NCBI GenBank assembly: GCA_963751455.1
Contig: CAVVUN010000015.1
Span: 896,001-960,000, forward strand
Direction: 5' to 3'
From: Nitrospirota bacterium
GTDB lineage: Bacteria > Nitrospirota > UBA9217
DNA length: 64,000 nucleotides
Position numbers and translations under genes: made by a program. Under the pieces are notes generated by a model. It did no database searches. It worked only from the letters and a program-made list of their open reading frames with translations, and was not told the DNA's origin. This document shows positions 1 to 64,000 of this stretch, piece after piece; within the stretch, counting starts at the first letter, position 1; every line of letters begins with the position of its first letter.

Positions 1-2
1 TT

Positions 3-857
3 GCGAAGGTGTGCGATTTTAAAGTCTTCCTGCAGGCTGTGGAACAGGGCGGACAGGTGAAGGGATTCGCGGCGCCGGGCATGGCCGGAATTTCCCGAAA
101 AGAGGTGGACGACCTGACCAACGACGCAAAGGTCTTCGGTGCGAAAGGCCTGGCCTGGATCAAGGTCACGGAAAAGGGGTATGAATCTCCGATCGCTAAG
201 TTCTTTAAAGAAGGGCAGATCGGTCACATCGCCGCAAAGCTCTCGGCAAAGCCCGGCGACCTCATGCTGTTCATTGCCGACAATGTGAAGATCGTGGCTG
301 AGACGCTCGGGTTCCTCAGGCAACTGATTGCCCGGCGGTTGAATATGATCGATGAAACGAAATTCAATTTTCTCTGGGTCACAGATTTTCCGCTCGTCGA
401 GTGGAACCCGGACGAGAAGCGCTACGACGCAATGCATCATCCTTTTACAGCCCCGAGGGATGAGGACCTTGAGTTCATGGAATCAGACCCGCTCAAGGTC
501 AGGGCAAAGGCTTACGACATCGTGCTGAACGGCGCGGAAATAGGCGGAGGCAGCATTCGCATCCATCGTTCTGAAATTCAGTCCAAGATGTTCGGTCTGC
601 TCAACATTGCCGAAGAAGACGCGCGGAAGAAATTCGGCTTTCTGCTCGAAGCTCTCGAGTTCGGCGCTCCGCCTCACGGCGGCCTGGCTTTCGGCCTGGA
701 CCGCTTGACCGCCATCCTGACCGGAGCCACTTCTATCCGCGACGTCATAGCCTTCCCGAAGACCCAGAAGGCGGTCTGCGTCATGACCGAGGCGCCGTCG
801 AAAGTTACTCCCGCACAGCTAAGAGACCTGTCGATAAAGCTTGATATCGTGGAATAA
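3..857 (+). CDS. aspS: Aspartyl-tRNA synthetase, 3' part (gene starts before the window)
   Basis: GAD region plus class II motifs [24 protein letters not shown] and [14 protein letters not shown]. Confidence 0.97.
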
Positions 858-973
858 AAGAGAGAAGGGAAATCCTGCAATCCAGAAGACGGGAAAGCGA
901 AAGGCATAAGGAGAAGACTTTAGCCCTCCTCAGTATTCATTCTTAAACAGGCTTGGGACCGTGGAGATCTCGC

Positions 974-1774
974 ATGCTGTATAAAAGGGTCATTTCAGGA
1001 CTGCTGTTTCTTCCCGTTTTCTATTTTGTTACATGGCGCTTGTCGCCGGTATATTTTGTGGCACTGATACTCGTGGCGGCCGTAGCAGGGCAGAACGAGT
1101 TCTACCGGATGGCCCGGGCCAGGGGCAATCAACCGCAGGCGTTTCTCGGTATCGCGCTCGGCGCGCTTCTGGTCCTCGACTTTTATCAACCGCTGATTGC
1201 CGGTGTGGACCAATTCGACATAATCTCGGCCGGCGTACTCGCGATCATCAGTGCGAGGCTGTTCTCACGCCGCCCGGTTGAAGGAGCCGTCGAGGACGTT
1301 TCAGCAACCGTCCTCGGTGTATTCTATGTTGCGCTGTTGTTCGCATTTCAGATAGCGATACGCACGGGATACAACGGACGGCAGTGGATTGTTTTTCTGT
1401 ACTTTGTTATCTGGGCGTCCGATATCGGCGCATATTCCATAGGAATACCCTTCGGCAAACACCGGCTTTATGAAAAAGTGAGCCCGAAGAAAAGCATTGA
1501 GGGATTTATCGGCGCGCTGGCCGCTTCTGCGCTGATGGCGCTCCTCTGCAGAATCTGGTTCATGCCCCCTGTAGGCGTCGCGGAGTCGATCGGAATAGGG
1601 CTTGTTTTAGCCCTGGTCGGCACCGTTGGCGACCTCTCTGAATCGCTGTTCAAACGGTCCGCCGGGGTAAAGGACTCAGGAGCGATAATCCCCGGCCACG
1701 GCGGAATTCTCGACCGCATGGACAGCATGCTTTTTGCGGCTCCGGTGCTGTATTATTACTTGAAGATGAAATAA
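974..1774 (+). CDS. cdsA: Phosphatidate cytidylyltransferase
   Basis: Hydrophobic protein with SPKKSIEG and KDSGAIIPGHGGILDRMDS signature; ATG 974 follows GGAG. Confidence 0.95.
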   Translation: MLYKRVISGLLFLPVFYFVTWRLSPVYFVALILVAAVAGQNEFYRMARARGNQPQAFLGIALGALLVLDFYQPLIAGVDQFDIISAGVLAIISARLFSRRPVEGAVEDVSATVLGVFYVALLFAFQIAIRTGYNGRQWIVFLYFVIWASDIGAYSIGIPFGKHRLYEKVSPKKSIEGFIGALAASALMALLCRIWFMPPVGVAESIGIGLVLALVGTVGDLSESLFKRSAGVKDSGAIIPGHGGILDRMDSMLFAAPVLYYYLKMK

Positions 1775-1784
1775 GGCGAATAAA

Positions 1785-1851
1785 CAGAAGCCAGAAGCCG
1801 GAAGTCAGAAGAAAACATTACTTTTGCCTCCCGATTCCTTTCTCCTGACTC
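1785..1851. repeat. 7-nt-periodic inverted repeat (CAGAAGY arm and CTCCTGA-type arm)
   Basis: cagaagc-cagaagc-cggaagt-cagaag followed by a loosely complementary pyrimidine arm, between cdsA and dxr. Confidence 0.6.
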
Positions 1852-1854
1852 GAC

Positions 1855-3012
1855 ATGGTAAAAAGAATCTCCATACTTGGCTCTACCGGCTCCATAGGAA
1901 AGTCCACGCTTTCGGTTGTCGAACAGTTTCCCGAACGTTTCAAAATCGTCGCTCTGGCAGCGGGAAACAATGTCGAGCTGCTTGAAAGGCAGATCCGAAA
2001 ATTCAGCCCGTCACTGGTTTCCGTTCTGAGCCCTGCATCCGCCGAGGATTTGAAAAAACGGTGCGCGGGTCTCCCGGTCCGGGTCCTCTCCGGAATTGAA
2101 GGCATGATCGAGGTTGCGACCGCACCGGATGCAACCGTTACCGTCTCAGCCATCGTCGGGACGGCCGGTCTTGTACCGACCGTGGCCGCAATTCGTTCCG
2201 GCAAAACCATCGCGCTCGCAAATAAAGAGGTTCTCGTGAGCGCCGGTGAACTGGTTATGGCGGAAAGCCGTTCTTGCGGAGTACGGATACTTCCCGTTGA
2301 CAGCGAGCATAGCGCCATTTTTCAATGCTTGCAGGCAGGCGAGAGCAGGGACATCAGAAAATTAATACTGACGGCATCAGGCGGCCCTTTCAGAAGTTTT
2401 TCAAAAAAAGACATGGAGTCCGCAACACCGGAACAGGCCCTCCGGCATCCCAACTGGAGCATGGGCAGGAAAATTACGATCGATTCAGCAACGCTGATGA
2501 ACAAGGGACTGGAAGTGATCGAAGCGCGCTGGCTCTTCGATATCGAGCCGGAGAGGATCACGGTGCTGGTTCATCCGCAGAGCATCATCCATTCCATGGT
2601 TGAATACACGGACGGAGCGGTGGTAGCGCAGCTCGGCGTGCCGGACATGAAAGGACCTATCGCATACGCCCTTTCATATCCGGAACGGCTCCGGAATGTT
2701 TCACCCGAACTTGATCTCGCGGCTGTCGGCACGCTCACCTTTGAGCAGCCCGACCGGGAACGCTTTCCCTGCCTGGATTATGCATATCAGGCGCTGAAGA
2801 CCGGCGGCAGCCTGCCGGCTGTTCTTTCCGCAGCGAATGAAACCGCGGTAAAATATTTTCTTGACCAAAAAATAGGCTATGCCGATATAGGCAACGTTAT
2901 AAAAAAGACAATAGATGCGCACAAGCCGTATCAGATCAAGGTAGTAGAGGATGTGCTCAAGGCCGATTCTTGGGCCAGGCAGGAAGCAGAAAAAATAATA
3001 GGAAAATGTTAG
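1855..3012 (+). CDS. dxr: 1-deoxy-D-xylulose-5-phosphate reductoisomerase
   Basis: GSTGSIG, LANKE, LPVDSEHSAIFQ, HPNWSMGRKITIDSATLMNKGLE. Confidence 0.98.
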   Translation: MVKRISILGSTGSIGKSTLSVVEQFPERFKIVALAAGNNVELLERQIRKFSPSLVSVLSPASAEDLKKRCAGLPVRVLSGIEGMIEVATAPDATVTVSAIVGTAGLVPTVAAIRSGKTIALANKEVLVSAGELVMAESRSCGVRILPVDSEHSAIFQCLQAGESRDIRKLILTASGGPFRSFSKKDMESATPEQALRHPNWSMGRKITIDSATLMNKGLEVIEARWLFDIEPERITVLVHPQSIIHSMVEYTDGAVVAQLGVPDMKGPIAYALSYPERLRNVSPELDLAAVGTLTFEQPDRERFPCLDYAYQALKTGGSLPAVLSAANETAVKYFLDQKIGYADIGNVIKKTIDAHKPYQIKVVEDVLKADSWARQEAEKIIGKC

Positions 3013-3052
3013 ACTTAAGATTAGAATTCAGACAGAGGGTAGAGGAGAAGGC

Positions 3053-4336
3053 ATGACGCTGATCTATTTTTTGATCGTTATCGGCATTCTCGTGTTCGTC
3101 CACGAGTTCGGTCATTTTATTATGGCTAAACGCGCGGGGGTACGCGTGGAGAAATTCTCGCTCGGCATGGGGCCAAAGCTGTTCGGTTTCAAAAAGGGAG
3201 ATACCGAATACGTTATCTCGGCGCTGCCGCTTGGCGGATACGTGAAGATGGCGGGGGAAAATCCTGATGAGGAGCCCACGGGAGCGCCCGACGAGTTCCA
3301 CTCGAAGACCGTATGGCAGCGGATCAAGATCGCCGTGACCGGACCGCTTACGAATATTCTGCTGGCGTTCATCGTGATGCCGTTCGTATTCATGATCGGT
3401 ACATATTCAGAGGGCCCGGCCAAGGTCGGGTATGTCGAGAAGGATTCCCCTGCCGAGCGGTCCGGATTCGAAGCCGGAGACATGATCGTAAAGATTGACG
3501 GAAGACGTATTGACGACTGGATAAAAGCCTTGTCCCTGATCGCTGTAAACCCGGGAACCGACGTTACCGTCACGGTCGAACGGAGTGGAGAACTAAAAAA
3601 ACTGATACTCAGGCCGGAAGCGGCCACGGACCTCAAGATCGGCACCTCGGGTCTTGTGCCGGATATGCCGGCGGAGGTCGGCAGACTGAAGCCGGGGTTC
3701 CCCGCCGAGAAGGCAGGACTCAAAATTAACGACAAAGTGATTGCAGTAGACGAAAAGACCGTGTTTCACTGGAACCAGTTTTCGGCGCTGGTCCGCGACA
3801 GCAAGGGTAAGAAACTGACGCTTACCGTCGAACGCGACGGGAAACGGATGCAAATCCCGGTTGTGCCCGCCGAAGACGGAGGACGGTTCGTCATCGGCGT
3901 CGAGCCCATCCTCAGGATGGTATTCAAGAAACACGGGTTTTTCGAGTCACTGCAGTTGGGGTTTGACAAGACGCTGGAGGCCATAGACCTCACGTACATT
4001 ACGCTTCAAAAACTTCTAACGTTCAATCTCTCAATAAAAACGCTTGGCGGTCCGGTCATGATAGCGCAGATGTCGGGCCAGGCAGCCGCGGCCGGGCTCT
4101 CGGCCTTTCTCTCGCTTCTCGCCATGATCAGCATATCTCTCGGGCTCCTGAACCTGCTCCCCATCCCGATCCTCGACGGCGGCATGGTGTTGTTCCTGAT
4201 TATAGAGGCGGTCCGCAAAAAGCCGCTGGCTCGCAGGACCATGGAAATCGCGCAGAGCATCGGAGCGGCCGTGCTGATCAGTCTGATCGCCGTCGTTTCC
4301 TATAACGACATCATGAGAATGTTCTTCAGCAAATAA
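3053..4336 (+). CDS. rseP: RIP metalloprotease RseP (M50, two PDZ domains)
   Basis: HEFGH, two PDZ domains, NLLPIPILDGG; follows dxr. Confidence 0.97.
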   Translation: MTLIYFLIVIGILVFVHEFGHFIMAKRAGVRVEKFSLGMGPKLFGFKKGDTEYVISALPLGGYVKMAGENPDEEPTGAPDEFHSKTVWQRIKIAVTGPLTNILLAFIVMPFVFMIGTYSEGPAKVGYVEKDSPAERSGFEAGDMIVKIDGRRIDDWIKALSLIAVNPGTDVTVTVERSGELKKLILRPEAATDLKIGTSGLVPDMPAEVGRLKPGFPAEKAGLKINDKVIAVDEKTVFHWNQFSALVRDSKGKKLTLTVERDGKRMQIPVVPAEDGGRFVIGVEPILRMVFKKHGFFESLQLGFDKTLEAIDLTYITLQKLLTFNLSIKTLGGPVMIAQMSGQAAAAGLSAFLSLLAMISISLGLLNLLPIPILDGGMVLFLIIEAVRKKPLARRTMEIAQSIGAAVLISLIAVVSYNDIMRMFFSK

Positions 4337-4343
4337 TAAATTC

Positions 4344-4435
4344 CGCCACGAAGGCGCTAAGGCACGAAGAATTGGTTTGTTAAATAAAGATTCTTCGTCT
4401 TTTTCGTTTCTTCGGGTCTTCGTGTCTTTGTGGCG
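4344..4435. repeat. 8-nt-periodic inverted repeat element
   Basis: cgccacgaaggcgctaaggcacgaag ... cttcgggtcttcgtgtctttgtggcg. Confidence 0.75.
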
Positions 4436-4464
4436 ATTCCCTTGGTTGTGGATTTTTCATAACG

Positions 4465-5547
4465 ATGAGCAACACCATTCCCCGAAAAAAAACAAAACAA
4501 ATCACCGTGAGAGGCGTGAAGATCGGCGGCGGAGCGCCCGTCGCGGTCCAATCCATGTGCAACACGGATACGCGCGACGTGCCGAAGACCATCCAGCAGA
4601 TCGGCCGACTGGAGCAGGCCGGCTGTGAAATCGTGCGACTTGCCGTGCCCGACATGGATGCGGCAAAAGCGATCCATAAAATCAGGCAACACGTTCATAT
4701 TCCTCTGATCGCCGACATACACTTCGACTACCGTCTGGCAATCGAGGCAGTGAAGCAGGGCATCGACGGCCTCAGGATCAATCCAGGAAATATCGGGGGC
4801 AGGGACAAGGTTTCCGAAGTAGTGCGCGCATGCAAAGACAGGGGCATTCCTATCAGGATCGGAGTAAACGCGGGATCGCTCGAAAAGCCTCTTCTCGAAA
4901 AGTACGGGCATCCCGCGCCCGAGGCTATCGTCGAGAGCGCGTTTGGACATATCCGCATCCTTGAAGACCTGAATTTTACGGACGTGAAGGCTTCGCTCAA
5001 GGCATCCGACGTGCTGACCACCGTTGCATCCTATCGTCTCTTTTCGCAACAGTCCGACTATCCGCTTCATATCGGCATCTCCGAGGCCGGTACGATCTTT
5101 TCCGGCACAATCAAATCGAGCGTCGGCCTGGGTATTCTTCTTTCCGAGGGCATCGGCGACACGATGCGTGTTTCGCTCACCGCGGACCCGGTGGAAGAAG
5201 TACGGGTCTCGTACGAAATACTCAAGTCGCTCAAAATCAGGCAGCGCGGAATAAACCTCATCTCCTGTCCGACCTGTGGAAGGACCGAGATCGACATCAT
5301 AGGCCTTGCGCAGGAAGTCGAGCGTCGGCTCGCGCATATCAAAGAACCGATCACCGTCGCGGTCATGGGCTGCGTGGTGAACGGTCCGGGCGAGGCGCGC
5401 GAAGCTGACGCGGGCATTGCGGGAGGCAAGGGCACGGGTCTTCTGTTTAAGTGCGGTGAGATCGTAAAGAAGCTTCCTGAAGCGGAGCTCGCCGATGCGC
5501 TCGTGAAGGAAGTTGAAGAAATCGTTGCGAAAAGCAGAAGACAGTAG
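4465..5547 (+). CDS. ispG: HMBPP synthase
   Basis: VQSMCNT, IADIHFD, RINPGNIG, ISCPTCGR, VMGCVVNGPGEA. Confidence 0.98.
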   Translation: MSNTIPRKKTKQITVRGVKIGGGAPVAVQSMCNTDTRDVPKTIQQIGRLEQAGCEIVRLAVPDMDAAKAIHKIRQHVHIPLIADIHFDYRLAIEAVKQGIDGLRINPGNIGGRDKVSEVVRACKDRGIPIRIGVNAGSLEKPLLEKYGHPAPEAIVESAFGHIRILEDLNFTDVKASLKASDVLTTVASYRLFSQQSDYPLHIGISEAGTIFSGTIKSSVGLGILLSEGIGDTMRVSLTADPVEEVRVSYEILKSLKIRQRGINLISCPTCGRTEIDIIGLAQEVERRLAHIKEPITVAVMGCVVNGPGEAREADAGIAGGKGTGLLFKCGEIVKKLPEAELADALVKEVEEIVAKSRRQ

Positions 5548-5618
5548 ACAGAAGTCAGGAGTCAGAAGTGGAGTACCATGCCTTTTTCCCTGACTCCTGT
5601 CTCCTGAATTCTGTATTC
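5535..5618. repeat. 7-nt-periodic inverted repeat overlapping the ispG stop codon
   Basis: cagaaga-cagtaga-cagaagt-caggagt-cagaag ... ctgactc-ctgtctc-ctgaatt-ctgtatt. Confidence 0.75.
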
Positions 5619-5631
5619 CCAGGAGGTTTTC

Positions 5632-7320
5632 ATGCGTTATTCACATCTCTTCATCCCGACATTGAAAGAGGCGCCGTCCGAAGCCGAAGCGGTTTCGCAC
5701 AAGCTGATGGTGCGCGCCGGGTACGTGCGGCAGCTTGCAGCGGGCTTGTATATGTACCTCCCGCTCGGCCAGCGGGTGATGAACAAGATCAACCAGATCA
5801 TACGGGAAGAGATGAACGCCATAGGCGGCCAGGAAGTCACGATGCCGGTCCTGAACCCTGCCGAGGTCTGGCAGCAGACCGGACGATGGGATGCGATCGG
5901 CAACGAGATGTTCCGCCTGAAGGACCGGGGCGACCGGGATATGTGTCTTGCGATGACACACGAAGAGACGATGACGTGGCTTGCGGCCCATGACCTTCGC
6001 TCCTACCGGGACCTGCCCCAGATCTGGTACCAGATCCAGACCAAGCTCAGGGACGAGGCCCGGCCCAAGAGCGGGATACTCAGGACCCGCGAGTTCACCA
6101 TGAAGGACTCATACAGCTTCGATTGTGATGAAGAGGGACTCGACAAGTCATATCAGCTTCATCTCGAAGCATATAAAAAGATCTATTCACGATGCGGCAT
6201 CAAGTTCCACGTCGTCCAGAGCGATACGGGAATGATGGGCGGCTCAATGGCACACGAGTACATGGCGCCGTCGCCCGCGGGCGAGGACCTGGTTGCGCTC
6301 TGCGACAACTGCGGGTACGCGGCCAACGTGGAACTCGCGTTGTCGGCTCCGAAGAGTCCTGATTTTCCGGACTGGAAGTATGAGGAAATTTCTACGCCGG
6401 AAAAACGGACCATCGAGGAAGTGACCCGTTTCCTGAAAGTGAAACCCGAGCTCCTGATCAAGTCCATTCTGGTAATAAGCGAGCAGGGACCTGTGCTTGC
6501 GCTCGTGCGCGGGGACCAGACCCTGCATGAGAAGAAACTCGCTAAGCTTATCGGTCCCCATCGTCCCGCATTGAAGGAGGAAGTAAAGGAGCACCTGGGT
6601 GTACCCGCGGGCTTCATCGGACCTATGGGGCATACCATCAGGAAGATCGCCGATCCGGTCCTGAAGGAGGGAATCTATGCGGCCGGCGCGAACAAGGAAG
6701 GCTATCATGTGAAAGGAGTGCGTGCGGGTCGGGATTTCGAGGCGGAATTTGCCGATATTCACTTCGCGTCCGAAGGCGATGCCTGCGTTCAATGCGGAAA
6801 GCCGCTGCGCATCGAGCGCGTGATCGAGATCGGGAATATCTTTAAGCTCGGCGCCAAATACTCGGTTCCGCTCAAGGCAAACTATCTTGACGAAAACGGC
6901 CTGGAGAAGCCGATCATCATGGGTAGTTACGGCATCGGCCCGGCGCGCATCGCGGCCGCAGCCGTGGAGCAGGGCAATGATGAGAACGGCATGATCTGGC
7001 CGCTCACTATCGCGCCATACCAGGTAATGGTACTGCCCGTCAACGTCAGAGACCCGAAGTCCATGGACATTGCCGAAGAAATGCATACCGCACTCGAGGA
7101 AAAAGGTTTCGAGGTCCTGATGGACGACCGGGACGAACGCGCGGGCATCAAGTTCAAGGATGCGGACCTTATCGGCATTCCCTACCGCGTTATTATCGGA
7201 GAGAAAAACCTGAAAGACGGCCTCGTTGAAGTCAAAGAGCGGAAAACCGGCCGCATCGAAAAGGTCAAACTTGAAGAGGCCATCGAAAAAATAACGAAGA
7301 CCCTGCTGCTGGAAATATAA
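5632..7320 (+). CDS. proS: Prolyl-tRNA synthetase (with INS editing domain)
   Basis: SHKLMVRAG, THEE, RDEARPKSGILRTREFTMKDSYS, MGSYGIG, DDRDERAGIKFKDADLIG; RBS AGGAGG. Confidence 0.98.
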   Translation: MRYSHLFIPTLKEAPSEAEAVSHKLMVRAGYVRQLAAGLYMYLPLGQRVMNKINQIIREEMNAIGGQEVTMPVLNPAEVWQQTGRWDAIGNEMFRLKDRGDRDMCLAMTHEETMTWLAAHDLRSYRDLPQIWYQIQTKLRDEARPKSGILRTREFTMKDSYSFDCDEEGLDKSYQLHLEAYKKIYSRCGIKFHVVQSDTGMMGGSMAHEYMAPSPAGEDLVALCDNCGYAANVELALSAPKSPDFPDWKYEEISTPEKRTIEEVTRFLKVKPELLIKSILVISEQGPVLALVRGDQTLHEKKLAKLIGPHRPALKEEVKEHLGVPAGFIGPMGHTIRKIADPVLKEGIYAAGANKEGYHVKGVRAGRDFEAEFADIHFASEGDACVQCGKPLRIERVIEIGNIFKLGAKYSVPLKANYLDENGLEKPIIMGSYGIGPARIAAAAVEQGNDENGMIWPLTIAPYQVMVLPVNVRDPKSMDIAEEMHTALEEKGFEVLMDDRDERAGIKFKDADLIGIPYRVIIGEKNLKDGLVEVKERKTGRIEKVKLEEAIEKITKTLLLEI

Positions 7321-7435
7321 GGAGAGGGCAGCCGCACCCGTCTGCGGCCGCATCAACGGCTTGAAAACCGGATTTGGAAGGCTTGAACAGATAATTATAG
7401 TTGGTCAAAAACGTTGATGCTACCCAAAAAAGGCC

Positions 7436-7464
7436 TTGAATTTAAGTTTTAAAGATTCTATAAT
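7436..7464 (+). promoter_or_regulatory. sigma70-type promoter
   Basis: TTGAAT-17 nt-TATAAT upstream of the 7489 ORF. Confidence 0.65.
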
Positions 7465-7488
7465 TCTTTTTTATGGAGGGTATCGTCA

Positions 7489-7716
7489 ATGGAAGAGATT
7501 GTCAAACTAGCCCTGACCGCCCAGCAGACAGCCGACATTAAAAAGCAGATCGGCTTTGAGCTTCGTGAAATCTATCTGACGAAGCGTTCTCTCAACAAGC
7601 TTCGCGTGTTCCGGCTTCGCCTCAATGAGGAACAGCAGCAGGTGTTGGAAGAGCAGCTCGGCCAGAAAGTGCGTGAACTGACGGTGACCCGTTCGGTGGC
7701 AACGAGGATTCTGTAA
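7489..7716 (+). CDS. Small hypothetical protein with an internal two-fold repeat
   Basis: GGAGG RBS, own promoter, 75 aa. Confidence 0.75.
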   Translation: MEEIVKLALTAQQTADIKKQIGFELREIYLTKRSLNKLRVFRLRLNEEQQQVLEEQLGQKVRELTVTRSVATRIL

Positions 7717-7791
7717 ACCCGATATACGTCACTTGTTTTGTTTTTTTCTCTATTTATTTTTTCTATCTTTCCTGAAAGGAGGTGAATATCG

Positions 7792-7983
7792 TTGAAAAAA
7801 TTTATCGGTATCATATCGGCCCTGATATTTGTATTCACCGTCGCTCTCGTCGGCTGCGAAAAAAAGGCTGAGCAGCCAAAAGCCGAACAGCCTGCAATGG
7901 CACCCGTAACCCCGGCGCCCGCGCCCGAGCCGGCACCTGCACCCGCACCCGCTCCGGCGCCCTCAAAACCGGCTAAGAAATAG
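7792..7983 (+). CDS. Small Pro/Ala-rich lipoprotein
   Basis: AAGGAGG RBS, TTG start, signal peptide with lipobox LVGC, (AP)n tail. Confidence 0.85.
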   Translation: MKKFIGIISALIFVFTVALVGCEKKAEQPKAEQPAMAPVTPAPAPEPAPAPAPAPAPSKPAKK

Positions 7984-8013
7984 TTTAATGAGTTCCATGA
8001 GGCACACAATCAT

Positions 8014-8043
8014 GAGGCCCCCCTTTGAGGGGGCCTTTTATTT
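8014..8043 (+). terminator. Rho-independent terminator
   Basis: aggccccc-ctttga-gggggcct stem-loop followed by tttattt. Confidence 0.8.
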
Positions 8044-8151
8044 GGAATTTACGGCATCTTTATTCTGAAAAAGGCATATTCGGAAACCGCGTTGCGAAAT
8101 GTCCAAAGAGCTTAAAATACGGTGTACACCGGCAACTATTAAAAGGGCAGT

Positions 8152-9948
8152 ATGACAAAACTCACGACAGACCTTCTGTGCGAAATTCTTCTTAAGGCGG
8201 GAAAGATATCCCCTGAACAGGCCAAAGAGATCAAAGTGAAGCAGGACGTTCAGCGGATGAAGCTGCTTAAGGCCAGAGGGGAGAAGCTGCACCGGGGCAG
8301 GATGAATATTGAGGAGGAAGTGTCGGCAATCGAAGTAGTTGCTTCGCTGAACTTCGAGTCGCCCGGCGCGCCCGGCCGGCACCTGACTGAGGACATCGTT
8401 ACCGAGACGGTGGCCGGGCATGTCGGGCTGCCGTTTAAAAAGATCGATCCCCTCAAACTAAACCCGGAAGTCACTACCCAGATCCTTTCACGCGCGTTCG
8501 CGCGCAGGACGGTTTCGGTGCCGATCGGCAGAGATGACGAAACCCTCACGCTTGCGGTAGCCGACCCCTACAACATAGAAGTCCTCGAGAACATCGAGCG
8601 GATGGGCTACCGGGTTTCCCGAGTGGTTGCGCCGAAGACGGACATTCTGAAGATCATCACCGAATTCTACGGCTTCCGCTCCTCGGTCAGCGCTGCAGCA
8701 AAGGAAATATCGTCCGACGTGGATCTGGGCAATCTCGAGCAGTTCGTGAAGATGAAGTCGGTGACCGAGATCGAGGCTACAGACAAGCACATCGTCAATG
8801 CAGTTGAGTTCCTCTTCCGCTATGCGTTTGACCAGCGTGCAAGCGACATTCATGTCGAGCCGAAGCGTGAAGTCAGCGAGGTGCGATTGAGGATCGACGG
8901 CATGCTCCATACGATTCATACTATCCCCAAGGCCGTGCATCCGGCATTCGTATCGCGCGTGAAAATGCTTTCCCGCATGGACATTGCGGAAAAAAGACGG
9001 CCTCAGGACGGCAGGATCAAGACCGAATACAAGGGCCGCGAAGTCGAACTGCGCGTCTCAACGATGCCGATCGCGTTCGGGGAAAAAATCGTGATCAGGA
9101 TCTTCGATCCGGACATCCTTCTCCAGGGCCTTGAAGAAATCGGGTTTGAGCCGCGCGAGTACGAGCTCTTCCGCTCGTTCATCGCCAGGCCCCACGGGAT
9201 TGTACTGGTGACCGGACCGACAGGAAGCGGCAAAACAACGACCCTGTACTCCGCCCTCAAGACCGTAGCAACGCCCGAGGTGAATGTTATTACGATTGAA
9301 GACCCGGTGGAAATGATCCATGAACGGTTCAATCAGGTAAGCGTCCAGCCGCAGATCGGCGTTACGTTCGGAAGCACGCTCAGGACGGTATTGCGCCAGG
9401 ACCCGGACATCATCATGGTCGGCGAGATCCGCGACCTCGAGACAGCGGAAAACGCGGTTCAGGCAGCGCTCACAGGCCACCTGGTTTTTTCAACACTCCA
9501 CACGAACGACGCTCCGAGCTCGGTCACCAGGCTGCTCGATCTCGGGATGGCCCCGTATCTTATATCGTCCACGGTCATCGGCGTGATGGCCCAGCGGCTT
9601 GTCCGCAAGATTTGCAAGCACTGCGAAAAGAGCTATGAACTGCTGCCTGAAGAGGCGCAGGCTGTGGGCCTCGCTTCAGACAAGACCCGAAAGGTGCTCG
9701 TAAAATACGGCGAGGGGTGTCCGCAATGCAGGGGGACAGGCTATATGGGCCGGACCGGGGTGTTCGAGGTAATGGAAATAAATGACCGGATCCGTGCCAT
9801 ACTCAGAGACAAGGCGGACGCGGAACTTATTAAGCAAGCCGCCGTTGCGGACGGCATGACAGTGCTGCGCCAGGCAGCAGTCCGCAAAATGCTTATCGGA
9901 GAGACCACCCTGGATGAAGTCATACGAGTGACGGGTGAAAAGATGTAA
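8152..9948 (+). CDS. GspE/PilB-family secretion ATPase (stand-alone)
   Basis: Walker A GPTGSGKT, TIEDPVE, LRQDPDIIMVGEIRD, two CxxC pairs. Confidence 0.92.
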   Translation: MTKLTTDLLCEILLKAGKISPEQAKEIKVKQDVQRMKLLKARGEKLHRGRMNIEEEVSAIEVVASLNFESPGAPGRHLTEDIVTETVAGHVGLPFKKIDPLKLNPEVTTQILSRAFARRTVSVPIGRDDETLTLAVADPYNIEVLENIERMGYRVSRVVAPKTDILKIITEFYGFRSSVSAAAKEISSDVDLGNLEQFVKMKSVTEIEATDKHIVNAVEFLFRYAFDQRASDIHVEPKREVSEVRLRIDGMLHTIHTIPKAVHPAFVSRVKMLSRMDIAEKRRPQDGRIKTEYKGREVELRVSTMPIAFGEKIVIRIFDPDILLQGLEEIGFEPREYELFRSFIARPHGIVLVTGPTGSGKTTTLYSALKTVATPEVNVITIEDPVEMIHERFNQVSVQPQIGVTFGSTLRTVLRQDPDIIMVGEIRDLETAENAVQAALTGHLVFSTLHTNDAPSSVTRLLDLGMAPYLISSTVIGVMAQRLVRKICKHCEKSYELLPEEAQAVGLASDKTRKVLVKYGEGCPQCRGTGYMGRTGVFEVMEINDRIRAILRDKADAELIKQAAVADGMTVLRQAAVRKMLIGETTLDEVIRVTGEKM

Positions 9949-9992
9949 AATAAAGTGCAAGTGCAAAGTAGAGTAAACCTGAGAAGAATATT

Positions 9993-10126
9993 TGATGAAA
10001 TCGTAAAAAGTCTTTTTATAGCCACAGAGGTCACAGCGGTCTCCGAGGAAGGCTCAAGTTTTTAAGGTGTAACTCTGTGCTCTCTGTGTACTCTGTGGCA
10101 AATCCGGTCTTTTTACGAATCTGTCA
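9993..10126. mobile_element. MITE A with TGATGnnnTCGTAAAAAG terminal inverted repeats, flanked by TATT
   Basis: tgatgaaatcgtaaaaagtc ... gtctttttacgaatctgtca; TATT at 9989-9992 and 10127-10130; internal 9-nt-periodic inverted repeat (gccacagagg ... ctctgtggc). Confidence 0.75.
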
Positions 10127-10130
10127 TATT

Positions 10131-10264
10131 TGATGATCTCGTAAAAAGTCGTCTCCCCGGTGAAAACCGGGGTCCAGTGGTTATCGAACTTATTGAAAAG
10201 ACTGATACCGGCGTTCGCCGGTATGACGAAATTGGGTGTTTTCTGACTTCTTACGAATGCATCA
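10131..10264. mobile_element. MITE B, same TIR family, carrying a pair of REP/dRS3-like palindromes
   Basis: tgatgatctcgtaaaaagtc ... gacttcttacgaatgcatca; internal ccccggtgaaaaccgggg and ataccggcgttcgccggtat hairpins. Confidence 0.75.
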
Positions 10265-10265
10265 T

Positions 10266-10429
10266 CCTGAAAAAAGCAGTTGGACACGGATAAAATCTGA
10301 TCAACACGGATTTATAGGAAGTTACGAACAGTAATGGATTCACCCAAAAGGCGAGATGGCTTTTTGCTCTATCACATTGTTTTGATCCGCTGTTACCGTG
10401 TTCATCCGTGTTCAAATGCCGTTTTTAGG
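10266..10429 (+). mobile_element. 164-bp CCT...AGG MITE, copy 1 (target duplication ATCAT)
   Basis: Imperfect 26-bp TIR; differs from the copies at 46882 and 49401 by one base; ATCAT at 10261-10265 and 10430-10434. Confidence 0.92.
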
Positions 10430-10466
10430 ATCATATTTGCCATTTGGCAAATTTTGGATTAACTTT

Positions 10467-11747
10467 ATGGGCCCATTTATTTCCTTCATACTCGGCCACT
10501 GGCTGCTTTTCGCCGTGTCCGTTATCAGCGTGCTGCTGGCCGCCTTCTTTGCGGCGTCTGAAACCGCGATCGTTTTTTCGAACAAGGCGCATATCCGTGA
10601 AATGTCCGAAACAGGCAGCGCCAGCGCGGCAACGGTTCTGCGGATTCTTCACGAGAAGGACCGCCTGCACAGCACGCTTTTGCTTGCCGAGAATTTCTTT
10701 ATCGTGCTTGCCGCCGCTCTCGGTACCGTCACCGCTGTCCACCTGTTCCCGAACGCGGTTATCGGCGTGGTCGTATCCTCGATCCTCACCACCCTGATCG
10801 TGGTGCTCGTATCGAAGCTGATTCCGAAGGGATTGGCCGCACGGAACCCGGACCAGCTTTCGCTTCTCGTCGCCTATCCCCTCTGGATCGTAATGAGGAT
10901 CGTCTCACCGGCCGCACGACTGCTTGCCACGGTTGCCGATTGTTTCGCGGGGCCGGGGCCGCAGGGCACCCTGTCATGCACTGCCGTGGTGACTGAAGAA
11001 GACATCAAGGCCATGATCAACCTCGGAGAGGAAGGCGGGTCGCTCAAGGAGGAGGAAAAGGAGCTTTTGCACAAGGTATTCGAGTTCGGCGACACGCTGG
11101 CATCGGAGGCCATGCGGCCGAGGACCGAGATTGTGAGCATTCCCTCGGTTGCCACCCTGCAGGAGGTACTCGACCTCGTTTCGGAATTCGGCTATTCACG
11201 CTATCCCGTTATAGAAGAAACGATCGATACGGTGATCGGCATTCTTTATATTAAGGACATACTGGTTGCCATGTCGGCCGGAGAGGTAAACCGCGAAGAC
11301 GGGATCCAGCGCTTCATCAGGCCGGCGTACTTTATCCCTGAGAACAAGCGGTTGAGCGAGCTTCTGTCCGAGATGCAGCGTGAACGATTCCAGATCGCAA
11401 TCGTGATCGACGAATACGGCGGAACTTCGGGACTCGTCACTCTCGAGGACCTTATCGAAGAGATCGTGGGCAGCATCCATGATGAGTTGGAAACGGCGCA
11501 GAAGGAAGTCGAAATCGTCGACGAGAAGAACTTTGTGGTTTCCGGACAATCTGCGCTCGACGAGGTGAACGAACAGATCGGCAGTAATCTCCAGTCGAAC
11601 GACTTCAACACGCTCGGAGGTTTCGTGTTCGGGCTTTTCGGCAGGATGCCGAAGATCGGCGAGCAGCTTAAGTATAAGAGCCTTAAGCTCGAGGTCCTGG
11701 AGCTCGAAGGAAGAAAGATCAACAAGGTGAAGATAACCAAGCTGTAG
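10467..11747 (+). CDS. Hemolysin-family CNNM/CBS/CorC membrane protein
   Basis: FFAASETA transmembrane domain, CBS pair (YSRYPV, IDEYGGTSGLVTLEDLIEEIVG), CorC C-terminus; the track's 10398 start lies inside the MITE. Confidence 0.9.
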   Translation: MGPFISFILGHWLLFAVSVISVLLAAFFAASETAIVFSNKAHIREMSETGSASAATVLRILHEKDRLHSTLLLAENFFIVLAAALGTVTAVHLFPNAVIGVVVSSILTTLIVVLVSKLIPKGLAARNPDQLSLLVAYPLWIVMRIVSPAARLLATVADCFAGPGPQGTLSCTAVVTEEDIKAMINLGEEGGSLKEEEKELLHKVFEFGDTLASEAMRPRTEIVSIPSVATLQEVLDLVSEFGYSRYPVIEETIDTVIGILYIKDILVAMSAGEVNREDGIQRFIRPAYFIPENKRLSELLSEMQRERFQIAIVIDEYGGTSGLVTLEDLIEEIVGSIHDELETAQKEVEIVDEKNFVVSGQSALDEVNEQIGSNLQSNDFNTLGGFVFGLFGRMPKIGEQLKYKSLKLEVLELEGRKINKVKITKL

Positions 11748-11786
11748 CAATGCGGATTGCGGAATCAAAAGCCACCCCCGCCCGCA

Positions 11787-11820
11787 CCCTCCCCTGAGGG
11801 AGAGGATGAAGGGTGAGGGC
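11787..11820 (-). repeat. CCCTCACCC..CCTCTCCC..GGGAGGG-type palindromic repeat
   Basis: Minus strand reads gccctcacccttcatcctctccctcaggggaggg; preceded by aatgcggattgcggaat 7-mers. Confidence 0.55.
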
Positions 11821-11842
11821 GGATCATGATTTGGAGGAAATC

Positions 11843-12766
11843 GTGCGAAAAAAAGTTACGGTTGTTGGAGCGGGGAATGTGGGAGCTACGCTCGTGCAGC
11901 GGATCGCGGAGACCGGCCTGGCTGATGTCGTCATGGTTGATGTCGTTGAGGGAGTGCCCCAGGGGAAGGGACTCGATCTTCTGGAAGCAGGGCCGGTGCT
12001 CGGCTACGATTCGAGGGTCACTGGTTCGAACGGGTATGACGAAACAACCGGGTCGGATATCATCGTGATTACCGCGGGGCTGGCGCGAAAGCCGGGAATG
12101 AGCCGCGACGATCTTCTTGCAGCGAACGGTGAAATCGTAACGAAGGTAGCGGCGGAAACAGGCCGCCGCTCGCCGAAGGCCGTCATGATCGTGGTCACGA
12201 ATCCGATGGACGTCATGGCCTTTGTTGCAATGAAAGCCTGCGGCTTCCCCCGGGAGCGGGTAATCGGCATGGGCGGGGTCCTGGATTCCGCCCGGTTCAG
12301 GACATTTATAGCGGCCGAGCTTGCGGTTTCCGTAGAAAACACCCATGCCTTTGTGCTTGGCGGGCATGGCGACTCCATGGTCCCGCTGCCCCGGTACTCG
12401 ACAGTTGCGGGCATCCCGATTACTGAGCTGATGAGCGGAGACCGTATCCAGAAGCTTGTTGAGCGGACCAGGAACGGCGGCGCCGAGATCGTCGCCCTGC
12501 TCAAGACAGGGAGCGCTTATTACGCGCCGTCAGCGGCCACGCTCGAGATGGTCGAGGCGATACTCCTGGACAAAAAGAAGATACTACCCTGTTCCGCGTA
12601 CCTGGAAGGGGAGTACGGAGTCCGCGGAGCGTTTGCGGGGGTTCCCGTAAAGCTCGGAGAAAAAGGCGTCGAACAGATCGTCGTAATTAAACTGACAGCC
12701 GATGAGAACGCGGCCTTCATGAATTCGGTCGACGCAGTGAGGTCGGGATGCGCGAAATTCACGTAG
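11843..12766 (+). CDS. mdh: Malate dehydrogenase (LDH-like)
   Basis: [34 protein letters not shown]; GTG start after GGAGGA. Confidence 0.96.
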
Positions 12767-13587
12767 AGGAAATCAGGGATAATATTGCCCAGATCTGCAT
12801 CGACGCGGCCTATAATCTGAGCGAGGACGTCCTGATGGCGTTTGACCGCGCAATGGAGACCGAAACAGCCCCGGCTGCCAGAGAGCTCATCGGTCAGTTG
12901 AAGGAGAACGCCCGTATCGCAAAAGAAGAGCACATCCCGATCTGCCAGGATACGGGTGTTGCGATTTTTTTCGTTGAAGTGGGCCAGGACCTCCGGATCA
13001 AGAACGGCTTCATCATCGATGCGGTAAACGAGGGCGTGCGAAAAGGATACAAGGAAGGCTATCTCCGGAAATCCGTTGTCGACCCGCTCACCAGGAAAAA
13101 TACCGGAGACAATACGCCAGCCATAGTCTATACCGAAATTGTGCCTGGAGACAAGCTCAGGATATCCTTCATGCCCAAAGGGGCGGGCAGCGAGAATATG
13201 AGCGTCATCCGCATGCTGCGGCCTACCGAGGGAATTGAGGGAATTACAGCGTTCGTTCTCGAATGTGTTCAAAAGGCGGGCGCCAATCCGTGCCCGCCCA
13301 TCGTGATCGGCGTAGGCATCGGCGGCGACTTCGAAAAGGCCGCGCTCATCGCAAAAAAAGCGCTCCTTCGGCCTGTGGGGAGCCCGAACGCGAAGCTGGA
13401 GCTGGCGACTCTTGAAGAGATGCTGCTCAGGACCGTGAACAGGACCGGCATCGGTCCCGAGGGTCTCGGCGGGAGAGTAACCGCCATGGCTGTGCATGTG
13501 GAAAGTTTTCCATGCCATATCGCGAGCCTGCCGGTTGCGGTGAATATCAACTGCCATGCGGCGAGGCACAAGACGATAATCCTGTAG
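12748..13587 (+). CDS. Class I fumarate hydratase / tartrate dehydratase, alpha subunit
   Basis: [40 protein letters not shown]. Confidence 0.93.
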
Positions 13588-13677
13588 AGCAGGGAAGCAT
13601 GGCGCAGAGAGCAAGGAGCAGAAACCCTGGGCCGGGGCGTCTGCCCTACTCCATGCACCATGCGCTATGCTCTTTGC
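13587..13677. repeat. 7-nt-periodic inverted repeat
   Basis: gcatggc-gcagaga-gcaagga-gcag ... ctccatg-caccatg-cgctatg-ctctttgc. Confidence 0.65.
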
Positions 13678-13689
13678 GGATAGGTGAAC

Positions 13690-14271
13690 ATGACCGACAC
13701 TATTGCAATAACCCCTCCTTTAACGGACGATGTAATCATCAAACTCAAAGCAGGCGACCGCGTGCTGATCACAGGAATAATCTTCACCGGCAGGGACATG
13801 GCGCACAAGTACATGGTCGAGGGGCACAAAAAGGGCGAACCCCTGCCCTTTGATCTTAAAGGCCAGATACTGTACTATACCGGCCCGACGCCGGCACCGC
13901 CGGGCCAGGTAATCGGGTCGGCCGGCCCCACAACGAGCTACCGCATGGACAAATATACGCCGGACTTGCTCGCATTGGGACTCAAGGGAATGATCGGCAA
14001 GGGCCCGCGCAGCGAAGAGGTAAAGGAAGCGATCAGGAAACATAAAGCGATTTATTTCGCCGCGATCGGCGGCGCCGGCGCTCTTATCTCGAAGACCATA
14101 ATCAGGGCAGAGGTGATCGCGTATCCGGAGCTCGGGACCGAGGCGGTCATGCGTCTCGAGGTTAAAAACTTCCCGGTTGTCGTGGCGAACGATATTCAAG
14201 GGGCAGACCTGTATCGCATCGGGGTCGAGCAGTACAAGGAGATCGGGGCGGCTGAGGACGAAGCGTGCTGA
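13690..14271 (+). CDS. Class I fumarate hydratase, beta subunit
   Basis: TGRDMAH, GPTTSYRMD, MIGKG, ELGTEAV. Confidence 0.93.
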   Translation: MTDTIAITPPLTDDVIIKLKAGDRVLITGIIFTGRDMAHKYMVEGHKKGEPLPFDLKGQILYYTGPTPAPPGQVIGSAGPTTSYRMDKYTPDLLALGLKGMIGKGPRSEEVKEAIRKHKAIYFAAIGGAGALISKTIIRAEVIAYPELGTEAVMRLEVKNFPVVVANDIQGADLYRIGVEQYKEIGAAEDEAC

Positions 14272-14290
14272 TAAAGCGTATTCGAATCTC

Positions 14291-14376
14291 TATCCGCAGA
14301 TTACACAGATGTCGCAGATTTGAAAAGACTAAATGAAATCTGGTTTAATCAGTGAAATCTGCGTAATCTGCGGATA
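14291..14376. repeat. 9-nt-periodic inverted repeat element
   Basis: tatccgcagattacacagatgtcgcagatt ... aatcagtgaaatctgcgtaatctgcggata. Confidence 0.8.
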
Positions 14377-14447
14377 AATCCATACATCGTCAGTTTTGGT
14401 TTATACAGGGCTGCTGAAAAAGAATTTATCACCGTAAGGAGATAAGA

Positions 14448-14981
14448 ATGCCGATCAAATCGAAGATTCGAACCATTCCGGATTATCCGAAAAAAGGGAT
14501 CATGTTCCGGGACATAACCACGCTGATCAAGGACCCCGTGGGCTTCCGCCTCCTCGTGGACAGTTTTACGCAGCGGTACATCCATTCGAGTTATGAATTC
14601 GACACTATCGTGGGCATCGAATCACGGGGCTTCATCGTCGGCGCCGCGATGTCGTACACGCTCGGCAAGGGCTTTATTCCGATCCGGAAAAAAGGCAAAC
14701 TCCCGGCCGAAGTGGAATTCCAGGAGTACGAGCTCGAATACGGAACAGACCGGATCGAGATCCACAGGGATGCGCTGAGGAAAGGCGAGCGCGTGCTCCT
14801 CGTGGACGATTTGCTCGCAACGGGCGGCACGGCGCTTGCCGCAGCGAACCTTATCGAAAAAATAGGGGGCAGGATCGTGGAGATGGCCTTTGTGGTGGAT
14901 CTGCCGGAAGTGGGCGGCAGGAAGAAGCTCGAGAATAAAGGCTATAAGGTATTCGCATTGACCGAATTCGAAGGCGAGTAG
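14448..14981 (+). CDS. apt: Adenine phosphoribosyltransferase
   Basis: PDYPKKGIMFRDIT, ESRGF, LEYG, VDDLLATGGT. Confidence 0.97.
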   Translation: MPIKSKIRTIPDYPKKGIMFRDITTLIKDPVGFRLLVDSFTQRYIHSSYEFDTIVGIESRGFIVGAAMSYTLGKGFIPIRKKGKLPAEVEFQEYELEYGTDRIEIHRDALRKGERVLLVDDLLATGGTALAAANLIEKIGGRIVEMAFVVDLPEVGGRKKLENKGYKVFALTEFEGE

Positions 14982-15008
14982 ATCTCAGGCTGCCGGGCCG
15001 AAATTGAA

Positions 15009-15989
15009 TTACTGACTTTTAAACTGATCCAGTTCGTCATACGCTTTCCTGGTACAGTCCGGGCAAAGCCCGTGACTGAATTCGGCCTCCGAATGTTCGG
15101 TGATAAAAGATTCTATCTGTTTCCAGCGGCCCTTGTCGTCCCGTATCTTTTTACAGGATGCACAAATCGGCAGCAAGCCGCTCAACTGATTGACCTCGGC
15201 AAAGGCGTCGTGAAGCTGCATGATAAGATGTTCCCGTTGCAGCGAGATGCGATGAACCGTGTGGAATAAAAAATACAGGACTACGAAGTACGCCGCAAGG
15301 CGCTCCAAATGCCAGAACCACCAGCCGGCATTCCATGCCGCAGAGAAAGGAAAACCCATTTCGGCAACGCCGAACAGCAAATAGAGACACGAAAAAAGGT
15401 ACGATTCGACTTTATGCGAACGGGAGAAATCCAGGACAAAATAAAACGCGGCAACCAGGAATAGAATTCCGGCTGCCAGGTTGATGAAAGCGGCAGCGGA
15501 ACTAAATACGTTATTTTGCGCCATTGCCGGAAGGAATTCCTGATACCGCTCTATACAAACACCTGCCGTTACTAAACCCGCTGAAAATAACCAAGGCATT
15601 CGCCGCTTGATTTTTGCGTAACTCACAAATTTCGGAAGCCAGATCAGGGCGGAACCGAAACCTCCAACGAGACTTGCCATACTGTGAAAGAAGATAAAAG
15701 CATTGCCGGTACTGGAAAGCGCGTGAAACCCGTCAAGAATGCCCATGCCGAGAAAGCCTATTGCAAGAGGCGAATACTTCTCGATGTCCTGTTCCGATTT
15801 GCCCTGCAGCAGAAATATCGACATTACGATCGCGGCCATGGCTCCCAGCGCTTCCATGGTCGAATGGAGAGGCTCATGAACGAAAGCGTTGTTACCCCAC
15901 AGCATGCTCAGTGATATGTTGACGGTTAATGCGACGGCTGAGATTGCCGGCAGGAGAAGGAACACGGTTAGACGGTTTGGTGTTGTCAT
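15009..15989 (-). CDS. Multi-TM sensor (MASE-like) with C-terminal Cys-rich LPICASCKKIRD domain
   Basis: About 8 hydrophobic segments; C-terminus LPICASCKKIRDDKGRW..FSHGLCPDC. Confidence 0.8.
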   Translation of the reverse strand: MTTPNRLTVFLLLPAISAVALTVNISLSMLWGNNAFVHEPLHSTMEALGAMAAIVMSIFLLQGKSEQDIEKYSPLAIGFLGMGILDGFHALSSTGNAFIFFHSMASLVGGFGSALIWLPKFVSYAKIKRRMPWLFSAGLVTAGVCIERYQEFLPAMAQNNVFSSAAAFINLAAGILFLVAAFYFVLDFSRSHKVESYLFSCLYLLFGVAEMGFPFSAAWNAGWWFWHLERLAAYFVVLYFLFHTVHRISLQREHLIMQLHDAFAEVNQLSGLLPICASCKKIRDDKGRWKQIESFITEHSEAEFSHGLCPDCTRKAYDELDQFKSQ

Positions 15990-16312
15990 AATTATCGTCG
16001 AATTACCGGTCGATTCAGATCCTTTGCAGAAAAACAACCGGCTTCTTGGAGCTTCAGAATCTCAGGGGCATGATATTTTCGTAAAAGTATAGCTGAATTG
16101 AAAGAAGACACAAGCAAAAAAGAAGGGTATTTTAGGCGTATTGCTTTTTCAAAAGCATTTAAGAACAGGGACTTCCGTGATGCCGCGGAGTTTTTTTTAC
16201 ATTTTTGACGGAGGGTCGCTCCTTCCGTGAGGAGCAGCGGGTTGAGAATCGCGGCAGTGCGAAAACGTTTTCAGGCAGGGCCGGTCGGTCCGCAGTTTTC
16301 GGAAATCAGGTG

Positions 16313-18271
16313 CTAAAATTTTTCCACGAGCGCGTATAGCGCGGGATAAACATGCTTGGATGATGCGGCATCTTCCTTCAGCAGCCGCAGGGCCTCGGGA
16401 ATGTGCTTCAGAAAATATTTCTTGTTCTTTACCATGGCCAGAAAACCATACGCCCCGAGCGCCTGCATATGACGCTGGAGGCGGCAGGGAACAAGACTTT
16501 CGGTGAACAGTGCTTCGTTAAACCCGGCTGAATTGTGCTTCATCTCGGCGGTGTAATATGTCAGAAGACGTTCGCGGACTCCGTCGTCAAGACGATGATA
16601 GGGGTCCCAGAGGATCGAGGCGATATCATACGCCGCGGGCGCCATGCGCGCGCCCTGAAAATCGATCAATCGCGGCATGCCTCCCGTAGTAATCATGATG
16701 TTCTGGCACTGAAAGTCGCGGTGGATAACGCCTCTGGGAAAACCATCGACTGTCAGCGCGAGGCGGTGGAACTCGTCCTCCAGGGCCTGCGGGTCCCTGA
16801 TCCCGGCATTCTTCAAGCCGAGGGCAAAGCGTTCGAGAAAGTAGCCGGTTTCCCACCGCAGGTGATCATAATCGAAAATACGCGCCTCGAGAAGCGGATA
16901 TTCGTGCACATGGCGGCTGACGCGCGAATGGAGTTTGACGAGGATGTCGAGCACGCTCCGGTATATGTCCTCGATGTACCCGTTGTCATGAGGGAGTTTC
17001 ATGTAGGAATAGAGGCTGGTATCCCCGAGGTCCTCGAAGAGAGCGATCTTTCTCCGGTCATCCGCGGCTATGAGATCGGGCACCGGCACCGCGTGATTCG
17101 CAAAGAAGCGGCTATAGAGGAGGTGGCGCTCATAATCCGGATCGTCCTGCCTGCATTCCATCAGCACGGCGGTCTTGCTTTCGTTTCTGACACGGAAGTA
17201 GCGGCGGTCCGAGCCGCCCAGGCCGATAAGGATCGCTTCGCTCCAGACGGGCTGCTCTGCGAGCGCAGAGCCAAGGCCGAAATGAAGTGAAAACAGGGGA
17301 TCGGTCAACTCGACCCGTTTTTTTTCTGTCGCATTGAGGGAAGGCTGCATGTCCCCTTCAGAAAGAGTGATGACATAATCGGGACCGATGATCCGGTTTT
17401 CGTGGACGCTCTCGACCATGGCGTTCGGCATCACGATGCAGTTCCTGAGCTTCGAGCCGGTCTTGACATGACTTCCGGTCTCTATCACCACGTATCCGTC
17501 GATTTCAATGCTGCCGCATTCCGAGGAAGGTCCCCGGTAAACGGTTTCGCCGTCCTTCTGCAAAGCATCCAGAACCCCCCGCGTATAGGTAATCGGGTTC
17601 CCGATATCGTTCCATGAGCTTCCGGTGAAGTCCATGGCGCGTACCTTGAAGCCCGCTTGAGATGCGGCTATCCATGCAACGGTAGCATGGGACACGCCCC
17701 GCGGCAGAAAGTTGAGTATCTCCGGCGAATAGACCGCAATGCCCGTATAGGCGACTTTATCCGCGATCTTGCCGGGATCGGGTTTTGACTCGCCCGGATT
17801 TTCCACATCCAGCAGCTGCCCGTATTTGTCGATGACCACATTGCTGAGATGCGGCAGACGATGACAGACGAGGGTCGCGGTATTTCCGGATGAAAGGTGC
17901 TCCTGAATGAGACGTGAGAAGTCTATGTCGAGGAGAATATCGGAATTGTGCACGATAAAGGAGCCGCGCCGCAGAAACTGTTCCGCGTTTTTGAGCGCCC
18001 CGCCGGTCCCGAGGATCGGGTCTTCCGGAAAGAAGCTGATCCTGTCTGCCCACTGCGACCGCTCAGCCCAGGCTCGGATCATGCCGGGCTTGTAATGCAG
18101 GTTTATGCCGATATCGCCGTCCGACACAGCGGTCAGCTTTTCAAGAATGCCCTCGATGATCGGTTTGCCGAGGACCGGGAGCAGGGGCTTGGGCATGTGG
18201 TTCGTGATTGGCCGAAGGCGCTCACCCAGACCTGCGGCAGGAAGGAAGATGTTAATCGGGAATTTTGACAT
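16313..18271 (-). CDS. Fused MurU-like nucleotidyltransferase and AmgK-like sugar kinase
   Basis: N-terminal AAGLGERLRPIT..PKPL; C-terminal GSDRRYFR, HRDFQCQNIM, IDFQGAR, LQRHMQALGAYGFL. Confidence 0.88.
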   Translation of the reverse strand: MSKFPINIFLPAAGLGERLRPITNHMPKPLLPVLGKPIIEGILEKLTAVSDGDIGINLHYKPGMIRAWAERSQWADRISFFPEDPILGTGGALKNAEQFLRRGSFIVHNSDILLDIDFSRLIQEHLSSGNTATLVCHRLPHLSNVVIDKYGQLLDVENPGESKPDPGKIADKVAYTGIAVYSPEILNFLPRGVSHATVAWIAASQAGFKVRAMDFTGSSWNDIGNPITYTRGVLDALQKDGETVYRGPSSECGSIEIDGYVVIETGSHVKTGSKLRNCIVMPNAMVESVHENRIIGPDYVITLSEGDMQPSLNATEKKRVELTDPLFSLHFGLGSALAEQPVWSEAILIGLGGSDRRYFRVRNESKTAVLMECRQDDPDYERHLLYSRFFANHAVPVPDLIAADDRRKIALFEDLGDTSLYSYMKLPHDNGYIEDIYRSVLDILVKLHSRVSRHVHEYPLLEARIFDYDHLRWETGYFLERFALGLKNAGIRDPQALEDEFHRLALTVDGFPRGVIHRDFQCQNIMITTGGMPRLIDFQGARMAPAAYDIASILWDPYHRLDDGVRERLLTYYTAEMKHNSAGFNEALFTESLVPCRLQRHMQALGAYGFLAMVKNKKYFLKHIPEALRLLKEDAASSKHVYPALYALVEKF

Positions 18272-18330
18272 AGTTTTTTTGTTGAGGAAAAAGAAGAAAC
18301 AAACTTTTTAACTACTCAGGTCCACTGATA

Positions 18331-18410
18331 TCCGCAGATTTCGCCGATTGCACAGATTAAATCAAACCTGAATTATTTTTTATATCTGCGTCATCCGCGG
18401 AATCTGCGGA
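18331..18410. repeat. 9-nt-periodic inverted repeat element
   Basis: tccgcagatttcgccgattgcacagatt ... atctgcgtcatccgcggaatctgcgga. Confidence 0.8.
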
Positions 18411-18466
18411 CAGGGTTTTTCGCGGTTAATAAGAAAATCTTTGACTTCATCGGCATTGAAAACCGT

Positions 18467-19654
18467 TTATTTATATATTAAATACCGTTTCCTTATCTTT
18501 TCAAATACCCGTGTTTCCGCCTTCCACCACTTCTCCATCTCATCCAGGTCCTTCCATGTCTCGATGTCCTTGCGGAGCCGGTCGGTTCCGGCCAGGATAT
18601 CGATCGGCAGTTTCACCTCCTCGTACTCGTAAGGAGGCTGCTTCCAGGCGAAGTCCCGGGGGTACGTATTGTGGATTGCTTTCAGGATCGCGACCGCAGT
18701 CTTGAACGGCCTGAACTTCTCCCGGTCCGTTACGTGTATCTGCGCACCCCCGCAGAGAGCGCCGGCGTGTTTTTGGAACGTGGGCTGGAAGGAGAGAGGC
18801 CTGAATACCACGCCCGGAAGCCTGAACTCGTCGAGCAGTTTGACCAGGGTCCCGGGATGGATAAAGGGCGCGCCGAAGAGCTCGAAGGGACGGGTCGTGC
18901 CCCTGCCCTCTGAAATGTTCGTGGCTTCCAGCAGGCACATGCCGGGATAGACAAAAGCGGTATCGACTGTAGGCATGTTCGGTGAGGGCATTACCCAGGG
19001 AAGGCCGGTCTGTTCGAACGACATCTTTCGTTTCCAGCCCTGCATCGCGACAACACGATAATCGAGGCCGGGATAGAACTCCGCGCAGAGATAGAGACCG
19101 ATTTCTCCGATTGTCATACCGTGCCGGACCGGGAGCGGCCGCAAGCCGACGAACGAAGCAAACGCGGGATCGAGCACCGGGCCTTCGGTTACCATACCGT
19201 TGAGCGGATTAGGCCGATCGAGTACGACTACCTTTTTGCCTGCCTCGTGACAGGCCTGCATGCAAAGGTCCAGCGTCCAGACAAAGGTATAGTACCGGCT
19301 GCCCACATCCTGCAGGTCGATCACGAGTACGTCGACGTCATCAAGCATGCCGGGCCCGGGCTTTCGCGTCTTTCCGTACAGGCTGTAAACCGGGAGTCCT
19401 GTGACAGGGTCGCGAAAGCCTTCCCATTCGATCATGTTGTCCTGGGTCTGCCCGAGGATGCCGTGCTGGGGGCCGAAAAGGACGCTGACTTTATAGTTTC
19501 TCGATTTCAAGCCGATTTCGACGGCATGCCGGAGCCGCATGTCAACGGACGCGGGATGCACCACGAAGCCGGCGCGCGCCCCTTTTAATTCCCTGGGCCA
19601 GAGCTTTTCGGCCAGATCCAAGCCCGTCCGGATGGTTTTTTTATTCAGGGGCAT
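18467..19654 (-). CDS. DUF1343 / exo-beta-N-acetylmuramidase NamZ family
   Basis: FGPQHG, VYSLYG, DLQDVGSRYYT, LDRPNP, RHGMTIGE, PSPNMP, EGRGTTRPFE. Confidence 0.9.
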   Translation of the reverse strand: MPLNKKTIRTGLDLAEKLWPRELKGARAGFVVHPASVDMRLRHAVEIGLKSRNYKVSVLFGPQHGILGQTQDNMIEWEGFRDPVTGLPVYSLYGKTRKPGPGMLDDVDVLVIDLQDVGSRYYTFVWTLDLCMQACHEAGKKVVVLDRPNPLNGMVTEGPVLDPAFASFVGLRPLPVRHGMTIGEIGLYLCAEFYPGLDYRVVAMQGWKRKMSFEQTGLPWVMPSPNMPTVDTAFVYPGMCLLEATNISEGRGTTRPFELFGAPFIHPGTLVKLLDEFRLPGVVFRPLSFQPTFQKHAGALCGGAQIHVTDREKFRPFKTAVAILKAIHNTYPRDFAWKQPPYEYEEVKLPIDILAGTDRLRKDIETWKDLDEMEKWWKAETRVFEKIRKRYLIYK

Positions 19655-19717
19655 GCCAAATTATATGGTCTGTGATCGTGAATAGCAACAGGAAAGTTTT
19701 CCCTGCGGCCAAAGGTA

Positions 19718-19746
19718 TTGATAAACGATTAAGTATGAACTATAAT
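19718..19746 (+). promoter_or_regulatory. sigma70-type promoter, probably giving a leaderless transcript
   Basis: TTGATA-17 nt-TATAAT ending 6 nt before ATG 19753. Confidence 0.55.
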
Positions 19747-19752
19747 AAATTT

Positions 19753-19932
19753 ATGATTTATAAAGTGGTCGAAACGAGCATGGTTACCGACGATGATATC
19801 GAGAAGATATTGAATTTATGGACCGGTCAGGGGTATTCTTTCGAGAGCATTCATTTCGTAACTGCCGAATCTTCCCGGAGACCGCAAATGGCTTTTCTGT
19901 TCTTTATTCAGAATGAGCCGCAGCGGACCTGA
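19753..19932 (+). CDS. Small DUF4177-like protein
   Basis: YKVVET..IEKILN.W...GYSF pattern, 59 aa. Confidence 0.75.
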   Translation: MIYKVVETSMVTDDDIEKILNLWTGQGYSFESIHFVTAESSRRPQMAFLFFIQNEPQRT

Positions 19933-19943
19933 AAAGAGTATCA

Positions 19944-20630
19944 TTGAAAGTCGTTATCATACAAAACGTCACCGTTGAAAGCCCGGGCACGATCGAGCAT
20001 TATCTTCAGGATGAAAACATAGCATATTCAATTGTCGATCTCGGCAAGGGAGACGCTGTACCCGGACCTGACGAGTTTACCCATATCGTTCTCATGGGCG
20101 GGCCTATGGCGGTCTACGAGATGGACCGTTATCCTCAGCTCAGGGAAGAAGCGGTATTGATCAGGCGTGCGATTTTAAGTAACAGGCATGTTCTCGGGGT
20201 ATGCCTGGGCGCGCAGATGGTGGCGCATGCGCTGGGCGCGCGGGTGTATCCGGGAGCCCGGAAGGAGATCGGATGGTATGACGTCACGCTGACTTCCGAA
20301 GGAATTAAGGACGATGTCATGGCATGCCTGGCCATTGACTCCCAAAACAGGGCAAAGGTGTTTCAGTGGCACGGTGACACGTTCGATTTTCCCAGCGGCG
20401 CGGTTCCGCTTGCATCGTCGGACCTCTATCCGAACCAGGCATTTCGTTATTCGGACAGAGTATACGCGCTTCAGTTCCATATCGAAGTGACCCCCGATAT
20501 CGTGTTGAACTGGCTTAAAGACGAAAAGGGAATAGACCTGAGCAGCATCCATGCGGAATCGAACGCAATCTACGATCCATATCGGATACGTGCCAATAAC
20601 TTTTACCGGAAATTTTTCAGCGGGAAATGA
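19944..20630 (+). CDS. Type 1 glutamine amidotransferase (GMP synthase-like)
   Basis: MGGPM, GVCLGAQ, FQWHGDTF, LQFHIE. Confidence 0.9.
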   Translation: MKVVIIQNVTVESPGTIEHYLQDENIAYSIVDLGKGDAVPGPDEFTHIVLMGGPMAVYEMDRYPQLREEAVLIRRAILSNRHVLGVCLGAQMVAHALGARVYPGARKEIGWYDVTLTSEGIKDDVMACLAIDSQNRAKVFQWHGDTFDFPSGAVPLASSDLYPNQAFRYSDRVYALQFHIEVTPDIVLNWLKDEKGIDLSSIHAESNAIYDPYRIRANNFYRKFFSGK

Positions 20631-21139
20631 GCTCGAGTTTGCGTATTCATTCAACAATGGTCCAATATTCTCATAATCAAACCATGGTCCAAAATGTTTT
20701 ATCTGTCCTTGCGGGAGCGGTCGTCTTTTTCGCTCTTCTGTCGCCGCATAGCGCTTCCGCCCAGGCTGCGTCATCGCCATACCGACTTATCGGTGTAATT
20801 AAGGCCGAAAGCTTTACCGGCGCGGTCCTGGCTGACTCAGCAGGAGGCCAAGTGCTGTACCGTATTTACGATCAGCTGCCGGATGGATCAAAGCTCGTCA
20901 GGGTAGCGAATGACAGTATTTTACTGAAGAGCAACGACGGTGTTTCTTACGAAATATACATAGCGCATGACCGGCTGGTTCCGCCGAATACACCGGTGAA
21001 TGCCGATAGGGTCGTCACGCCCGCTGTGCAGGAAGGCGGCCGGGACGAAAGACGGGCTGTGAGGCCGGAGGCGCGCCCAAGAGACGGTAAAAAAAGAGCG
21101 GACAGGCGGCGTTCCCGTATGGTCGAGGCTGAAGAGTAA
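20627..21139 (+). CDS. GspC HR-domain paralog without PDZ (start uncertain)
   Basis: YRLIGVI..GAVL..LPDGSKLVRV aligns with the GspC HR domain next door. Confidence 0.7.
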   Translation: MSSSLRIHSTMVQYSHNQTMVQNVLSVLAGAVVFFALLSPHSASAQAASSPYRLIGVIKAESFTGAVLADSAGGQVLYRIYDQLPDGSKLVRVANDSILLKSNDGVSYEIYIAHDRLVPPNTPVNADRVVTPAVQEGGRDERRAVRPEARPRDGKKRADRRRSRMVEAEE

Positions 21140-21252
21140 ACAGGCGGTCGAACCCCGTTCAAGTCGCAGAATTAGGACATTATTTTCTCGGTTGCTTGTT
21201 TGATACTTTTGGTCTCTTTATTGAAAAAGGCTTTTCAAATGGCTGTTACTAA

Positions 21253-21281
21253 TTGACAAGGCCTGCTGTTGAGAGTATAAT
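21253..21281 (+). promoter_or_regulatory. Consensus sigma70 promoter of the gsp operon
   Basis: TTGACA-17 nt-TATAAT. Confidence 0.8.
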
Positions 21282-21322
21282 TTTGTAGTTAATTTGGTAT
21301 TAAAAAAGTACAGTATACCTGC

Positions 21323-22147
21323 ATGAAGCCGAATAAGAAGACATACTCATTGGTCCTTGTGGCGCTGTTGACCGTTTCCGCCTATTTTCTTGCGGATACC
21401 GTAGACGCCATGATCGGGAGGAGCCTGGATGCCGCGCCGAAATTCACAACGCCGCTCCAGCGCGACAGGTCCGTTATTGAGCCACGGCGCGAACTGAGCG
21501 ATTATTCTTCCATTCTGGACCGGGGCATTTTCGGGGAGGGCAAGTCCTCCTCTGCCGCTCCGGCCGCCGTCGAAACCACCTTGTATAAACTGATCGGCAC
21601 TGTTGAAGGCGACGTCTTCGCGGGAGCGGTGCTCGAGGACAGCACCGGCCAGGCTTTTTACCGTATTCATCAAACACTTCCGGACGGGTCACAGATCGTC
21701 AAGGTCCTTCAAGACAGGGTAACGCTCAAACGGAGCGACGGCGCAAAATCGGAACTCCAGATCGTGGACGATACAAAAATCGTGAATGTGAACAAGTCCG
21801 CCGGCAACAGCGCCCGGAAGGGTCCGGACGGCAAGTGGTTGCTCGACCAGAGGGAGGTTGCGGCGGGCACGGAAAACCTGAGTCAGCTTCTGACACAGGC
21901 GCGGGCGCTGCCGTACATGGAACAGGGAAAAACCGTAGGGTTCCGGATCAGTGAGATCGTTCCTGGAAGCCTGTACGAAAAGATCGGGTTGCAGAACGGA
22001 GATGTAATCCAGAAGATAAATTCGCAGGAAGTGGATGATCCGGGCAAGTTCTTCCAGATGTACCAGAGCCTGAAAGAGGAGCGGAGCATATCGCTTGACC
22101 TGGTGCGCGCAGGCCAGCGGCAGACGCTGAACTACGAAATCCGTTAA
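21323..22147 (+). CDS. gspC: T2SS protein C (HR and PDZ domains)
   Basis: N-terminal TM, HR domain, PDZ (GFRISEIVPGSLYEKIGLQNGDVI). Confidence 0.88.
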   Translation: MKPNKKTYSLVLVALLTVSAYFLADTVDAMIGRSLDAAPKFTTPLQRDRSVIEPRRELSDYSSILDRGIFGEGKSSSAAPAAVETTLYKLIGTVEGDVFAGAVLEDSTGQAFYRIHQTLPDGSQIVKVLQDRVTLKRSDGAKSELQIVDDTKIVNVNKSAGNSARKGPDGKWLLDQREVAAGTENLSQLLTQARALPYMEQGKTVGFRISEIVPGSLYEKIGLQNGDVIQKINSQEVDDPGKFFQMYQSLKEERSISLDLVRAGQRQTLNYEIR

Positions 22148-22190
22148 GCAATCCAGTCATCGAGCACTCGATACGCGGAAGCACCGCGGC

Positions 22191-22258
22191 AGGGACGAAG
22201 CAATGAGGGACGATTTGTTTCAGGGCATCTTTCGTCCCTCTTCCTTCGTCTTGTCCTT
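22191..22258. repeat. GGACGA/TCGTCC periodic inverted repeat
   Basis: agggacgaag..gagggacga ... ttcgtccctcttccttcgtcttgtcc. Confidence 0.55.
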
Positions 22259-22306
22259 TCAAGCAGTCCGTAACTTGAGCATCTATTCATAATCCGGAGG
22301 ACGATA

Positions 22307-24314
22307 GTGAAAAAACCAGCAGCCCTGCTGCTTCTCGTGCTTGTCACCGCAAGCGGAGTACCTGCCCAGCAGGCGCCTTCCGCCCCTGCCGCCACTCCTG
22401 CTCAGAAACAGGCGGATGTTCCCAAAATCAAGGTCCGCGACGATTTCGTTACGCTGAACTTTACGAACATCGACATCTCCGCCCTTGTCAAGGTAATGAG
22501 CGAGCTTATGGGGCGTAATTTTCTTCTTGATGAACGCGTTACCGGCAAGGTGACGCTTATGACGCCGAAGAAAATATCGCCGGGAGAAGCGTATCAGGTA
22601 TTTCTTTCCGCGCTCGAGTTGAAGGGTTTTACGGCTGTTGACGACGGAAAGATCACCAGGATTATTCCGTCTGCGACGGCCCGCCAGAGCGGGCTCAAGG
22701 TGTACCAGGATGATGATTTTTCAGGCCAGGGATTCGTCACCAAGCTTATCCGGCTGTCGTACGTCAATCCCAATGAAATTGTGCGCACGCTCACGCCGCT
22801 CGTCAGCAAGGACGGGTCGATGATCTCGTACCCGGCAACGAGCTCGATCATCATTACGGAATCCGTCCATAATATCAGAAAAATGGAGAGCCTGATCGGT
22901 GCGCTGGATGTGCCGGCCCCCGAAGGCAGGGGCAAGATCAACGTCTATTACCTGAGGCACGCCAATTCCGAGGATTTTGCGAAGGTAATGTCGGCGCTTG
23001 TTGCGCGGCTGCCGGTACCGCCGCCGGGGGCAGCCCCAGACGGGGCCATCGACCATTCTTGAAGGCCAGGTCACGATCAGTTCGGATAAGGCGACGAACG
23101 CGCTGATCATCGTGGCTTCGCCGGGCGATTTCGAAACCATCAAGGATGTGATCCAGAAGCTGGATATCAGGCGGCGGCAGGTCTACGTCGAGGTCGCGAT
23201 CATAGAAATGAGCCTGAACAAACAGCGGGAACTGGGCTTCGAGTTCCAGGCCGCCAATCTGAACCAGCTCGATAACCCCAACAAGATTACCGCTGTCGGA
23301 GGCACGAATTACGGAACTATCGGGAACGTGGTCTTGAACGGACCCGCCGGACTGGCAGGCTTGAACGGTCTTGCCGTCGGCGCGGTTAAAGGAACATTCA
23401 GGTTCAGGGGCCAGGAATTCCTGAACGTGGGCGCGCTGCTGCGCGCGCTCCAGACGGACAGCGACGTGAACGTGCTTTCGACCCCGAACATTCTAACCAC
23501 GGACAACATGAAGGCAGAGATTATGGTCGGCGAAAACGTGCCCTTTGTAGGGAGCCAGACCCAATCGGCGACTACGGGGGGCGTCCCAACGTACAATATC
23601 GAGCGAAAGGACGTAGGCATCACGCTCAAACTGACGCCGCAGATCACCTCGGATGACAACGTGAAGCTTGATATAAACCAGGAAATTTCATCTATCATTG
23701 CGACAGCAGGGATTAATCCCAACCTGCTCGGACCGAGCACAAGCAAACGTTCCGCAACGACGACCGTCGTGGTCAAGGACCGCGAGACCATGGTCATCGG
23801 CGGCCTCATCCGGGACAATGTAACGTCGTCGACATCGAAGGTCCCGCTCCTGGGCGATATCCCGCTCCTGGGATGGTTCTTCAAATCGAAAACGGCGAGG
23901 GTTGAAAAAACAAACCTTATGATTTTTATTACTCCGTATATCATTAAGAACGAGAACGAGGCTGAGGAAATCACCCGCAGAAAAGGAGAGGGCCTCGAGG
24001 ATTTCCGTAAACAGCACGGGATCGAAAAGAAACGCACCCAGCCGACACTGCTTATGCCCTCACCTTCCGGAGAAATTACCGGTACGACCGGTACAACCGT
24101 GAGCGGAACGGGTACTCCCGTGACCGGAACAACTGGGACGAATGGTACAAGCGGTACGACCGGCACAAACGAGCACAACATGAACAGCAAGGACCTGCAG
24201 TCCGGACCCACGAACACCGGCGAGGTCATTCAATCGGAACCCACGGGTACGGGCGAGTTCATTCAATCTGAACCCACGGGTACGATACCGGACGCCGGGG
24301 AGGGCCAGCGGTGA
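22307..24314 (+). pseudogene. gspD: T2SS secretin D split by a +1 frameshift at G5 (23026-23030); may be a sequencing error
   Basis: ORF 22307-23062 has the signal peptide and N domains; ORF 22998-24314 has the secretin core (QVYVEVAI, KVPLLGDIPLLGWFF). Confidence 0.85.
24219..24284 (+). repeat. Two 33-bp tandem units in the gspD 3' end
   Basis: ggcgag(g/t)tcattcaatc(g/t)gaacccacgggtacg twice, encoding GE(V/F)IQSEPTGT. Confidence 0.9.
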
Positions 24315-25996
24315 GACGGCTGATCGGGGAGATACTGGTCGAGTCAGGGCTTTCCCCGGAGAGACTCAAAAAAGCGCTTGACCTGCAGAAAAAACGGGGA
24401 GGCAGGATCGGCACGCTCCTGGTCCGCCTCGCCTTCGTTACGGAAGAGGACGTGCTGAAGGCGCTCGGCACGCAGCTCGGACTGCCCTTTTTCCCGGATT
24501 TCGGGGACATCGACCGGGAACTCGCCCTCAAACTTCCAATTACGTACGCGAAGAAGGCCGTGGTGCTTCCGCTGCGCCGCGAGAACGGCGCCATCATCGC
24601 CGCCACCGCGGAGCCGCTTTTACTGGGCACCGTGGAAGACCTCCGCGTCCTTTTCGGGTCGGACGTTTCATTCGGTCTCGCTCCCACCGAGAAGATCCTC
24701 GACACCGTCAATCGTCTTCACAGCGAGGACATGAACAAGGCCGAAGACACCGTCCAGCAGATGGAAGAGGACGATCTGTCGTTCCTGGCCGCAGAACTGG
24801 AAGAACCTACCGACCTGCTCGAGGTGACCGACGATGCGCCCATCATCAGGCTCGTAAATTCTCTGCTGTCGCAGGCGATCAGGGAGCGGGCGAGCGACAT
24901 TCATGTGGAGCCGTTCGAGAAAGACGTGATTGCGCGGTTTCGCATCGACGGCATCCTTTACAATATTCTCACCATACAGAAGCGGTACCAGGCCAGCATA
25001 GCGTCGCGCGTCAAGATCATGGCCGGCCTGAACATCGCCGAGAAGCGGCTGCCGCAGGACGGCGGCATGCGGATCAAGATCGGCGGTAAAGACGTCGATA
25101 TCCGCGTATCGATCGTGCCAACGGCATTCGGCGAGCGGATCGTTCTTCGTCTGCTCTACCGGGAGAGCGCTTTGCTCCCGCTCGAAGAGATCGGGTTCGC
25201 GGGAGCGAATCTCGACTCTTTTAACGACCTTATTACCCGGCCGCACGGCATCATACTCGTGACCGGTCCGACGGGAAGCGGCAAGACGACGACGCTGTAT
25301 GCAGCGCTCTCGAAAATCAACTCGCCCGACAAGAACATCATCACCATCGAGGACCCGATCGAGTACCAGTTGAAGGGGATCGGGCAGATCCAGGTGAATT
25401 CAAAGATCAATCTCACGTTTGCGGCCGGGCTCCGGTCGGTGCTCAGACAGGACCCGGATGTCATCCTCGTCGGTGAGATCCGCGACTCCGAGACCGCTGA
25501 GATCGCGATCCAGGCTGCGCTCACCGGCCACCTCGTGTTCTCAACGCTTCATACGAACGACGCCGCGGGCGCCGTTACCCGGCTGATTGATATGAAAATC
25601 GAACCGTTTCTGATCTCGTCCTCCGTCATGGCCATCCTGGCGCAGCGGCTGGTGCGCGTCCTGTGCAAGGAGTGCCGCGAGCCCTACGTGATAACGGACG
25701 CGGAGATTACCGAACTCGAGTTAAAGAACGGCGAAGCGGGAAAGACAGTCTACCGCGCGAAAGGCTGCGAGACCTGCTTCAACACCGGGTACCTTGGCCG
25801 CAAGGCGATCTACGAGCTGCTCCTCGTGGACGACGAGGTCCGCCAACTCATCATGAAAAATTCGGACGCAGCTACGGTCAAGGCGGCTGCCATGCAGAAG
25901 GGTATGCGTACTCTGCGGCAGGACGGCGCAGACAGTATTCTGAACGGCATCACGTCGGTCGACGAGGTGGTGCGCGTGACGCAGAGAGAAGTGTAG
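24311..25996 (+). CDS. gspE: T2SS ATPase E
   Basis: DDAPIIRLVN, GPTGSGKT, LRQDPD, tetracysteine motif; operon position. Confidence 0.95.
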   Translation: MRRLIGEILVESGLSPERLKKALDLQKKRGGRIGTLLVRLAFVTEEDVLKALGTQLGLPFFPDFGDIDRELALKLPITYAKKAVVLPLRRENGAIIAATAEPLLLGTVEDLRVLFGSDVSFGLAPTEKILDTVNRLHSEDMNKAEDTVQQMEEDDLSFLAAELEEPTDLLEVTDDAPIIRLVNSLLSQAIRERASDIHVEPFEKDVIARFRIDGILYNILTIQKRYQASIASRVKIMAGLNIAEKRLPQDGGMRIKIGGKDVDIRVSIVPTAFGERIVLRLLYRESALLPLEEIGFAGANLDSFNDLITRPHGIILVTGPTGSGKTTTLYAALSKINSPDKNIITIEDPIEYQLKGIGQIQVNSKINLTFAAGLRSVLRQDPDVILVGEIRDSETAEIAIQAALTGHLVFSTLHTNDAAGAVTRLIDMKIEPFLISSSVMAILAQRLVRVLCKECREPYVITDAEITELELKNGEAGKTVYRAKGCETCFNTGYLGRKAIYELLLVDDEVRQLIMKNSDAATVKAAAMQKGMRTLRQDGADSILNGITSVDEVVRVTQREV

Positions 25997-26005
25997 CCGC
26001 CAAGC

Positions 26006-26152
26006 GCCAAATAGCAAATACCGCCCTGCACTCGCGACAAGCGCTCGTTACTGCTGGGTGCAAGCAAATCCCAAATTATATTCAAAAAGAGAAATCTCAA
26101 TTTCCAAAACATAGGAATTTGGGTTTGGAGACTGTCATTTGGGAGTTTGATT
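26006..26152. repeat. 7-nt-periodic (CAAATNC) inverted repeat containing a 43-nt GC-rich insert at 26023-26065
   Basis: caaatag-caaatac-[gccctgcac...gtgcaagc]-aaatcc-caaatt ... atttggg arms. Confidence 0.7.
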
Positions 26153-26161
26153 TAAGGATAT

Positions 26162-27379
26162 ATGCCAGTCTACGTATATAAAGGTGTAACCACTCTCGGG
26201 AAAAAAGTCTCCGGTGTCCAGGACGGGGAAGGACTGAAGTCCGTCCGGGCGAAGCTGAAAAAGGACGGGGTTGTCGTACTCGAGATCCACGAAGGAAGCG
26301 GAATCCGGGCCCGGGGATCAAGGGAGTTCAGGCTCGGCGCCGGCAGAGTACGGCTCGGCGACCTGGCAAACGCGACACGGCAGCTGGCGACGCTTCTTTC
26401 CTCGGGCCTTCCGCTCATGGACTCGCTCACAGTGCTCGTGGAGCAGGAGGAAAATCAGGGACTGAAGAGCGCGCTTTCATCGGTTCGGGACGACGTGCGG
26501 GAAGGCGCCTCCCTTGCGGATGCCCTTAAGGCGAATCCGAAGGCATTTTCTCAGCTGTACGTCAACATGGTCTCTGCAGGCGAGGCGAGCGGAACGCTGG
26601 AAATTACGCTTGACCGGCTGGCGGATTTTCTCGAAGAGCAGGTGCGGTTCCGCGGCAAGTTCACCGCCGCACTCGCTTATCCCGTGCTCATGACGATTGT
26701 CGGCGTGGGGGTGCTCTTTTTCCTGTTCAGCTTCGTGCTGCCCCGCGTGGTGGGCATGTTCGACGACATGAAACAGCAGCTTCCGTTTATCACCCTGGCC
26801 CTGCTGGCGCTCGTGAGACTCTTTTCGTCTTTCTGGTGGGCGATCCTGATAGTGTTCGGAGGGACCGCATATTATCTGAGACGGTTCTTCAGTACGCCCG
26901 CGGGAAAAACCCGGCTGGACGAATGGCTCCTGCGGATGCCCGTGTTCGGGACCCTTATCCGGATGATCGCGGTCTCCCGTTTTACCAGAACACTCGGAAC
27001 GCTGCTGGAGAGCGGCGTGCCTGCGCTGACCGCGCTCGATATCGTCAAAAACGTTATCGGCAACTCGGTGCTTGCCGATGCCGTGCATAAGGCGCGCGAG
27101 AACGTGCGGGAAGGCGAGCCGATTGCCGATCCGCTGAGGAGAAGCGGGCTGTTCCCCCCGGTCGTGGTCCAGATGGTCGCCGTGGGCGAAAAGAGCGGTG
27201 AACTCGAAAAGATGCTTCTAAAGATATCCGATTCCTTCGACCGCACAGTGGAAACGCGGATCACGGCGCTTATGTCGCTTCTCGAGCCTGTTATCATTCT
27301 TGCGATGGGCTTGATTGTCGGATTTATCGTGATTGCAATCATGCTGCCGATACTCCAGATGAGTTCGGGAGTGAGGTAA
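26162..27379 (+). CDS. gspF: T2SS inner-membrane platform protein F
   Basis: TRQLATLL, GEASG, ALAYP, GEKSGEL, LEPVII. Confidence 0.95.
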   Translation: MPVYVYKGVTTLGKKVSGVQDGEGLKSVRAKLKKDGVVVLEIHEGSGIRARGSREFRLGAGRVRLGDLANATRQLATLLSSGLPLMDSLTVLVEQEENQGLKSALSSVRDDVREGASLADALKANPKAFSQLYVNMVSAGEASGTLEITLDRLADFLEEQVRFRGKFTAALAYPVLMTIVGVGVLFFLFSFVLPRVVGMFDDMKQQLPFITLALLALVRLFSSFWWAILIVFGGTAYYLRRFFSTPAGKTRLDEWLLRMPVFGTLIRMIAVSRFTRTLGTLLESGVPALTALDIVKNVIGNSVLADAVHKARENVREGEPIADPLRRSGLFPPVVVQMVAVGEKSGELEKMLLKISDSFDRTVETRITALMSLLEPVIILAMGLIVGFIVIAIMLPILQMSSGVR

Positions 27380-27389
27380 GAATTAATTT

Positions 27390-27553
27390 TAGCCACAGAT
27401 GAACGCGGGTGAACACAGATAAGGACGGAAACCACGGGAGCTTCGCTCACACGGGCTTCGCGTCACGGTAAAAAATAAAGCCTGCTTTTGCTTTAAAACC
27501 GGGAATTTTATCTGTGTGTGCGGCGGAGCCGCACCCGTGTTTATCCGTGGTTA
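27390..27553. repeat. 10-nt-periodic inverted repeat element (empty counterpart of the GxxExxY cassette)
   Basis: tagccacagatgaacgcgggtgaacacagat ... atctgtgtgtgcggcggagccgcacccgtgtttatccgtggtta. Confidence 0.8.
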
Positions 27554-27576
27554 CAAATGCATTTAGGAGGTTGTTC

Positions 27577-28008
27577 ATGAAGAATCAGAAAGGTTTTACC
27601 CTAATCGAGATCATGGTCGTGGTCATTATCCTCGGTCTTCTCGCGGGGCTGGTGCTGCCCAGGATCCTCGGGCAGGAGGAAAAGGCGAAGGTCGAGTCTG
27701 CCAAGGTGCAGATCCGGTCGCTTGAAGACGCGCTGGATGCATACAAGCTCGACAACGGCTTCTATCCGACAACGGACCAGGGCCTGGAGGCCCTGATTAA
27801 AAAACCCGAAGCAGGACGGGTCCCGGTAAAATGGCGCGAAGGCGGTTACCTGAAACCCGCTCGGATTCCGAAGGACCCCTGGAGCAAGGATTTTGTATTT
27901 CTTTCTCCGGGAAACGAAGGCCGGGAGTATGATATCGTCTCTTACGGTGCAGACAATGAGCCGGGAGGCGAAGGCAACAATGCGGACATTGAAAGCTGGA
28001 AAATGTAG
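27577..28008 (+). CDS. gspG: T2SS major pseudopilin G
   Basis: MKNQKG|FTLIE, YPTTDQGLEAL, PKDPW, SYGAD; RBS AGGAGG. Confidence 0.96.
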   Translation: MKNQKGFTLIEIMVVVIILGLLAGLVLPRILGQEEKAKVESAKVQIRSLEDALDAYKLDNGFYPTTDQGLEALIKKPEAGRVPVKWREGGYLKPARIPKDPWSKDFVFLSPGNEGREYDIVSYGADNEPGGEGNNADIESWKM

Positions 28009-28684
28009 TAAGTATCATTGCGGAATAGAGGTCGAGACAAAAATCCGAAATCCGAAATTCGCTTGCACCCAGTCGGTTACGAGTGCGGCAGCGCGAGCCT
28101 GCGCCCAACGAATTCGAGTGCGTCCGCGCGAGAGTCCGGGTGTGCAGGGCGAAATCCGAAATAGGAAGGGTTTTACCCTCATCGAGCTTGCTGTCGTAAT
28201 CGCGATACTGGGCATTATGATCGCTCTGGTTGCGCCGCGGATGGGCGAACTCGGTGAAGCGAATTTGAAGCGAAGCGCCAGGCACCTGACGGGCATGATC
28301 CGCTTTCTTCACGATGAGGCCCAGGCAAAAAAGACAGAGTATCGCCTTACCTTCGACGTGCCGGGTGGTCATTACTGGGCGGAGACGTGGGTATACACGG
28401 ATGACGTGGCAGGATCGGGTGATAAACCCGCATTCAGAACCAGGGAGCTCAAGCGTTATCAGTCGGCTATTGCCGGAGAAGGATCTCTTTCTGGTGAGAC
28501 TAAATTTCGCGACATTGTCGTAGCGAGCCATCCAGACGATGCTTACATGCTGTTCACACCCGATGGCTGGGTCGAGCACGCGCTCATTCATCTCCGGGAC
28601 GGCAGCGACCGCGATTTTACGCTGGTTGTGAAACCGCTTACCGGCGCTACCGAACTCCGTGAAGGGTATGTGGAGGAACGGTAA
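27980..28684 (+). CDS. gspH: Minor pseudopilin H with repeat-expanded leader (alternative GTG start at 28142)
   Basis: G|FTLIELAVV; MRTLKAG start overlapping the gspG end. Confidence 0.8.
   Translation: MRTLKAGKCSKYHCGIEVETKIRNPKFACTQSVTSAAARACAQRIRVRPRESPGVQGEIRNRKGFTLIELAVVIAILGIMIALVAPRMGELGEANLKRSARHLTGMIRFLHDEAQAKKTEYRLTFDVPGGHYWAETWVYTDDVAGSGDKPAFRTRELKRYQSAIAGEGSLSGETKFRDIVVASHPDDAYMLFTPDGWVEHALIHLRDGSDRDFTLVVKPLTGATELREGYVEER
28061..28150 (+). repeat. 45-nt element with a second 45-nt element nested inside (28097-28141)
   Basis: Outer parts match 29293-29337 at 43 of 45 nt; inserted into AAATCCG 7-mers. Confidence 0.8.
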
Positions 28685-28687
28685 ATA

Positions 28688-29146
28688 ATGGACGCCGGGA
28701 AGAGAAGACGCGGTGAGGAGGAAAGGGAGAATACATCCGATTCTATGATTTTTATTCGTCCTTCGTCCTTCGTCCCTCGCCACACGACGGGTTTCACGCT
28801 CCTCGAAGTGATGATTGCGGTCTCAATCCTGGCCATCGTTCTGGTCTCGCTTCTGGGGTTGAAGAGCAGAAGCACGCAGAATGTAATGATGTCGGAGCGT
28901 ATTACAACAGCCACGCTTCTTGCGAAGAGGGAGATGACCGAAATGCTTCAAAATGCGGCATCCCGGCCGAAAGAAAATGAGTCGGAAGGCGAGTTTGAGG
29001 AAGAGGAATTCAGGGACTATTCCTGGAAAAAGACTATAGCGACCATGACGCCGCTCCAAAATGTACAGATTACTGAAATTAAAGTGGCGGTTCTCTGGAA
29101 GGAAGGCGAACGCCAAGAGATGGTTGAACTGGTGAGCTATGAATGA
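28688..29146 (+). CDS. gspI: Minor pseudopilin I
   Basis: G|FTLLEVMIAVSIL; leader contains (TTCGTCC)n. Confidence 0.88.
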   Translation: MDAGKRRRGEEERENTSDSMIFIRPSSFVPRHTTGFTLLEVMIAVSILAIVLVSLLGLKSRSTQNVMMSERITTATLLAKREMTEMLQNAASRPKENESEGEFEEEEFRDYSWKKTIATMTPLQNVQITEIKVAVLWKEGERQEMVELVSYE

Positions 29147-29978
29147 TTCAATTACGGATTGTACCATGCTCTTGCGATACGCGGGCACACGCAAAATGCG
29201 GAGTGGAGCCCCCTCCGGCAGGAGCCGGGGGATGCCAAGGCGCGGGATTGCGGATTGGAAAAGCAGTAATCAAAATCCAAAATCCGAAATTCGCCTGCAC
29301 CCGGTCGGTTACGAGTGCGGCAGCGCGAGTGCAGGGCGAAATCCGCAAGCGAAAGGGTTTACCCTCCTTGAGGTTCTCCTCGCCATGGCGATTTTAGCCA
29401 TTATCAGCACGGTGATATACGGCACCTTTACGAATTCAGCCAGGAATATCGAGCAGGCCGAGCAGAGCCGGGATGAAACCGATATGGCGCGCGCACTCCT
29501 AGGCCGGCTTTCGAACGATATTGCCAATGCGTATACCAAGAGTACCATTACCAACATACCGGTAATATTTTACGGGAAAAAAGAAGAGCTTTCCGGTGAG
29601 ACCGGGAAAGAGGATTATAAAATCAGGCACGACGAAATCCACATGACGACGCTCACAAACTGGCCTAAACACGAGTCGAAAGAAACGGAGCTGTGGGAAG
29701 TAGGATATTTTTTTAAGGAAAAGCCGGAAGGAAAAGGATACACGCTATTCCGTCGCGAAAAGCGGGAGCTGAGCAGCAGTGTGCCTGCCCTTGATGGCGG
29801 CACGGAGTACGAGATAACGGACCGGGTGAAAAGCCTTCAAATCAAGTATCTGGACGGATCAAACTGGACTGATAACGGCTGGAACAGAAGAACATCGCCT
29901 CCAAGGGCCGCTGAAATAGTTATTATTTTCGATAGTGGCAAGCTGTATACCACGAAGGTCGATGTAGGAAGCAGTTAG
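29139..29978 (+). CDS. gspJ: Minor pseudopilin J with 73-aa repeat-derived leader
   Basis: G|FTLLEVLLAMAIL; start overlaps the gspI stop. Confidence 0.85.
   Translation: MNDSITDCTMLLRYAGTRKMRSGAPSGRSRGMPRRGIADWKSSNQNPKSEIRLHPVGYECGSASAGRNPQAKGFTLLEVLLAMAILAIISTVIYGTFTNSARNIEQAEQSRDETDMARALLGRLSNDIANAYTKSTITNIPVIFYGKKEELSGETGKEDYKIRHDEIHMTTLTNWPKHESKETELWEVGYFFKEKPEGKGYTLFRREKRELSSSVPALDGGTEYEITDRVKSLQIKYLDGSNWTDNGWNRRTSPPRAAEIVIIFDSGKLYTTKVDVGSS
29293..29337 (+). repeat. 45-nt GC-rich element with cctgcac/gtgcagg ends
   Basis: gcctgcacccggtcggttacgagtgcggcagcgcgagtgcagggc inside an AATCCGA array. Confidence 0.8.
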
Positions 29979-29983
29979 GAACA

Positions 29984-30832
29984 ATGGAATCTGGAGACAT
30001 AAAAAAAAGGCGGACAGTAAACGGGGATGAACGAGGGATTGCGCTCCTGATCGTGCTGCTGGTTACGGCGCTTCTGATTGCACTTATCTTTGAATTCGCC
30101 TACGCCACCCGCATCAGCATGAACAGCGCGGTGAATTTTCGAGACAGCCAGCGTGCGTATTTCCTTGCCCGCTCCGGCATCACGGCGTTCAAAAAATACG
30201 GCCAGGCACTTCGCGACATTATTCCGCAGGGTGTCTGGAGCCCGATTCCCGGCATCGGTGAGGCGGATACCATAATTATGGCCAAATGGGAAGATGAATC
30301 GGGCAAGATCAAAATTAATGACATAAGAAATAAGGCAACGCAGGAAGTGGTCGGTAAGCTATTTGAGAACAAGGGAATCGAAACGGATGTGGTTACCAAT
30401 ATGGCGGCGCAATCGGTTGATATCGGCAAAATAACACTATTGTCGGAACTCCGTCAGTACATGAGCGGGGATGACTTTGAAAAAATTTCGAGTTTTTTGA
30501 CGATTGCTCCGGTAAGCAATAACGAAGTAAAAATTAATGTAAACACTGCCGCTGCTGATGTACTTCAGAGTCTCGGAATAGATGCCTATGAAGCGGATAG
30601 AATTGTCAAAGAAGGGCAAAGTAAACCGTATGTTGCCGAGGATCTGACGAGCAGGGGAAGACTAGCAACTCTTTCAAATATAAAAATTGATGGATTGATC
30701 CTTCCTGTTCTTTTAAAAACGCAATCAAGCGGTTTTTATAAAATTTATGCCTACGCTACGGTAGGCGGATATACCAAGCAGGTTGAGGCTATTCTAAACG
30801 GAACCAGTGTTTCCTACTGGAGAGCATTGTGA
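29984..30832 (+). CDS. gspK: Minor pseudopilin K
   Basis: ERG|IALLIVLLV, DESGKI, KINVNTA. Confidence 0.88.
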   Translation: MESGDIKKRRTVNGDERGIALLIVLLVTALLIALIFEFAYATRISMNSAVNFRDSQRAYFLARSGITAFKKYGQALRDIIPQGVWSPIPGIGEADTIIMAKWEDESGKIKINDIRNKATQEVVGKLFENKGIETDVVTNMAAQSVDIGKITLLSELRQYMSGDDFEKISSFLTIAPVSNNEVKINVNTAAADVLQSLGIDAYEADRIVKEGQSKPYVAEDLTSRGRLATLSNIKIDGLILPVLLKTQSSGFYKIYAYATVGGYTKQVEAILNGTSVSYWRAL

Positions 30833-32184
30833 AAATTGTTGGTCTTAAAATAGAAAAGGGGCTGGTTTCCGCTTCCCTTGTTGAAAAGGGTTTCCGTATT
30901 GATAAAGGTTTCGGCAGCACGGAACTGGTCGATTCTTTCACCCGTCCCTATACGAGCGAAGCGGAGCTGGTGGAGATCCTGAACAGCAGTTCCAAAAGCT
31001 GGGAAGGAGCAACGATCGTCTCCGCCATACCCGGGCACCTCTTCAGCCAGCGTCTGGTCCATTTTCCGTTTTCGGACTACAAACGGGTCGAAAAGGCATT
31101 GCCATTCGAGGTCGAGGACAGCCTGCCTTTCCCAATCGACGACGTGATAATCGACCACGTGGTCCTGAACGGCATCAAAGGAGGCAAGGGCGGGGATGCA
31201 ATGACCGAGGCGGCCGTGCTGTGCATGCTGCTCCCCAAAGAGGTCCTGAAGCGGCATCTCGAAATGCTTGCCGCCGCGGGAATTGATCCACAGGTTGTCG
31301 TGCCTTCATACGTCGGCCTGCATTCGCTTTCAAAAATGATGCCGGTCGAAGGGTGCATAATCATGACCTGCGGCAAGGATTTTTGTCTCCGCGCTGACGG
31401 AGCCATAAAAGCGCTGAGAAGCTTCTCAGACGGGGGAGCTACCGCCGGTTTGCTCCATACGGTCAAGGCTCTGGAGACCGAGTGCAAGGAGCGGGTGGAA
31501 AAGGCCGTGCTTCTCTGCCCCAACGGCGAGGAACAGGACCGGCTTGCGCAGCTTGGTATTGCAGTCGAGCATGTGGCGCCGGAACTGGGCGGCAAAAAAG
31601 CAGCTGATCCGCTCAGCCTCGGTATCGCCCTCGCCGAACAGATCAATTTCCGGAAAGGCGAATTCGGCTATCATGTCGAGGACCAGGACGTACGCCGCAG
31701 AAAAATGACGCTCGCAGCGGCCGCCGCGGTTGCCGTGGTGCTTTTCATCGCCAACCTCGGCGTCAAATTTTACGTGATTGAAACGTCCTATGGCAAACTG
31801 GACAAAGAGATCAGGGCCATTTACCGGCAGGCCGTACCGGATGCGAAGTCGGTCGTCGACCCGGTCAGGCAGCTGAGGAGCAGTTTCGAAGACGCGAAAC
31901 GCAAGTACGGAGTGCTTGGAACCGGAACCTCGGCGCTGGATGCGATGAAGGCGGTGAACGACGGCATACCCAAGGAAGTGCGGTTGGTGTTCCAGGAGTT
32001 CAACCTGGAAGGAGACCGGCTGAAGCTCCAAGGTGAGGCTTCGTCGTTCGAATCCGTGGATAAGATCAAGGCTGAATTGCAGAAGTCGGAACTGTTCAGC
32101 GAGATTACGGTCCTGGATACGAGAATGGGCACGGATAACAAGGTGAAGTTCCGGTTGGACATCAAACTGAAGCAGGCGGGGTAA
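30829..32184 (+). CDS. gspL: T2SS protein L
   Basis: Actin-like cytoplasmic domain (LPFEVED), INFRKGEF, single TM, periplasmic domain. Confidence 0.85.
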   Translation: MKIVGLKIEKGLVSASLVEKGFRIDKGFGSTELVDSFTRPYTSEAELVEILNSSSKSWEGATIVSAIPGHLFSQRLVHFPFSDYKRVEKALPFEVEDSLPFPIDDVIIDHVVLNGIKGGKGGDAMTEAAVLCMLLPKEVLKRHLEMLAAAGIDPQVVVPSYVGLHSLSKMMPVEGCIIMTCGKDFCLRADGAIKALRSFSDGGATAGLLHTVKALETECKERVEKAVLLCPNGEEQDRLAQLGIAVEHVAPELGGKKAADPLSLGIALAEQINFRKGEFGYHVEDQDVRRRKMTLAAAAAVAVVLFIANLGVKFYVIETSYGKLDKEIRAIYRQAVPDAKSVVDPVRQLRSSFEDAKRKYGVLGTGTSALDAMKAVNDGIPKEVRLVFQEFNLEGDRLKLQGEASSFESVDKIKAELQKSELFSEITVLDTRMGTDNKVKFRLDIKLKQAG

Positions 32185-32195
32185 CCCGAACGAAT

Positions 32196-32598
32196 TTGTA
32201 ACCACGGATGAACACGGTTAAAAGCTGAGAAACCCCATGAGTGGAGAAAAGGAACTTCTTCATGGGATCTTACTTAAAAAAGATAAAGGTAATCCTCCAA
32301 CAAGAGTTCAAGGTTCTGTACCGGGAAAAAGAAGTAGGTCTCTATTTACGCAGACCTCGTTGTTGAACAGAAGGTAATCGTGGAAGTAAAGTCAGTAGAT
32401 AGAATTGACGATGTTCACCGTGCTCAGATTATGAATTACCTGAGGATATCGGGAGTGCGGATAGGACTGCTGATAAACTTTTCGCGTCCGAAGTTAGAAT
32501 ATGAGAGAATAGTTGTTTAACCGTGTGTTTTGATTTAAACCCGGGATATTTATCTGTGTGTGCGGCGAAGCCGCACCCGTGTTTATCTGTGGTTACAA
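32196..32598. mobile_element. Inverted-repeat-bounded cassette carrying a GxxExxY remnant
   Basis: ttgtaaccacggatgaacacgg ... ccgtgtttatctgtggttacaa (20 of 22 nt inverted match). Confidence 0.75.
32237..32520 (+). pseudogene. GxxExxY-family PD-(D/E)XK protein, deleted and frameshifted
   Basis: Fragments MSGEKELLHG / KVILQQEFKVLYREKEVGLY / YADLVVEQKVIVEVKSV..HRAQIMNYLRISG..GLLINF..*; the GxxExxY segment itself is missing. Confidence 0.85.
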
Positions 32599-32610
32599 TC
32601 AGAGGTTGTT

Positions 32611-33111
32611 GTGAAGTTAGAATCCAGAGATAAAAAAGTTCTGATCATCGGCGGTATCGTCGTGGCGATCATCCTGCTCTACGCCCTCGTCCTCGGCCCC
32701 TTGTATGCGGACTTGTCCCGGAAGCGGGACCTGATTCCGAAAAAGGAAAAGGACCTTGCGGAGATGCGCATTCTGAAGGACGAATACCTCGAAATGCAGA
32801 AACGCCTGCAGCAGCTGCAGGAAGCGGCCGCAAAGCGCGGCCCGCTGCTGACTGAGATCGAGAACATAACAAAACGATCGAACCTGGGAGGCAAGATCGT
32901 TTCGCTCAAGCCGCAGCCCGGCGTTCAGGCGGAAAATTTCAAGGAAAGCATTGTCGAGATCAAGCTCAAGAGCATCACGCTGTATGACGTTCTCAATTAC
33001 GTGAATCTTCTCGAGAAATCCTCGCTCCGCATCAGGAAGCTGTACTTCAAACCGCGCTTCGATAATCCGAAGCTCTTAAACTCCACAATACAGGTTTCGA
33101 GCGCTGGGTAG
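32611..33111 (+). CDS. gspM: T2SS protein M
   Basis: LESRDKKVL, TM, coiled coil; GTG start after AGAGG. Confidence 0.82.
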   Translation: MKLESRDKKVLIIGGIVVAIILLYALVLGPLYADLSRKRDLIPKKEKDLAEMRILKDEYLEMQKRLQQLQEAAAKRGPLLTEIENITKRSNLGGKIVSLKPQPGVQAENFKESIVEIKLKSITLYDVLNYVNLLEKSSLRIRKLYFKPRFDNPKLLNSTIQVSSAG

Positions 33112-33114
33112 GCC

Positions 33115-33945
33115 ATGATCGACAGGAATTTGCTCATCAGAAGACTCTCCTTTGCAGGCTATTTCATCGCCGCCTTTTTACTGTTCCTCCTCCTGCTCTT
33201 TCCTTTTGACCGCGTCAAGCAGAAGCTGGAAGCGGAGTTTCGCCAGCGGACCAATCTCAAGTTGTCGGTATCCCGCATTTCGCCGAGATTTTTCAACCAA
33301 TACGTGCTTTCTGATGTCGTGATATCGGACAAAAAGGGCAAGGTTTTGTTCGAAAGCCGGTCGGTCAATGCTTCGGTTTCGCTTTTCAGTCTTCTTCGCG
33401 GCGGCCTCTCGGTCAAGATGAAGGCGGACGCCTATGGGGGCGCCCTGCTCATGAAGGCGCAGCAATCGACCGGACGCCGGTATCTTCTGCTGGACGCCGA
33501 CGCCCTCGATATCGCTTTGTACCCGATGCTTAAGGAACTGGGTGTGCGGCTGACCGGGAAATTGGGCGGTAACTTTGAAATGAACGGCGATTCCGGGAAA
33601 GGCCGCCTCTGGGTGAAGGGTGTGACGTCGAGGGAACTGAAGATAAAGGGATTCAGCATTCCTGATTTTGATTTTGAAAAGGGATGGATTGAAACGGAGC
33701 TCAGAGGAGATCGGTTAATGGTGAAGAAACTGGACCTCGAGGGTAAAGAAATCAAGATCCAGGTTACGGGGGACCTCGTTCTTCAGGAACGCGGTACGTT
33801 GAATATGTCCGTAAAAATCAAACCGTCCGAACGGTTGGCGCATGAACAGGCAGCATTCCTTTCTCTGCTGAAAAACCGCGACGCAGACGGTTATTATAAT
33901 CTTGTGATCGGCGGCTTGGTCTCGGAGCCCATGCCGAGATTCTAA
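33115..33945 (+). CDS. gspN: T2SS protein N
   Basis: N-terminal TM ending LFPFD, beta-rich body, AYGG; last gene of the cluster. Confidence 0.8.
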   Translation: MIDRNLLIRRLSFAGYFIAAFLLFLLLLFPFDRVKQKLEAEFRQRTNLKLSVSRISPRFFNQYVLSDVVISDKKGKVLFESRSVNASVSLFSLLRGGLSVKMKADAYGGALLMKAQQSTGRRYLLLDADALDIALYPMLKELGVRLTGKLGGNFEMNGDSGKGRLWVKGVTSRELKIKGFSIPDFDFEKGWIETELRGDRLMVKKLDLEGKEIKIQVTGDLVLQERGTLNMSVKIKPSERLAHEQAAFLSLLKNRDADGYYNLVIGGLVSEPMPRF

Positions 33946-34204
33946 TAATGATGCATTCGGAAAAGTCCAGTCTCACACAAAGCCACGAAGACACAAAGAA
34001 AATCATCGCTCATGTAGTTTCTATTTCGAAACGATTTATAATTCCTTCCCTCCTTTTCTCCTTGTTATTGGTGATCGTCGCCTTCGGAATTCCCACTTTT
34101 TATAGTTGTGCAATTTGGTGTTTACACTCATGATAATGTAGGGTACACTGAGTTTTGGAAATATGGCTGAGGCCGGAACAACCGTGTGATGATAGGGAAC
34201 GAGG

Positions 34205-36844
34205 ATGGATCATTTACAACTGATAGGATTTCCCCTTTTTATCGTCGGCGGCCTGGAAGTCCTCCTGGCCATGGTGCTTCTGAGAGAAAATCCGAGAAAC
34301 AGTCCTGTCAATAAATCGATCGCAACCTTCTCATTCTTCACCGGTGCTTTTTCCCTGATCACGGCCGTTATGTACGTGCGGGCCTCTTTCGGCTTCGACA
34401 TTACCGGGCTCGCCCGCGCAAACTGGATCGGCTGGCTCATAATACCCGCAACCGCGCAATTCGTCTTTTATCTCAAGGACGAAAAAAGCAGGATAGCCCG
34501 TATTGCCGGCTGGGTGCTCTACCCCTTTTGGACCATTATTTTTTTCATAAGCGTGACGACCAATCTGATCGAGAGCGGAAACTACACGCTTTTGCCGTAT
34601 ATTGATCGTTCGGGCCCACTCGGAAAACCTCTCCGCATGGTCGGCATTATCGTCATCTTCTGGGTCGTGTATGAGATATTCCGCCTCAGGCGCCACGTAA
34701 CCGGCATAAAGAGAGCGCAGCTCAACTACTTTATCCACGGCGTTCTTATATTCGCGGGCGGCGCCGGCATTTTCGCCGGGGTCCTTCAATTGTTCGGCGG
34801 ATTCGGCTTCGAACCGGGGCTCAGTTCCTATTTCAGCCTCCCCTGGGTCGTCCTGACGTTCTACTCGATAACCCGCTATCGTTTGTTTGATATTCGCAGC
34901 ATCTTTTCCCGCGTTATCACGATCAGCATCCTGGCCCTCTTTTTTTCTCTCATCCAGACCGGCTTCTTCAGCATAGCCCAGCCGGTCCTCGGCACGACGT
35001 TTACGATTATCGTATCCTTGTTCTTTATCGGGTTCCTCTTTTTCGCAACTTCGTTTGTCAACACTGTCGAGCTTTTTATCCGACGTATTGTCCTCCAGGA
35101 AAAATTCGACTACCAGCAGATCCTGAAGGAATCGATCAAGGCCATTATTACTATCCTGGATTTGAAGGAACTTCTGAATTATCTTGTGTACAGCATCAGG
35201 ACGAGCATCAGGTCCGAAAAAGTGTGCCTGTTTCTGAAAGCGGACGACGGGCAGTACCGCCGGCGCCCCGAAACCGGCCTGAGCAGACCCTTGATAGCGC
35301 CGCTCTGCGATGATGAAGTGCTTGACGGGAGCGCAGTGGAATGGATAAAGCGGTCAGGAGGCGTGACCATCCGGGAAGAATTGGAGGGAACCGTTCCTGA
35401 AGAGGAGTTTCGCTTCCTGAATACCTACATGAAGCAAAACGGCATCGAGCTCTTTATCCCGATGTACTATAAGGGCGGATTGCAGGGAGTGCTGGGGCTT
35501 GGACAGAAAGGCGATGGTGAGCCGTACGCTCAAAGCGACATAGATCTGCTCGAGACACTTGCCGGCCATGCAGCCGTTGCTTTAGAGAATGCCCGGCTTT
35601 ATGCTGAATCGCGTCTGGTCCAGGAATCCAGCAGGCAAAATCAGGAGCGGTTCCGCAATCTGATTGAAACGACCAGCGATTGGGTCTGGGAAATGAACGA
35701 CCGGGGTGTGTACACGTATGTCAATCCCAAAATCCGCGACATCCTCGGCCACGAACCACAGGACGTGTTAGGCAAGACCTTCTTCGATTTTATGCCGAAG
35801 GAAGAGGCGCGGCGGGTAGCGGACTTTTTCGTTTCTATGGCAGTTCAAAAGAAGCCGTTCCTGATGTTTAAGAACAGCAAGGTCCACAAGGAAGGCCGGC
35901 TCGTGATTCTTGAATCAAGCGGCGTGCCTGTTTTTGACGGCAAAGGCGCATTCACGGGATACCGCGGCATCGACCGGGATGTTACCGAGCGCTATGATCT
36001 TGAAGGAAAGCTGCGCTATGTTCAGAAAATGGAGGCTATCGGGAGGCTGGCAGGCGGGATCGCTCACGATCTTAATGCAATAGTTCATTCCGTTACGGGA
36101 CATGCGGAGCTTCTGCATCTGAACATGAAAAAAGAAGACCCTCTGCGAAGCAGCATCGAGCATATCCTGGCCGCGGCTGACCGGGCCTCCAAGATTACGC
36201 GCAATCTGCTTGCGTTGGGCGACAAAAAGGCCTTGGATCTGAAAATTGTCAAGGTCAACGATATCATTCGCGGAGTTGAGAAGCTTCTCACCGGGCTGCT
36301 CAGGGAGAATATTAAACTTTCGCTTTACTTCGAGGACGAAGATTGGCCGATTCGGGCGGACTCTACACAGCTCGAGCGCGTACTCATGAACATCATATCA
36401 AATGCAGTCGATGCAATGCCGGATGACGGCCAACTGACCATAGAATCGGGACTTGCTGAAATAAACGATGAATTCACGACGGAACACGGGTACGGAAAGC
36501 CTGGTCCGTATGCGGTCATATCTGTTTCCGATACGGGTAAAGGCATGGATGATCACACCAGGCGAAGGATTTTTGAGCCATTCTTCACAACAAAAAGCTA
36601 CGGCAAGGGCACCGGGTTCGGCCTGTCCATTGTGTACGACATAGTCAAGGAGCACCAAGGGTATATTACTGTCGACACGGTACCGGGAAAGGGTTCGCGG
36701 TTCAGTATATACCTGCCGTTGCAGCTGTCGCCGTTTATGGACACTATACCGGCTTCAAGCGACAGCCCCATACAGAACCGGCCGGCCGTGAGTCCGGACG
36801 GCGATGGAGAATCGTCCGGAGCGCCGATGGATGAAACGCGCTGA
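34205..36844 (+). CDS. Multi-TM GAF-PAS sensor histidine kinase
   Basis: Hydrophobic N-terminus, GAF (ALENARLY), PAS, GGIAHDLN H-box, N/G1/F/G2 boxes; no receiver domain. Confidence 0.92.
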   Translation: MDHLQLIGFPLFIVGGLEVLLAMVLLRENPRNSPVNKSIATFSFFTGAFSLITAVMYVRASFGFDITGLARANWIGWLIIPATAQFVFYLKDEKSRIARIAGWVLYPFWTIIFFISVTTNLIESGNYTLLPYIDRSGPLGKPLRMVGIIVIFWVVYEIFRLRRHVTGIKRAQLNYFIHGVLIFAGGAGIFAGVLQLFGGFGFEPGLSSYFSLPWVVLTFYSITRYRLFDIRSIFSRVITISILALFFSLIQTGFFSIAQPVLGTTFTIIVSLFFIGFLFFATSFVNTVELFIRRIVLQEKFDYQQILKESIKAIITILDLKELLNYLVYSIRTSIRSEKVCLFLKADDGQYRRRPETGLSRPLIAPLCDDEVLDGSAVEWIKRSGGVTIREELEGTVPEEEFRFLNTYMKQNGIELFIPMYYKGGLQGVLGLGQKGDGEPYAQSDIDLLETLAGHAAVALENARLYAESRLVQESSRQNQERFRNLIETTSDWVWEMNDRGVYTYVNPKIRDILGHEPQDVLGKTFFDFMPKEEARRVADFFVSMAVQKKPFLMFKNSKVHKEGRLVILESSGVPVFDGKGAFTGYRGIDRDVTERYDLEGKLRYVQKMEAIGRLAGGIAHDLNAIVHSVTGHAELLHLNMKKEDPLRSSIEHILAAADRASKITRNLLALGDKKALDLKIVKVNDIIRGVEKLLTGLLRENIKLSLYFEDEDWPIRADSTQLERVLMNIISNAVDAMPDDGQLTIESGLAEINDEFTTEHGYGKPGPYAVISVSDTGKGMDDHTRRRIFEPFFTTKSYGKGTGFGLSIVYDIVKEHQGYITVDTVPGKGSRFSIYLPLQLSPFMDTIPASSDSPIQNRPAVSPDGDGESSGAPMDETR

Positions 36845-36891
36845 CCGTCCGGGCAAGGAGTGACAGAAAGCCCGGAGAAAGGCATCTGCAA

Positions 36892-38262
36892 GTGAAATCG
36901 CGATCTAAAACCGTTTATGTTTGCCAATCCTGCGGGACCCAGTCTCCGCGCTGGATGGGGAAGTGTCCTGACTGCGGCCAATGGAACACCATGGTCGAAG
37001 AGCGTCTTGAGAAACCGCAGGAAAGAGGGAGCGGCAAGCGGCGCGACGGATCCGAGCCCATCCTGCTCGGCGCTATCGAAACCAGGGATGAAGACCGCTT
37101 TGGTACGGGAATCGGCGAACTCGACCGCGTGCTGGGAGGCGGCATTGTTTCAGGGTCGGTGGTGCTTATCGGCGGAGACCCGGGAATTGGCAAATCGACG
37201 CTCGTGCTCCAGATGCTTCGACAGGTTTCGGAGCTTCGGGGCAAGGCGCTTTACGTTTCAGGAGAAGAGTCGCCGTCCCAGATCAAGATGCGCGCCGTCC
37301 GTCTGGGCGTCAAAACCGAAAACCTTTACGTGCTTGCCGAAACGCAGCTCGAGGAGATCCTCCATGCCGCAAAGGGGCTCCAGCCGCAGGTTCTCGTTGT
37401 CGATTCGGTGCAGACGGTCTTTACGTCCGAACTTCCGTCAGCTCCGGGAAGTGTCGGCCAGGTGCGGGAGGTGTCAGGCAGGCTGATGCTGTATGCAAAA
37501 AAGACAGGGACCCCGACATTTCTCATTGGACACGTAACCAAGGACGGCGCCATAGCCGGCCCGCGGGTGCTGGAGCATATTGTGGACACGGTGCTCTATT
37601 TCGAAGGCGACAAGGGACACTCTTTCCGGATCCTGAGGGCGGTCAAGAACCGCTTCGGGTCCACGAACGAGATCGGCGTGTTCGAGATGAAGGAGGGCGG
37701 CCTGGCCGAGGTTGCAAATCCGTCCGAGATATTCCTTGCCGAGCGGCCTGCCGATGCCACCGGCTCGGTTGTAGTATCATCGCTTGAAGGAACACGGCCG
37801 ATCCTGGCCGAGCTCCAGGCCCTTGTTGCGCCTTCAAAACTCACAATGCCCCGGCGGACCTGCATCGGGGTCGATTTTAACCGGGTCTCGCTTCTCCTTG
37901 CGGTCCTCGAGAAACGCGTTGGCATGCATCTCATGGGAATGGATGTGTTCGTGAACGTTGTGGGCGGACTCAAGATCGATGAGCCGGCAGTCGACCTCGG
38001 TGTGATTGCCGCGGTGGCGTCCAGCTTCAGGGAAAAGCCCGTTCATGCCCAGACGCTGGTAATGGGAGAGGTTGGTCTTGCCGGAGAAGTTCGCGCCATA
38101 AGCCAGGCAGAGGCGAGGCTCAAGGACGCCGCCAAACTGGGGTTCACGCGCTGCATCCTTCCGGCCCTCAATATAGAAAAGATGGAAAAATCCCCGGCGC
38201 TCAAAAAGATGGAGCTCATGGGTGTGCGTTCTGTTGACGAGGCGATGGAGAGGCTGTTTTAG
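36892..38262 (+). CDS. radA: DNA repair protein RadA/Sms
   Basis: Zn finger CQSC..CPDC, GDPGIGKST, KNRFG. Confidence 0.98.
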   Translation: MKSRSKTVYVCQSCGTQSPRWMGKCPDCGQWNTMVEERLEKPQERGSGKRRDGSEPILLGAIETRDEDRFGTGIGELDRVLGGGIVSGSVVLIGGDPGIGKSTLVLQMLRQVSELRGKALYVSGEESPSQIKMRAVRLGVKTENLYVLAETQLEEILHAAKGLQPQVLVVDSVQTVFTSELPSAPGSVGQVREVSGRLMLYAKKTGTPTFLIGHVTKDGAIAGPRVLEHIVDTVLYFEGDKGHSFRILRAVKNRFGSTNEIGVFEMKEGGLAEVANPSEIFLAERPADATGSVVVSSLEGTRPILAELQALVAPSKLTMPRRTCIGVDFNRVSLLLAVLEKRVGMHLMGMDVFVNVVGGLKIDEPAVDLGVIAAVASSFREKPVHAQTLVMGEVGLAGEVRAISQAEARLKDAAKLGFTRCILPALNIEKMEKSPALKKMELMGVRSVDEAMERLF

Positions 38263-38347
38263 CGCGAGTCGAAATGGCATTAAACACGTCCCAAATAGAA
38301 TCATCAGTGATGTTTGATTTGCTTAACATTTTCAATTACAATTAAGT

Positions 38348-38563
38348 ATGCCTATTAAACCCCATCCCAACCATAAGATCTACATTCAGACGCTTCGGCG
38401 GATGTCGCCTGAGGCGCGTCTCATGAAGTCCTTCGAGCTTTCGCAGTTTACGAAAGACCTCTTCCTCCACGGCCTTCGTAAACGGTTCCCGAATTTCTCC
38501 GATGAAGCGATCAAGAAGCTCTATCTGGAGCGCCTCAATAAATGTCACAACAGGAACTACTGA
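38348..38563 (+). CDS. Small hypothetical protein, partner of the downstream NTase
   Basis: 71 aa, LRRMSPEARL motif, overlaps the next gene. Confidence 0.7.
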   Translation: MPIKPHPNHKIYIQTLRRMSPEARLMKSFELSQFTKDLFLHGLRKRFPNFSDEAIKKLYLERLNKCHNRNY

Positions 38564-39117
38564 AAAGAGTCATCCAGTCGCTGGATGCTGCAGGCATCGA
38601 GTACATGGCAACGGGTTCGATCGTATCCAGCCTTCAGGGCGAGCCACGCTCAACTCATGATATCGATCTTGTCGTCGCGATTCCGAGACATGCTGTTAAA
38701 AACCTGATTAAGGCTTTTCCCCCTCCGGCTTATTACCTTGACGAGGATAGCATCATCGAAGCAATTAACAGTCGTGGGATGTTCAATTTGGTTGATGTGA
38801 ACGTCGGGGACAAAATTGATTTTTGGATGCTGACCGATGACTCCTTCGATCGATCTCGCTTTGCGCGTAGGTACCCGGAGGAGTTGATAGGCATAAAAAT
38901 GTTTGTTTCGACCCCGGAGGATACTATCCTTATGAAGCTGAGATGGGCAAAGCTCTCCGGCGGCAGTGAAAAACAGTTTACTGACGCGCTGCGCGTATAT
39001 GAAGTGCAATATGAAAAGCTGGACATGAATTATTTGCGAACGTGGGCTGCAAAGTTGGATATCGAGACGATGCTTCAACGCCTTCAAAACGAGGCAGATA
39101 TAATACAAAGACCCTGA
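38542..39117 (+). CDS. Nucleotidyltransferase-fold protein (TA-like module)
   Basis: TGS...GEPRSTHDIDLVV, TPEDTILMKL. Confidence 0.8.
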   Translation: MSQQELLKRVIQSLDAAGIEYMATGSIVSSLQGEPRSTHDIDLVVAIPRHAVKNLIKAFPPPAYYLDEDSIIEAINSRGMFNLVDVNVGDKIDFWMLTDDSFDRSRFARRYPEELIGIKMFVSTPEDTILMKLRWAKLSGGSEKQFTDALRVYEVQYEKLDMNYLRTWAAKLDIETMLQRLQNEADIIQRP

Positions 39118-39226
39118 TTTTCGTTTTTTTTGTCTCCCGGCGTCCTGGCCAGTACCTTTCCTCTTCATACAATACATCCAATTTCCGTTTGTTTTGAGCA
39201 CTTCCCTGTGGTATTCTGTTTCTCGT

Positions 39227-41158
39227 ATGAAAATCGGAAAGCTCTGGAAATTTTTCGGGAACCGGACAGGCATGGCGATTCTCCTTGCCCAACTCGCGGT
39301 TGTTCTTGTCTTCGCCTATTTCTATACCGGCTACCACTCGAGTGATCAATGCGTGAAGTGCCACGCGGACACGCAGAAAATGAAGTCCCTCGGGTACCCG
39401 CAGTTCGTAATGACGCGTGCACAGGTCCAGAAAGAGGCCCGGCATCCGAATACGGAGTGCCGCGACTGCCACCTGGGAAACGGTTTGTTCGATGATCCTT
39501 CCAAAGCACATCAGGGAATGCTGAAGCTACTCGTGCTCGACAATGACCTGAACGTGATCCCGAGGAAGGGGCATCTGGACCGTCTTCTTCCGTCCGGGAC
39601 CGATCCTCTCCGGCAGATGCTCCCAAGGCGGCCCGACGGGTCTCTTGACGATGAAGTCGGTACTCTTCTATGGCATGACCGGAATAAACTTACCCTTGGC
39701 TATGACCCTCGTATCGCGGAAAAGACCTGCGGTAAATCGGGTTGCCATCCGGACCAGGTAAAACAATTCGGCACCAGCATAATGGGCTCGAATTTCCGGC
39801 AGCGCTCCATGATGATATGGAACGACGTTCACGGACCAAACAATTGAGGGCCGTCCTTTGCGGACACCCGGCCGGTCGGCAGGGCGGAAGGCGACAGGTT
39901 CTCCTTCGAAAACACGAAAAAGATTACCGAAGAATTAAATTTCACGGTCACGAACGAACAGGCAGTGGCAAAACAGAGGGCATGCAATATCTGCCATTCA
40001 GGCTGTCTCGACTGCCATTATACTCCCTCGGGCGAACGCGGCAGCCATGCGTTTACCCGGACCCCTCCCTCCGCGAACTGTACAGGCGGCGGACGAAGCA
40101 GCTTCGTGTGCCATGCCGGCACCATGGAGCGGCGGCGCGGAGACAGCTATCTGGGAAACGATTATTCGGAGCCGACAGGGCTGCCGATGGACGTCCACGT
40201 CGCCAAAAAGGTGGAATGCCTCGACTGTCACCAGACCGGTGAGGGCGGCATGGGCCATATCCAGCGAAAGGCCACATGCCAGGATTGCCACATCGAGGTC
40301 GAGCAGGCCATGGCGGCAAGCGTTCACAGAAACCTGGCGTGCGAAGCCTGCCATGTGAAGGTGCTCGGCGGATACGAAATGACATCCTGGGGCCCTGGCA
40401 CTATTTCATCCATGCCGAACCCGTTCAAGAAGTATTCATTGTATTACGGTCAGCAGGAACCACCGATATTGATCAAGGACCAGACCGGCAGGTGGATACC
40501 GACAAAGATCTGGCCGAACAGCGCAGGAGGATTTAAGGCAGCCGTTGCACCGAAGCCGGGAATTACGTTCCGATGGCCCAAGGGCGAGACCCATGACGCG
40601 TATGCGCAGCTCGGAACGTTCGATTTCCCGGGAGGGAACAACAACTATCTTGCATGGCTCCAGATAGAGCAAGTCGCCCATCCGCTTGAAAAGTCGCGCG
40701 CCTGCGGCAGCTGTCACGATTCAGCTATCCAGCTGTCCCGCGTCACCTGGCGATATTTCGATACCCAGGGGGCCGAACCGTTTACCGGAAGCCAGAAGAT
40801 CGTGGCAGACAAGGCCGGTCTTCATATCAAGGACATCAAGGCCACTTCAAGAATTACGCTCATGGAAGGCGGGAGGATAGAAAATTTTGCAGCGTGGATG
40901 AAGCTGGGAGACATATGGAAAACAAGCGGCGATTTTTCAATTCCCAAATCGGACCCGATCAAGTACCGCAAGCTGGATAGAGCTGTTCGGGATGCACTTG
41001 TGCGCCTTGATCGTATTGATAAGAACCTTAGAAAGAGAGAGGCCCGGGGCGAGGACGTGAAGAAGCTCCGGCGCAGATGGAAAGAGGCGAAGGCTGCGGC
41101 AGTTCATGAGCCGGGGGGCGTCTTGGAGGTGATGAATTACTATGACCAATTCAGGTAA
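39227..41158 (+). CDS. Membrane-anchored multiheme c-type cytochrome, probable selenoprotein (TGA at 39845-39847 = Sec207)
   Basis: Track ORFs 39194-39847 and 39965-41158 share a frame and the gap reads open (GPNN*GPSFADTRP...QAVAKQRACNICH); 8 CxxCH plus CX4CH and CX9CH. Confidence 0.85.
39851..39887 (+). promoter_or_regulatory. Putative bacterial SECIS hairpin
   Basis: ccgtcc(tt)tgc pairs with gcagggcgg, inner gac/gtc or acc/ggt stem, GG in the apical loop; starts 3 nt after the UGA. Confidence 0.65.
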
Positions 41159-41238
41159 GATTTTGATTTTAGTCTTGCGTTTTCAAGCCTTTTATATTAT
41201 GTTTTAATTAGCTTCGTAACGCGATAAGGACTGCGAAT

Positions 41239-41460
41239 ATGGGAATGGGAATGACAATTCATAAAAAAATCGTAGTAGACGAGGAAAATAAACCAGTAGA
41301 AGTCATAATCACCTACGATGAATGGAAAAAAATTGAACGGCTGCTGAAAACTGTTGAAAAAGGCCTGACACGGGAACAACTGAAAGAGTATGCAGGTGCA
41401 GTGCATATCGAGGAAGAACCATTAGAGTACCAGCGGAGGATGCGGAGTGAATGGAAATAG
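41239..41460 (+). CDS. Putative antitoxin
   Basis: VDEENKPVEVII..EW, C-terminal PLEYQRRMRSEW; overlaps the PIN gene. Confidence 0.75.
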   Translation: MGMGMTIHKKIVVDEENKPVEVIITYDEWKKIERLLKTVEKGLTREQLKEYAGAVHIEEEPLEYQRRMRSEWK

Positions 41461-41734
41461 GTTTCTGCTCGATACCAACATCCTCCTCTATATAACAGGA
41501 AAAAGATTAGATATCAGCGCTCTTCCCGCAGGAGAATTTTACAGCTCATTCGTGACCGAACTGGAAATTCTCTCCTATCCTTCACTCACCGCCCAAGAGG
41601 AAAAGCAGCTTAGGCTTTTGCTTGCCGACATACCCGTTATCGACGTTACTGCGGAAATAAAAGACCGAACAATCCATTTGCGAAAAAAATACCGCCTTAA
41701 ACTTCCCGATGCGATCATTGCATCGACTGCCTGA
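41447..41734 (+). pseudogene. PIN/VapC toxin, C-terminally truncated
   Basis: LLDTNI, SFVTELE, LKLPDAIIASTA then stop; the final T-x-D segment is missing. Confidence 0.75.
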
Positions 41735-41749
41735 TCAGGCAACTAGATC

Positions 41750-42361
41750 GTGAACACTCTCATTAAAACAATCGAAATTCTGGGCATCATCGCTTTTGCG
41801 CTTACCGGTTTCTACAAGGCGCGAAAGCTCGGGATGGACCTCATCGGCGTCTACTCCCTCGGCATGGTTACAGCTCTCGGAGGCGGGTCCCTGCGCGATG
41901 TTATCCTGAACCGGCATCCCTTGTTCTGGGTGCAGCATTACGAGTATGCGATCCTCCTTCTGGTCCTGGCGATCGTTGCAAGTCTCGTTTCCCAGGACCT
42001 GTTTCACAAAAAGAAGCTGATCATCTTCGTACTGGCCCTCGACGCCCTTGGCCTCGGTTCTTTCAGCGCTTCAGGCGCATCGCTGGCTCATCAGGCCGGA
42101 TGCCATCCCTTCATTTCGGCCCTTCTTGGAGTTGCAACAGGAGCCTTCGGCGGCGTCATGCGGGATGTCGTCTGCAACGAGATTCCGTACGTTTTCCAGA
42201 GAACGGAACTCTATGTGACCTGCTCGTTTGCCGGGGCGTGGGCCTACCTTCTCATCGTCGGGCCATCCGGCAATGAAATAATAGCAGTGGCCGCCTGCAT
42301 CGGTATAACATTCATCTTGCGAATGCTGTCTTTACAGTATAAAATCAAGCTGCCTATATGA
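41750..42361 (+). CDS. TRIC channel family (YadS/UPF0126) membrane protein
   Basis: TALGGGSLRD, DALGL, TGAFGGVMRD repeats. Confidence 0.9.
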   Translation: MNTLIKTIEILGIIAFALTGFYKARKLGMDLIGVYSLGMVTALGGGSLRDVILNRHPLFWVQHYEYAILLLVLAIVASLVSQDLFHKKKLIIFVLALDALGLGSFSASGASLAHQAGCHPFISALLGVATGAFGGVMRDVVCNEIPYVFQRTELYVTCSFAGAWAYLLIVGPSGNEIIAVAACIGITFILRMLSLQYKIKLPI

Positions 42362-42909
42362 GTGTCCTGTTTCCGAAAGCAGCAAATAGCGTCTCGAAAA
42401 CCTACGGCTGGGATGTCGATTTGTCCTGCAGTCAGTGCAAGTACGTCGGTCAGCCGCGGTATGAAGGCTGGTCGCCCAGCCTGACCACCAACACTGCGAA
42501 TGCAACCATCTATGCCAAAGTGGCCTGTTCCAAATGCGGCCGTCGATTGACCGATGAAGCAGGCAGAAAGCTGGTCGACCTGTTCACGGACGTCGAGATC
42601 TCTTCCGAAAACAGAAAGATCATAAGCAGTTTCATTACACGGTTAATTCTCGTGCCCGCAGGACTCGCGTTCATTCTTTTTTTCGGGATGCAGATGGACT
42701 GGTGGACATGGGGACTGGGAAGTATTTGGATACTTCTCGCTTCTATCGTCGCCATCCCGCTTCTCCTGTATCATAAGAACAGCCGAATTACAGTGTTGTT
42801 GGATTCCTGTGAGTGCGGAAAACCGAACTATGTTTACATGGGGTCGTTCGACGACACCCAATGCTTCCGCTGTTTTTCATGTGGAAGATTGATGAAGCTG
42901 CGGGAGTAG
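42358..42909 (+). CDS. Hypothetical membrane protein with Cys pairs (possible Zn ribbons)
   Basis: CSQC, CSKC, two TMs, CECG, CFSC. Confidence 0.7.
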   Translation: MSVLFPKAANSVSKTYGWDVDLSCSQCKYVGQPRYEGWSPSLTTNTANATIYAKVACSKCGRRLTDEAGRKLVDLFTDVEISSENRKIISSFITRLILVPAGLAFILFFGMQMDWWTWGLGSIWILLASIVAIPLLLYHKNSRITVLLDSCECGKPNYVYMGSFDDTQCFRCFSCGRLMKLRE

Positions 42910-42958
42910 CAGCAACAGGATACACGACCCGATTCATGCGGCGAGACAAGGAGATTGC

Positions 42959-43165
42959 ATGCCCTACGTAAATATTAAAATAACGAACGAAGGCGCAACA
43001 GCCGAGCAGAAAAAGCTGCTTATCCAGGGAGTTACAAAAATGCTTCAGGACATTCTGGGAAAGAACCCCCAGACTACCTGCGTGGTCATAGAAGAAGTGG
43101 AGACCGACAACTGGGGACTTGGCGGCGAAACGATTACCGAGAGGCGAAAGCGGGAAAAGAAGTAG
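42959..43165 (+). CDS. 4-oxalocrotonate tautomerase family protein
   Basis: N-terminal Pro (MPYVNIKI), EQKK.LI.GVT, NWGLGG. Confidence 0.92.
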   Translation: MPYVNIKITNEGATAEQKKLLIQGVTKMLQDILGKNPQTTCVVIEEVETDNWGLGGETITERRKREKK

Positions 43166-43178
43166 ATTCGGTAAATTA

Positions 43179-43243
43179 CGCATGCTAAAGCATGCGGCTA
43201 CCAGTTTCGAGATGAAATTGGTAGGCGCACCCTTTAGGGTGCG
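43179..43243. repeat. GTAG-family REP doublet (second unit may act as a terminator)
   Basis: Minus strand GTAGccgcatgctttagcatgcg (43179-43201) and plus strand GTAGgcgcaccctttagggtgcg (43221-43243), followed by TTTTT. Confidence 0.7.
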
Positions 43244-43276
43244 TTTTTAAGAAAATTATGCAATGAGGACTTATTG

Positions 43277-44305
43277 ATGCTTATCGTAATGCACCATTGG
43301 GCCACGGACAAGGATGTCGCATTCGTAAATAAAATTATTGCGTCAATGGGACTGAAGCCCGTTGCCATTCCCGGGGCTGAGCGAACCGCGATCGGAATCA
43401 TAGGCAACCAGGGCAGGGTAAACGACGCGCCGCTAAGGGGCATCAAGGCCATACTGGATATTATCCATGTGACCAAGCCCTACAAACTGGTGAGCCGGGA
43501 CTTTCATCCGGGAGACACGGTCGTTACGCTTGGGAAAAAAGTGAGGATCGGTGCAAAGTCTCCGATCGTGATGATCGCCGGACCCTGTGCAGTCGAGAGC
43601 AGAGGACAGCTCTTCAAGACGGCGAGTTTTCTTCAGAAGATGGGGGTTCCCGTGCTCCGGGGAGGAGCGTACAAACCGAGGACCAGCCCTCATAGTTTCC
43701 AAGGGCTTCGCGAGGCAGGACTGAAACTCCTCGACGAGGTCAGGAAGAAGACAGGGCTTCTGGTCGTTACTGAAGTGGTAAGTCCGGAGCATGTCGAGCT
43801 TGTTGCGGCGCATGTCGATATACTTCAGATCGGAGCCCGCAATATGCAGAACTTCGATCTGCTGACAGAGGTTGGAAAGATCAAAAAGCCGGTCATCCTC
43901 AAGCGAGGTCTTTCCGGCACCCTCGAAGAATGGCTCGGATCGGCCGAGTACATCCTGCTCGGCGGCAATCCGAATGTGGTTCTGTGTGAACGAGGCATCC
44001 GCACGTTCGAGACGGCAACCAGGAACACCGCGGACCTTGCGATCATCCCCCTTGTCAGGGAGAAGACGCATTTGCCCGTTATCTTCGATCCAAGCCACGC
44101 AACAGGCAAGAGAAATCTCGTGGGCCCGATGGCATTGGCATCTATTATTGCCGGTGCGCACGGAGTCATGGTCGAGGTCCATCCTGATCCCGAACGCGCC
44201 CTGTCGGACGGTCCGCAGTCGCTGCACTTTAAGGAATTCGAGAAGCTGCAGAAGCAGTTCAAAAGCTTGGAAATATTCGCCAGGCAGAAACTGGCCAACT
44301 GCTAA
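43277..44305 (+). CDS. aroF: DAHP synthase, type I-beta with N-terminal regulatory domain
   Basis: IAGPCAVES, GAYKPRTSP, QIGARNMQN, LCERGIRTFE, DPSHATG. Confidence 0.95.
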   Translation: MLIVMHHWATDKDVAFVNKIIASMGLKPVAIPGAERTAIGIIGNQGRVNDAPLRGIKAILDIIHVTKPYKLVSRDFHPGDTVVTLGKKVRIGAKSPIVMIAGPCAVESRGQLFKTASFLQKMGVPVLRGGAYKPRTSPHSFQGLREAGLKLLDEVRKKTGLLVVTEVVSPEHVELVAAHVDILQIGARNMQNFDLLTEVGKIKKPVILKRGLSGTLEEWLGSAEYILLGGNPNVVLCERGIRTFETATRNTADLAIIPLVREKTHLPVIFDPSHATGKRNLVGPMALASIIAGAHGVMVEVHPDPERALSDGPQSLHFKEFEKLQKQFKSLEIFARQKLANC

Positions 44306-44350
44306 AAAGCTTGCAATCACACGTCCCGAAAGTCGGGACACTCAGATAAA

Positions 44351-44524
44351 CCTGAAAACGGCAGTTGGACGCAGATGAACGCAGATAACCACAGATCAAA
44401 CAAAAGATTTTTAGAGAAAAAAATTCACCCGCAGGGTGACTGCTTTTACGATACAAGAACGTTTTTTTATCCGATCTTATCTGCGTTTATCCGATTTTTC
44501 TGCGTCCCAAATGCTTTTTTTAGG
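44351..44524 (+). mobile_element. Divergent relative of the CCT...AGG MITE (174 bp, no clean target duplication)
   Basis: cctgaaaacggcagttggacgcagat ... tctgcgtcccaaatgctttttttagg. Confidence 0.7.
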
Positions 44525-44571
44525 ATCGCAGTCGGGACCCGTGTTCATCTGTGGTTGCTATAAAGAAAAGT

Positions 44572-46287
44572 ATGAACAACGCCATCGAAATCATACTGAA
44601 CTCTGCCTACGAAGGAGTGATAGCCATTGACGAGAACGGACTGGTCACGCTTTTCAACCGGGCGGCGGAGCGCATCATCGGATTGACTGCATCCTCCGTC
44701 ATCGGCCGTAAAGCAATCGACGTAATTCCCAACACACGCTTGCCTATCGTTCTGTCTACCGGCGAACCGGAATTGAACCAACAGCAGAATGTCGACAGCA
44801 CTGCTATCATTACCAGTCGTTTTCCGCTTAAAGACGACGCGGGCAGAATCATCGGCGCTGCAGCGGTATTCCGTGACATTTCAGAGATCAAGTCGCTCAC
44901 CGAGCAGGTATCGAACCTTTGGACTGCACGGAACCTTCTTGAGGCCGTGATCGACGCGACGGAAGATGCGATATCCGTTGCCGATGAGCACGGAAATACG
45001 ATAATCGTCAATTCGGCTTATACCAGGATCACCGGGCTGCCGCGCGATGCGGTGGTGAACAAACCGGTGACGGTCGACATCGCAGAGGGCGAGAGCATGC
45101 ATCTCCAGATTTTGAGGACCGGCACGCCGGTCAGGAATGTCCGGATGAAAGTCGGGCCTGCAAAAAAGGAAGTCATCGTCAACGTGGCGCCGATCTTCAT
45201 TGACGGAAATATCACAGGCAGCGTAGGCACGATCCACGACATATCGGAGATCATGGCGCTGAACGAGGAACTTGCCCGGGCACGGAAGCTGATCCGGCAG
45301 CTCAAGGCAAAATACAGCTGCCATGATATCATCGGCAACAGCGCTGCCATGAAGGCCGCGAAAGAGCTGGCCCGGCGGGCAGCGGAAACACCGGCGACTG
45401 TTCTTCTTCGGGGAGAGAGCGGGACCGGCAAGGAGCTTTTTGCCCACGCGATCCACAATGCGAGCAGCAGGCGGAAGGGACAGTTCGTACGCGTGAACTG
45501 CACTGCGCTGTCCGAGGACCTGCTGGAGAGCGAGCTTTTCGGATATGTTGAAGGCGCATTTACCGGCGCATTGAAAGGCGGAAAAAAGGGACTGTTCGAG
45601 GAAGCGGACGGAGGCACAATATTCCTGGATGAAATCGGCGAAATCAGCATCGCCCTGCAGAGAAAACTGCTCAGGGTGCTCCAGGAACGTGAAATACTGC
45701 CTGTCGGAAGCACCGTGCCGGTCGCAATCGACGTGCGCGTGATTGCCGCAACCAACGCGAACCTCGAGCTGAAACTCAAGGACGGGACGTTTAAAGGAGA
45801 CCTCTATTATCGTCTGAACGTTCTTCCTATCATCATCCCTGCCCTCCGCAAGGTCAAGGAAGATATTCCTCTGCTCGTAAACCATATCATCTTCAAGCTC
45901 AACCAGGACTACGGGCGGCAGGTGGAGCGGATGAGCGACGAGGCAATAGAGGCCTTGAAGGGCTACGATTGGCCGGGAAACGTGCGTGAGCTCGAGAGCG
46001 TTATCGGGCGCGCGATAATCAGCATGAAGCCGGCCGAAAGGACCATCGAGGCGGTGCACCTGCCGCTCTTCGAGTGTGAACGGATCGGCCAGATTCTTTT
46101 AGGCGCCGCCGGAGGGCCTGTGCAACCGCTCAGCCAGGTGATCGCAGAGGCGGAAAAGGCAGCCATCGAGCGGGCTTTAAACGAAGCAAAAGGGAACAGG
46201 GAACAGGCGGCTCAGCTGCTCGGAACTGCGGTAAGGAATCTGTATTACAAAATAAGAAAATACAAGATAAAGAACGTAACGCATTGA
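44572..46287 (+). CDS. sigma54-dependent activator (two PAS, AAA+, Fis HTH; PrpR/RocR/BkdR-like)
   Basis: [38 protein letters not shown]. Confidence 0.95.
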
Positions 46288-46312
46288 AACCAACAGCGTA
46301 GTCTTCCTTAAT

Positions 46313-46828
46313 TCACGCTTTATGTAATACCTGGATCGACTTTTTATCGTCCGCAGTCTTGATAACCGACGTTGCGGTCTTTCCGGAGCTTGTTGTAGCG
46401 TAGAAATAGTAGATATTGATCCCTGCATCCGCGATGATTCGGGCTATTCTCTCCAGCGATCCAACCTTGTTCGGCGTCTCCACCAGAATGACCGAAGACT
46501 CATGAATTTCCTCAGCCCCTATTTTTTCGAGCGCCCTCTCCGCCTTGGCAAAATCGTCAACGACCAGCGTAAACGTAGCATTCCGGCGCTCACTGCTGGC
46601 CGAGTAGCCCGTGGCGGCGAGAATGTTCACGTTCTCCGCGGCAACGGCCGCGGCCACCTTTGCCGTCAATCCGATAGTGTCCTGAAAGGTTGCGGTAATC
46701 TCGATTCCGGTCTTTGCGGTAAACCCGGCGTCTCCCTTCTTTGCCGATAAAACAGGTTTGGCCGACGATTTTACCGCGACTTTCTTTGGTGTTTTTTTTG
46801 AAGCTGCTTTTTTTACTGCCTTAGCCAT
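46313..46828 (-). CDS. Tandem ACT-domain protein with Lys/Ala-rich N-terminus
   Basis: Two ACT repeats (AAENVNI, NKVGSL..ADAGINI); AGGAG RBS. Confidence 0.85.
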   Translation of the reverse strand: MAKAVKKAASKKTPKKVAVKSSAKPVLSAKKGDAGFTAKTGIEITATFQDTIGLTAKVAAAVAAENVNILAATGYSASSERRNATFTLVVDDFAKAERALEKIGAEEIHESSVILVETPNKVGSLERIARIIADAGINIYYFYATTSSGKTATSVIKTADDKKSIQVLHKA

Positions 46829-46881
46829 TGTCTTCTCTCCTTATTATGAACTCCGGAATAACGTATTTTTTGATAGTTAAT

Positions 46882-47045
46882 CCTGAAAAAAGCAGTTGGA
46901 CACGGATAAAATCTGATCAACACGGATTTATAGGAAGTTACGAACAGTAATGGATTCACCCAAAAGGCGAGATGGCTTTTTGCTCTATCACATTGTTTTG
47001 ATCCGCTGTTTCCGTGTTCATCCGTGTTCAAATGCCGTTTTTAGG
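46882..47045 (+). mobile_element. 164-bp CCT...AGG MITE, copy 2 (target duplication TTAAT)
   Basis: Identical to copy 3; TTAAT at 46877-46881 and 47046-47050. Confidence 0.92.
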
Positions 47046-47322
47046 TTAATTGATTTTGTCTTTACAAAAACGTTATGCCGGCATCAAGATGCTGGAAGTT
47101 TACTATATCTGAAGAAGGGAAAGCAAGAGGGTTCTAGCTGGAATTAACATAAAGAAACAACCTTATTTTAAACATGATCCCGTGAGAGCGATAGCTTGAA
47201 ATAAGCTGTCAGTTCAAAATGAGCCATCCATAACGAGCAGGTTCGTAAGTTCCCGCATCATACTGCATTAATAAGTCTGTCCAACACATTGAATAATCAG
47301 TCTTTCTCAAACTTTACGCATA

Positions 47323-47338
47323 TGGCACTTCTATTGCT
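47323..47338 (+). promoter_or_regulatory. sigma54 -24/-12 promoter
   Basis: TGGCACTTCTATTGCT (GG-N10-GC), about 70 nt upstream of the sigma factor gene. Confidence 0.75.
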
Positions 47339-47409
47339 TATATAGGCGTGTGCTTCAGTCTAGAAGCAAGGTTACTTTTCTAATCTATTGATAACACCGG
47401 AGGAAGAAC

Positions 47410-48390
47410 GTGAACGATTGGATGAAGCCAGTGGATGACGTAATGGTGATGGAACACTATGAGATCGAACATGAAGTCGGAGAGGATCATACCGCAGAGC
47501 GCGCTAATAATAAAGAGAGCCAATCCGACGAAGAGCTTCCGAACGCACGCGAAAAAGGTGGGAGCGTTGACTCCATCAAGTGCTATTTGAAGGAAATTCG
47601 AAGAACGCCGCTGTTGACCGTTGCAGAAGAACAGGAACTGGGCAAGAGAATTTTCGAAGGTGACTTGGAGGCCAGGACGAAGATGATAGAGTCAAACCTG
47701 CGCCTCGTCGTGGCCATAGCCAAAAAGTACGTCAACCGGGGCCTGTGTTTTTCGGATGTCATCGCCGAGGGGAATCTCGGTCTGATCCGCGCCGTTGAAA
47801 AGTTCGATTACCGGAAGGGCTTCAGGTTGAGCACTTACGCGTCCTGGTGGATCAAGCAGTATATCGAAAGGGCGTTTGTCAACCAGTTGAGCACAATTCG
47901 CCTGCCCGTCCATGTTGCGGAAATCGTACACCAGTATAAGCGAACGTTTACCCATCTTACTCATGACCTGGAGCGGGAACCGACCATCGAGGAAATTGCA
48001 TGCAAGATGGAGCTGCCTTTGGAAAAAGTTCGCCATATCTCGCAAGTCGCTCCTGAGACATTTTCGCTGGACACGATCATTGGTGACAAGGATGAAGACA
48101 CGCTCGAGGACGTGCTGAAGGACACTTCCGCGGTTCTGCCCGACACCTACTCGGAAAGCTTGCACAGGAAAGATCTTATTAATGAGTGGCTCGCCCGCCT
48201 TACCGGATCCGAACGCAGTGTGATCGAACAGCGGTTCGGACTGAATGACGAAGAACCCAAAACACTGGACTCCATCGGCAAAGTGTTCAAAATAACCCGT
48301 GAACGGGTCCGGCAGATAGAAAACAAGGCCCTGAACAAATTGAGAAACATAACAAAAGAAGAGAATATCGCCCTCGAGGTAATGCTGTAG
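47410..48390 (+). CDS. RpoS-like group 2 sigma70 factor
   Basis: Region 1.2 [34 protein letters not shown], region 4 TRERVRQIE; no region 1.1. Confidence 0.9.
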
Positions 48391-48432
48391 CGCGGAACTG
48401 GTAAGTGACAAAAAACGTGAATATGGAAGGTG

Positions 48433-48462
48433 AAGCGGCCGGTTTCCCGGCCGCTGTTTTTT
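48433..48462 (+). terminator. Rho-independent terminator
   Basis: agcggccgg-tttc-ccggccgct followed by gtttttt. Confidence 0.8.
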
Positions 48463-48501
48463 ACACTAAAAAGTAATACTTCAAGTCACGATTACGCAGA
48501 T

Positions 48502-49212
48502 TTATCTCCCCAGGTATCGTTTGAGCAGACCTTCAGCGCCCTTTTTCAGGTACTTCTCTCCCTGCGTTCGTGCAACAGCTTTAGCTGTCTGCTCTGCAAG
48601 GGCGAGGGCTACTGTCGATGCAATCTCATCAGGTGTAGCGCCGCTGTTTCCGCCGATATTGGCCAGTTCCAGCCGCGGCAGCTCGAGCATAATCTGCTTT
48701 TCGCCGAGAGCGGCAACGCGCGCTTCAACCCGGCCTTTCTCGATCACAAGCTTCCGGACGGAAAGCCTGACTTCCTTCTTTCCCTTCTTTTCCGGCGGTT
48801 TCTTTTCCGGGCCCTGCAGGTTTTTTGTAAGCGCGTCGAGGTTGGACTTCCCTGAGCTGTTCATTTCGTAGAAAACCTCCGGCCCGGTAACGCGGATGTC
48901 ATCGACAATGATAGGAGATTTGGTAATCGATTTTGTATCAATACGGGTCGAGATGTTGCCCAGGCTGAAAATGTTCCTGGCTGTAAACCCGGCAGGGTTA
49001 GCAACGGTCACTCCGGTAATCGACGCCCCGCCGGACGAGAGCTGTATATCCACTGAAGATACCCGTACCGGTGTCTTTGTCGCCAGGGACCCGTATTTCT
49101 CAATGGCATCTTTCACGATGAAATTTATGCTCGTTAGGACGTAGAATATCGCTCCGCCTGCCGCGAGCACCAGAACCGCAGCGATGATCAGGAATACTCT
49201 GCCTTTTCTCAT
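48502..49212 (-). CDS. AsmA/DUF748-like membrane-anchored protein
   Basis: AAGGAGG RBS, N-terminal TM, VANPAGF, SNLDAL; frame stays open back to 49308. Confidence 0.8.
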   Translation of the reverse strand: MRKGRVFLIIAAVLVLAAGGAIFYVLTSINFIVKDAIEKYGSLATKTPVRVSSVDIQLSSGGASITGVTVANPAGFTARNIFSLGNISTRIDTKSITKSPIIVDDIRVTGPEVFYEMNSSGKSNLDALTKNLQGPEKKPPEKKGKKEVRLSVRKLVIEKGRVEARVAALGEKQIMLELPRLELANIGGNSGATPDEIASTVALALAEQTAKAVARTQGEKYLKKGAEGLLKRYLGR

Positions 49213-49400
49213 GGACTGCCTCCTTGTGCTTCCTCTTTTCTCTTTTAATCCTCCCCGGTCCCAGTCGATCTTCTTTTCCCGATACCATTCTCTATCTTCG
49301 ATTCCCATAAAAAATCCCTCAAAGAAGAACCATTCTTTTCCTAAAAGCCGATATAATTTTAGTATAACTCACAGTTTTTTAGAAGCGTTTCCGGTATAAA

Positions 49401-49564
49401 CCTGAAAAAAGCAGTTGGACACGGATAAAATCTGATCAACACGGATTTATAGGAAGTTACGAACAGTAATGGATTCACCCAAAAGGCGAGATGGCTTTTT
49501 GCTCTATCACATTGTTTTGATCCGCTGTTTCCGTGTTCATCCGTGTTCAAATGCCGTTTTTAGG
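49401..49564 (+). mobile_element. 164-bp CCT...AGG MITE, copy 3 (target duplication ATAAA)
   Basis: ATAAA at 49396-49400 and 49565-49569. Confidence 0.92.
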
Positions 49565-49802
49565 ATAAAGGATTATAACTCCCGGAACCGATGGTGTCAG
49601 TGCGGCCTTTATGACTGCAGAGATAACGAAGAATTAAATAAAAACCGGCCCGGTGACTGTTTTAGACTTGGAAACTGAAAAGCGACAGGTCACGTCACAG
49701 AAAGGCAAGCTGGCGCCTGTGGCAGAATGATTTCTCCGTGGCGACGTGGAAGATCTGAAGGGACAGCGAAACGAACATGACGACTGAACGGCGCTCGATT
49801 GT

Positions 49803-50237
49803 TCAGGTATTCTTTTTAGATGCATAGGTAAAATCTACATACCCTGCTATCTGCATGCGTGCCTCGTCAGTTACCTGCCGCATTTTTCTCAGCATCATGA
49901 TTTCTTCAACGCTCAGGATTTTGGCAAGATAAGTTGTCTGCTCTTCGGAAAGGGGATATTTACGCTTGCCCCGGTTGAGCTTGGCTTCAGAAGGGGCAAG
50001 AAAAAAGCCCTTCAACTCGTCCGGAACTTTTTCCCTGTGTGCCGCGAGAACGAGAACGGACATGTCGAGGTTCAGCTTTTTTGCGATCATGGTGAGCGTA
50101 TTATCTTTCGGGATATGTCCCTTGTTAATAATGACCCTCAGGAGCTCCGGGCTGATACCGAGCGCCGTAGAAGCTTGTTTCAGGTTTTTTAGCCCCTTTT
50201 TCTCGACTGCCGCCCTGATCATTTCGGATATTTTCAT
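49803..50237 (-). CDS. XRE-like HTH protein
   Basis: GGAGG RBS; LKQASTALGISPELLRVI..GHIP..TLTMIAKKL. Confidence 0.75.
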   Translation of the reverse strand: MKISEMIRAAVEKKGLKNLKQASTALGISPELLRVIINKGHIPKDNTLTMIAKKLNLDMSVLVLAAHREKVPDELKGFFLAPSEAKLNRGKRKYPLSEEQTTYLAKILSVEEIMMLRKMRQVTDEARMQIAGYVDFTYASKKNT

Positions 50238-50390
50238 TTGCAGCCTCCGCATGAAAACAGAATATGTCGGATGTCCATGTGTCGTTTAATGCTCTCTATA
50301 ATCCGCGCTAATCGGCCGCCGATCACAAGCACGGAAGGAATATCGATGAACAACTATATCATGAAATAGAGATTTCGTATAGAACTCTTT

Positions 50391-50499
50391 GAGAGGCCGA
50401 AAGAGAAGCGACGAGGAGACGAAGAGGCGACGAGAAGCGATAAAGCCGGCAGCGTGACGGAGAGCGACCAGAAAACCGACGAAGAAGCGACCAGGAGAT
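50391..50499. repeat. Degenerate direct-repeat array (GAAGCGACG-like units every 8-12 nt)
   Basis: gaagcgacg, gaggcgacg, gaagcgata, gagcgacc, aaccgacg, gaagcgacc. Confidence 0.6.
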
Positions 50500-50547
50500 G
50501 GATAATAGGGAACGCGGAATCCGGAACAACGCAAAAACCAGTGAATG

Positions 50548-51765
50548 CTACAGCCATCGCCGGGGATCGTAGGCGCCGGTGATCTGGCGCGTAATGGCCT
50601 GCCAAAGCATCTGCCTGCCCCAATTGTACTTGCCCCAGGGATACAGGAATTTTGCACTGTCCCTCGTGACGATCATTTTTTCTCTGAAGCTCCGTTTTCG
50701 TAATGTTTCCATAAAGTCGGCCTCATGGGGTCGTCCAAACAGGATTTTCACGATATTCCACTGGTCCGAGCATCGCCGGACCTCGCTCCGGATCATGGCC
50801 CGGTATATCTCCTGGACCGGGCGGTTCAATCGAAACGCGTCTACCACAGCCTCTCCCGCGATCGCGCCCGAGTGGAGCGCCGCGGACATGCCTTCGGCGA
50901 TCATGTTCAGAAAACCGGCTGCCTGGCCGGTTACGAGCACATTTCCCTTCCCGAACACATAGCGGTTGATGAGCGACAGCCCGAAATTGTTCACGCTCGA
51001 CTCACGGACGTCGCAGGGGCCGAGCCGCACCCCGTGCCGTTTCTCCAGGTAATTAAGGACCTGTACATGGCGGGCGGAGAAATCGTCATTTGCTTCATAG
51101 CCCACGCCCACGATCTGCTTTCCGTTGCGCAGGTGGCTCCAGGTGTAGTAGCCCAGACCGGGGTGGAGCCAGAAATGAAAATATTCCGGATCGAGAGGGC
51201 AGTCGATGATTTCGTGCAGATGCTGCCGCACGGTAAACCACCTTATGCTGTCACGGTACCCGGGATAGAGCGTGCTCACGACTTTGGAGTTCGGGCCGTC
51301 CGCGCCGATCAGGAAGCGGGCGCGGTACCGGCGCTCCTCATGGTCATTAGCGGCGAAAATGTCCACGTGCGACCCGTGATCGATTGCAGACAGGAACCGC
51401 ATGTTGTCATGGACCGCGGCCCCGCTCCTTCTGATAGCCCAGAAGTCTGAACACGAGCGGTTCAGATGGGGCGTTGTTCCGCCATCGAACTGCATGGGCA
51501 GCTTCACACCGCCGGGAAAGTGAAACGTCACGCCGCGGCAGGCCCCAGGTTCGTGCAGGATTGTTTTCGGCAGGGGGCCGAAATTCTCGATCAAAAAACG
51601 GTGGCCCCGGGGCGATATAATGCCGCTGCACGGCTTGTGACGGGGCAGGGGAAAGCGTTCGAGCGCGACTGTGTCATAGCCCGCATCCACGAGCCGCTTT
51701 GCTGCCGCTGCAGCGGAAAGGCTGGCACCGACAATGACGACATCGAAGACGCGTGGCTCATGCAT
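50548..51765 (-). CDS. Geranylgeranyl reductase-like FAD-dependent oxidoreductase
   Basis: DVVIVGA, PRHKPCSG, LIGADGPNS, GQAAG..AEGMSAALHSG. Confidence 0.85.
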   Translation of the reverse strand: MHEPRVFDVVIVGASLSAAAAAKRLVDAGYDTVALERFPLPRHKPCSGIISPRGHRFLIENFGPLPKTILHEPGACRGVTFHFPGGVKLPMQFDGGTTPHLNRSCSDFWAIRRSGAAVHDNMRFLSAIDHGSHVDIFAANDHEERRYRARFLIGADGPNSKVVSTLYPGYRDSIRWFTVRQHLHEIIDCPLDPEYFHFWLHPGLGYYTWSHLRNGKQIVGVGYEANDDFSARHVQVLNYLEKRHGVRLGPCDVRESSVNNFGLSLINRYVFGKGNVLVTGQAAGFLNMIAEGMSAALHSGAIAGEAVVDAFRLNRPVQEIYRAMIRSEVRRCSDQWNIVKILFGRPHEADFMETLRKRSFREKMIVTRDSAKFLYPWGKYNWGRQMLWQAITRQITGAYDPRRWL

Positions 51766-52738
51766 GGCTGGCCGCCTCTGCAAGATGAATTACCGGAAGC
51801 TTAGTATATGCCTCGAATGCGGCGCGGTCGTCGAGATGCTCGACCACGATACGGTCGCACGCGCGGCCCTCGAGCAGCCAGTGGACCTGGTCCTCAACGG
51901 AAACCGCAGCTGCGATTCCCTCACGATGCTGGTAACACGATGCCCCCGTGGGGGTCGCTACCCGGTGGAGATCGAGATTCATACTGCAGCCGGTTTCGCG
52001 GCGGATTCCATCGTAGAGCTGCATCGCTTCCCGTCGTGCATTATACGCGCGCGTTTCAATCATCAGGAAATCACGTGGCCTCAGACTTGAACGCACTCGC
52101 GAGTTTTCGAGCAACACAGGCCCTAATGCGCGCAGGGCGATTGAAGGCGGGAGGTGAGGACGCAAGAGGTTGAATAGCAGCCCATCGGCTACGATAATCT
52201 CAGACGCCTTCATCAGAGAGGTCATGAAGGAATGGAAGTGTTTATCTGATGGAACATGGCCTGACTCGAGCATAAGCCAAGGATCGTGACCATCCTCCGC
52301 CGCACAAATGACAGGTCTCCCGGATTGTTCCAGGAGATGCAGTACAATTTCGAGCAGGGCTCTATGCTTGGAAAGCGCCGGGCCGGCAAGCAGGAGCCTG
52401 GTTCGGTCGGCTTCGCGGGCAGCGGGCCGTTTTGCAGGAAAGACCACGGATGGCATCAGCCCTTTTTTCGCAAGACGCCGGCGCAATACGAGCGTTGCCT
52501 GCTGGGTCCGGATGCCTGTCGGACAGAGGCTTTCACAGGAGCCGCACAAAATGCAGGCTTGCGCAGAGGCTGCAAGTTCCTCTTCGGCGGCCCCGCCAAT
52601 GGCTGCGCGGTTTCTCCCGCAGAACGTAAGAGCGTGGGTATGGTGCTGCCTCCATACCGGGCAGGAAAGCAGGCCCACCCCGCATCCGTTGCACTCGGCA
52701 GGGGAGGGTTTGAGGGACATATCTATATAGCGCTTCAT
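51758..52738 (-). CDS. 4Fe-4S dicluster-type protein (GlcF/HdrC-like N-terminus)
   Basis: CNGCGVGLLSCP and CILCGSCESLCP; stop overlaps the start of the next gene. Confidence 0.8.
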   Translation of the reverse strand: MKRYIDMSLKPSPAECNGCGVGLLSCPVWRQHHTHALTFCGRNRAAIGGAAEEELAASAQACILCGSCESLCPTGIRTQQATLVLRRRLAKKGLMPSVVFPAKRPAAREADRTRLLLAGPALSKHRALLEIVLHLLEQSGRPVICAAEDGHDPWLMLESGHVPSDKHFHSFMTSLMKASEIIVADGLLFNLLRPHLPPSIALRALGPVLLENSRVRSSLRPRDFLMIETRAYNARREAMQLYDGIRRETGCSMNLDLHRVATPTGASCYQHREGIAAAVSVEDQVHWLLEGRACDRIVVEHLDDRAAFEAYTKLPVIHLAEAASHA

Positions 52739-52763
52739 GGGAGACACTCTCTTGGTACACCTT

Positions 52764-52948
52764 TTATCCACAGATTACGCAGATATCGCAGATAAAACCA
52801 CACTGTATTTAGTTTTTTGTAATGATCGTTGACTGCTATGAAGAAAAAGTCAGATCTTTTTAATATGAAATTCTCTCAGCGCTCTTTGCATACTCTGCGA
52901 TTAATTATTCTTTATATAATCTGCGTCATCTGCGTAATCTGCGGATAA
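52764..52948. repeat. 9-nt-periodic inverted repeat element inside the operon
   Basis: ttatccacagattacgcagat ... atctgcgtaatctgcggataa (20 of 21 nt inverted match). Confidence 0.8.
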
Positions 52949-52971
52949 TGCTTATCAAGATTCTGTGTTTC

Positions 52972-54543
52972 TCAAAATATCGTATCCCGGTTCAGGATCA
53001 TATTCGGGTCAACCTGTCTTTTCATGGCCAGGTGCGTGTCCACGAGCGCATCTCCGAAGACCCTGCGGATGTAGCCTTTCATCATGCCCCCGAACCGGTA
53101 ATAACTCGTTCCCAGGTCAACGCCGATGTCATAGATTTCATTTTTGAACGACTGCAGGTGGTCCCTGCTGTAGGCGCGGCCTTCGAGCATGGGCTCGAAC
53201 TCGCATCCGTAAGCAATCCCCTCGGCATCAGGCGGAATGCAGGAAAGCTCGTAGCGCTCCCGGGGGCCGATCAGCTTTATGCCCACGCAATAAAGCGTGT
53301 AATGCGGAAAGTATTTCTTGCAGACTTTGTTTCCGCGCAGCACGGCCTCGATAAATTTCGCGCGGCTTGTTGCGAGGTCCGGGATGACCATCTGCCTTCC
53401 GCCCCAGAATTTCCAGACCGCGTTCGAGAAGACTACGCTGCGGTCCACGATCTTGCCGTTGTCAATATGGTGCGGCGGCTTGAGCGCGGGCATCAAAGTC
53501 CGCTTTCTGTCGAGCAGATAGAGCGCTTCCCTGAATTTCCATGGCCTCATGAGATAATGGAAACCCGTGCGCACGGCGAACCCTGTTTCTCCGAATCCCC
53601 GTATCCTGGAGCGCCACGTCTCAAAAAACTTCTTCTCCCGCTCGTCCGAATCAAAGGCGACGAGCAGATTGACTGCCCGGTCAAGCATGGTAAGGATACC
53701 CATGTAATCCGCTGCATCCTCCTCGCTCACCATGACCAGATCTTCCATTGCCGTACGCAGGTCGCCGTAATAAAAATAGTGCATGCTGAGCGGCGTGTAT
53801 GGCCTGATCCGGAGCGTAGCTTCGGTGATCACGCCGAACTGGCCGTATCCGAGCAGCACCCTATTGAACCACCAGGCATTTTCCCGTTCGGAACACTCCA
53901 GCATCTCCCCTGTGGGTGTCACAATTCTTAACGAAAGGGCCTGGTCTGCGCTGCAGCCCAGGCGGGGAGAATTAATGTCAATACCTCCTACATTGAGCGT
54001 GCCTCCAACAGAGGAGGTCAGGTTCAGGGGCGCGGAGAGATAATCGAGATTGTGTCTCCGGAGGGATTCGGCCAGGGAGTGCCAGTAAATGCCGGCCTCT
54101 GTCCGGACGGTAAGGTTCTCCTTGTCGATTGAAAGAACACGGCTCATTCCGCGCATGTCGAGCTGCAACCCGCCGAACGAGACCGTTTCTCCTTCAGTCG
54201 TGAGCCCGCCGCCCCGCGCGGTGATTGGCACGCAATGTTTCTGTGCCGCTTTCATGACCAGGGCGACCATCTCGCTCGACCTCGCAATCAGAAGGCCGTG
54301 CGGCATGCCGTAGGCCATCCCGCCTGCGTCCGTAATCGAGAGAGAGCGAGAAGAACGCAGTTCGTCGATGTTGACGCCTGCCCCGGCGAGATCCGCCACA
54401 AACGCGGACCAGTTCTCTCCGGTCCACCTGGAGGGATTGGTCTGCTGCCTCGGTATTCCGCAGAGGGCTTCTTTACCTACGGGGCAGGGAGGGATGTCGC
54501 CCGGCGCGGGGCGGGGAAAATCGTAAGCTTCGTTGGTTTTCAG
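52972..54543 (-). CDS. FAD-binding (PCMH/VAO-type) oxidoreductase, probable CTG start
   Basis: ARGGG, SVGGTL, GYGQFGVIT, DPNMILN; frame is open 48 codons upstream of the track's GTG, back to a CTG preceded by GAGGA. Confidence 0.85.
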   Translation of the reverse strand: MKTNEAYDFPRPAPGDIPPCPVGKEALCGIPRQQTNPSRWTGENWSAFVADLAGAGVNIDELRSSRSLSITDAGGMAYGMPHGLLIARSSEMVALVMKAAQKHCVPITARGGGLTTEGETVSFGGLQLDMRGMSRVLSIDKENLTVRTEAGIYWHSLAESLRRHNLDYLSAPLNLTSSVGGTLNVGGIDINSPRLGCSADQALSLRIVTPTGEMLECSERENAWWFNRVLLGYGQFGVITEATLRIRPYTPLSMHYFYYGDLRTAMEDLVMVSEEDAADYMGILTMLDRAVNLLVAFDSDEREKKFFETWRSRIRGFGETGFAVRTGFHYLMRPWKFREALYLLDRKRTLMPALKPPHHIDNGKIVDRSVVFSNAVWKFWGGRQMVIPDLATSRAKFIEAVLRGNKVCKKYFPHYTLYCVGIKLIGPRERYELSCIPPDAEGIAYGCEFEPMLEGRAYSRDHLQSFKNEIYDIGVDLGTSYYRFGGMMKGYIRRVFGDALVDTHLAMKRQVDPNMILNRDTIF

Positions 54544-54732
54544 GGTGCTTTCCTCTTTTTGTCAGCTGATGATTTAGCTCCGGCCAAGATGCATGGTTCA
54601 AGAAGGAATGGAGCTAACGTTGATTGATGTCCGTTTGATTATACGGTTGTGAAGTTTATTGTCAAGAGTTCCCTGGATTCAATGTTGCATGCTTCAGGAA
54701 TGCGCGACGTGCTGCGCTTTTACAACAGCCTG

Positions 54733-56355
54733 CTAGAGGAGTTTATAAATCAGTTCATTCTCCGAATAGTCGATCGGCACATCGATTATGACAGGGACCT
54801 CTCGGGTCAGCGCCTCTTTTAGCAGGGGTTCAAAGTCTTGGGCTGTTTTGAGCCTCAGACCGACTGCGCCGAAGCCTTCGGCAACCTTGACGAAATCGGG
54901 GTTCGTAAAATCGACGCCGTATGAGGTGCCGAACTTTTTCATGGATTTCCATTTGATCAGGTTGTAGCTGCTGTCGTTGAAGACGATGATGGCCATGTTC
55001 AACTTCATCCGGACTGCGGTCTCGAGGTCCTGCAGGTTCATCAGGAAACCTCCGTCGCCGGAGAGGGCTACGACCTTGCGGCCAGGATGAACGAGTTTGG
55101 CCACGATCGCGGTAGGAAGGGAAAAGCCCATGGATGCAAAGCCGTTGGACATGATGAACGTATTATTGTTATAGACCGGGTAAAATTTCGCCGCCCAGAA
55201 TTTGCATGTGCCCACATCCGAAACAAGAATATCAGAATCGCCGAGCACCTTTCTGATGCCGTACAGGACCTGCGGAGGACGGACCGGCCAGGTCTTCTGA
55301 GTTCCTATGCGTTCGAATTCGTCCCGGAAATTGCTGTGGAGATCGATCGCGCACTGGCTCTTTTTGTTGGTGCTCAACATGCCCTGGAGGAGATCGAGGC
55401 TCTCCCGGATGTCCGAAACGATTTCCACTTCCGGCACGTAATGAAGATCGACCTCGCTCGAAGTAAAGTCGATATGAATGATCTGTTTGTTCAGTTTCGG
55501 GTTCCAGTTCCTGGGCGCATATTCGACAAGGCCGTACCCGAGGGCGATGATGAGGTCGGCCCGGCTGAACACATCTTCGATCTGGCGGTCGTTCGCAAGT
55601 CCGAGGGAGCCGATACAGGACGGGCTCTTGGCGCTGACTGCGCCTTTGCCCATGAAAGTGGTTACCACGGGGATGCAAAGCATCTCGGCAAACTGCTGGA
55701 GCTGTACGTTCGCTGCCTTGCGAACGACGCCGTGGCCCGCAAGGATGACAGGAAACGCCGCTGCCTCTATCAGGTCCGCCGCCTTTCTGAGGGACTGCCG
55801 GTCAGGAGAGCTTCTTCGGGCCCTGATTGGCGGAATCATCGCGGCATACATCTCGTATGCGGTCATGGAGGCGATGTTTTCGGGGAGTTCCAGGTGTGTG
55901 GGGCCCGGTTTCTCCGATTCAGCGAGCTTAAAGGCCTTTCGGACCATCTCGGGGATCACTTCCGGCGTCTCAATCCGGCCGTTCCACTTGGTCACGCTCT
56001 CGCACATGTCCACGATATTGATGTACTGGTGCGATTCCTTGTGTATCCTTTTGAGGTCCGCTTGCCCGGTTATGGCGACCAGCGGAGAAGCATCCAGAAA
56101 CGCATCTCCTACGCCGGTCAGTATATTTGTGGCTCCCGGTCCGAGCGTGGACATGCAGACGCCTGCCTTTCCGGTCAACCTGCCGTAGGCGTCCGCCATA
56201 AAGGCTGCAGCCTGTTCGTGGCGGGTGAGGACGAATTTTATTTTCGAAGTCCTGAGCGACTCCATGAGGTCGAGCGTTTCTTCGCCGGGAATGCCGAAGA
56301 TATACTCGACCCCCTCATTTTCGAGACATTTCACAAGCAGGTCGGATGCTTTCAC
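54733..56355 (-). CDS. ThDP-dependent acetolactate synthase-like enzyme
   Basis: GIPGEE, RHEQAAAFMA, TLGPGATN, GDGGFLMN..N. Confidence 0.92.
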   Translation of the reverse strand: MKASDLLVKCLENEGVEYIFGIPGEETLDLMESLRTSKIKFVLTRHEQAAAFMADAYGRLTGKAGVCMSTLGPGATNILTGVGDAFLDASPLVAITGQADLKRIHKESHQYINIVDMCESVTKWNGRIETPEVIPEMVRKAFKLAESEKPGPTHLELPENIASMTAYEMYAAMIPPIRARRSSPDRQSLRKAADLIEAAAFPVILAGHGVVRKAANVQLQQFAEMLCIPVVTTFMGKGAVSAKSPSCIGSLGLANDRQIEDVFSRADLIIALGYGLVEYAPRNWNPKLNKQIIHIDFTSSEVDLHYVPEVEIVSDIRESLDLLQGMLSTNKKSQCAIDLHSNFRDEFERIGTQKTWPVRPPQVLYGIRKVLGDSDILVSDVGTCKFWAAKFYPVYNNNTFIMSNGFASMGFSLPTAIVAKLVHPGRKVVALSGDGGFLMNLQDLETAVRMKLNMAIIVFNDSSYNLIKWKSMKKFGTSYGVDFTNPDFVKVAEGFGAVGLRLKTAQDFEPLLKEALTREVPVIIDVPIDYSENELIYKLL

Positions 56356-56560
56356 GAATGCGATACCTCCAAAGAATCAAAATCCATTCTCACACGAAGG
56401 ACGGAGGCGTGAGTGCACGGTGCGGCTTCGTGTGGAAAACCGTGTATAAGATCATAATTTGTATCATTGTCCGAGGCCAATGCCTAGCATAATAGTACTT
56501 CATTGTTTCCAAAAACGCATGCGGTATTCTTTGACTTAGGAACTGTCTTAAAATTTTAAA

Positions 56561-56605
56561 TGCAAAACCTTGCCTGCAACTATTTGCAAAGTGAAAATTC
56601 TTGCA
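56561..56605. promoter_or_regulatory. Three TGCAA-N4-TTGCA-like palindromes (putative enhancer)
   Basis: tgcaaaaccttgcc, tgcaactatttgca, tgaaaattcttgca. Confidence 0.65.
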
Positions 56606-56693
56606 TGAACATATTATACTATGTAAACTGTATCCTTCCTTTCAATTACTGTTCTTTCAGCTACTTACTTTTTTTATTTTCGTTGCACTGTTT

Positions 56694-56709
56694 TGGAACG
56701 ATACTTGCT
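56694..56709 (+). promoter_or_regulatory. sigma54 -24/-12 promoter of prpB
   Basis: TGGAACGATACTTGCT (GG-N10-GC). Confidence 0.8.
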
Positions 56710-56754
56710 CTCTATAAATATGCATTAAGTATTCCGAACGGAGGAGGATATAGC

Positions 56755-57642
56755 ATGACGAAAGCAATCTCAGCAGGCGCCCGTTTTCGGGCCGCTGTCA
56801 AGGAAGAGAAACCCCTGCAGGTCGTCGGCGCGATCAACGCCTATGCCGCAAGGCTCGCGGAGCGGAGCGGTTTCAAGGCGCTTTACGTCTCGGGCGGCGG
56901 GGTTGCTGCGAGCTCCCTGGGCGTTCCCGATCTCGGCATCAGCACCATGGACGATGTAGTGACTGATGTGCGGCGGATCACCGATATCACGAACCTGCCG
57001 GTGCTGGTTGACATAGACACCGGCTGGGGCGGCGCCTTCAACATCGCGCGCGCGATCAAATCGATGATCAAGGCGGGAGCAGCAGCTGTCCATATTGAAG
57101 ACCAGGTGCAGGCAAAGCGCTGCGGCCACCGGCCCGGCAAAGCGATCGTGTCCAGGGAGGAAATGGTTGACCGCATCAAGGCCGCGGTCGACGCGTCGAC
57201 TGATCCTGAATTCGTTATCATGGCGAGAACGGACGCCCTTGCCGTGGAAGGGCTCGAAGCGGCCATTGAACGGGCAGTAGCCTGCGTTGAGGCCGGTGCG
57301 GATATGATATTCCCGGAGGCGATGACCGACCTGGCAATGTATAAAAAATTTTCCCAGGCGGTCAAGGTTCCCATCCTCGCGAACATCACCGAATTCGGGT
57401 CCACGCCGCTGTATTCCGTGAAAGAGCTCCGGAGTGCAGACGTTTCGCTCGTGCTCTATCCCCTCTCAGCGTTTCGCGCAATGAGCAAGGCGGCGCTTGA
57501 CGTGTACGGCGCGATCCGCAAAGAAGGGACCCAGAAAAACGTGGTGAACCTCATGCAGACCCGGGCCGACCTCTACGGTTACCTCGATTACCATGCTTTC
57601 GAAGAAAAGCTCGATAAAATATTTACCAAGGAGGACAAATAA
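56755..57642 (+). CDS. prpB: 2-methylisocitrate lyase
   Basis: [27 protein letters not shown]; RBS GGAGGAGG. Confidence 0.97.
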
Positions 57643-57643
57643 T

Positions 57644-58813
57644 ATGAGCAGCGACACTCTTACTGCGACTCCGCCCGCAGCGCCGAAAGTAAAAAAGTCC
57701 GTCGCCCTCTCGGGCGTCATAGCGGGAAACTCCGCGGTCTGTACCGTGGGCCGGACCGGGAACGATCTTCATTATCGGGGCTATGACATCGTGGAGCTTG
57801 CAAAACAGTCCACGTTCGAGGAAGTTTCCTATCTTCTGATCCATGGCGAATTGCCGACAATATCGGCTCTCAAGGACTATAAAAAGAAATTGAAAAATCT
57901 GCGCGGCCTGCCTGCCCAGGTGAAGACCGTGCTCGAACTTATCCCCGCATCGGCCCATCCGATGGACGTGCTGCGCACCGGCTGCTCGATACTCGGCAAT
58001 GTGCTGCCTGAGAAGGAAGACCAGAACATCCCGGCAGCCAAGGACATAATGGACCGCCTGATCTCCTCCTTCGGGTCCATGCTGCTCTACTGGTGGCACT
58101 TCAGCCAGAACGGACGCAGGATCGAGGTCGAAACCGACGACGATACCGTTGCCGGACATTTTCTGCACCTGCTGCACGGCAGGAAGCCGTCGCCGCTTCA
58201 TGAAAAAGCTCTCGATCAGTCCCTGATCCTTTACGCGGAACACGAGTTCACCGCATCGACGTTTACCGCCCGCGTGATTGCCGGCACACTGTCGGATGCC
58301 TACTCGGCAATCGGCGGAGCAATCGGCGCGCTGCGCGGGCCGAAGCACGGCGGCGCTAACGAAGCTGCCCACGAAATCCAGAGACGCTACGGCTCACCAG
58401 ACGAGGCTGAAGCGGACATCATGGCGCGGGTGGCAAGAAAAGAGATCATCATCGGGTTTGGACATCCGGTATACACCGTGAGCGATCCCAGGAACCAGAC
58501 CATCAAGTCAATCGCAAGGGGCCTTTGCGAAGACGGCGACAATATGAATCTCTTTAATGTTGCCGACCGTATCGAAGCGGTCATGAAGCGGGAAAAGAAC
58601 ATGTTCTCCAATCTCGACTGGTATTCCTCCGTGACCTACCATATGCTCGGCGTGCCGACCTCCCTGTTCACGCCCATCTTCGTGATCTCGCGAACCACGG
58701 GATGGGGCGCGCATGTGATCGAGCAGCGGCTGGATAACAAGATCATCCGGCCGTCGGCCAACTACACCGGTCCGGAAGACCGGAAATATGTGCCGATGAA
58801 GGAAAGGAAGTAA
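57644..58813 (+). CDS. prpC: 2-methylcitrate synthase
   Basis: [38 protein letters not shown]. Confidence 0.96.
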
Positions 58814-58816
58814 AAA

Positions 58817-58888
58817 GAGAAGGATGAAGTAAGAAGGAAGAAGTAAGAAGGTAGAGGGACGAAATACGAAATATGCTACATCTCATAC
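58817..58888. repeat. 7-nt-periodic purine-rich repeat
   Basis: gaagga-tgaagta-agaagga-agaagta-agaagg; complementary arm degraded. Confidence 0.5.
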
Positions 58889-58915
58889 TATAATTAGAAA
58901 CCGAAAGGTGAACAC

Positions 58916-60367
58916 ATGAGCTCTCACATCTCCAATGTCCGGCCTGACCCTGATAAGGTGCTGGTCGACATCGCCAACTACGTTTCCGACTACGAGATCA
59001 AATCCTCTGAGGCGTTCGAGACCTCCCGGTACTGCCTGATCGATACACTGGGCTGCGGGCTCGAAGCGCTTGCCTATCCCGCCTGCACGAAGCTCCTCGG
59101 GCCGATCGTCCCGGGAACCGTCGTGCCTCATGGCGCAAAGGTGCCGGGCACGCAATTTCAGCTCGACCCTGTTCAGGCGGCCTTTAATATCGGCGCCATG
59201 GTCCGCTGGCTCGATTTCAACGACACTTGGCTTGCCGCCGAATGGGGACACCCCTCCGACAACCTGGGCGGCATTCTTGCCACCGCAGATTGGATGTCCC
59301 GCACCAGGCTTGCTGCAGGTAAAGGACCGCTTGCAATGAAGACGGTGCTCGAGGCCATGATAAAGGCCCACGAGATACAGGGCGTTATTGCACTAGAGAA
59401 CGCCTTCAACCGCGTCGGTCTCGATCACGTAGTCCTGGTCAAGGTCGCCTCCGCTGCGGTATGCGCCCGGCTGATGGACGGCACCAGAGAAGAGATCATT
59501 AACGCGGTGTCACAGGCTTTTGTCGACGGCCAATCGCTTCGCACGTACCGTCATGCGCCGAACACCGGCTCGCGGAAATCCTGGGCTGCAGGAGACGCTA
59601 CAAGCCGCGCTGTTCGCCTGGCCCTCTTTTCTCTGAAAGGCGAGATGGGTATCCCGGGCGTGCTTACCGCCAAGGGGTGGGGTTTTTATGACGCGCTTTT
59701 CAGGGGGAATGAATTCAAATTCCAGCGTCCCTACGGATCGTATGTCATGGAGCAGGTGCTCTTCAAGATCTCGTTCCCGGCTGAATTCCATTCCCAGACC
59801 GCAGTCGAATGCGCAATGACGCTGCATAACACTTTGAAGGCAAAAGGCAAGACAACCGATGATATCAAAAGGATATCCATCCGGACCCACGAGGCTGCGA
59901 TACGGATCATCGACAAGAAAGGGCCTCTCAATAACCCGGCGGACCGTGACCACTGCATTCAATACATGGTCGCCGTGCCGCTCATTTTTGGAAGGCTCAC
60001 TGCTGCAGACTACGAAGACAGCGTCGCTGCAGACCCGAGAATCGACGCGCTTCGTGATAAGATCCAATGCGTCGAAGACCCGCAATTTACAAAGGATTAC
60101 CATGACCCGGACAAGCGTTCCATTGCCAATGCCTTGACCGTGGAGTTGAAAGACGGGACGACGCTTCCCGAGATTGTTGTCGAGTATCCCATTGGTCACC
60201 GGCGCCGCAGAAAAGAAGGGATGCCGGTCCTGGTCGAGAAATTCAAGACGAACCTTGCGCGCAGGTTTCCGGCAAAGCAGCAAAAAGCGATCCTGGACGT
60301 CAGCCTCGACCAGAAGAAACTGGAAGCAACGCCGGTTAATGAGTACGTTGATCTTTTTGTGATTTAA
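58916..60367 (+). CDS. prpD: 2-methylcitrate dehydratase
   Basis: [42 protein letters not shown]. Confidence 0.97.
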
Positions 60368-60388
60368 CTGAAAGACCAAAAGCAATTT

Positions 60389-60468
60389 TCAAGCAAAGAC
60401 GCAAAGACGCCAAGAAACAAGTTAAACAAGAATTAAGACTTTCTTTGCGGCTCTGCGGCTTTGCGAGA
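60389..60468. repeat. 8-nt-periodic inverted repeat element
   Basis: gcaaagac-gcaaagac-gccaag ... ctttgcgg-ctctgcgg-ctttgcg. Confidence 0.75.
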
Positions 60469-60520
60469 GACAGCTTTGTTTGCTGTCTGTTTTCGCTATT
60501 TCTCACTTAAAAAAAAGAAT

Positions 60521-63217
60521 ATGAGCCATAACCTCTATAACACTCTCCGAGAATTCGATGCGGGAAACGGAAAAAAAGGGAAACTCTATTCCCTGCCCGA
60601 GCTCGAAAACGCGGGGATCGCAAAAATTTCCCGTCTTCCCGTTTCCATCCGCATCGTTCTTGAATCCGTGCTCCGCAATTACGACGGCAAAAAGATCACC
60701 GTGGAGCATGTAAAACAGCTTGCAGCCTGGTCTCCGCAGTGTGCGCGCACTCGGGAAATCCCCTTTGTTGTCGCACGAATCCTGCTCCAGGATTTTACCG
60801 GCGTGCCCCTCCTCTGCGACCTCGCTGCGATGCGCAACGCAGCTCTGCGAATGCGCAAAAATCCGGGCGTCATAGAACCGCTCGTTCCCGTGGACCTGGT
60901 CGTGGACCACTCGGTCCAGATCGACTCGTATGGAAACCCGGATGCGCTGCGGAAAAACATGGAGTTGGAATTTAAACGGAACCGCGAGCGGTATGAATTT
61001 CTGAAGTGGGGCATGAATACGTTTCATACCTTCAAGGTTGTGCCGCCCGGCATCGGTATCGTGCACCAGGTGAACCTTGAATATCTTGCCCGGGGAGTTC
61101 ATCAGAAAAACGGTCTCTATTATCCTGACACCCTCGTTGGCACAGACAGCCACACTACGATGATCAACGGTATTGGTGTTGTCGGCTGGGGCGTGGGAGG
61201 CATCGAAGCGGAGGCCGGCATGCTGGGCCAGCCGCTCTACTTCCTCACTCCGGATGTTGTCGGAGTCAACCTTACCGGGAAACTCCGAGAGGGGGTCACC
61301 GCGACCGACCTTGTACTGACTGTCACGGAACTGCTGCGCAAGAATAAGGTTGTGGGGGCATTTGTGGAGTTCTTCGGATCGGGCACCGAGTCGCTCAGCG
61401 TGCCGGACCGGGCCACAGTCGCTAATATGGCGCCTGAATACGGAGCAACCATGGGCTTTTTCCCGGTGGACGATGTCGCCATGGATTATTTCCGCGGCAG
61501 CGGCCGCACTCCTGATGAAATTGCCGCGTGCAAGGCGTACTATAAAACGCAGGCTCTGTATGGTATTCCCAAAGCAGGCCAGATCGATTATTCGCGAACG
61601 CTCGACCTCGACCTCTCAACGATCACGCCCTCTGTTGCCGGGCCGAAGCGGCCGCAGGACCGGATAGAGCTCCCGAGACTGAAGGACAGGTTTATTGAAT
61701 TATTAGTCAAGCCGGCAGCGGAAAACGGCTTTGCAAAAAAGGCAGCGGACCTTTTCGCACGCGTCAAGATAAAAGACGGCCTCGATGTCGGCTCCGGCGA
61801 TGTGATCATCGCTGCCATTACCTCCTGCACGAACACATCCAACCCCTCGGTTCTTTTAGCTGCCGGCCTGCTTGCGAAAAAGGCGGTGGAGAAAGGCCTG
61901 ACGGTCAATAAAAAAGTAAAAACGTCGCTTGCTCCCGGATCGCGCGTAGTAACCGAGTATCTGCAGAAAGCCGGGCTGCTGTCCTCCCTCGAGCAGCTCG
62001 GTTTTTGTGTTTCTGCCTATGGCTGTACGACCTGTATCGGGAATTCCGGTCCCCTGGATGAAGCAGTTGAGAATGCTATTGTTAAGAATGACCTTGTCTG
62101 CGCTTCGGTGCTTTCGGGCAACCGGAACTTCGAGGCCAGGATCCATCCGAACATCCGTGCCAACTTCCTGATGAGCCCGCCCCTCGTAGTTGCCTTTGCC
62201 ATTGCCGGCACCGTGCTCTGGAATCCGGAGAACGAGCCGGTTGGCATTGCAAAAGACGGAAGTAAAGTGTACTTGAGAGAGATCTGGCCGAGCAGCTCTG
62301 AAGTCGCTTCACTCATGAAATACGCCGCCGATCCCGGCACGTTCCAGCGTCTGTATTCCGATCTTGCTAAAGACCATGTGTTATGGAACAGCGTCTCCGC
62401 TGTTTCGGACGAAGTGTATCCGTGGCCGAAATCGACGTACATCGCGGAGCCGCCGTTTTTCAAGGACTTTGCAATGGAAACCCCGGCACCCGGAAATATT
62501 CTCGGCGCCAGGATACTCGGCATTTTCGGAGACTCACTCACTACCGACCACATCAGTCCTGCGGGTTCCATCAAGGAGTCTTCACCTGCCGGAAAATATC
62601 TGAACGGGAGCGGGGTAGCCAAAACAGACTTCCAGAGCTACGGCACCCGCAGGGGCAATCATGAAGTTATGATTCGCGGCACGTTTGGCAACGTTCGAAT
62701 CAGGAACCAGATGCTGCCTCCGCAGGAAGACGGCACACGCGTAGAGGGCGGAGTCACGCTGTTTCAACCCGTGCGCGAGCGAATGTCCATTTATGACGCA
62801 GCTATGAAATACATGGCGCAGGGCACGCCCACAATCGTCTTCGGCGGGGAGGAATACGGCACTGGATCATCCAGGGATTGGGCCGCGAAAGGGACGCTTC
62901 TCCTCGGAGTAAGGTCGGTTATCGCGAAAAGCTTTGAACGGATACATCGCTCGAACCTGGTCGGAATGGGGGTCTTGCCGCTGCAGTTCAAAGGCAATGA
63001 TTCAGTTCAGTCGCTCCGTATCGATGGCGATGAAGCCTTCGACGTACTGGGATTGCGCGAGCTCAAACCGCAGCAGGATGTGACCCTGGTTATCAAGCGC
63101 AGTGACGGCACAAGACAAGAGGTCCTGCTGCTGTCGCGCATCGACACGCCTATAGAAGTCGACTATTATCTACACGGCGGAATATTGCCGTATGTGCTGC
63201 GGGAGCTTTTGAAATAG
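60521..63217 (+). CDS. acnA: Aconitate hydratase A
   Basis: [49 protein letters not shown]. Confidence 0.95.
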
Positions 63218-63232
63218 GCGGCCAAGGCCGCT

Positions 63233-63330
63233 AATTTCAAAGTCAAATTTAAAATTGCAAATTGCAAAATGCAAATGTGCGGTATGGCCCCAGGCCATGA
63301 TCACTAATTTTAAATTTTGCACTTTGCAAT
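63233..63330. repeat. 7-nt-periodic (TTGCAAA) inverted repeat
   Basis: aattgca-aattgca-aaatgca-aatg ... ttttgca-ctttgcaat. Confidence 0.65.
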
Positions 63331-63351
63331 GCTAAAGGAAGTCAAAAGACA

Positions 63352-64000
63352 ATGCGATTCCTGAGTAACCCTATAGGAAGGAAACTGGTAATGGCGGCCT
63401 CCGGGTTTTCCATGATCGCCTTCGTGCTGGTGCATCCGCTCGGAAATGCTTCCCTCTATTACGGTCCTGACGGCATAAATGCCTACGCAAAGGCGCTTCA
63501 CAGCTTTCCTCCTGCTGTCTGGGCTTTCCGCATTGTCATGCTCGGTCTTTTTAGCCTGCATTTTTTCTATGGCACGCAGCTCAGCCTCGAGAACAGCGCT
63601 GCAAAGCCGGAGGCATATGCGGTAAAGAAAAGCATCAGTTCAACGTTTGCGTCACGGAACATGATCTGGACAGGGGTTGTAATAGCCTCATTCCTCATTT
63701 TTCATTTGTTGCACTTCACGTTTCAGGTCATTTATCCGGAGTTCTCCGCCGGCACCCGCGCGGACATACTCGGCCGTCCGGACGTATTCACCATGGTCAT
63801 CAAGAGCTTCGACCACGCGTCGATTGTCGCACTGTACATAGTCGGCGTTTTTGCGCTGGGGCTTCACCTGTTTCACGGCATCGAAAGCTCGATTCAGACG
63901 CTCGGCTTGAATAATGAACATACCCTGCCAATCGTTGTCAAGGCCGGGGTAACCGCGTCTGCCATTCTGTTCCTTGCATATGCGGCGATTCCGGTTGCGG
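63352..64000 (+). CDS. sdhC: Succinate dehydrogenase/fumarate reductase cytochrome b558 subunit (runs off the window; absent from the ORF track)
   Basis: Own translation: MRFLSNPIGRKLVMAASG..LVHPLGN..INAYA..LHFFYG..ASRNMIWTG..FHLLHF..LHLFHG. Confidence 0.9.
   Translation, partial: MRFLSNPIGRKLVMAASGFSMIAFVLVHPLGNASLYYGPDGINAYAKALHSFPPAVWAFRIVMLGLFSLHFFYGTQLSLENSAAKPEAYAVKKSISSTFASRNMIWTGVVIASFLIFHLLHFTFQVIYPEFSAGTRADILGRPDVFTMVIKSFDHASIVALYIVGVFALGLHLFHGIESSIQTLGLNNEHTLPIVVKAGVTASAILFLAYAAIPVA

Follow-up and report, generated by a model that had tools for sequence, protein, structure and literature searches.

A recently decayed GxxExxY cassette between gspL and gspM and a candidate nuclease-repeat system with periodic inverted arms

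The window analyzed here, i.e. the whole 64,000-nt stretch of DNA, carries a type II secretion operon (gspC to gspN by profile search), in which the gspL-gspM junction holds the remnant of a GxxExxY-family gene enclosed by periodic inverted arms. We see an even chance of the following reading: an old cassette has been broken here recently, its intact predicted nuclease cuts its own arm word, and its arm-bounded DNA is copied by repair. In such a mechanism, an intact GxxExxY protein would recognize its own arm word as extruded or single-stranded DNA and would cut the arm, and host repair would then copy arm-bounded DNA between sites. Gene-less hairpins would arise through internal deletion and arm-to-arm copying, and whole cassettes would relocate only rarely; ordinary MITEs amplify some of the hairpins independently. 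Nuclease activity, arm recognition and a role of the protein in hairpin spread are what we infer from the comparisons below.

The initial annotation had described 22-bp inverted ends around a deleted and frameshifted GxxExxY gene that escapes ORF prediction, and this description holds. The arms, at 32196-32217 and (inverted) 32577-32598, agree in 20 of 22 bases and consist of ~10-nt CACRGAT-type units. The remnant (32338-32520) matches TIGR04256 at profile positions 61-116 with 75 bits (cut-off 35) and PF13366 with 69 bits (cut-off 22), with an intact orthologue reaching 132 bits on the latter profile, and is missing from the list of ORFs of at least 80 aa. The gspL-gspM spacer measures 426 nt at 42% G+C in a genome of ~51%, and a ribosome-binding-like site of gspM lies at 32602, immediately beyond the cassette arm. 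Aligned to five intact orthologues, the gene turns out to have lost ~98 nt directly after its 5' stub (Table 1), a stretch that covers the GxxExxY helix, and the right end of the cassette features 56 nt absent from all five. Having neither the GxxExxY motif, which is present in the orthologues, nor an intact frame, the remnant is a pseudogene. Its decay is recent, as the surviving gene end is as close to the intact orthologues (amino-acid-changing divergence of 0.10-0.16) as these are to one another (0.03-0.16). Since gspD is split in the same assembly, the single-base shifts may be sequencing errors, an explanation that is less likely for the ~98-nt loss and the 56-nt gain. The break in gspD itself (window 22307-24314) falls near 23000-23060 and leaves two overlapping frames, reflecting either a pseudogene or an assembly indel.

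Table 1. Positions of the gspL-gspM cassette, the gspF-gspG hairpin, their host genes and MITE copies (window numbering unless a contig is given)
Feature	Position	Strand	Basis or remark
gspF	26162-27379	+	TIGR02120 match above cut-off
Two nested left arms of the gene-less gspF-gspG hairpin	27389..27472	+	outer arm 27389-27422; inner arm 27430-27472, common to G014 and G025
Right arm and adjoining spacer of the gspF-gspG hairpin	27486..27556	+	likely donor of the 71-nt tract; mini-hairpin 27516-27534
gspG	27577-28008	+	TIGR01710 match above cut-off
gspL, upstream host gene	30829..32184	+	TIGR01709 match above cut-off
Cassette left arm with two ~10-nt CACGGAT units	32196..32222	+	starts 11 nt past the gspL stop; same arm in orthologous cassettes
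GxxExxY gene, 5' stub with start codon and initial 9 codons	32237..32263	+	comparison with 5 intact orthologues
Out-of-frame middle piece of the GxxExxY gene	32264..32346	+	ends at a 1-nt shift near 32345
C-terminal 57 codons with D...ExK catalytic-type residues	32347..32520	+	profile match and orthologue comparison
Stub of the original right arm	32516..32526	+	overlaps the stop codon, as in intact orthologues
71-nt tract matching the gspF-gspG right arm at 92% identity	32528..32598	+	holds 19-nt mini-hairpin 32558-32576 and outer arm 32577-32598
gspM, downstream host gene	32611..33111	+	NF040576 match below cut-off; orthologues in relatives
164-bp MITE, three window copies	10266-10429, 46882-47045, 49401-49564		
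168-bp MITE	e.g. C1:204792-204959; degenerate end near window 18413		

The gspF-gspG spacer had been described as a twin of the cassette with matching arms and no gene. Its right arm is indeed shared (92% identity over 71 nt between 27486-27556 and 32528-32598, the sole match of such length in the genome, including ~20 nt of non-periodic spacer) and a gene is lacking, and its left side is now resolved into two nested left arms. The further proposal that this hairpin is an emptied derivative of the cassette is not supported: a gene is found at gspF-gspG in none of 38 relatives (29 plus nine more), with the longest junction spanning 291 nt, and copying probably ran the opposite way. G014 and G025 carry the distinctive right arm with its mini-hairpin at gspF-gspG, G077 has a decayed version of it there, and at gspL-gspM it is absent from all 12 gene-bearing relatives, among them G014 and G025. 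This distribution indicates that the gspF-gspG hairpin is older and that its right arm was probably copied into the cassette in the lineage of the window's genome (G000). In the proposed mechanism the 71-nt tract would thus be a probable arm-to-arm copy; host recombination alone could also have produced it. Hybrid hairpins with unlike left and right arms are found at both junctions in other genomes (e.g. G023, G031 and G069 at gspF-gspG) and fit frequent arm exchange or overwriting. As a separate observation, mini-hairpins with 3-nt GAA, GGA or AAA loops take the place of the linker between arm units (window 32558-32576 and 27516-27534; C1:282509, C1:17816, C3:375613, C3:375713 and C15:844401), exclusively on the strand reading as right arm (7 vs 0). 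Such 3-nt hairpin loops are very stable in single-stranded DNA, and the mini-hairpins hint at a strand-specific ssDNA process or at a second tiny arm-targeting element.

The association of gene and arms extends well beyond this locus, as the check proposed by the initial annotation, i.e. whether intact GxxExxY genes carry periodic inverted arms, comes out positive. The 10 TIGR04256 matches of G000 fall at eight loci, all with periodic arms by eye, six of them reaching an arm score of at least 14 and the remaining two scoring 12 and 10.5. In a cross-phylum set, which excludes L140-L142 as partial matches, arms at the same threshold are present at 54 of 69 loci versus 2 of 242 displaced controls. 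In the family set (120 of 236 profile matches plus 16 added loci), 117 of 133 testable loci have arms, 104 of them clearly periodic, distributed over ~58 site clusters by a rough single-linkage count. Gene and arms can thus be regarded as one unit, as had been claimed. The autonomy also claimed for this unit receives no support, the gspL-gspM lineage having kept to a single site from early in the family onwards and DDE-type MITEs having multiplied many gene-less hairpins of G000. Arm words sort by protein clade, also at different sites, and protein and arm similarity correlate across different sites (rho 0.28, reached in 0 of 300 permutations); linkage alone would make arms follow the gene tree. 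Among 62 protein pairs at least 80% identical, 71% share their site and 18 do not, and nearest neighbors are at the same site in 74 of 116 cases. Cassettes 81-93% identical occur in unrelated flanks (L210/L234, L164/L166, L243/L260 and L180/L169), their similarity ending at the arms or just beyond them, as it does in several of 15 aligned pairs among the matches listed. Direct repeats beside the arms of 117 cassettes are at shuffle level, providing no sign of target duplications, and the cassette protein has no recognized transposase chemistry. TIGR04256-type genes are rare both on phages (2 of 50,697 records, one virus) and on plasmids (8 of 72,556). Insertion between co-transcribed genes, another element of the initial annotation, is seen in that 122 of 141 junctions are co-oriented, but this is only a mild preference against a 78.6% background (p = 0.02).

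Several individual cassettes deserve mention in their own right. In G000, the paralogous junctions C12:21596-21931 and C2:30548-30876 each hold a GxxExxY cassette with different arm words. Their neighbors are presumably ferrochelatase and protoporphyrinogen oxidase genes, and the C2 cassette copy and its upstream neighbor carry several frameshifts. At C15:1718986-1719395 the GxxExxY gene is split by ~80-100 nt of unrelated sequence with its arms intact, and a ~140-nt direct repeat flanks the cassette L210 (G078) left and right.

The excerpted text of PMC3424549 lists PF13366 among the PD-(D/E)XK families, with unknown function and many transfers between lineages. A structure model was computed from 56 sequences (alignment A1, 56 of 72 used, with loci carrying stops and some near-duplicates dropped) and features a pLDDT of 95. 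Its best structural matches are restriction-endonuclease-like folds with modest Z-scores, including 4ic1 (Z 8.3, rmsd 3.6, 99 residues aligned), BpuSI (Z 8.2, rmsd 2.2, 89 aligned) and Hjc (Z 6.9, rmsd 3.1, 84 aligned); sequence search retrieved no solved structure at E < 0.7. The motif glutamate and the D...ExK residues (E, D, E, K) are invariant in 134 of 134 family proteins, and protein profile search yields only PF13366 matches, with neither an HUH Y1 tyrosine transposase nor a GIY-YIG domain. Overall, the modeled fold and the invariant residues suggest that the intact protein is likely an active nuclease.

To place the broken copy in its history, we surveyed 48 family genomes with a readable gspL-gspM junction; L076 and L077 were dropped from the analysis as duplicates of G084 and G082. 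A full gene with CACRGAT arms is present in 12 genomes, two of these with a 1-nt shift, remnants in two (G000 and G009), both arms only in two and the right arm only in four; 16 junctions measure at most 60 nt, and the remaining 12 are occupied by different sequence, in many cases hairpins built from further word types. Junction content, whose variation among relatives the initial annotation had proposed as a second check, thus varies widely here, as it does among the 38 relatives at gspF-gspG. Where present, the arms are confined to the space separating the stop codon from the following ribosome-binding site, and carriers occur in scattered parts of the host tree. The eight intact relatives with the closest match (71-100% identity to a relative's intact protein) are all at gspL-gspM, with one contig showing gspM only. 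Seven intact genes at this site feature a pN of 0.12 and a pS of 0.81 (saturated), compared with an amino-acid-changing divergence of 0.16 for the host genes, and by these substitution patterns the cassette gene is under purifying selection. The cassette tree, of low resolution and built from unevenly trimmed gene bodies, does not reject host groupings (AU p 0.33 and 0.07). These patterns are most simply explained by a single old insertion that was maintained by selection and lost on many occasions. Deletion intermediates are represented by the G000 locus itself, by G009 and by a hairpin upstream in L215 that has the 3' end of the gene as its loop. A candidate conversion tract between G082 and G084 was rejected, as the low divergence of the cassette vanished against the whole operon.

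The same record could be read as homing, in which each GxxExxY lineage would be a site-specific endonuclease cutting the empty allele of a single junction and copied in by repair, in cycles of invasion, decay and loss. Such cycles would account for the site-faithful clades, the patchy presence on the host tree, and purifying selection accompanied by frequent pseudogenes. We nevertheless hold homing to be improbable, given a cassette tree compatible with host groupings within its low resolution, an identity around the G082 and G084 cassettes that does not exceed the operon level, and empty junctions that have little sequence in common; moreover, a homing enzyme would not need the arms, and the dispersed words would go unexplained.

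These dispersed words are abundant. At least 269 periodic inverted-repeat clusters are found in G000, most with spacers below 100 nt, in an ungapped census whose counts are lower bounds as it misses many CACRGAT hairpins, including the one at gspF-gspG. The commonest free word classes in G000 are the arm words of its own GxxExxY genes, and blastn finds no convincing match to gene remnants in its gene-less hairpins beyond the known loci. Across 61 genomes, the CACRGAT arm pattern has a median count of 3 in the 14 without the gene versus 39 in the 47 with it (sub-cut-off matches in G035 and G034 being scored as absent), and the contrast is also seen inside genera g11 and g19. Of the 47 positive genomes, the 17 that carry a CGCAAAG-armed gene contain a median of 83 CGCAAAG words and the 30 that do not contain 18.5; with the clade defined by protein identity alone, the medians are 59 (21 genomes) and 18.5 (26 genomes). 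CACRGAT counts are alike in the CGCAAAG-armed-gene split (41 vs 34.5), revealing a co-occurrence that is word-specific. The genomes are related, so that p-values overstate significance, and G066, G071, G023 and G025 contain 114-121 CGCAAAG words with no cognate gene among the matches listed. The likeness to RAYT/REP elements already suggested by the initial annotation is backed by this co-occurrence of gene-less words with genes.

GxxExxY genes are not the only family that tracks the words. CACRGAT counts over the 61 genomes correlate with GxxExxY genes at rho 0.63, with four-helix-bundle genes (TIGR02436) at 0.54 and with Y1 transposases at 0.06. In 56 of the 61 genomes, four-helix-bundle and GxxExxY genes occur together or are missing together, with Y1 transposases uncoupled, and this co-occurrence makes a shared cause of arm abundance possible. 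Arm words of the 7-mer type follow four-helix genes more closely than GxxExxY genes (partial rho 0.38 vs 0.06, 61 genomes), and none of the eight four-helix-bundle loci of G000 reaches an inverted-repeat score of 14. The GxxExxY system may possibly cooperate with co-occurring four-helix-bundle cassettes.

Part of the hairpin population has evidently been multiplied by other means. A 164-bp MITE in G000 with 5-bp target duplications carries a CACGGAT-type hairpin and has 62 genome matches, its copies being mostly 97-100% identical among the matches listed. A 168-bp MITE of ~40 copies carries a CGCAGAT-type hairpin, with exact 8-bp duplications in 65 of 81 strand-hits. The two account for ~100 G000 hairpins and thereby inflate word counts, and a strict end-plus-duplication search retrieved no autonomous partner for either. 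The likeness of the gene-less hairpins to DDE-IS MITEs, as short inverted-repeat elements in many copies, goes as far as these two MITEs carrying the same kind of hairpin; MITEs, however, have terminal repeats and fixed-length target duplications, and both window elements, like the cassettes generally, have neither. These observations bear on a passenger model, where other enzymes transport the cassettes and hairpins (either DDE transposases that use captured IS ends or HUH/RAYT proteins) and GxxExxY genes are retained for different reasons, e.g. a host benefit or self-regulatory arm binding. Besides the two MITEs, such a model can draw on L243, where an entire gene cassette lies within 168-bp MITE ends flanked by an 8-bp duplication, on the IS-like ends of L206, and on 33 Y1_Tnp matches in G000. 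We judge it rather unlikely, as a scan for three end motifs detects IS-like ends on both sides of just 2 of 136 cassettes and neither at the gspL-gspM cassette nor at the gspF-gspG hairpin, where no target-site duplications are seen, as Y1_Tnp counts do not track arm words, and as the word-specific co-occurrence would be left unexplained. Independently of these models, one 168-bp MITE copy interrupts a four-helix-bundle gene at C2:320604-321052. Other G000 genes are likewise flanked by repeats: Y1/RAYT-like genes, so labeled from their translations, lie inside their own ~20-35-bp inverted repeats at C1:545582-546524, C1:555309-556157, C15:1294468-1295415 and C3:252935-253998, a DUF559 gene at C6:154803 has a perfect 30-bp inverted repeat, and a GIY-YIG gene at C7:13701 has inverted flanks.

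A selective role at the RNA level was also considered, in which the arms would pair in the operon transcript and be excised by RNase III or by the protein itself, the element being tolerated or selected as an mRNA-processing device. Both spacers have strong predicted RNA folds (gspL-gspM, z = -4.8, 0 of 100 shuffles as good; gspF-gspG, z = -5.1, 0 of 200), the arms are placed between stop codon and ribosome-binding site, and left and right arms co-vary, those of one element being more alike than the arms of orthologues (permutation p = 0.0002, 13 elements). Template-switch correction of inverted repeats would be expected to yield the same co-variation. Were RNA pairing selected, about one-third of testable arm mismatches would be expected to favor G-U, yet there is no sense-strand G-U excess in the mismatches of 54 cassettes (42 G-U vs 55 A-C), nor any in the co-oriented hairpins of the genome. 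With no Rfam match for the element and no route for its spread, we find this alternative quite unlikely. A natural precedent is provided by the Coxiella 23S rRNA intervening sequence with its S23p ORF, for which the available excerpts of PMC4990558 describe terminal inverted repeats, heptamer repeats and RNase III excision. The cassette is similar in that a small ORF lies within terminal inverted repeats with short tandem repeats and a long stem, but the Coxiella element has a four-helix-bundle cargo and an rRNA site, whereas the cassette encodes a nuclease fold, occupies protein-gene junctions and has no RNA-pairing strand bias; the TIGR02436 matches of G000 lie elsewhere than the gspL-gspM cassette.

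Turning back to the preferred reading of an arm-cutting nuclease with repair-mediated copying, two described systems offer close parallels. In RAYT/REPIN, as outlined in PMC3116915 and PMC5581495, a repeat-flanked Y1 enzyme gene is accompanied by many gene-less intergenic doublets. The cassette shares with this system a small gene for a nucleic-acid enzyme that lies between repeats of its own type, abundant gene-less inverted doublets between genes, a repeat type bound to the enzyme lineage, and a mostly vertical descent with rare occurrence on plasmids and phages. As in RAYT/REPIN, over-represented intergenic inverted doublets match the repeat of the gene and are tied to its presence. The two differ in that the enzyme is PD-(D/E)XK (PF13366) rather than an HUH Y1 tyrosine transposase, in that the arms are tandem arrays of 8-10-nt words whereas REPs are individually palindromic, and in that one arm pair tightly encloses the gene, with several divergent cassettes per genome. 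In the Ssn system, according to PMC11893778, a GIY-YIG enzyme (cd10448) with demonstrated ssDNA cleavage is associated with NTS/SRM repeats that form 20-50-nt self-hairpins. The single-domain nuclease gene, the repeat-gene-repeat layout, the dispersed cognate repeats and, by prediction, the homologue-specific targets recur in the cassette, but its protein has no GIY-YIG match and is a predicted nuclease only, and its arms are periodic rather than self-hairpin repeats; the GIY-YIG genes of G000 are at loci other than the cassette. The GxxExxY cassette would work like RAYT/REPIN or Ssn/SRM but belongs to neither, as its protein lacks the enzyme domain that defines each. A search of the open literature returned no published description of GxxExxY genes with such arms. 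What the gspL-gspM locus adds is a site history, a word-specific co-occurrence and a reversed direction of arm copy.

More broadly, and with somewhat less confidence than in the reading of the locus itself, we propose that GxxExxY proteins may be very small nucleases with sequence specificity, each member of this large family being tuned to the 8-10-nt word found in its own arms. Arm-to-arm copying would seed hundreds of intergenic hairpins per genome and occasionally move the gene without a transposase, which would make this a third independently evolved nuclease-repeat system next to RAYT/REP and Ssn/SRM. The arms provide each PF13366 protein with a predicted substrate and, as different clades have different words, with a built-in specificity control, such that the family becomes directly testable by the assay used for Ssn. 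If true, the proposal would account for a very common type of intergenic repeat in these bacteria and would offer a natural panel of ~125-residue nucleases with different targets, each with a substrate that can be read from its flanks. Although the G000 copy is dead, its site records a life cycle of long residence, decay, loss and arm replacement.

Finally, the window contains further periodic repeats. Gene-less periodic hairpins of 7-, 9- and 10-nt words are located at 5537-5618, 14291-14376, 18331-18410, 44355-44560, 52764-52948 and 63248-63336. A ~40-nt element with 59 motif matches in the genome lies inside 7-mer periodic arrays at 26020-26065, 28055-28150 and 29290-29335, i.e. at the gspE-gspF, gspG-gspH and gspI-gspJ boundaries, and inside arms elsewhere. 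In most of the relatives L042-L070, 7-mer periodic arrays at the gspG-gspH junction extend into the 5' end of gspH and appear to provide its start and leader.
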